From Promethearchaeati archaeon SRVP18_Atabeyarchaeia-1 (GTDB lineage: Archaea > Asgardarchaeota > Atabeyarchaeia > Atabeyarchaeales > Atabeyarchaeaceae), in contig CP147779.1 of assembly GCA_037308085.1 (NCBI GenBank), positions 777,527-797,526 of the forward strand: a stretch of DNA of 20,000 nucleotides. Direction: 5' to 3'. The first letter of the stretch is position 1, and each line of letters begins with the position of its first letter. Under the pieces are notes generated by a model that was not told where the DNA came from, did no database searches, and saw only the letters and a program-made list of their open reading frames with translations. This document shows positions 1 to 20,000 of the stretch, piece by piece. Position numbers and translations under genes: made by a program.

Positions 1-1
1 C

Positions 2-835
2 AGCCATTGGGCGAATGTGGTCAACCTTTACAAGAATGTGACACGAGAAGTATCCATCGCGATGCCAGGAAAATACGTCGCGATTCCAGACAGCTATGTC
101 AGCATCAACGAGGCTTTAAGGCATGCTGGCGCGGCTTCCAGCGCGACCGCAAAGATCAACTGGATAGATACGGAGCTAATTGAGAAAGAGCCAGAGAAAA
201 GGAAAGATCTTCTGAAATACGACGGAATCCTTGCGACGCCGGGATTTGGCGGGAGAGGCGTGGAAGGAATGATCTTGACTGCTCAGACGGCTCTGGAATT
301 CGGGATGCCTTACCTAGGAATATGCTACGGCGCGCAAATGCTCTTCATCGCATTCTGCAGAACGGTGTTGGGCTTAAAGAATGCCAACACGACTGAAGTC
401 GAGCCCGAGACACCGTTCCCCGTAGTTGACTTCCTTCCAGAACAGAAGCTAATAGATAGCAAGGGCGGGACGATGAGGCTAGGAGGGCACGTTGTTAAAA
501 TAAAGAAAGGAACCAAACTCTACAGCGCCTACGGGAAAGACGCGGTTGTCGAACGGTTCAGGCACAGATATCATCTAATAAGCGATTACATGCAGCAAGC
601 GGAGAAAGCCGGGCTCGTAGTATCAGCTTATGATGAAACAGGCAAGATCATCAACGCTATCGAAATTGGAGGGAACGCATGGATCTTGGGGGTTCAGTTT
701 CACCCCGAGTTCACCAGCAGACCTGATAATCCGAACCCTCTTTACTCTGCGTTTATTAGGGCCGCGATAGAATGGAGAGACGGAGGGAAGAAGACCAATC
801 CCCTCAAATTGGCCGAAGTAGGTTCAAGGCAATGA
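2..835 (+). CDS. pyrG: CTP synthase, C-terminal glutamine amidotransferase part (5' truncated by window edge)
   Basis: The frame is open from base 2 (SHWANVVNLYKNVTREVSIAMPGKYVAIPDSYVSINEALRHAG...). It contains the GATase motifs GICYGAQ and GVQFHPEF. The stop overlaps the next ATG (ATGA). Confidence 0.95.
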   Translation, partial: SHWANVVNLYKNVTREVSIAMPGKYVAIPDSYVSINEALRHAGAASSATAKINWIDTELIEKEPEKRKDLLKYDGILATPGFGGRGVEGMILTAQTALEFGMPYLGICYGAQMLFIAFCRTVLGLKNANTTEVEPETPFPVVDFLPEQKLIDSKGGTMRLGGHVVKIKKGTKLYSAYGKDAVVERFRHRYHLISDYMQQAEKAGLVVSAYDETGKIINAIEIGGNAWILGVQFHPEFTSRPDNPNPLYSAFIRAAIEWRDGGKKTNPLKLAEVGSRQ

Positions 836-2013
836 GTGGAAGGCAGGGTAGCAGGAATCCCTTTGAACTCGATGAGACTGTCAAGAGCATCGCATCAGAA
901 ATAAGGAGACTCGAAGAAGATAGAAGCAAGCTGGCTACAGCTCTCAGGGATGTAAGACGCAGTCTGGAATTCACTATTCTCTCTCCGCAGATCATCAGGG
1001 ACATTCTCGAAGAGAGGTTTTCTTACGAAGTCAAACGCACGGATCTTGTGGGACTTCGAGTCGCAGGAATAGATGGAGGCATAGTGGCGCGATCGTACCA
1101 GAACATAGACCTAATACTCACTAGGGCAGTAGGAGCCATCTTTACCTATAGGCCGGGTGGCAAGCTTGAGGTTGGATACTTTCCGGAGGAAACACCTCTC
1201 CCAAGCATAATCTCAAATCTCATGCCTTCCTCGGTCTCAGATTTCGAGCTCAGAGCATCGATCGAGAGGATTACTTGTGAGTTGCAGCTTGCCATAGCTT
1301 TGCAGGATTATGCCAAGGTTGACCTTATCATTCTCGACGGATCGATCGTGCCCCAGCTCAGCGACAGGCCCCCATTTTACTCAACGCTAGGGAGTAGATA
1401 CAGGAAAGTCGTGGACCTGTATGAAACGCTTTACAGACTGTGCATGGATACGGGGACGCTTCTGGCTGGCGTTGTAGAAGACAGCCGGAGCATAAGGTAC
1501 ATGCAAATCCTCGGTAGATTGCTCCCTCACCTGATAGAGAAAGTGCCATCACTTAAGAAGATCCTTGAATTCGATTACAGGAGGGTCGTCCAGCAGACCA
1601 AGGACGCTGATCTTTTGGAGAAGGTGCTGGATCCGGGAGAGAGGACGTCGGTCTTCCACTACGCGGAGTCTGACTCAGATTACTCAGCTTTTGGCGACTT
1701 TAGTAGCAAGACGTGGGCAGATCTCGTGAATGTTTTCTATCTTAGAACCGTGGAGTTCGACAAACCGATCAGGGTCGAATATTTGGGAACGGGATCCAAC
1801 AAGGTTCTGACGGCTAGAAAGATAGCGTCGGCAATCTATCCTCTTTCATGTCATCATGCGCAATACGGTATCCCCTCAGTTCTGATTGAGGCGGATGCAA
1901 GGGCACACCTGCGTGACGGTGACATAGAGATAATATACGAGCAGCTTATCGAGAAAACTGGCAACCCTCTGATGCTAGCCAAGATTAGAAGGGAAAGGCG
2001 ACCATTCTGGTAA
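832..2013 (+). CDS. nurA: NurA 5'-3' nuclease domain protein
   Basis: ATG at 832 (ATGA overlap with pyrG) gives MSGRQGSRNPFELDE. NurA-type motifs are AGIDGG, LIILDGSIVP, VEDSRS and HHAQYGIPSVLIEADARAHL. It lies directly upstream of herA. Confidence 0.9.
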   Translation: MSGRQGSRNPFELDETVKSIASEIRRLEEDRSKLATALRDVRRSLEFTILSPQIIRDILEERFSYEVKRTDLVGLRVAGIDGGIVARSYQNIDLILTRAVGAIFTYRPGGKLEVGYFPEETPLPSIISNLMPSSVSDFELRASIERITCELQLAIALQDYAKVDLIILDGSIVPQLSDRPPFYSTLGSRYRKVVDLYETLYRLCMDTGTLLAGVVEDSRSIRYMQILGRLLPHLIEKVPSLKKILEFDYRRVVQQTKDADLLEKVLDPGERTSVFHYAESDSDYSAFGDFSSKTWADLVNVFYLRTVEFDKPIRVEYLGTGSNKVLTARKIASAIYPLSCHHAQYGIPSVLIEADARAHLRDGDIEIIYEQLIEKTGNPLMLAKIRRERRPFW

Positions 2014-2055
2014 TCCTAAAGGTTATCTATTCCCATCTGAATGATAAGGTGAAAA

Positions 2056-3576
2056 GTGAAGATGCAAGGAAAGGAAATCGGATCGGTGGTTTGCACTATT
2101 GATGGGCCAAGCTCAACAGAGTTTAGCTTCGTTGTGACAAGATCGACTGAGGGCGATGTACCAGTCAGGAGAGGACAGCTCGTTGAGCTCAAGGGAGAAG
2201 AAGGGGAAGTCATAGGATCCGTAACTGAGATCCTGAAGACCAACAGGTACTTCGAGAGGGCTGAGGCTGTCAAGGAATTTGAGAGAAGCGCCCCAATTAG
2301 GACAATCTTTCCAGTTGACAGGTGGGAATATGTAATCGCAACTGCAAAATTGATGGGGGTGCGCAACAGTGCAAACGGAAGATTCGTGAAGGCGGATTAC
2401 CCACCAAGCCCCGGTGAAAAAGTCTACCTAGCTGAGGATGAACTGATATCCGACATTTTGGGTTTCGAACGCGAGGATGGGTTATACCTCGGAACGCTCT
2501 ACCAGCACAGCACGAAAGTGAGCCTTAATCTCACGAGGCTTCTGCAGAAACATGCCGCCTTACTCGGAATCTCCGGCGGAGGGAAGTCGTATCTTGCCTC
2601 TGTGATGATCGAGGAGTTGCTCTCGCGAAGAAAGGAGCAGGGGCGTTTAGCCATAGTTGTCGTTGATGTTCACGGAGAGTACACTTCTCTTGCAGAGAAA
2701 CCCAGTGAAACCAGCATTGAGGATTACTCGGGTAGGGTTACAGTCGTCAAGGGGAGTTACTTTGAAATCGCCGCGCGCCACCTGAGTCCGGTCCTGATGA
2801 TGGAGCTCGCTCCTCAGATGTCGGTGATCCAAGCTAGGGAACTAAGCAGAATATTCGATGGCGTGAAGAAGAGGTCGATGGAGTCGAAACAGCCATTCTC
2901 CTTGCCAGACATAATCAAAGACGTGGAATCAGACGAACACATAAATCCAAGGAGCAAGGAGGCTTTACTGGGGTGGCTCTTTGACCTCGAGAGCCTGAAA
3001 ATCGTCGGACGTGAAGAGAACCCTAGCCTCGACGACGCGTTGGCGCCTGGTAAAGCGGTGATAATTGATCTCAGCGACACCGTGAATCTGCGCAGGAAGC
3101 AGATTATCGTCACCTATCTCGCAACGAGGCTGTTCTCGCTGAGGAGAAGAGAAGAGGTTCCTCCCTTTGTGATGATCCTAGAAGAGGCACACCAGTTTTG
3201 CCCTGAAGGAAGCAAGATCCGCGCGCCTTCGAGAGGGATCATTGAGACGATAGCGAGGGAAGGAAGGAAATTCTTTGCATCACTTGTCCTGATCAGCCAG
3301 AGGCCAGTAAGGCTATCAACAACAGTGTTATCACAGTGCAACACTCACATCGTGATGAGGGTTACAAACCCCTATGACCTTCAGCATATCGGTGAGAGCA
3401 GTGAGGGTATTGATCGTCCTGCTCTCGACATTATCTCGTCCCTGCGGGCAGGGGAAGCGCTCATAGTGGGCTCAGCAGTGAATTTTCCGATCTTCATGTC
3501 AATAAGAAAAAGGAAGTCCAACGAGCCTCGGCTTTCAAGAAGCCTTGAAGAGGTTGCTAGGCGCTTCGATTCCTAG
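2056..3576 (+). CDS. herA: HerA-family DNA translocase/helicase
   Basis: Walker A-like LLGISGGGKSYLASVM, Walker B-like FVMILEEAHQFCPEGS, and IETIAREGRKF...LISQRPVRLSTTVLSQCNTHIVMR. Start is GTG 2056 or ATG 2062. Confidence 0.95.
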   Translation: MKMQGKEIGSVVCTIDGPSSTEFSFVVTRSTEGDVPVRRGQLVELKGEEGEVIGSVTEILKTNRYFERAEAVKEFERSAPIRTIFPVDRWEYVIATAKLMGVRNSANGRFVKADYPPSPGEKVYLAEDELISDILGFEREDGLYLGTLYQHSTKVSLNLTRLLQKHAALLGISGGGKSYLASVMIEELLSRRKEQGRLAIVVVDVHGEYTSLAEKPSETSIEDYSGRVTVVKGSYFEIAARHLSPVLMMELAPQMSVIQARELSRIFDGVKKRSMESKQPFSLPDIIKDVESDEHINPRSKEALLGWLFDLESLKIVGREENPSLDDALAPGKAVIIDLSDTVNLRRKQIIVTYLATRLFSLRRREEVPPFVMILEEAHQFCPEGSKIRAPSRGIIETIAREGRKFFASLVLISQRPVRLSTTVLSQCNTHIVMRVTNPYDLQHIGESSEGIDRPALDIISSLRAGEALIVGSAVNFPIFMSIRKRKSNEPRLSRSLEEVARRFDS

Positions 3577-3582
3577 TGCCTG

Positions 3583-3858
3583 CTAGCGAAATGCTATAAT
3601 AACCCTGTCGACGGCGGGCTCGCAGATCTTACGTACACCGTGGACTCCGGGTTCGTAGCGGGCTTTCACTAAGCCAGCTTCTTCAAGAATCTTGATCTGC
3701 GCTGATATGTTTGCCTCAGTCTGGCTCAGAGTGAGTGCGATTCTGCTGACATCGATTCCTCTTCTCTGAAGCAGTTTCATTATCTCCCATCGTGTCGGAG
3801 ATGCAAGGGCTTTGGCCAGTTTGGACACGTCATCGCCGCTGATCTCGATCTCGGACAT
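3583..3858 (-). CDS. Small winged-helix (ArsR-like) transcriptional regulator
   Basis: LAKALASPTRWEIMKLLQRRGIDVSRIALTLSQTEANISAQIKILEEAGLVKARYEPG is a typical wHTH signature. Confidence 0.8.
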   Translation of the reverse strand: MSEIEISGDDVSKLAKALASPTRWEIMKLLQRRGIDVSRIALTLSQTEANISAQIKILEEAGLVKARYEPGVHGVRKICEPAVDRVIIAFR

Positions 3859-4036
3859 TTTGCATCAACTCACTAGATTAGCTACAGCCTGAAACAGCGA
3901 CCGCGTTGGCGGTTGTTCTGTTCTGCTATACATTTAGTCCTCTCACTATTTAATATTTGCTTTGTCTATACAATGATCCCGGCGTTTCTATGCTTAAGAA
4001 AGTCTTTAAGCTTAGCAGCTCACTATTTTGCTCTTG

Positions 4037-5021
4037 ATGGCGAGAGATGATTTCACCCAATTCATGAAACCTCTAAGAAGGAGGTATCCAGAGATTCGCT
4101 CAGCAAGGATCTTCAGAACGATAGACGACATGGACACGAAGATACTTGGATCAATAGAGCTAGGGATGCGGAGATTCGAGTTTGTTCCAATAGAAGAGTT
4201 GCTGAAGATGACTAGGCTTTCGAGGAACGACCTTGACTTCCGTCTTTCAAAGCTTCTCAAGAAGGAGTTGGCTAGACGCTGGGTTGGTTCGTACGTTGGC
4301 TTTGAAGTTAGTCAGGTTGGCTATGACTGCCTAGCGTTTCATGCGTTAGTCAAGGAGAACGTGCTGGAAGCTATAGGTCCGCCCGTGGGCGTCGGGAAGG
4401 AATGCACATGCCGCCAACTACGGCCTGCAGAGTGGTCAGCAGTGCACTGAGTCTGACGTCTACAGGGTTTCATTGACCTCAGGGGAACCCGCAGTCATCA
4501 AGCTCCACAGACATGGCAGAACGAGTTTCCGAACTGTAAGGAGGACAAGGGGATATGTAGCTGACAGAAGGCATACATCCTGGCTGTATATCTCGAGACT
4601 GGCAGCGACAAGAGAATATTTGGGGCTTCAGAGGCTCTACCCTGCCGGGGTATCCGTTCCCAAACCCATTGCCCAGAACAGGCATGCTATTGTAATGGGG
4701 GTAATCGAAGGTAACTCACTGGCGGAGTGCCATGTCCTGCGCAGACCTTCCAGAATGCTAGATGAAATCATCGAGAATATTAAGAAGGCCTACATCAAGG
4801 CTGACATTATTCATGCAGATCTGAGCGAGTATAATGTTCTGGTGACGCCGAAACTCAAGACTCTAATTATCGATTGGCCTCAATGGATTAGCTCAAACCA
4901 TCCCAACTGGCGCTTCTACCTTGAGAGAGATCTGACGAACATACTGAATTTCTTCGAAAGAAAATTCGGAATAAGGAAGGAACTCTCAGAAGTTTTTGCT
5001 TACGTGACGTCTCCCAAGTGA
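4037..5021 (+). CDS. rio2: RIO2-type serine kinase, reading frame interrupted by a 49-nt insertion
   Basis: Exon 1 ends ...GFEVSQVGYDCLAFHALVKENVLEAIGPPVGVGKE. The second part, in a different frame, resumes SDVYRVSLTSGEPAVIKLHRHGRTSFRTVRRTRGY...HTSWLYISRLAATREY...IIHADLSEYNVLV...IIDWPQW. Joining across the insertion (about 4403..4451) restores the RIO2 motif GVGKESDVY. Confidence 0.85.
4403..4451 (+). other. Candidate archaeal intron in rio2 (49 nt; boundaries ambiguous by up to 3 nt)
   Basis: The frame-disrupting 49-nt insert sits exactly between GVGKE and SDVY. It begins near an internal stem UGCAC(4403-4407)/GUGCA(4442-4446). Flanking GGCGUC/GACGUC can pair outside it. I found no canonical 3-4-3 BHB. 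Confidence 0.5.
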
Positions 5022-5641
5022 CATGCGTCAGCCAATCGGCTTCAGAATTGTCTGAGAGAAATACCGAGAAAACAATTGTTAAAGGAACCGATGATTCCCC
5101 AGCCACTAACGCTTGCCACCATCCATAGGCTTACGCCTTACGCTCAGACAAGTTCTCTCTGTGAGGGGAATGTTAGGGTTCGGTTCCCACGCACGGTCTG
5201 TACCCCTTTTGGGTATGGCTTTATGCGCGCACCAACCATTATTTGAATGCGCTCTGCACTCATTTCCTGGCGAATCGCCGGAAGGATTCGTGTCGAGTCC
5301 GTTCTAAGGGGTAGTTTCGACCATGCAGCTCCGGTGTTGCCTATCCCCTTGCTCCAGTTATCATCGATTCAAACTGGTCCTCTTTAGGAAGGCTACCGTC
5401 CCTTCATCGCTAAGAACACTACAGGAACTGATTTGGTTAAAAGGACTACTCTCTACGAAGAGATGCAGAGCGTCAGATGATCCGTCTTGTTTTTCGTGGC
5501 TTCTTGGCAACCAAAGAGAGAAGGGCGATGGTAAGAATCGTTGCCTTCTCCCTGTTGGAAAACATGTCTCCTCGATTCACACCGTTTATGACTATTCAAG
5601 ATACCTTGGTTTTGGAATGATAGAAAAAGAAAGAAATGGAG

Positions 5642-6748
5642 TTAGGCTGGGCGTATGTTCGTCTGTTCTGTTCGAAGTGGGGTTGGTTGGTTCTCTTTTG
5701 GTTGTTTCTCTGTTCTGTGTTTCTCATAGTATACTCTCGTCCAGTAACCTCGCGTTGGTTTTTGAATACCGAGTCTATCACATCTTCTCGTTACCGCTCC
5801 ATCTGTAACGTTGTACCTGGTAGCAATGTGTATCAAGGGCATTTCTTGCACTAATCGTTCTGGTTCTTCCTTCGTGATTGCTCTCCATTCACTCTGTAGT
5901 TCTCTTCTTCTTTGAATCTTCTCGGGTGTGTGAGCTTCAGCGGCTCTACGTGCTTTTTCCTTTGGATCACATGGAAACCATCGTTTTCTAGGCATGCTCT
6001 GAGTGTAGTTCTTCATCATCTCATTGAACAACCTGGCACCAAGGCACATGATGCATTCAGTTCCCTTTGTCTTTCGACCAAGTATCACTTCTTCGTCTGC
6101 GCGTCTATGAATCCTGTATCCCAGATCAAACCTATCTTTGACCTGTTCCACAAATCGGATGTTGCCAGACGTGATCGCTGTCGTATGCTGTATTCCGTCG
6201 CCGTCATAGTAGCCTAGTAGAAAGGCGAGTTCCAGATCTCTGCGAGGCAACTTCGGATATTCAATTCGCTTTGATTTTCTAGGGATAAGTCCATGTGTCA
6301 GAAGATCGTTGCCCATTTTTCTGCAGGCGAAGATAATCAGAGTTGATACCTTTCCGTTCTTCTCCGTCACGTGTTTCTTTTTGTCTTTGTTAAGCCCAAG
6401 GCAGTCGCAGTACTTTTCGATCGTTTCTTCGTCTTTTTGACTAAGCTTCATTACAATTTCCATTGCTCCAGTTCTAGAGTCTCTCTTGATGCAGCCGTCG
6501 GCGAAGAGAAATCCTAGCCAATATGCTTTCTCTTTCGTGTCTATTTTGCCAAAGTAATTGAGTTTCAGGTTCGGGTGGACTGTATTCGCTTTCCACTTCT
6601 CGTACCATCGCTCCATCTGAACATTCTTCCTCCAGGTGCTCTTTGTCATATGGTTTTTCAGTCCCTTCTCTCTCTGCAACGTTCTACGAGTCACAGCGCC
6701 TGGGGAAAGGCTTCGCACAGTGAATACATCCTTTAATGTGCACATCAC
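5642..6748 (-). CDS. LAGLIDADG homing endonuclease
   Basis: Two LAGLIDADG-like motifs, KEKAYWLGFLFADGCI and LELAFLLGYYDGDGI. A C-terminal HTH-like segment reads IHIATRYNVTDGAVTRRCDRLGI. The true start may be an internal Met. Confidence 0.88.
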   Translation of the reverse strand: MMCTLKDVFTVRSLSPGAVTRRTLQREKGLKNHMTKSTWRKNVQMERWYEKWKANTVHPNLKLNYFGKIDTKEKAYWLGFLFADGCIKRDSRTGAMEIVMKLSQKDEETIEKYCDCLGLNKDKKKHVTEKNGKVSTLIIFACRKMGNDLLTHGLIPRKSKRIEYPKLPRRDLELAFLLGYYDGDGIQHTTAITSGNIRFVEQVKDRFDLGYRIHRRADEEVILGRKTKGTECIMCLGARLFNEMMKNYTQSMPRKRWFPCDPKEKARRAAEAHTPEKIQRRRELQSEWRAITKEEPERLVQEMPLIHIATRYNVTDGAVTRRCDRLGIQKPTRGYWTRVYYEKHRTEKQPKENQPTPLRTEQTNIRPA

Positions 6749-6769
6749 AGGAATGCTCGCTAGCTATGG

Positions 6770-7053
6770 TTGCTTTCTCAACAGACTCTTCCCATGGCTT
6801 GAAGCTGGTGGGCTTTCCGTTTCGTTTGCTTCTTCTCCGCCCGTCGCCGGGTCGGTGGTTCCGGAAAGCCTATTGTGGAAGTTGCGGCTCCCGGGCTTTC
6901 GCGCGCCGCGCTTTTCCAGCCCGCTCACCTCGCCAGGCGTGGTGGGTTACGCTTCGCGTCTCGGTGCTCGGAGACCACCATCCGCCCTGGGAAACAGAGA
7001 CTCAGGCTCTTTGCATCGGGGGCGCCACCCCGCGCGGTCTCACCCCAAGGCCC
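6770..7053 (-). ncRNA. Candidate GC-rich structured RNA, class not identified
   Basis: The segment is locally very GC-rich with dense nested stems: CGGGG/CCCCG, GUCUC/GAGAC, ACGC(GAA)GCGU, CGGGCU/AGCCCG, GCGC(GGC)GCGC and CCCG(GCGA)CGGG with a GNRA loop. A TATA-like box (minus CTTAAATAC, about 7075-7083) lies about 25 nt upstream of the apparent RNA start near 7053. Confidence 0.45.
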
Positions 7054-7074
7054 AAAGAAATACGCGCAACGGAA

Positions 7075-7083
7075 GTATTTAAG
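7075..7083 (-). promoter_or_regulatory. TATA-like box for the GC-rich RNA candidate
   Basis: Minus strand CTTAAATAC about 25 nt upstream of GGGCCTTGGGG. Confidence 0.4.
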
Positions 7084-7158
7084 CCAACCATCTGGCGGGC
7101 ATGGTTCTTCCCACCCCTGAAGGGAGTGGGCTTCCCTGCGACAGAATTGTAAAGCTGG

Positions 7159-7842
7159 TCACGTTCGCATCTCTCTTGAATCGCTGAAGACGATGCCGCT
7201 GGCACTCATTTCCCGCAGAACGCGGGGGACAATACCGTCGGGCGCTCCAACTGGTCGTGTGAGATCAATGACGAGGACAGAATCGAAGCCTAGCCTCTTT
7301 CCATCCATTGCGCTGTAGAAGACGCAGTAGTCCAGCGCAAGACCGCATAGGAATATTCGCTTGATCCCGACGGTGCGCAGGTACCCTGAAAGCCCAGTCT
7401 CGGTTTTCTTGTCGTTTTCAACGAAGGCTGAATAGCTGTCAATGTTTTGATTGGTTCCTTTGCGAATTATGAGCCGGGCGAATCTCGTATCTAAGGTGGG
7501 ACTAAAGTCTGCTCCAGTTGTCCCACAAACGCAATGGTCTGGCCAAAGAATGGGACCGATTCCCTCAGCCGAATACGGCTCATAGGGCTTCTTCCCCTTA
7601 TGTGCGCTGGCAAAAGACTCGTGATTGGGGGTATGCCAATCCTGAGTGAGGATAATGCTGCCACCTGCAGCATGAAACCTGTCAGCCAGCTGATTCACGC
7701 CGGGCACGATAAGATCCCCCTCCGCCACGGGCAGAGCACCACGAGGCATGAAGTCGTTCTGCACATCGACAATGATCAGTGCATCATTAGGGCGGATTCC
7801 CATCGCCTTCTCAATTCGTACTTTTGAGACATCCACGGGCAT
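7159..7842 (-). CDS. pncA: Nicotinamidase/pyrazinamidase (isochorismatase-like)
   Basis: ALIIVDVQNDFMPRGALPV, ILTQDWHTPNHESFA, LWPDHCVCGTTGADF, and IFLCGLALDYCVFYSAMDGKRLGFDSVLVIDLTRPV. Confidence 0.93.
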   Translation of the reverse strand: MPVDVSKVRIEKAMGIRPNDALIIVDVQNDFMPRGALPVAEGDLIVPGVNQLADRFHAAGGSIILTQDWHTPNHESFASAHKGKKPYEPYSAEGIGPILWPDHCVCGTTGADFSPTLDTRFARLIIRKGTNQNIDSYSAFVENDKKTETGLSGYLRTVGIKRIFLCGLALDYCVFYSAMDGKRLGFDSVLVIDLTRPVGAPDGIVPRVLREMSASGIVFSDSREMRT

Positions 7843-7983
7843 ACACTTCCAGTATCCATTCCAAGGATCAAGCCAAGCAACAAGTCATCGAAACAGAAGG
7901 AAACGAAAAGGGAATTTAAGATTTGTCCGGCAGAATTGGCAACAGAAGATCGGGGTGAAGGGTCTTCAGATAAGGCATCTTGT

Positions 7984-9654
7984 CTACCTTTCAGTTTGAA
8001 ATGTTCCAATGTTAACCTCAAATGCTACAACTGGATATTCCAGTTCGAAGTTTGTGATCACTTCGGGATGAAGCTCACCGAGGACGGCTACCCTCTTGCC
8101 TCCCAGAAAACCCGCGGCGACCCTTCCTCGTATGAAACTTGGGTTCTCTATTGGCGCAAAAGATAGCTGACTTGTATCTCTGACGAACCCGCTCACGTAG
8201 GCTGTGAAAACAGATTTTATCTCTGCAAAACTGGCAGTCGGGTGTGTCGCGGCTGCGCCACAGTGCAGTTCTTGACCTACGCCGGTCTCAGATCCCAGAT
8301 TTGGGCAGCCCACATCCCCAACCTCAAATATTCTCTGAGGAAGCTTCTCATGCTTATTCGTTCTAAGTGTCTTAACCAAGCCTGGCAACAGTGATTCTCT
8401 CAAGATGGTGTACTCGGAGCTCACCGGATTGCGTAGCTTGATCAGAGGAGTCCCCGCTGTCCTCATGTACTCGAAGTGCTCTATTTCGTTGGTCAATGTG
8501 AAGTTCATGATTTCCTGATACCCTAACCCAATCATTAGTCGCCTGCTGAAGGCTTCAAGTCGTCTCGAGGGATGCGTTTTTCCTATCGTTAAAGATGAGG
8601 GCAACTTGGGCCTTATTTTTGAGTATCCGTAACCTATGGCAACTTCCTCGGCTAGATCCACTTCGTGAAGCACATCGACTCTGTAAGCAGGCACCAATAC
8701 GCCTAGCTTGTCCTCGTCGATTTTCTTTACGCCGAATCGGGATTTTCTGAGGCACATTCCGATCTCGTCTTGTGAGAGTTGAAGTCCAAGTAACCTGTTG
8801 GCATAGGCAGATGAGAGTGATAATTCCATGGGCTCAAGAATCGGCGTGGTGGTTTTCTTCTCGCCTTCGGCCACAATGATGGATTCTACTTTTCCTCCCA
8901 TCTCGGCAAGCTGGGTGACGACCAAGTTTAATGCGCCGTTGACTGAGTTGTGGGACGTCCCGGTGACATCTATGAAGAGATTCCTGGTGTTCTCTGTGAC
9001 TTGGGTCACAGTCCCATTGATTATGGGCGGGAAGGATAGAACTTGGTCGTTCCTGTCAACTATAATCGGGAATCTTGAGTGACCTTCGACTAGATGCTTG
9101 TATGCTATCCCTTTTGGATGGGTAGACAGGATCTCGTCTAGGTCTTCTGGCTTGTCTCCTCCGAGCGGGGTAAACTTGATTGACTTTGGGTCGATGGCTT
9201 TGTACTTGAAAGGTGGGACCACTCTATCTAGATCGTGCAGTCCTATCGACGCTTTTCGCCGATCCCTCCCGATGGCCCAGTGGATGTCTTCTTGGGCAGC
9301 CATCAACTCCTCGATGTCGGAGCCAGATAGCCTGATGTCCCTGCAGATTGCGCCAACGATATCTGGTCTTACACTCTTGACTGACTGCTCTACAACTAGG
9401 TAGACGTTCCCCTTTTTGACTTCATACTTGGGCAGTCCGACTTCTATCTCCTGCAATCCTTTGAGTGCCCTAGCGACTCCTTGCTGGCTGGAGAAATCAG
9501 GTCTGTTCGGATTGTACTCTATTCTGATCCAGTCTTGGCCTTCATCCTCGATCTCCACGCCGATCCAAGGCACTATCTCCTCAAGCTGTTTCAGGCTGAG
9601 GGGCTTGCCGATTAGCGAGGACATCTTGTCGATAGCTAACTTGACTACTGGCAC
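7984..9654 (-). CDS. pheT: Phenylalanyl-tRNA synthetase beta subunit
   Basis: MPVVKLAIDKMSSLIGKPLSLKQLEEIVPWIGVEIED..., PNRPDFSSQQGVARALKG, and the typical archaeal PheT domain order. Directly downstream of pheS. Confidence 0.93.
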   Translation of the reverse strand: MPVVKLAIDKMSSLIGKPLSLKQLEEIVPWIGVEIEDEGQDWIRIEYNPNRPDFSSQQGVARALKGLQEIEVGLPKYEVKKGNVYLVVEQSVKSVRPDIVGAICRDIRLSGSDIEELMAAQEDIHWAIGRDRRKASIGLHDLDRVVPPFKYKAIDPKSIKFTPLGGDKPEDLDEILSTHPKGIAYKHLVEGHSRFPIIVDRNDQVLSFPPIINGTVTQVTENTRNLFIDVTGTSHNSVNGALNLVVTQLAEMGGKVESIIVAEGEKKTTTPILEPMELSLSSAYANRLLGLQLSQDEIGMCLRKSRFGVKKIDEDKLGVLVPAYRVDVLHEVDLAEEVAIGYGYSKIRPKLPSSLTIGKTHPSRRLEAFSRRLMIGLGYQEIMNFTLTNEIEHFEYMRTAGTPLIKLRNPVSSEYTILRESLLPGLVKTLRTNKHEKLPQRIFEVGDVGCPNLGSETGVGQELHCGAAATHPTASFAEIKSVFTAYVSGFVRDTSQLSFAPIENPSFIRGRVAAGFLGGKRVAVLGELHPEVITNFELEYPVVAFEVNIGTFQTER

Positions 9655-9668
9655 CTGTATGCACCTCT

Positions 9669-11231
9669 TTATCCCATGTCAGGAGCAGTTCTCAGCCAGT
9701 TCAACTCGTTCTTATACGGGGTTCGGATGTCGTCTGCCTCCGTTTTTGTCATAAAGAGTCTCTCGAGCCCCAGCCCCCATGCTAGCACCGGATGCTTGAT
9801 TCCTAGGGGAAGCGTGACTTCTGGTCTGAAGATCCCCATGCCTCCAAGCTCTAACCATTTTCCAACAGTACGTGGCTTGCCGTCTTGATCAGTCAGCCTC
9901 CTCTCAACGTACGCGACGGCTTCGGCGCTGGGTTCGGTGTAGGGGAAGTAAGAGGGCCAGAATCGCACTTTCGGGAATCCAAGTCGGTTGTAGAACTCTT
10001 TGAGAATTCCCATCAAATCTGCCAGTGAGGCATCCTTGTCCATGATTATTCCTTCAATCTGATGGAACTCGGCTAGGTGTTTGTAATTGACTTTCTCATT
10101 TCTGTAGACCCGGTCGACAGAGAACACCTTGATTGGCGGGGTCGGATGTGAGGCGAGGTACTTGATGGTGGTGGCGGTCGTATGGGTTCTAAGTATCACT
10201 TGCTGTGCGATGTCTCTGCTCCACTTGTATCCCCATCCGGTCGACCCCGTCTCCCAGCCATCTTCATGTGTCTGTGCAATCCGTTTCACTATGGTCTGCT
10301 CAGGAAGCTTGGCCATAGAAGGCGTCGAGAGGTAGAATGTGTCATGCATCTCCCTAGCTGGGTGATCTTGGGGTTGAAACAGCGCGTCAAAGTTCCAGAA
10401 TGCAGATTCAACCAGATTACCTTTGATCTCCTCGAAACCCAGCTCAAGAAAGATCTCTCTCACCTCTTCGATCAAGTTAGCGATTGGATGGATCTTCGCG
10501 ATGGCCGTGGGTTCTGAAGGTGCCGAAACGTCGAATGGCTTGAAATTAGCCGTCTTCCAGTCGCCGGACCTGATCATTTCTGGAGTGAGTTGCGTAACCT
10601 CCTCGGTCACGTCTACGCCGGCGCGTACAGCTTCAAGTCCATTGCTCGTGATCGCCAAAGTCCTCGTCTTGTAGGTTGTGACCTCCGCCAGCCTACGTTT
10701 TTGAAGCAATTCAGCCACTTCCTTCAACTCCTGCCTTAACGAGGAGATCGGCAATTCCCGCCTTTCAGATAATTCCCTGATCAACTCCTCATCTGCAGAT
10801 CTCGAAGGTTTGGCTGTGGATTTGAGAAACAGCTTTCCAGCATCCTTGGTGGCCGTAGCCCAATTCTTTTTCCTAAGCCATCCTAGCGCTATAGTAGCTT
10901 CTCCATCTGTCAGAGGCAGCTCTTTCTTAAGTGCGCCGAACTCGCTGGCTCCGCCTTTTCTGATGAGATAATCTAAGATTATCCTTTCAGGAAGTCCAGC
11001 CTTCGAGCACTTAATGCCCTCTTCGGTGAGTTTTACTTGCTTTTCCTCTGATTCGAGAATCGCTACAAGATTCTTCTCAGATAGCGAAGTGGAGGCTCCG
11101 AATATGGTTGCCTGATCAAGTCTCAGGATATCTACGAGTTCACGAACAGTGATCTTCTTCTTTGCCTTTGCCAGAGCATCCAAGACGGATGCTTCAACTT
11201 GGCCCAAACTTAACGACTTAGATGATGGCAT
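9669..11231 (-). CDS. pheS: Phenylalanyl-tRNA synthetase alpha subunit
   Basis: HPAREMHDTFYL, QQVILRTHTTATTIKYLA, VFSVDRVYRNEKVNYKHLAEFHQIEG and GLGLERLFM. Confidence 0.96.
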   Translation of the reverse strand: MPSSKSLSLGQVEASVLDALAKAKKKITVRELVDILRLDQATIFGASTSLSEKNLVAILESEEKQVKLTEEGIKCSKAGLPERIILDYLIRKGGASEFGALKKELPLTDGEATIALGWLRKKNWATATKDAGKLFLKSTAKPSRSADEELIRELSERRELPISSLRQELKEVAELLQKRRLAEVTTYKTRTLAITSNGLEAVRAGVDVTEEVTQLTPEMIRSGDWKTANFKPFDVSAPSEPTAIAKIHPIANLIEEVREIFLELGFEEIKGNLVESAFWNFDALFQPQDHPAREMHDTFYLSTPSMAKLPEQTIVKRIAQTHEDGWETGSTGWGYKWSRDIAQQVILRTHTTATTIKYLASHPTPPIKVFSVDRVYRNEKVNYKHLAEFHQIEGIIMDKDASLADLMGILKEFYNRLGFPKVRFWPSYFPYTEPSAEAVAYVERRLTDQDGKPRTVGKWLELGGMGIFRPEVTLPLGIKHPVLAWGLGLERLFMTKTEADDIRTPYKNELNWLRTAPDMG

Positions 11232-11441
11232 CGCACGTTTCTCCTCAAGGAGGAGACCTTGAGCAGAGAATTCCTTTAGGCAAGGCTCTAACCTTTCATC
11301 ACAAAGGTTGACTAACCATCATTAAAACTCTTTGGTTAACGTATTCGCCCGCAAGAGCAGAGTCAAGTAGCGTTTACCTGCTCTAAGAGCTGATGCGGGA
11401 TAAACCTTGGAGGCAGGTCTCCAATGCGAAGCTATCGGTCC

Positions 11442-11915
11442 CTATTTCTGTTTTCCCTCCATCTCCCTGAGCTTCGTTGACCTGATTGGATGCCCCTCCC
11501 TGTCTAGAACCATCTCGATGACAACGGGAAGAAGCGGGCGTAGACCTTTCTTCTTTCTTGCTTGGTTTATTTCTGGGACTACTGATGCAGTTTCCTTGCT
11601 GACTACAAGCGCTTCTATTCTCGCGTCATCTGCAGTGGTCCCGAATCGATCTGAGATGGGTACCAGCTCTGCTCTTTCAAGAAATCCTTCTGATGATAGG
11701 AACTTCTTAATGTCCCCGACCCTGCGCTCGTATGGGTATATGAGTTCTCTTCTGGCCTTTCCTCCGAGCAGTTTCTCTGTCGCCACGCCTATGACCACCT
11801 TCCTCCCAACCTGGAATGCTTTTCGGAGTAAGACCTTGTGTCCTTCATGCAGGCGGTCGAAGGTTCCTCCCACGGCGACGCAACTGAATAGGGGCATTTG
11901 GGCAAGCACCGGCAC
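11442..11915 (-). CDS. Phosphopantetheine adenylyltransferase (archaeal type, nucleotidyltransferase fold)
   Basis: VAVGGTFDRLHEGHKVLLRKAFQVGRKVVIGVATEKLLGGK, with a C-terminal RHPIRSTKLR-like segment. Confidence 0.85.
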   Translation of the reverse strand: MPVLAQMPLFSCVAVGGTFDRLHEGHKVLLRKAFQVGRKVVIGVATEKLLGGKARRELIYPYERRVGDIKKFLSSEGFLERAELVPISDRFGTTADDARIEALVVSKETASVVPEINQARKKKGLRPLLPVVIEMVLDREGHPIRSTKLREMEGKQK

Positions 11916-12002
11916 AGAGTGTTTCTGTGAATGATTTATTTAAAAGGAAGATACCATAAAAGGATATTCTTAGTACGTGGAACCCACAGGGTGTGGAGAT
12001 CG

Positions 12003-12914
12003 ATGGGAAATAGCATGTTGTCCAGCAAGGAGCTGGAGGCCTACCGAAATGCAGGAAGAATCGCCTCGCTTGTCAGGAGAAGCATTGCGGAACTCGTTAA
12101 GCCAGGAGAGAAGATCTCAAGAGTATGTGTGCAGAGCGAGAATATGATCAGAAGAAAGGATGCAGTCCCAGCGTTTCCGACTAATGTTTCTGTGAACGAT
12201 GTCACCGCTCACTACACTTCCCCGCCTGGCGACGAGACCGTGTTTCCCGAGAATGGGCTGGTCAAGGTCGACCTTGGAGCCTCGGTCGACGGCTACTTAT
12301 CAGATACTGCCATAACAGTGGATCTCAGTGGCAGAGAAACTGCCATGGTAGGCGCAGCTGATAAAGCTCTAAAGGCTGCAATATCGGCTATCAAGGCAGG
12401 GGTTAGTGTTGGTGCAGTGGGAGGGGCAATAAGCAGAGTCATACTAGGCGCTGGGCTGAAACCCATATCGAACCTCACTGGACATAGTCTGGCTAGAAAT
12501 GAGCTTCACTCAGGAACATCAGTTCCCAATATCCCGATGCAATTGGGACACGTGATGAGGGAGGGGGAGGTCTACGCCATTGAACCCTTCGTGACAAAAA
12601 AGGAAGGGAAGGGTTTCGTGAAGGAGTCAAAGAACACGTACATATTCAGCTGCAACGCCGATGCATCCGACCTGGGCGCCAGCGATTCCCCCGAAAAAGC
12701 TGTTTTCGGCGAATTCAAGAAGAAGTTTGGCAATCTGCCTTTCGCGCTTCGATGGATCGATCATAATATTGATGAAAAGCCGTTCAAGAAGCTTCTGAAG
12801 GAAGGGTTCCTAGTAGGGTACCCAGTACTAGTGGAGGCAGGTGGGAAAATCGTCGCCCAAGCGGAACATACCGTGCTGGTGAAGAAATACGGTTGTGAGG
12901 TGCTAACCAGTTAG
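12003..12914 (+). CDS. map: Type II methionine aminopeptidase
   Basis: FPTNVSVNDVTAHYTSPPGDE, VKVDLGASVDGYLSDTAITV, NLTGHSLARNELHSGTSVPN, EGEVYAIEPFVT and AEHTVLV. The start is probably ATG 12003 or 12015 rather than 11931. Confidence 0.94.
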   Translation: MGNSMLSSKELEAYRNAGRIASLVRRSIAELVKPGEKISRVCVQSENMIRRKDAVPAFPTNVSVNDVTAHYTSPPGDETVFPENGLVKVDLGASVDGYLSDTAITVDLSGRETAMVGAADKALKAAISAIKAGVSVGAVGGAISRVILGAGLKPISNLTGHSLARNELHSGTSVPNIPMQLGHVMREGEVYAIEPFVTKKEGKGFVKESKNTYIFSCNADASDLGASDSPEKAVFGEFKKKFGNLPFALRWIDHNIDEKPFKKLLKEGFLVGYPVLVEAGGKIVAQAEHTVLVKKYGCEVLTS

Positions 12915-12953
12915 ATCTGGGCTGATGAAAGCTCCCTTTTCAGGTGGGTACCA

Positions 12954-13349
12954 CTAAGACGGCGAGAGCTGGGTTTTCTGTGCCGGGACGGTGTATATCG
13001 ATCTCACGAACATTTCGCCATCGCAGTCTTTGCATTTGCCAACATTCTTGTAAACATAGTCCCCCTTTAGGAAGTCTCTGACCTCAGTGTACTCACACTT
13101 GGAGCATTTCAAGACCGTTACAGTCCTGAATATTGGAGTTTGCCGGGGCGGGCTCCGAGCAGCACTTAGAAACGAGAAGAAAAGAGAGAACAAGAAGAAG
13201 CCCAGTATGAATGCAATGTAGTCTCCGGTCTCGATGCCCGCATAGAGGTAGGGAAGGCCAAAGAACAGGCAGATTAGCCCTATTATGACGAAGATTATGC
13301 GGACGCCTCTGACGGCACCGCCAGATCTGGGTGGTTGGCTGTCGCTCAA
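12954..13349 (-). CDS. Small membrane protein with C-terminal zinc ribbon
   Basis: Two hydrophobic segments followed by CSKCEYTEVRDFLKGDYVYKNVGKCKDCDG (CxxC...CxxC). Confidence 0.6.
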   Translation of the reverse strand: MSDSQPPRSGGAVRGVRIIFVIIGLICLFFGLPYLYAGIETGDYIAFILGFFLFSLFFSFLSAARSPPRQTPIFRTVTVLKCSKCEYTEVRDFLKGDYVYKNVGKCKDCDGEMFVRSIYTVPAQKTQLSPS

Positions 13350-13369
13350 GGATATTGCCTCCGGGGAGT

Positions 13370-14512
13370 TTAGCCTACTCCAATAGTGTTCCCGATACCG
13401 GCGACGATGACCGTTGAGCCAGGCTTTGTTCTTTCTTTGATTATCTGTCTGATTCTATCTGAAACCTTGTCGGCAGCGTCGCTTATTTCCTTCTTCATTG
13501 GCGTGACTGCCTCTTCAATTGCTTCCTTAACTAGAATCGCGTCTATGGGTATCTTGTACTTCACGGCGGCTTCCTCAATCTTGTACTTCTCAGGACCAGG
13601 ATCTCCTATTGCGGCTCCGACACCCTCAACAACGTCGCCGGTCGTTTCACCCTCAAGTTTACCCGCTGCGTCGACCATGATTATCCTGGAGATCTCTCCC
13701 TTGAACTCTTCGACCATCTTGGCGATTGCTTCCCCTGGCTTACCAACGCGACTACCTGGTCCCTTCGCCCTAACGAGGATCACATTTCTGTCCTCAATCT
13801 TGATTTGTGCGACAGTAACCTCCTTCGCAACATCCTCGTTAACAATCGGTTCTAAGCCGCTCTTCTTGTACGAATCCACGATGCGGGCGGCGACGAGCGG
13901 TCCAAGTCCATCGCCGATAGGCTTGCCTACGGAGAAGGCTTTTAGCGCTTCGAAGTATGACTTGGCGATCCTCATGATTTGTGCCAGCTGCATTTGCACC
14001 TGCATCGTGATCATCATGTTCTTCTCTTTCTTGCTGAGAAGGTAGTAGTGCCTGATAACCTTGAAGATAAAGTAGACGGCGCTAGCTGCTTCAATCGACC
14101 CTTCGAGGTTCGAGGCCTCGTCCTTGCTGGCAGCAGGAGCCATCCTTGCAACAGCATCCTCGTAGCTTGATTTTCTAACGTCCAGAATGTGATCCAACCT
14201 TTGGATTACCCCGGCTGGATCGAGGCTGACAGGCTCGATTGTCACAAATTCCAGCATTCCAGCAACCGCCTTGGATGGATCCTCTGAAGGTTTGCCAACA
14301 TCCTTCACAGACTTTGTGAGGATCTCCTTAGACTCTACCGACATCCTGTCAAGCTTGAAGAGAGCCTGCTCTATCTGCTTCGTCATCCTCCACACCTGAA
14401 GAGCATTGCCATAGAAAATGATGAAGAAGAAGAAGACAAAATACAGCATGTTGATTACCAGGCCGAGCGTATTATCACTCGAACCGAACAACTGCAGTGG
14501 CACCAATCCCAT
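13370..14512 (-). CDS. Membrane-anchored conserved archaeal protein, DUF1512-like
   Basis: N-terminal TM segment (MLYFVFFFFIIFYGNALQVW) and a long cytoplasmic domain ending in GSTVIVAGIGNTIGVG. Family name recalled from memory, not searched. Confidence 0.6.
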   Translation of the reverse strand: MGLVPLQLFGSSDNTLGLVINMLYFVFFFFIIFYGNALQVWRMTKQIEQALFKLDRMSVESKEILTKSVKDVGKPSEDPSKAVAGMLEFVTIEPVSLDPAGVIQRLDHILDVRKSSYEDAVARMAPAASKDEASNLEGSIEAASAVYFIFKVIRHYYLLSKKEKNMMITMQVQMQLAQIMRIAKSYFEALKAFSVGKPIGDGLGPLVAARIVDSYKKSGLEPIVNEDVAKEVTVAQIKIEDRNVILVRAKGPGSRVGKPGEAIAKMVEEFKGEISRIIMVDAAGKLEGETTGDVVEGVGAAIGDPGPEKYKIEEAAVKYKIPIDAILVKEAIEEAVTPMKKEISDAADKVSDRIRQIIKERTKPGSTVIVAGIGNTIGVG

Positions 14513-14714
14513 ATTACTGGTCTCCTATCACAGTGTTGATCCTTCTCATTTACTCTCAAAGACTAGCATGATTTGACTCCAGCTTTTTATAAACTTGTGT
14601 GTTTAGGCAATCGAGAAGGCAAGGCATTCGGTCGATTCCCGCAACACCAGAAAGAATCCACGCGCAGCTCCCACTACCAGCAACCCACGGATGAAATGCC
14701 CCGAGAAACAAAGA

Positions 14715-14892
14715 GTGGCAACAATCCGTGGTCGGAACGGGAACGGGTGTTACCCCTCGCCTATGACCGGCGGCGCACCGCCAGCCGTCCAAGCTTCCCG
14801 AGAGATCTCTCATCTCAGTACAACTTGCACCGCGCGAGGACTTAACTCTCACGGCCGAGGTTGGCACCTGGTCGGCTCTCACGTGTTGCCAC
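14715..14892 (-). rRNA. Circularly permuted 5S rRNA gene (3' half first, then 5' half) with complementary flanking arms
   Basis: 3' half is minus 14847->14778: AGUUAAGUCCUCGCGCGGUGCAAGUUGUACUGAGAUGAGAGAUCUCUCGGGAAGCUUGGACGGCUGGCGG. Loop UGCG is 14777-14774. 5' half is minus 14773->14725: CCGCCGGUCAUAGGCGAGGGGUAACACCCGUUCCCGUUCCGACCACGGA. The reconstituted RNA is 119 nt. Helix I CUGGCGG/CCGCCGG, helix II GCGAGG/CCUCGC, helix IV GAGAU/AUCUC and helix V CAAG/CUUG all form. Flanking arms GUGGCAACA (minus 14892-14884) and UGUUGCCAC (minus 14723-14715) are perfectly complementary. Confidence 0.85.
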
Positions 14893-14922
14893 CAAAGGTA
14901 CGTGTATTATCAAAGAATAGTT

Positions 14923-14930
14923 CTTATAAA
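14923..14930 (-). promoter_or_regulatory. TATA-like box for the permuted 5S RNA
   Basis: Minus strand TTTATAAG about 25-30 nt upstream of the likely precursor start (about 14897-14900). Confidence 0.55.
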
Positions 14931-15288
14931 CTTAGCGATATCGGGTTCTGTTAACTTAGCGTGGGACGGGGAAGAGTGTTAAGCACATTGGGGTGGTACC
15001 GTCTCTATTCAGTGGATCCCCTATGGGCACGTAAGTTATAGGGAGAGTGTAGTGGGGGGCTCGAAAAGGAGAATGCACAGGACGCGATCTTCTTAACTTG
15101 CGCGCAGGGTATAGAAGGTTGATCCAGGCTAAGTCAACAGAACCTAACATCATCCAGACGTAAATCAATCTGGGAACCTCTCAATCATGGCAAGTTCACG
15201 GGGGTATAGAGAAATGCTTAACTATCAGATTAATCGCAATCTAACTAGCAGGGGCTGTAGCCTAGCCTGGGTGGGCATCGGGCTCCAG

Positions 15289-15357
15289 TTATGTTGTATC
15301 CATTGAACGCGACCGTAATCGGGATGACGAGTTACTGGAGCGGCCCATACGGGAGAA
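15289..15357 (+). other. Intron 1 of tRNA-Trp (canonical 37/38 position, 69 nt)
   Basis: BHB: exon CUCC (15283-15286) pairs with intron GGAG (15352-15355). Bulges are AG|U (15287-15289) and AA|A (15356-15358). Anticodon stem CCCGA follows. Confidence 0.85.
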
Positions 15358-15365
15358 ACCCGAAG

Positions 15366-15396
15366 AGTGAATTGCTCGATGCGGGTTCACGCGGAA
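15366..15396 (+). other. Intron 2 of tRNA-Trp (variable loop, 31 nt)
   Basis: Bulges AG|A (15364-15366) and AA|G (15395-15397). Central CCG/CGG plus an A.G mismatch. Inner helix GUGAA/UUCAC. Removal gives the canonical variable loop AGGUC. Confidence 0.75.
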
Positions 15397-15415
15397 GTCG
15401 GGAGTTCAAAACTCC

Positions 15416-15447
15416 ACGAGATCATGTCTCCTGGTCTGAGAGTCTCC
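15416..15447 (+). other. Intron 3 of tRNA-Trp (3' side of T-stem, 32 nt, boundaries ambiguous by up to 4 nt)
   Basis: Needed to complete T-stem CUCCC and acceptor CAGCCCC A. ACUC(15411-15414)/GAGU(15440-15443) and AGAUC/GGUCU stems form, but the BHB is noncanonical. Confidence 0.65.
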
Positions 15448-15639
15448 CCAGCCCCACCTATTCCGCCGTTTTTCCGAAGTCAATGCGGATGAACGCATTG
15501 TGTGGCTCCTTTTGCAGAGTGGTAGGGGTGATATACTCGCGGTTTTACACAAGCTTTCCCTGCCATATCATTCTTCCACATTTCCTCTCGCCAAAATTGT
15601 TGACACGGAGTAGGTGGGTCAATCAGTTGTGAAAGGAAT

Positions 15640-15923
15640 CAAAATACAGGATAATACTGCCAACTTTGGGAAACGGTATGTGAATAACACATGGAAACGT
15701 CCTTGACCCAGCACACTCTTGAGCTCTAAATAGGATCGACCATTGACGCTACTGGTGAAAGGGAAGTAAAGACTTGCCTATCAGCATGTGGGGGAACTTC
15801 CACATCTTGGGTGCGGTAACTAGCCATTGTGAAGATGCTACTAGCAGTGACGAAGGGAATGGTGGCGCTGCTTTCAGAACCATCAACTCGACCAGGATCT
15901 TTCCCAGTGGCAAGCTCCAACTG
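15640..15923 (+). ncRNA. Candidate omegaRNA (HEARO-type) upstream of iscB; 5' boundary unknown
   Basis: Structured sequence immediately upstream of the IscB start: AUGUGG(15786-15791)/CCACAU(15800-15805), and a terminal CAGGAUCUUUCCCAGUGGCAAGCUCCAACUG element with CUU/AAG, GA/UC and CAG/CUG pairs. Position relative to the ORF matches known IscB omegaRNAs. Confidence 0.55.
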
Positions 15924-17260
15924 ATGCCGAACACCTACGTTTTCGTTCTTTGCAGGTGCCGCAGACCTCTGATGCCAACAACTGCACCCAAAGCCAGGAT
16001 TCTACTGAAACAGAACAGAGCAAAGGTTTTCCGTCTATATCCCTTCACGATACAGCTTAACTATGAGACCCATCACCAGGCGCAACCTATGGAGATACGG
16101 ATCGACTATGGTGCCAAGACGCATGGCATCGCTCTAGTACAGCAGTGCAAAACACAAGAGCGAGCAGTCTTTCTCGGTGAGGCGCAGCAACGAAAAGATG
16201 TCAAGAAGAAAATGGACATAAGGAGGGAAATGCGCAGACTGAGAAGATACAGGAACACTCGTTACAGAAAACCACGGTTCAGCAACCGTAGACGACCAGA
16301 AGGCTGGGTGCCGCCAACTATAGCCCAAAGAGTCGAGTCAATCACAAGAATCGCGCGAACTCTAGAGAAGCTAACTTCAATTACCAGCGTAGTAACTGAA
16401 ATCGGCATGTTTGATGCACAGAAGATGAACGACCCAGAGATAGAGGGTATCGAATACCAGCAAGGTCCTGGTCATGGCTCGAAAACAAGAAACAAGCGAC
16501 CCTAGCGTACTTCAACTACATATGTCAATACTGTGGAGCAGAAAGGGGCATAATGACAGTAGACCATGTTATGCCGACAAGTAAGGGGGGCACAGACACC
16601 TGGAACAACCTAACATGTGCGTGCTTGGCCTGCAACAAGAAGAAGAACGACCGTACCCCAGAAGAAGCAAATATGTAATACCCCAAAACGGTAAAACCAA
16701 GAGAAGCGCATTTCCTGAAGTTTTGTGCACTAATGCAATCAGGAAAAACCAGACTTGTCAACGAACTGAAGAAACTTGCACCTACACAAACGGTATACGG
16801 CTGGCAGACAAAACGGAACCGGGAGACAGCAAATCTGCCGAAGACTCACTACTTCGATGCACTCTGCACGAGAAACATAAACCAAAAACCAATTAGATTG
16901 ACAGGCAATGTTTACTGGATCAGACTCAGGAGACGCAACATAAGGCGAACACATCTCGTGAATCCCATGAAAGGAGGGAAGAGGCAGCCTTACAACCAAA
17001 ATAAGGAACTTCAAGGATATAGGAAAGGCGACCTAGTTCGAACTCCACACGGACTAGCATACATAGTAGGAATTCTGACCTCAGGACAGCTTCAATATCA
17101 GACCATCTACGGACAAATACAGAAAAGAATCCCCAAGCAAGTCAAGCTAGTCGAGAGCACAAGAGGTGTCCGCTTCTTTCCAATGAAGAAAGAAGCCCGA
17201 GCCAAGTATCGTTTTGGAGACCAAGCGAGGCCTTCAGAAACTAGGGTCAGTGATGCTTAA
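15924..17260 (+). pseudogene. iscB: IscB-family RNA-guided nuclease (PLMP, RuvC I-III, bridge helix, HNH), split by one frameshift and one stop
   Basis: Frame 3: VFVLCRCRRPLMPTTAPKARILLKQNRAKV (PLMP), IRIDYGAKTHGIALV (RuvC-I), RREMRRLRRYRNTRYRKPRFSNRRRPEGWVPPTIAQRVESI (bridge), VVTEIGMFDAQKMNDPEIEGIEYQQG (RuvC-II). Frame 2: YICQYCGAERGIMTVDHVMPTSKGGTDTWNNLTCACLACNKKKNDRT (HNH), TAA at 16676, then LPKTHYFDALC (RuvC-III) and a C-terminal YRKGDLVRTPHGLAYIVG. Confidence 0.9.
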
Positions 17261-17289
17261 TGAGGCGTTAGGCATATGAACTATGTCTG

Positions 17290-17400
17290 GGAGGTTAGCT
17301 CAAATACCACCACGGAATGCATGCTCTAGTTCCGTGCTCTGGGAGTCTGGGTGAAGGAAAGCTTCCGCCAAGCCCAGGGTGCTCTACTCTCAGCGGCAAC
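17290..17400. ncRNA. Structured RNA candidate downstream of iscB
   Basis: CTGGGTGAAG...CTTCCGCCAAGCCCAG and CTCTCA(GCGGCAACG)TGAGAG hairpins are packed into about 110 nt. Confidence 0.3.
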
Positions 17401-17804
17401 GTGAGAGCAACATCATCTAGACACACAGCTTCTCCCGACTTACCCGAAGAGCGACCTAACCCCGCTGATGTGCACGACAGGATCAGTGGGAGATATTACC
17501 TCTGCAAGGTACTGAGATCTGCATAAGAAGACCATCTTCCCCCAGCGTCCATAGTAGGTCTGTCACGATTCCCAGAACGGCTACACAGATCACGTAACAG
17601 GTGACAGAAGGAGCATGGAACTGTATCCGAGAATGTAATGACACGGAGGATCGGTGTCATGTACGCCTATCTGTAAAACGACTATGGAGGGTGATAAGCG
17701 CTCTGGCAAAGAGGTGGGTAGACAGCTTGGAACAGTGGAAATCTCGCTCGCAGCATGACCAGAAAGCTAAATACATAAACCAGAGCTACTGATAAGAGGA
17801 ATAA

Positions 17805-17901
17805 GGGCGGGTAGTCTAGATTGGTATGATACAGACGGTGAAGTCCGTCGTCAATGTGGCTCGGGACCACGTGGTCGTGGGTTCAAATCCCACCTCGCCC
17901 A
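17805..17901 (+). tRNA. tRNA-Pro(CGG) with a 23-nt noncanonical intron
   Basis: Exons 17805-17832 and 17856-17901 join to 74 nt. Acceptor GGGCGGG/CUCGCCC plus A. Anticodon stem CGUGG/CCACG with loop CUCGGGA. T-arm GUGGG UUCAAAU CCCAC. Confidence 0.93.
17833..17855 (+). other. tRNA-Pro intron at position 27/28, BHB
   Basis: Central helix UGAU(17827-17830)/GUCA(17850-17853). Bulges AC|A and AU|G. Inner helix GACGG/CCGUC. Confidence 0.88.
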
Positions 17902-17947
17902 TCCCTTTCTTGTGAAATGTTCTTGTCGGATTGTTAAAAAATCGAGT

Positions 17948-17980
17948 GGCCGTACGTTCACCTTTTTTAGAACGTGCGCC
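17948..17980. terminator. Hairpin with T-rich loop, terminator-like
   Basis: GGCCGTACGTTC-ACCTTTTTTA-GAACGTGCGCC, an imperfect stem downstream of tRNA-Pro. Confidence 0.3.
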
Positions 17981-18129
17981 AGCTTGAGCTAATGGCTGAT
18001 CAAGGTTCTCCATGCCCAGCAGTTCACGTGAGTGCGAGCTTCTATTGCAGAGACACTCTTCGCCTTGTTGTCTGGTTTCTCTATATGGTTAAGACGAGGA
18101 CTAGGTAGCCTATAGAGGGGGTATCGAAT

Positions 18130-19038
18130 TTGGCAATGCTAGACTTCGATTCTTATTCTGTCAAAGCTACTGGGAAGAGACTGCAGCTAATTGAGCAAGT
18201 AAGAATGATTCCAGATATACCCAAGCGAGCATGTTTGGAGGTCACGCTACTCACCATGAACTATCGGTTGTATTTCCTGTCTTTGTTTCTTGGAACAAGA
18301 GTTCAGTTATTTCAACCTGTCACTGAAGGTGAACGTCTAGTCATGGGGTTCCTAGTAGACAAGGACGTTGAAGCTTCAGAATTAACAGAGTTTGACAAAA
18401 CATTTGACAAAATGCTTCATATGCCCAGAGATTCGCTAGAGGGGTATCTCAATAGTTGTTCTGCCTTTCATTCTGCACTTACGCTATCAGAGTCCAACTA
18501 CACGGTGGCGTTCGTTCTGCTGGTTATTGCAGTCGAGAGCCTATCCAATAGGGAATACCCTAAGAGTCATGGCCATCTCAAACGCGGATTCAAAAAGTTC
18601 GTCAGACATTATCTTCTGGCAGACAGAGCATTTCTTCCTTTTGACTTGAAGAGGGCGCTCAACGGCGAACAAGAGGATACGCTTCTTCGGAGATTATTAG
18701 AATCGGTCTATAGTGAAATAAGATCAGGTTTTGTTCATCATGGAAGAGGTGACCCTATCGGCTCAATACTAGCTGATAGGGCTGGACTTGCCTACATAAG
18801 AATTGGTGAAGATCCACAATTATCTGAAAAAGAACAGCATAAATTTCTGAACCCTGGTCTAGGCTGGTTCAAGAGAATAGTGAGAGAAGTTCTACTCGAA
18901 TTTCTCAGCAGGAAAGCAGGTAAGGAACACACTGACCTCCAACTATTGCTACTAGATAGGCTGACGACAAAATTGAAGGCTGGAAAGTCTATTGAGAAAG
19001 GTCAATCGTTAACACCCGCAGACTTAGAGCTGCAATGA
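18130..19038 (+). CDS. HEPN-like (ApeA/abortive-infection-like) domain protein
   Basis: Helical protein with TVAFVLLVIAVESLSN and SVYSEIRSGFVHHG. RSGFVH fits the HEPN RxxxxH RNase motif. Family assigned by motif only. Confidence 0.5.
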   Translation: MAMLDFDSYSVKATGKRLQLIEQVRMIPDIPKRACLEVTLLTMNYRLYFLSLFLGTRVQLFQPVTEGERLVMGFLVDKDVEASELTEFDKTFDKMLHMPRDSLEGYLNSCSAFHSALTLSESNYTVAFVLLVIAVESLSNREYPKSHGHLKRGFKKFVRHYLLADRAFLPFDLKRALNGEQEDTLLRRLLESVYSEIRSGFVHHGRGDPIGSILADRAGLAYIRIGEDPQLSEKEQHKFLNPGLGWFKRIVREVLLEFLSRKAGKEHTDLQLLLLDRLTTKLKAGKSIEKGQSLTPADLELQ

Positions 19039-19094
19039 CCCTTGCATTAGACATTGTTCGTCTGAAGTTTTGGTGAGCGGGAAAGAAAAATCTG

Positions 19095-19150
19095 CCGCGT
19101 ATCATACCAGTCTAGGTGAGCGTTAAGCTTCCTATCTAGACTACCCGCCC
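19095..19150 (-). tRNA. tRNA-Pro-like 5' half only (candidate split tRNA half or tRNA relic)
   Basis: Minus strand GGGCGGGTAGTCTAGA + 24-nt insert + CTGGTATGATAC then GCGG... This matches tRNA-Pro (17805-17832) apart from the insert and one base. No 3' half (T-arm or acceptor 3' strand) follows. Confidence 0.5.
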
Positions 19151-19343
19151 TATACTCATGGGTCTAATTGAGGCTGGCTTGGCTAATAGGTATTTTCTTT
19201 GCCTTTCTCGAATTGCTCCTCAAGGTGTTACTGTCTTAATCGGAAATATTATAAAAAAGAGAAAAGATCAACTATTACTCCTAGAAGAAGGCCTAATTGT
19301 CAATAACCTGTGTCGGTTATTCCGCTTCTGTGGAGAGGAAGGA

Positions 19344-20000
19344 GTGACTTCGGAGATGAGTTCTTCACTTGGCAAGGGGAGATTGGCTCGGAGGATCGCG
19401 GGTGAGATATCGCTTTCGGACGATCCCGGCAAGACGATGCGTAAATGGAGAGAGATGTTTCACGTGAACCAGGCCGAGTTGTCTAATCATCTGAAGATCT
19501 CTCCTTCCGTTATAAGCGACTATGAAAGTGGGCGCAGAAAATCCCCCGGGACAAGGGCTATAAAGAGGTTCGTTGAATCGTTGCTTTACATAGACGAGGG
19601 AAGCGGGGGTGGCGTTAGGAATGCGTTTGAACGTTTTCTTAGCGTTGAGGTTCCGACTGACATAATTCTGGATATAAAGGAGTTCAATTCACCCGTTAAG
19701 GGAAAGAGGATCCGTGAGGTTCTTCAGGCGAATGTTGTAGCCCACGAAGAGCTCCTTGACAGAGATCTTCTTGGGTACGCCATAATCGACAGTCTCGGGG
19801 CCTTAAACGAGCTTTCCGGAGAAGCCTTCGCCAAGTTGTTTTCTTCGATGGATCAGAGGGCCCTGGCGTTCACTCAGATCAGTACCGGCAGGTCTCCTCT
19901 GGTCGCCGTAAAAGTGAGCGAGAATAAGCCCAGCTTGGTTATTCTGCATGGCCGTGGGGACGTCGAGTACCTCGCTGTGGAGCTGGCTGAGCGAGAGGGA
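19344..20000 (+). CDS. Archaeal XRE-family HTH transcriptional regulator (runs off window)
   Basis: RKWREMFHVNQAELSNHLKISPSVISDYESGRRKSPGTRAIKRFVESL is a classic HTH_XRE motif. Start is GTG 19344 or ATG 19356. Open to base 20000. Confidence 0.85.
   Translation, partial: MTSEMSSSLGKGRLARRIAGEISLSDDPGKTMRKWREMFHVNQAELSNHLKISPSVISDYESGRRKSPGTRAIKRFVESLLYIDEGSGGGVRNAFERFLSVEVPTDIILDIKEFNSPVKGKRIREVLQANVVAHEELLDRDLLGYAIIDSLGALNELSGEAFAKLFSSMDQRALAFTQISTGRSPLVAVKVSENKPSLVILHGRGDVEYLAVELAEREG

Follow-up and report, generated by a model that had tools for sequence, protein, structure and literature searches.

In Thermoproteus tenax, the SRP (7S) RNA is encoded by an archaeal non-tRNA gene whose halves are swapped (Plagens et al. 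2015, PMC4731332), and the canonical gene had been called 'missing' before the permutation was recognised. The permuted Thermoproteus SRP RNA is cut by the splicing endonuclease and is functional as a circle (PMC4731332). Permuted tRNA genes, described in Cyanidioschyzon merolae and other algae and in Thermofilum pendens (PMC3978253, PMC3218864), are arranged in the order leader, 3′ half, short intervening sequence, 5′ half, and trailer; the leader and trailer form a bulge-helix-bulge (BHB), maturation proceeds through a circular RNA (PMC3978253), and RNase P and tRNase Z then remove the intervening sequence, which leaves the tRNA linear. Archaeal pre-16S and pre-23S rRNAs, whose genes are in normal order, carry a BHB in a long processing stem outside the rRNA, and the enzymes proposed below for the 5S act on these precursors to produce circular rRNA species (PMC12918454, PMC7758197); this pathway has been stated to apply to 16S and 23S 'but not 5S rRNAs' (PMC12918454). 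A permuted 5S rRNA is found in stramenopile/brown-algal mitochondria (Valach et al. 2014, PMC4267664), with helix I closed as a hairpin and the ends of the molecule at the junction of the alpha and gamma domains; it involves neither a BHB nor ligation, and the product stays permuted. No archaeal permuted 5S was found in the literature searched, which agrees with an earlier sequence-only reading of this DNA that was aware of no archaeal genomic case.

In the 20-kb stretch of DNA analysed here, referred to as the window, the locus described in Table 1 is a 5S rRNA gene in permuted order; this identification stands on its order, 5S identity, conservation, covariation, and BHB geometry. As the sequence-only reading had claimed, the 3′ half precedes the 5′ half on the minus strand, which is evident from direct reading and from two Rfam half-matches in swapped order, and a UGCG tetraloop (14777-14774) joins the halves. 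With its 3′ part upstream of its 5′ part and this short linker, the gene has the layout of BHB-dependent permuted RNA genes. The features of organellar mtPerm-5S (ends at the alpha/gamma junction, no BHB) are not found at the locus: helix I is likewise closed as a hairpin, but the break, with a BHB around it, lies between helix III and loop B (14725/14847; slashes mark cut or junction sites throughout), and its sealing is predicted. The locus differs from the T. tenax SRP RNA in encoding 5S and in having counterparts in many Asgard lineages instead of some Thermoproteus species only, and circularity, shown by experiment there, is what we infer for the Asgard 5S. Unlike the permuted tRNAs, it concerns a ribosomal RNA and has a 3-4-nt UNCG-type cap where these have a removable intervening sequence. 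Unlike the pre-16S/23S rRNAs, the gene is permuted and the central helix of its BHB is 5S sequence.

Table 1. Features of the permuted 5S rRNA locus, in the order of transcription
Feature	Positions	Strand	Evidence
TATA-like box TTTATAA within conserved block CGCTAAGTTTATAAGA, ~32 nt upstream of leader arm	14924-14930	minus	direct reading
Leader arm GUGGCAACA, outer helix h, 5′ strand	14884-14892	minus	perfect complement of 14723-14715; covariation; RNAalifold de novo
First CGUG copy (14883-14880) and bulge AGA (14879-14877), contiguous with arm	14877-14883	minus	direct reading
Insert hairpin of 23 nt, GCCGACCAGGUGCCAACCUCGGC (GCC..AGGU GCCA ACCU..GGC), flush against second CGUG	14854-14876	minus	direct reading
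Second CGUG copy (14853-14850) and bulge AGA (14849-14847)	14847-14853	minus	sole copy in insert-free relatives
3′ part of 5S rRNA, 70 nt: loop B 3′ side AGUUAAG, helix II 3′ strand, helices V and IV with GUACUG loop E region, helix I 3′ strand CUGGCGG	14778-14847	minus	Rfam partial match, fold, covariation
UGCG tetraloop capping helix I, linker between 3′ and 5′ parts	14774-14777	minus	direct reading
5′ part of 5S rRNA, 49 nt: helix I 5′ strand CCGCCGG, loop A CAUAG, helix II 5′ strand, helix III/loop C, ending ...CCGACCACGGA	14725-14773	minus	Rfam partial match, fold, collinear alignment after swap
CACG (14730-14727; also helix III 3′ strand) and bulge GAU (14726-14724)	14724-14730	minus	CACG in 12/12 sequences
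Trailer arm UGUUGCCAC, outer helix h, 3′ strand	14715-14723	minus	direct reading, covariation, RNAalifold
T-rich stretch TCTTTGTTTCT directly after trailer arm	14704-14714	minus	direct reading; T-rich runs after trailer in other lineages

With the Rfam 5S_rRNA model (RF00001, gathering threshold 38 bits), no 5S in native order was detected at the gathering score anywhere in the window. In E-value mode, two sub-threshold matches were obtained, one of 23.6 bits (14896-14776) that aligned well only at model positions of about 50-120 and one of 22.2 bits (14774-14672) that aligned well only at positions 1-50, and in its native order the locus stays below 38 bits as one match. Because both halves score below the threshold, a permuted gene of this kind is missed by standard annotation. 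When the halves were swapped, the resulting 119 nt folded, in the minimum free energy (MFE) structure, into the three-way 5S shape (-53.6 kcal/mol) with helix I (9 bp), helices II-III, and helices V-IV; the three-way junction, helices I-V, and the conserved 5S loops (CAUAG, ACACCCG..CCGA, AGUUAAG, and GUACUG) were all present. In pairwise alignments, the swapped sequence was collinear, junction included, with the normal 5S of a Bathyarchaeon (79/120 identical) and of a Ranarchaeon (79/122 identical), whereas the native-order sequence aligned with normal 5S at a far lower score. The swapped 119 nt thus take the canonical 5S fold, as had been proposed, and the locus departs from canonical 5S genes (RF00001) in placing the 3′ part before the 5′ part and in capping helix I. 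A covariance model built from relatives matched the locus at 145 bits (E about 5e-36) as a single match in the window, and on this ground chance is excluded as the origin of the match. Neither this model nor Rfam at the gathering score revealed a conventional 5S in the window. Three overlapping ORFs (14556-14882 on the minus strand, 14573-14845 and 14691-14954 on the plus strand) were rejected as spurious, the same DNA holding an RNA gene with covarying helices.

Compensatory covariation, which the sequence-only reading had named as a point to be checked, was found in the arms and the 5S helices of a 12-sequence set, in a Hod-type set, and by RNAalifold. Among the 12 sequences, 91.8% of the cells were paired, compared with 35-46% in slid controls, and 29 pairs were changed on both sides. 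Such changes affected 10 of the 12 arm pairs tested, 4 pairs each in helices I and II, and 5 each in helices IV and V. The CGUG/CACG central helix was invariant (12/12 sequences) and both bulges were 3 nt; among relatives, the third nucleotide of the trailer-side bulge was U, A, or G, its length being constant at 3. In the Hod-type set, 90.5% were paired (28-48% in controls), with helix covariation similar to that of the 12 sequences; the fourth central pair was mismatched in 8/9 of these genes, so that only a relaxed BHB is present there. RNAalifold predicted the arm, the central helix, and the 3-nt bulge de novo, with 27 covarying pairs, and in insert-free precursors (e.g. L126 and L145) the MFE structure is the exact h-H / bulge / H-bulge-h pattern. 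Helix I also covaries below its cap (CUGGCGG with CCGCCGG here, CUGAGCC with GGCUCGG in L041), the cap being 3-4 nt long in 25/25 relatives (UGCG, UUCG, UUU, ACAU, GUU, or AUU). For specificity, a covariance model was trained on the 12 sequences only; it scored untrained Odin, Loki, Hel, and Hod genes and the L140 gene at 65-160 bits and normal 5S loci at ≤24 bits.

The 9-nt outer arms are perfectly complementary, as claimed, and the BHB drawn around the gene in the sequence-only reading held in part. The arms, the CACG, and the GAU bulge are present, but CGUG-AGA occurs twice in the leader and the drawing had merged the two copies. The first copy shows canonical h-H-B geometry with CACG, GAU, and the trailer arm; the hBHBh′ in the window forms with this copy, which places 30 extra nt inside the cut, and the copy carrying the consensus cut is not contiguous with the arm. 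Cuts at GA/U and AG/A had been stated to yield the consensus junction, which they would at the second CGUGAGA copy, but the arm-adjacent AG/A would give a circle of 153 nt. With CGUGAGA duplicated in the leader, a simple single BHB was rejected for the window, where 30 nt separate the two cut sites; it matches exactly in insert-free relatives. In these, the strict hBHBh′ is exact (L005, L002, L041, L136, L126, L130, L133, L131, L145, L147, and L153), and a textbook BHB is formed by arm, CGUG, and 3-nt bulge on one strand and CACG, 3-nt bulge, and arm on the other. On paper only, cuts after the second bulge nucleotide join CACGGA to AGUUAAG, which is normal 5S in length and sequence. In the source organism, a cut after 14848 would make A14847 the first nucleotide of the 3′ part and the trailer-side cut would fall after A14725, giving the predicted sealed junction ...GUUCCGACCACGGA/AGUUAAGUCCUCGC. 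Three registers of the BHB were distinguished, namely Njord (GGA/AGUUAAG), Hod (GGAA/GUUAAG), and Loki (GGUAA/UUAAGC, with the predicted junction ...CACGGUAA/UUAAGC). Each restores the consensus junction length, as expected if the ends must be joined. The central helix CGUG/CACG competes with helix III, a point against the BHB scheme.

The TATA-like box is presumed to be the archaeal promoter of the 5S precursor. Its block, CGCTAAGTTTATAAGA, is conserved in three aligned Njord-like relatives, the DNA between block and arm being variable, and similar A/T boxes occur at the same distance from the arm in other lineages. The T-rich stretch after the trailer arm is the presumed archaeal terminator, and the promoter-like box and the T-run together suggest that both halves belong to a single transcription unit.

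The additional 30 nt (14877-14848) lie between two equivalent cuts, 14878/14877 next to the arm and 14848/14847 at the consensus, and consist of a bulge A, the 23-nt hairpin, and the second CGUGAG. The first CGUG-AGA copy and the hairpin are absent from L005, L002, L041, and L136. L004 has a homologous, diverged insert hairpin, and a comparable insert, likewise bringing a second strand for the central helix, occurs in L140, from an unrelated lineage. A mobile repeat was considered and rejected, the insert being single-copy in the window. With the insert in the leader, the BHB of the window can work only in two rounds, one after the other, or through a non-canonical junction. A two-round scheme would keep every step canonical, both in the window and in L004. 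The BHB of the arm and the first CGUG would give, in round one, the 153-nt circle with the junction ...CACGGA/AGCCGACC...; in round two, a second BHB within this circle (insert hairpin, GAA bulge, CACG with the second CGUG, AGA bulge, and GUU/GAC) would allow exactly 30 nt to be removed in an intron-like manner. We infer that the insert is removed in this way. The second BHB, when constrained, has an energy of -56.4 kcal/mol against an MFE of -63.6 kcal/mol for the 153-nt circle, so the energies disfavour it; as thermodynamic folding does not produce it, geometry and conservation are what carry the two-round model.

It is quite possible, if short of probable, that the insert instead arose by partial duplication, is neutral, and is at no point removed as an intron, in which case the endonuclease would act once or cut the sites in different conformers; in a single-cut version, the arm helix, the insert hairpin, and the second CGUG/CACG helix would meet in a three-way junction. 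By direct reading, the insert does look like a scrambled duplicate: the last bases of the 5′ half are echoed in its CCGACCA, and its GGUGCCAAC, together with CGUGAGA, is similar to the leader, whose arm has GGUGGCAAC. The absence of the insert from the closest relative, L005, and the fact that the second BHB is not the MFE of the 153-nt circle point the same way. Against a neutral duplication, the hairpin is kept, with changes, in the distant L004 and always adjoins the second CGUG, as the outer helix of a BHB requires, and the analogous insert of the unrelated L140 also has a second central-helix strand.

Contigs of Njord-, Odin-, Loki-, Hel-, Hod/Heimdall-, Baldr-, Frey-, and Asgardarchaeia were found to carry permuted, BHB-flanked 5S genes, which places this layout in at least seven Asgard lineages besides that of the window, so that the same order in relatives, suggested as a check, was indeed encountered, together with compensatory changes. 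In four further Njord-like contigs, the permuted 5S lies upstream of a DUF1512 gene. A pattern scan of JGI metagenomes gave 20 permuted 5S loci and 2 false matches, the Odin, Loki, and Hel contigs were found through neighbour-gene look-ups, and the closed chromosome of Ca. Odinarchaeum yellowstonii LCB_4 also carries a permuted 5S. In the closed Asgard genome CP091871.1, the gene is located near 337,673-337,834, on the complementary strand. No 5S was detected in 20 related loci at the Rfam gathering score. The pattern used for the genome collection (GTTAAG N85-115 ACCCGNTCCCNTNCCGA) was too loose; among the matches listed there was one true locus (L041), and the bacterial rRNA operons matched were rejected as a chance GTTAAG ahead of a normal 5S.

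The Bathyarchaeia outgroup has a normal-order 5S at the syntenic position. A normal-order 5S is also present in the Asgard class Ranarchaeia, and the permuted trait is therefore not universal in Asgard archaea. The Ranarchaeia 5S carries an insertion of 47-48 nt. The idea that this insertion is the ancestral BHB intron behind the permutation was set aside as unproven, since it shows one AAA bulge and no clear BHB and lies ~9 nt from the break point. For closed Heimdallarchaeum genomes, the authors reported no predictable 5S gene (PMC8813620), and 5S genes were reported as detected in Jord- and Borrarchaeum MAGs (PMC9723677); the latter could be partial matches or genuine normal genes. The permuted layout probably accounts for the 5S genes that have gone unfound in Asgard genomes.

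We consider it likely that the locus is a working permuted 5S gene whose transcript is cleaved at the BHB by the splicing endonuclease and ligated by RtcB to yield a circular 5S; the enzymes, the ligation, and the circular mature form are proposed from what is known of how these enzymes behave. Between the TATA-like box (around 14927) and the T-run (around 14710), one short transcript would be made that contains the leader, the 3′ part of the 5S, the UGCG cap closing helix I, the 5′ part, and the trailer, in this order. Leader and trailer would pair as a BHB whose outer and central helices measure 9 and 4 bp and whose strands each carry a bulge of 3 nt; in the central helix, CGUG would pair with a CACG borrowed from the 3′ strand of helix III. 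The archaeal tRNA-splicing endonuclease would cut after the second nucleotide of each bulge, and RtcB ligase would seal ...CACGGA to AGUUAAG...; with this ligation, the stretch that links helix III to loop B would regain its universal 5S sequence, and helix III could then form. The product would be a covalently closed 5S of 123 nt. The 2′,3′-cyclic phosphate and 5′-OH ends produced by the archaeal splicing endonuclease are natural RtcB substrates, and archaea circularise excised BHB-bounded RNAs. Since almost every lineage closes helix I with a tight loop of the UNCG type, the circle is probably the mature form that enters the ribosome.

Other fates of the transcript were weighed against this scheme. 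The circle might be only an intermediate whose helix I cap is later opened or trimmed, leaving a conventional linear 5S with its ends at helix I. This appears unlikely to us, and we know of no enzyme that opens such a helix I loop in 5S, which counts against re-linearisation. In permuted tRNAs, the acceptor stem is indeed where RNase P and tRNase Z open the circle again (PMC3978253), and circular pre-16S/23S rRNAs are usually described as re-linearised (PMC12918454), but the permuted SRP RNA stays circular (PMC4731332) and 23S rRNA in circular form is reported from the ribosomes of archaea (PMC12918454). Moreover, a covarying helix carries the linker in every case, and with its minimal length of 3-4 nt and its usual UUCG or UGCG sequence the loop resembles a structural cap and not a spacer bearing processing signals. 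If the bulges were cut and the ends never ligated, the mature 5S would be a linear, permuted molecule that starts and stops between helix III and loop B and that the capped helix I keeps in one piece. Such an outcome is rather improbable in view of the end chemistry left by the endonuclease, which suits RtcB, of the circularisation of BHB-bounded RNAs in archaea, and of the three registers that each restore exactly the consensus junction length, even if the three-way junction would hold an unligated RNA together and stramenopile mitochondria do have a permuted mature 5S (PMC4267664).

The view that the working 5S lies elsewhere in the genome, and that this locus is only a dead remnant or rearranged pseudogene of a 5S or was created by faulty assembly, would fit the lack of an Rfam call at threshold but is hardly credible. 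The same arrangement recurs in independent JGI, NCBI, ENA, and Logan assemblies from at least eight lineages, among which the neighbouring protein shares no more than 50-80% identity. The body of the 5S has been conserved, with compensatory changes in every helix, while the flanks diverge except for the covarying arms. A pseudogene would not retain the BHB and the promoter box, and the normal 5S of the Bathyarchaeon at the syntenic position also speaks against a relic.

Taken jointly with the working circular 5S proposed above, the data can be read to mean that most Asgard archaea (Loki, Hel, Odin, Njord, Hod/Heimdall, Baldr, Frey, and Asgardarchaeia) would lack a conventional 5S gene and that the 5S in their ribosomes would be a covalent circle, which the tRNA-splicing machinery would produce from the transcript of a permuted gene. 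The permutation would have a single early-Asgard origin at a locus that is still normal in Bathyarchaeia; the BHB would since have slid by single nucleotides, and some lineages, including the source organism, would have gained a nested intron-like insert. For this reading as a whole, we regard the case as evenly balanced.

The 5S is a universal ribosome component whose gene is assumed to be easy to find, and here it was hidden by the swapping of its halves. As permuted genes fall below the Rfam threshold, MAG quality standards that rely on 5S detection likely under-score such lineages. Permuted versus normal order, together with the BHB register, offers a simple clade marker that could bear on Asgard relationships under dispute, for instance the placement of Njordarchaeales and Ranarchaeia. 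If the proposed maturation is true, moonlighting of the splicing endonuclease and RtcB would extend from tRNA, SRP RNA, and 16S/23S rRNA to the third rRNA, which is excluded by the current literature. The scheme predicts that, in the closest archaeal relatives of eukaryotes, the large subunit contains a circular RNA. If the reading for most Asgard archaea is true, the 5S would be the first known case of a universally essential RNA whose circular form is obligatory throughout a major clade, the one closest to eukaryotes.

The sequence-only reading had claimed a circularly permuted 5S rRNA gene with bulge-helix-bulge (BHB)-like termini on the minus strand, and direct reading of that strand showed its coordinates for both halves, the loop and the arms to be exact (see table). 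The CGUGAGA taken there as single proved to be present twice, the copy adjoining the arm not being the one adjoining AGUUAAG, with 30 nt separating the equivalent cut sites of the two copies. Corrected for this insert, the permuted 5S is real. Archaeal genes for NurA, HerA and PheRS alpha and beta surround it. The window has a match in a 29-kb contig built from run SRR28200043.

Coordinates of the permuted 5S locus, of other features in the window and of loci in relatives
Feature	Position	Strand	Basis
TATA-like box TTTATAA	14930-14924	minus	direct reading
Leader arm GUGGCAACA	14892-14884	minus	direct reading
First CGUG; first AGA	14883-14880; 14879-14877	minus	direct reading
23-nt hairpin GCCGACCAGGUGCCAACCUCGGC	14876-14854	minus	direct reading
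Second CGUG; second AGA	14853-14850; 14849-14847	minus	direct reading
5S rRNA 3' part	A14847 to G14778	minus	direct reading
UGCG loop	14777-14774	minus	direct reading
5S 5' part, end ...CCGACCACGGA	C14773 to A14725	minus	direct reading
U, then trailer arm UGUUGCCAC, then T-rich run	14724; arm 14723-14715	minus	direct reading
Permuted 5S together with the DUF1512 gene directly downstream, window (Njordarchaeota)	13370-14892
RRXRR (HNH-like) protein gene, window	15774-16505	plus
LAGLIDADG-domain ORF, window	5642-6748	minus
tRNA gene, window	17805-17901	plus	Rfam, 39.8 bits
Permuted 5S, L140, contig Ga0326728_10000123 (312 kb)	1458-1618	minus
Permuted 5S, L145 (Baldrarchaeia)	1736-1904	minus
Permuted 5S, Ca. 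Odinarchaeum yellowstonii LCB_4, closed chromosome CP091871.1	near 337,673-337,834	complement
Normal 5S, L152 (Bathyarchaeia)	2784-2903	plus
5S with loop C insertion, L151 (Ca. Ranarchaeia MAG JBQSJU010000167.1)	2560-2728	plus

Using Rfam at the curated threshold, no 5S was called in the 20-kb window and a tRNA was the sole match. Permissive thresholds gave two 5S_rRNA matches, both below the 38-bit cut-off: 23.6 bits at 14896-14776, with good alignment at model positions of about 50-120, and 22.2 bits at 14774-14672, with good alignment at positions 1-50. The order of these half-matches places the 3' half of the 5S upstream. When 14773-14725 was joined to 14847-14778, the minimum-energy fold of the resulting 119 nt (-53.6 kcal/mol) was the classic three-way junction, in which helix I has 9 bp and helices II-III and V-IV are formed. 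The swapped RNA aligned end to end with normal 5S from a Bathyarchaeon (79/120 identical) and a Ranarchaeon (79/122), both alignments running unbroken through ...CGGAAGUUAAG...; in the native order, alignment was poor. Half-matches, fold and collinear alignment all support the permutation.

The DUF1512 protein adjoining the 5S gene showed 74-83% identity to about 20 proteins, one labelled Candidatus Njordarchaeota, and its next-best matches were from other Asgard archaea (58% identity or less). The search of relatives for the same order, as the sequence-only reading had proposed, found permuted 5S genes in Njord contigs and many Asgard lineages. Within Njordarchaeota, the contigs retrieved with DUF1512 homologues all had the permuted gene directly upstream. 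The closest relative (L005, 5S body about 98% identical to that of the window) and contig L002 were without the insert and read GUGGCAACA-CGUG-AGA-GUUAAG... / ...CACG-GAN-UGUUGCCAC, a strict BHB with an outer helix, a 4-bp central helix and a 3-nt bulge per strand. L004, the most distant of these contigs, had a homologous, diverged insert with CGUGAAA as the first copy. L041, a GTDB MAG ('Promethearchaeati archaeon LC30'), was also insert-free; its helix I, CUGAGCC/GGCUCGG versus CUGGCGG/CCGCCGG, showed four compensatory pairs, with the UGCG cap kept.

Scanning JGI metagenomes with a pattern requiring the 3'-half motifs upstream of the 5'-half motif gave 22 loci, 20 of which were permuted 5S genes of at least six divergent groups; Rfam at the gathering score called 5S in none of the 20. 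Named from protein clusters, the groups included Hodarchaeales/Heimdallarchaeota, Freyarchaeota, Baldrarchaeia (again directly upstream of DUF1512), Asgardarchaeia (adjoining the 23S gene) and the L140 lineage. Look-up around DUF1512 homologues found permuted genes in an Odinarchaeia contig (L147), a Lokiarchaeota MAG (L148) and two Hel-type MAGs (L149 and L150); Ca. Odinarchaeum yellowstonii LCB_4 also has one. Two controls had normal-order 5S: a Bathyarchaeon (75 bits, at the syntenic position) and L151 of the Asgard class Ranarchaeia (Rfam, 77.1 bits), whose loop C carries a 47-48-nt insertion. By sequence comparison, the permuted 5S extends well past one contig and characterises a large part of the Asgard clade. 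L149 and L150, submitted as Helarchaeota and Hodarchaeota, carry nearly identical Loki/Hel-type genes unlike the Hodarchaeales-type genes of loci L125-L146; one label is probably wrong.

Covariation was counted in 12 sequences of the Njord-type register, with the insert taken out of two, over the arms, central helix, inner helix and 5S helices I, II, IV and V. Pairing was 91.8%, versus 35-46% with partners slid by 1-3 columns; both-sided changes occurred in 29 of 51 pairs, and 10 of the 12 arm pairs tested covaried. None of 500 shuffles reached the observed values on four of five measures. The central CGUG/CACG helix was invariant and the bulges were always 3 nt. A Hod-type set (eight Hod sequences plus L140) was 90.5% paired, versus 28-48% in slid controls. 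RNAalifold, with no structure supplied, predicted an arm that runs unbroken into the central helix, a 3-nt bulge and the four helices I, II, IV and V, and minimum-energy folds of single insert-free precursors (e.g. L126 and L145) gave an exact BHB. A covariance model trained on only the 12 sequences scored 160 bits for the untrained Odin contig L147, 151 for LCB_4, 145 for the window (one match), 101 for Loki, 76-93 for Hod, 74-76 for Hel and 65 for L140; loci with normal bacterial or archaeal 5S scored 24 bits or less.

The tRNA-splicing endonuclease cuts after the second nucleotide of each bulge. Such cuts in the 5S precursor would leave ...CACGGA and AGUUAAG..., whose ligation would create the universal CGG-AA-GUUAAG junction of helix III/loop B. 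Judged by predicted pairing, insert-free precursors have the geometry of the hBHBh' motif, the substrate of the archaeal enzyme (PMC3978253). The BHBs of Hod (CCGA/CCGG, giving GGAA|GUUAAG) and of Loki and Hel (GCCG/CGGU, giving GGUAA|UUAAGC) are shifted one or two nt along, and the joined product is still of consensus length, as expected if the ends must be sealed; cutting without ligation, leaving a permuted 5S molecule, is thus improbable. The central helix borrows CACG, part of the helix III 3' strand, so that helix III would form only after leader removal. RtcB would ligate the cut ends into a circle, going by the established behaviour of archaeal BHB-bounded RNAs. Among these, the permuted SRP RNA of Thermoproteus functions as a circle (PMC4731332), a precedent for the 5S circle that we infer here. 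Re-opening of the circle at helix I is a somewhat less remote alternative, though still unlikely: the helix I cap is 3-4 nt in 25/25 genes, UUCG or UGCG in most of them, and the stem beneath it covaries, which suggests a permanent structural cap and argues that the mature 5S would be a closed circle of about 120-129 nt. The original interpretation is supported by all comparative evidence gathered, its RNA-level steps being predicted.

In the window, the first CGUG paired with CACG forms the canonical motif beside the arm, and a cut at 14878|14877 would retain 30 extra nt in the circle, reading CACG-GA·A-[GCC...GGC hairpin]-CGUG-AG|A-GUU. A second BHB could form there (hairpin as outer helix, 3-nt bulge, 4-bp helix, 3-nt bulge, inner helix GUU/GAC), and a second round would remove exactly 30 nt to restore the consensus junction. 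We consider this about as probable as a tolerated insert processed through alternative conformers. Tolerance is favoured by folding energies, which disfavour the second BHB, and by resemblance of the insert to a partial, scrambled duplication of the leader and the end of the 5' half. However, although the hairpins of the window and L004 differ by about eight substitutions, each directly adjoins the second CGUG, and the unrelated L140 has its own leader insert of roughly 30 nt (GGAAAA-CCGC-AGA-hairpin-CUGA-AA-GUUAAG), in which its central-helix strand occurs a second time, by sequence an independent parallel.

The 5S gene is directly upstream of DUF1512 in Bathyarchaeia (normal) and in Baldrarchaeia and Njordarchaeota (permuted), and within a few kb of it in Loki, Hel and Odin. 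Since normal and permuted genes share this order, the synteny predates the permutation, and the latter seems to have occurred in place. The L151 insertion lies about 9 nt from the break point of the other Asgard genes. Its fold is a long, extended hairpin with a single AAA bulge, and no clear BHB is seen in it; the insertion could be either an expansion segment or an intron of an unusual kind, and is possibly related to the origin of the permutation. In Asgardarchaeia, 0.6-0.7 kb separate the permuted 5S from the 23S rRNA gene; the two are divergent in L126, L128 and L134, and the 5S is upstream on the same strand in L133. Intron-containing tRNA genes lie close by. An SRP RNA gene lies about 1 kb from the 5S in L145. 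Upstream of the window 5S is the RRXRR gene, where L002 and L004 have genes for an HTH protein, HMG-CoA synthase and thiolase; the LAGLIDADG ORF is further away. Proteins of both types typically belong to selfish or mobile elements, and the DNA beside the 5S may be a recent insertion.

The window tRNA gene received no ARAGORN assignment. Its acceptor and T arms are good, its anticodon arm is UGUGG-CUCGGGA-CCACG (Pro, CGG), and the D and anticodon arms are separated by about 24 additional nt that contain a GACGG-UGAAGU-CCGUC hairpin. A non-canonically placed intron is the probable explanation; if true, this organism's splicing endonuclease would be shown to act on unusual sites.

A search for permuted or circular 5S in archaea or Asgard, in mostly non-subscription full text, gave nothing beyond the organellar case (PMC4267664) and papers on plant rDNA, in agreement with the earlier statement that no archaeal case was known. 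A 2023 survey of natural RNA permutations has organellar 5S entries only (PMC10085705), and a 2026 paper applies circularisation to archaeal 16S and 23S 'but not 5S rRNAs' (PMC12918454). A permuted 5S would explain the reported lack of predictable 5S in closed Heimdallarchaeum genomes (PMC8813620).

Follow-up and report, generated by a model that had tools for sequence, protein, structure and literature searches.

The window analysed here, a 20,000-nt stretch of archaeal DNA, carries the housekeeping genes NurA, HerA, RIO2, PheRS alpha and beta, MetAP, and DUF1512, together with an inserted element made up of a leader, an iscB pseudogene, and an omega RNA (Table 1). Among named homologues of the DUF1512 protein, the nearest (79%) comes from Candidatus Njordarchaeota and the next ones from other Asgard groups, which by sequence affiliation places the host among the Asgard archaea, as a relative of Njordarchaeota.

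Several other features were detected in the window. A 49-nt insert (4403-4451), lying exactly between the GVGKE and SDVY codons, divides the RIO2 kinase gene (4028-5021) into two ORFs, one with Rio2_N and one with the RIO domain. A 12-bp helix containing an inner hairpin is predicted to flank the insert (-33.6 kcal/mol, z -1.67); judging from its sequence, the insert may be either an archaeal mRNA intron or a small insertion. The ~2.1 kb that separate the isochorismatase gene from RIO2 (5022-7158) hold a 368-aa LAGLIDADG_3 ORF on the minus strand (5642-6748); the two genes are only ~460 nt apart in contig L016, and contig L015 carries a TnpB-like gene after isochorismatase. Mobile elements appear to accumulate at this site. 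On the minus strand, 14672-14896 gave two weak, neighbouring matches to 5S rRNA (23.6 and 22.2 bits, against a gathering score of 38), positions 14715-14853 are 85-91% conserved in L016 and L017, and a repeated, TATA-like TTYTTATAAACTT motif occurs at 14584 and 14921. The intron-containing tRNA in the right flank of the element (17805-17901, plus strand) was assigned no anticodon by ARAGORN and has an ortholog at 4665-4760 in L015.

Table 1. Features of the inserted element and its flanks, in window coordinates
Feature	Position	Strand	Basis
Left flank, host non-coding DNA	15207-15598		15208-15598 78% identical to L015; 15207-15458 86% identical to L017
Whole inserted element, 1901 nt (leader, iscB pseudogene, omega RNA)	15599-17499	+	Empty site in syntenic contig L015
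5' leader of the element (325 nt), starting with a small hairpin	15599-15923	+	Element left end to ATG
iscB pseudogene (PLMP, RuvC-I, bridge helix, RuvC-II, HNH, RuvC-III, C-terminal domain)	15924-17260	+	Profiles, PDB matches, 60-69% identity to full-length P0001-P0005
Lesion 1, 1-nt deletion that shifts the frame to TAG 16503-16505	16479-16480	+	Codon comparison with eight relative loci
Lesion 2, in-frame TAA	16676-16678	+	Codon comparison with relatives
20 nt directly 5' of the scaffold, the canonical guide position, here internal to the element and inside the ORF tail	17192-17211	+	Differs among copies; no match elsewhere in the window
Omega RNA, HEARO-like scaffold	17212-17500	+	Rfam HEARO, nhmmer, clade covariance model, consensus structure
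Right flank, host non-coding DNA, including an intron-containing tRNA	17500-17904		86% identical to L015

IscB is an RNA-guided nuclease and the ancestor of Cas9. The gene in the window opens with an ATG in frame 0 and closes at the premature TAG; its continuation lies in frame 2, which is open from 16415 to 16675, is interrupted by TAA, and runs on from 16679 to a terminal TAA at 17258-17260, so that the deletion and the internal TAA leave no single uninterrupted iscB frame. A repaired translation of 445 aa, which we used for profile scoring, reached 327.4 bits with NCBIfam NF040563 (guided_IscB, RNA-guided endonuclease IscB) against a curated cut-off of 175, 203 bits with Pfam RRXRR (the Arg-rich bridge helix), and 52 bits with Pfam HNH and HNH_5, the HNH domain being inserted between RuvC-II and RuvC-III. 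Solved structures matched by the same translation were those of TbaIscB (9k30), HfmIscB (9k2z), and OgeuIscB (7xht, 7utn). The initial annotation had called this an archaeal IscB with a complete set of catalytic motifs and had proposed alignment to IscB families as a check; these matches bear the call out, and every motif could be located. The N-terminal PLMP motif is present as RPLMPT, RuvC-I contributes D61 (16104-16106), RuvC-II E159 (16398-16400), and RuvC-III H309 (16847-16849) and D312 (16856-16858), all four residues aligning to invariant or near-invariant columns, and the HNH domain shows DH at residues 214-215 (H215, 16565-16567), N229, and N238 (16634-16636). Positions 15924-17260 thus encode an archaeal IscB in which all catalytic residues are present.

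The two lesions were resolved by comparison with relatives. YQQG ends at 16466 and CQYC starts at 16523, leaving the same 56 nt between them that had been reported before, and the distance from the codon before YQQG to CQYCG is 71 nt in the window versus 72 nt in seven intact relatives. The single indel that had been bracketed within 16467-16522 is one missing nucleotide at 16479-16480: window positions 16476-16486 read GGC T-C GAA AAC (preceded by CAT), and the relatives have a full TTC, TAC, or TCC codon there. Where the annotated TAA stands, seven relatives encode Pro (CCA or CCG), L011 Arg (CGG), and TbaIscB Lys, and the codon after it also differs (TAC vs AAC). We found no further frameshift, stop, or domain loss in iscB. 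A tblastn search with the intact relative P0002 returned two segments that together cover residues 1-403, and additional lesions, which the initial annotation had taken as a mark of old decay, did not appear on alignment, the count being exactly two.

The limits of the element rest on one empty site, in contig L015, where the DUF1512 ortholog is 81% identical and the gene order from DUF1512 to isochorismatase is as in the window. This contig is collinear with window positions 15208-15598 and 17500-17904 and has nothing between them (L015 5062/5061). The window junctions read GCCAAAATT/GTTGACACGG on the left and GGGAGATATTAC/CTCTGCAAGG on the right, the empty site reads GCCAAGATT/CTCTGTAAGG, and the comparison shows an insertion without target-site duplication. 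Contigs L016 and L017 were tried as additional empty sites and set aside because both are rearranged at that position. At the left end of the element, a 6-bp hairpin, GTTGAC(13 nt)GTCAAT at 15599-15623, was read from the sequence and its predicted fold; the right end, as defined by the single empty site, reads TTAC, with RNA helix 12 sitting 9 nt inside it. From this one empty site, no conserved terminal hairpins were identified for the element, and the ORF list of the window contains no transposase-like gene. Because L015 carries a TnpB-like gene, IS200/IS605 elements do occur in this lineage. The element is an IscB-type (ISC / IS200-IS605-like) mobile insertion, the superfamily being assigned from its IscB and omega RNA content and the lack of target duplication. 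On the right, the element terminates together with the 3' end of the omega RNA, and host sequence resumes directly after the RNA.

We also considered what the insertion had interrupted. Disruption of a host protein gene was rejected, since a 61-aa ORF of L015 has no counterpart as an ORF once the element is removed from the window sequence. The flanks (15207-15598 and 17500-17804) are 78-88% conserved with L015 and L017, the neighbouring DUF1512 gene being 74% conserved at the DNA level, and they contain neither an Rfam match nor a conserved ORF. This flanking non-coding DNA may be a host RNA gene that the insertion interrupted.

A cognate structured omega RNA lies beside the gene on the same strand, with its first part overlapping the last 49 nt of the ORF. 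In a permissive scan, Rfam RF02033 HEARO matched 17168-17459 on the plus strand (36.9 bits, E 3e-5), the alignment spanning the full model (positions 1-211). The HEARO gathering score of 83 was not reached by the window (36.9 bits) or by the relatives (31.7-55.7 bits), and homology was accepted because of the full-length alignments, E-values down to 1e-8, and the linkage to IscB in every locus. The nhmmer match to the window RNA has an E-value of 1e-87, and a clade covariance model, built from an alignment of nine RNAs that includes those of L011 and L014, scored 286.6 bits on the window, 264 bits on L011, and 247 bits on L014. The consensus structure has 79 pairs, with 95.7% of cells paired, and compensatory changes in 43 of them, compared with 15.2 +/- 2.7 in shuffles and no more than 9 when partners were slid. 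The window RNA keeps 72 of the 79 pairs, and four of the seven misses fall in the 5' hairpin, which has an insertion. To judge from its sequence, this omega RNA looks intact, though its appearance may reflect the recency of the decay rather than continued function.

The initial annotation had placed a preserved RNA-like leader upstream of the gene, and this part of it did not hold. BLASTN detected no homology between the leader and any relative locus, Rfam returned no HEARO match at E-values up to 10, nhmmer found none, and the clade covariance model gave no match with filters off. The folding energy of the leader is no better than that of shuffled sequence (z +0.25). The omega RNA is the one downstream.

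The arrangement of gene and RNA in relatives sets this element in a wider context. Seven close relative loci (L002-L008) all have the ORF followed by the RNA, the HEARO match beginning 0-110 nt after the stop codon in each, whereas two more distant loci have the RNA directly upstream of the ORF: L011 (protein P0005), with the RNA at 2746-3018 and the ORF from about 3006, and L014 (P0009), with the RNA at 1777-2070 and the ATG at 2085. Window positions 17237-17465 accordingly match L011 2764-2994, which lies upstream of the L011 ORF. BLASTN matches between the window and relative loci start in the first codons (15929-15931), except in the 5'-truncated L002, and end at 17463-17467 (17507 in L004) where the contig reaches that far. 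The clade covariance model found exactly one copy of the RNA family per locus, with an extra weak match of 24.8 bits in L011 at a second, more distant HEARO-type RNA upstream of another ORF. A neighbour-joining protein tree placed the ORF-then-RNA copies in one group in 300 of 300 bootstraps, with canonical P0005 as sister to the clade and canonical P0009 outside it; as a distance tree on few sequences, its bootstrap support is indicative only. The ORF-then-RNA unit occurs in at least five different gene neighbourhoods, and the MAG GCA_019058495.1, which belongs to the window's lineage because it holds the DUF1512 ortholog P0132, has the diverged full-length copies P0001 and P0002. Scans of genome, metagenome, and viral contigs for further clade members gave only distant loci or none.

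An omega RNA in reversed order and abutting the element boundary is common to a small Asgard-associated IscB clade, which was an unexpected result. The element in the window falls within this monophyletic group, where, contrary to the canonical order, the ORF comes first and the omega RNA terminates exactly where the element does. We found no description of a downstream omega RNA for IscB in the literature searched, of which coverage was incomplete.

Some relatives show features of their own. In L003, L005, and L008 (also L006), ~1.2 kb of conserved non-coding DNA lies directly upstream of iscB (L003 1297-2560, L005 1683-2957, L008 1762-2957), with 84% mean column identity, some perfectly identical blocks, and, as read off the alignment, several hairpins with GAAA loops. 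This block shows no codon periodicity and no Rfam match, and it is absent from the window, L004, and L007. The L003 protein P0008, which has PLNP in place of PLMP, was considered as an N-terminally truncated pseudogene and rejected: a single frame spans the whole gene, only the ATG being absent, and the shorter prediction is therefore an artefact of gene calling. In L011, the second HEARO RNA (55.7 bits) lies directly upstream of a 417-aa RRXRR protein in the region 5580-6880; Pfam detected no HNH domain in this protein, which may by its domain content be IsrB-like.

The downstream RNA might instead be the 5' remnant of a tandem canonical element that has lost its ORF, in which case the true partner of the window's iscB would be the leader. 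Canonical elements do carry their RNA upstream, the 325-nt leader is about as long as an omega RNA, and it resembles the start of the canonical L011 scaffold (GTTGAAAG) in opening with GTTGA and a hairpin. Against this stand the searches of the leader with Rfam, nhmmer, and the covariance model with filters off, none of which gave an omega-like signal, and the leader's lack of conservation within the clade, where the downstream RNA is 75-87% conserved with compensatory changes. The same ORF-then-RNA unit, with the same RNA 3' end and full-length ORFs, recurs in at least five genomic contexts, and host sequence picks up directly behind the RNA. We consider a tandem remnant quite unlikely. A remnant of the 3' part of the omega RNA upstream of the relatives' ORFs was also sought and rejected, as local alignments were at shuffle level.

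How the gene came to be broken allows several explanations. The gene could be intact in the organism, with one or both lesions arising from errors of sequencing or assembly: only one base is missing at the frameshift, perhaps out of a TT or CC doublet, elsewhere the protein is conserved to the same degree as in intact relatives, and RIO2, another gene in the window, is interrupted too. Yet the interruption of RIO2 is a 49-nt insert rather than a small indel, the 12 other host ORFs in the window are uninterrupted, and the second lesion, a substitution to TAA accompanied by a neighbouring substitution, would be an atypical consensus error. Relatives have moreover been damaged independently. L001 has a 4-nt AAGC tandem duplication (700-712) just after the GPS codons, two codons from the window's frameshift, and L002 is missing the 5' third of the gene, up to residue ~75. 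These two loci (L001 700-712, L002 2768-2776) are 98%-identical copies of one element, each with a different defect. An error is more plausible for the 1-nt deletion than for the TAA; for the gene as a whole we regard it as unlikely, and we infer that the lesions are real.

Programmed recoding, which the initial annotation had offered as one possibility, would require a -1 frameshift near 16470-16500 plus read-through of TAA 16676 to yield full-length IscB. The shift needed is indeed -1, frame 2 is open from 16415 so that the frames overlap for 89 nt, and a second copy, L001, is frameshifted two codons away. However, no slippery heptamer of the form X XXY YYZ occurs in the overlap window (16415-16503), seven relatives encode the stretch in a single frame, and the L001 lesion is a +4 duplication that would need the opposite shift. 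TAA is a normal terminator in the window, where it ends 4 of 13 host ORFs, including those of PheRS-alpha and DUF1512, and NurA too; TAA, TAG, and TGA each terminate host genes, and stop-codon reassignment finds no place here because TAA terminates conserved ones. A published case of archaeal IscB genes with in-frame stops concerns only TAG and pyrrolysine (bioRxiv 10.1101/2024.09.30.615893), and such recoding is irrelevant to an internal stop that is TAA. Recoding is on these grounds disfavoured and seems to us very improbable. Hardly more credible is a split nuclease assembled from the three ORF fragments (193, 41, and 175 aa): motifs are kept in each fragment and ATG codons occur at 16553 and 16733, but one break interrupts the linker from RuvC-II to HNH and the other separates HNH from RuvC-III, so that segments are left with no start, and no relative is split in this way.

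Recent decay is the best reading of the lesions from the sequence comparison. At 62 columns that are at least 90% conserved, defined from 116 IscBs, the window protein departs from the consensus at four, and intact clade members depart at 4-12. Its identity to the outgroups is 62.9% (P0005) and 44.8% (P0009), compared with 59.4-63.3% and 41.4-44.6% for intact clade members. The decay is judged recent because these departures and distances are no worse than in intact relatives; conserved columns and outgroup identities show no sign of long neutral drift in the window protein, which agrees with the very recent decay suggested in the initial annotation. If the codon at 16676 was CCA before the lesion, two substitutions would be needed, and the decay would then look somewhat older. 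Damaged copies are common in the clade, as the duplicated 4 nt of L001 and the 5' truncation of L002 illustrate.

We suggest that the nuclease gene was recently inactivated by the deletion at 16479-16480 and the nonsense codon at 16676. A full-length RNA-guided nuclease would no longer be expected from it, but at most a 193-aa N-terminal fragment, and the element is probably no longer autonomous as a nuclease. The omega RNA, if transcribed, could act only with IscB supplied by another copy. Nuclease genes borne on insertion sequences decay all the time, and the pseudogene by itself is ordinary and of little weight; its context matters more. Taken as a whole, the locus is best explained by a 1.9 kb insertion with a recently inactivated iscB and an intact-looking 3' omega RNA, belonging to a clade of reversed order, and we hold this explanation with considerable confidence.

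The order of gene and RNA bears on where a guide could come from. In described systems, the IscB omega RNA lies upstream of the ORF, the canonical scaffold starts at the transposon end, and the guide derives from the flank 5' of the scaffold (PMC10055086; PMC9755519). In the window, the RNA follows the ORF, with its 5' side inside the element and its 3' end at the boundary, so that the canonical upstream RNA with a guide from the 5' flank is not what we found. Directly 5' of the scaffold, each copy has a different 20 nt, which in L005 and L008 include the ORF end. In the window copy, these 20 nt (17192-17211) match neither the insertion site nor any other part of the window, and no second match to the 16-mer preceding the scaffold was seen there; among nine loci scanned for a nearby match to the pre-scaffold sequence, only L003 had one (13/16, inverted), and it was not significant.

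Other sources of a guide were tried and set aside. An internal guide matching the insertion site was rejected, as the best match was 9 nt and at shuffle level, and RNA-RNA pairing of the element ends or flanks with the pre-scaffold region (trans-pairing or circularisation) gave duplex energies at shuffle level as well. The pre-scaffold 20-mers were also considered as anti-viral spacers and rejected, two of three queries having no match in the viral collection. The 20-mer of L005 (CAGACAGACGGATGAACTCG) occurs exactly in two related IMG/VR contigs, L018 (6321-6340) and L019 (10746-10765), within a predicted 310-aa ORF with a P-loop (GTGKS) motif, and no omega RNA match was found in either contig. 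By a rough estimate of the size of the collection, ~0.1 viral matches per query are expected by chance, and the match of the L005 20-mer is probably by chance.

The clade nevertheless keeps full-length nucleases and, after the gene, a strongly conserved, covarying scaffold that is flush with the other element end. We tentatively raise the possibility that the ORF-then-omega order is a working architecture, with the guide drawn from an internal fixed segment or, as in TnpB elements, from the 3' flank, although we regard it as more doubtful than probable. Should this arrangement be functional, the guide must come from a source other than the textbook one. It would then be a new wiring of a nuclease of the IscB/Cas9 family to its target and an instance of natural variation in the position of the guide-RNA gene. 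One published pipeline accepted HEARO matches only upstream of the ORF (PMC10055086), and pipelines that accept omega RNAs only there will miss such systems.

Among known systems, the element most resembles the IscB/OMEGA modules of ISC transposons (IS200/IS605 superfamily), such as those of OgeuIscB, HfmIscB, and TbaIscB, with which it shares the protein family and domain order, a HEARO-type RNA, a short element without its own transposase gene, and the absence of a target-site duplication. Unlike canonical IscB/OMEGA modules, it has a broken gene and an Asgard host, and its RNA lies 3' of the ORF and overlaps the ORF end, with the 3' rather than the 5' end of the RNA at the boundary. The RNA resembles Rfam RF02033 HEARO in its full-length alignment, in lying on the same strand as the ORF, and in a multi-helix structure supported by covariation; it differs in a 5' domain reduced to one hairpin, a scaffold of ~290 nt, an extra 3' hairpin, and its position downstream of the ORF. 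The layout of ORF, RNA overlapping the ORF end, and element boundary is shared with the TnpB elements of IS200/IS605, in which the guide comes from the 3' flank of the omega/reRNA. We found no evidence of a 3' guide in the window's element, and in contrast to TnpB its protein and RNA are of IscB/HEARO type, a known architecture that places the guide 5' of the scaffold. The canonical sister copies in L011 (P0005) and L014 (P0009) have an omega RNA of the same family and proteins 63% and 45% identical to that of the window.
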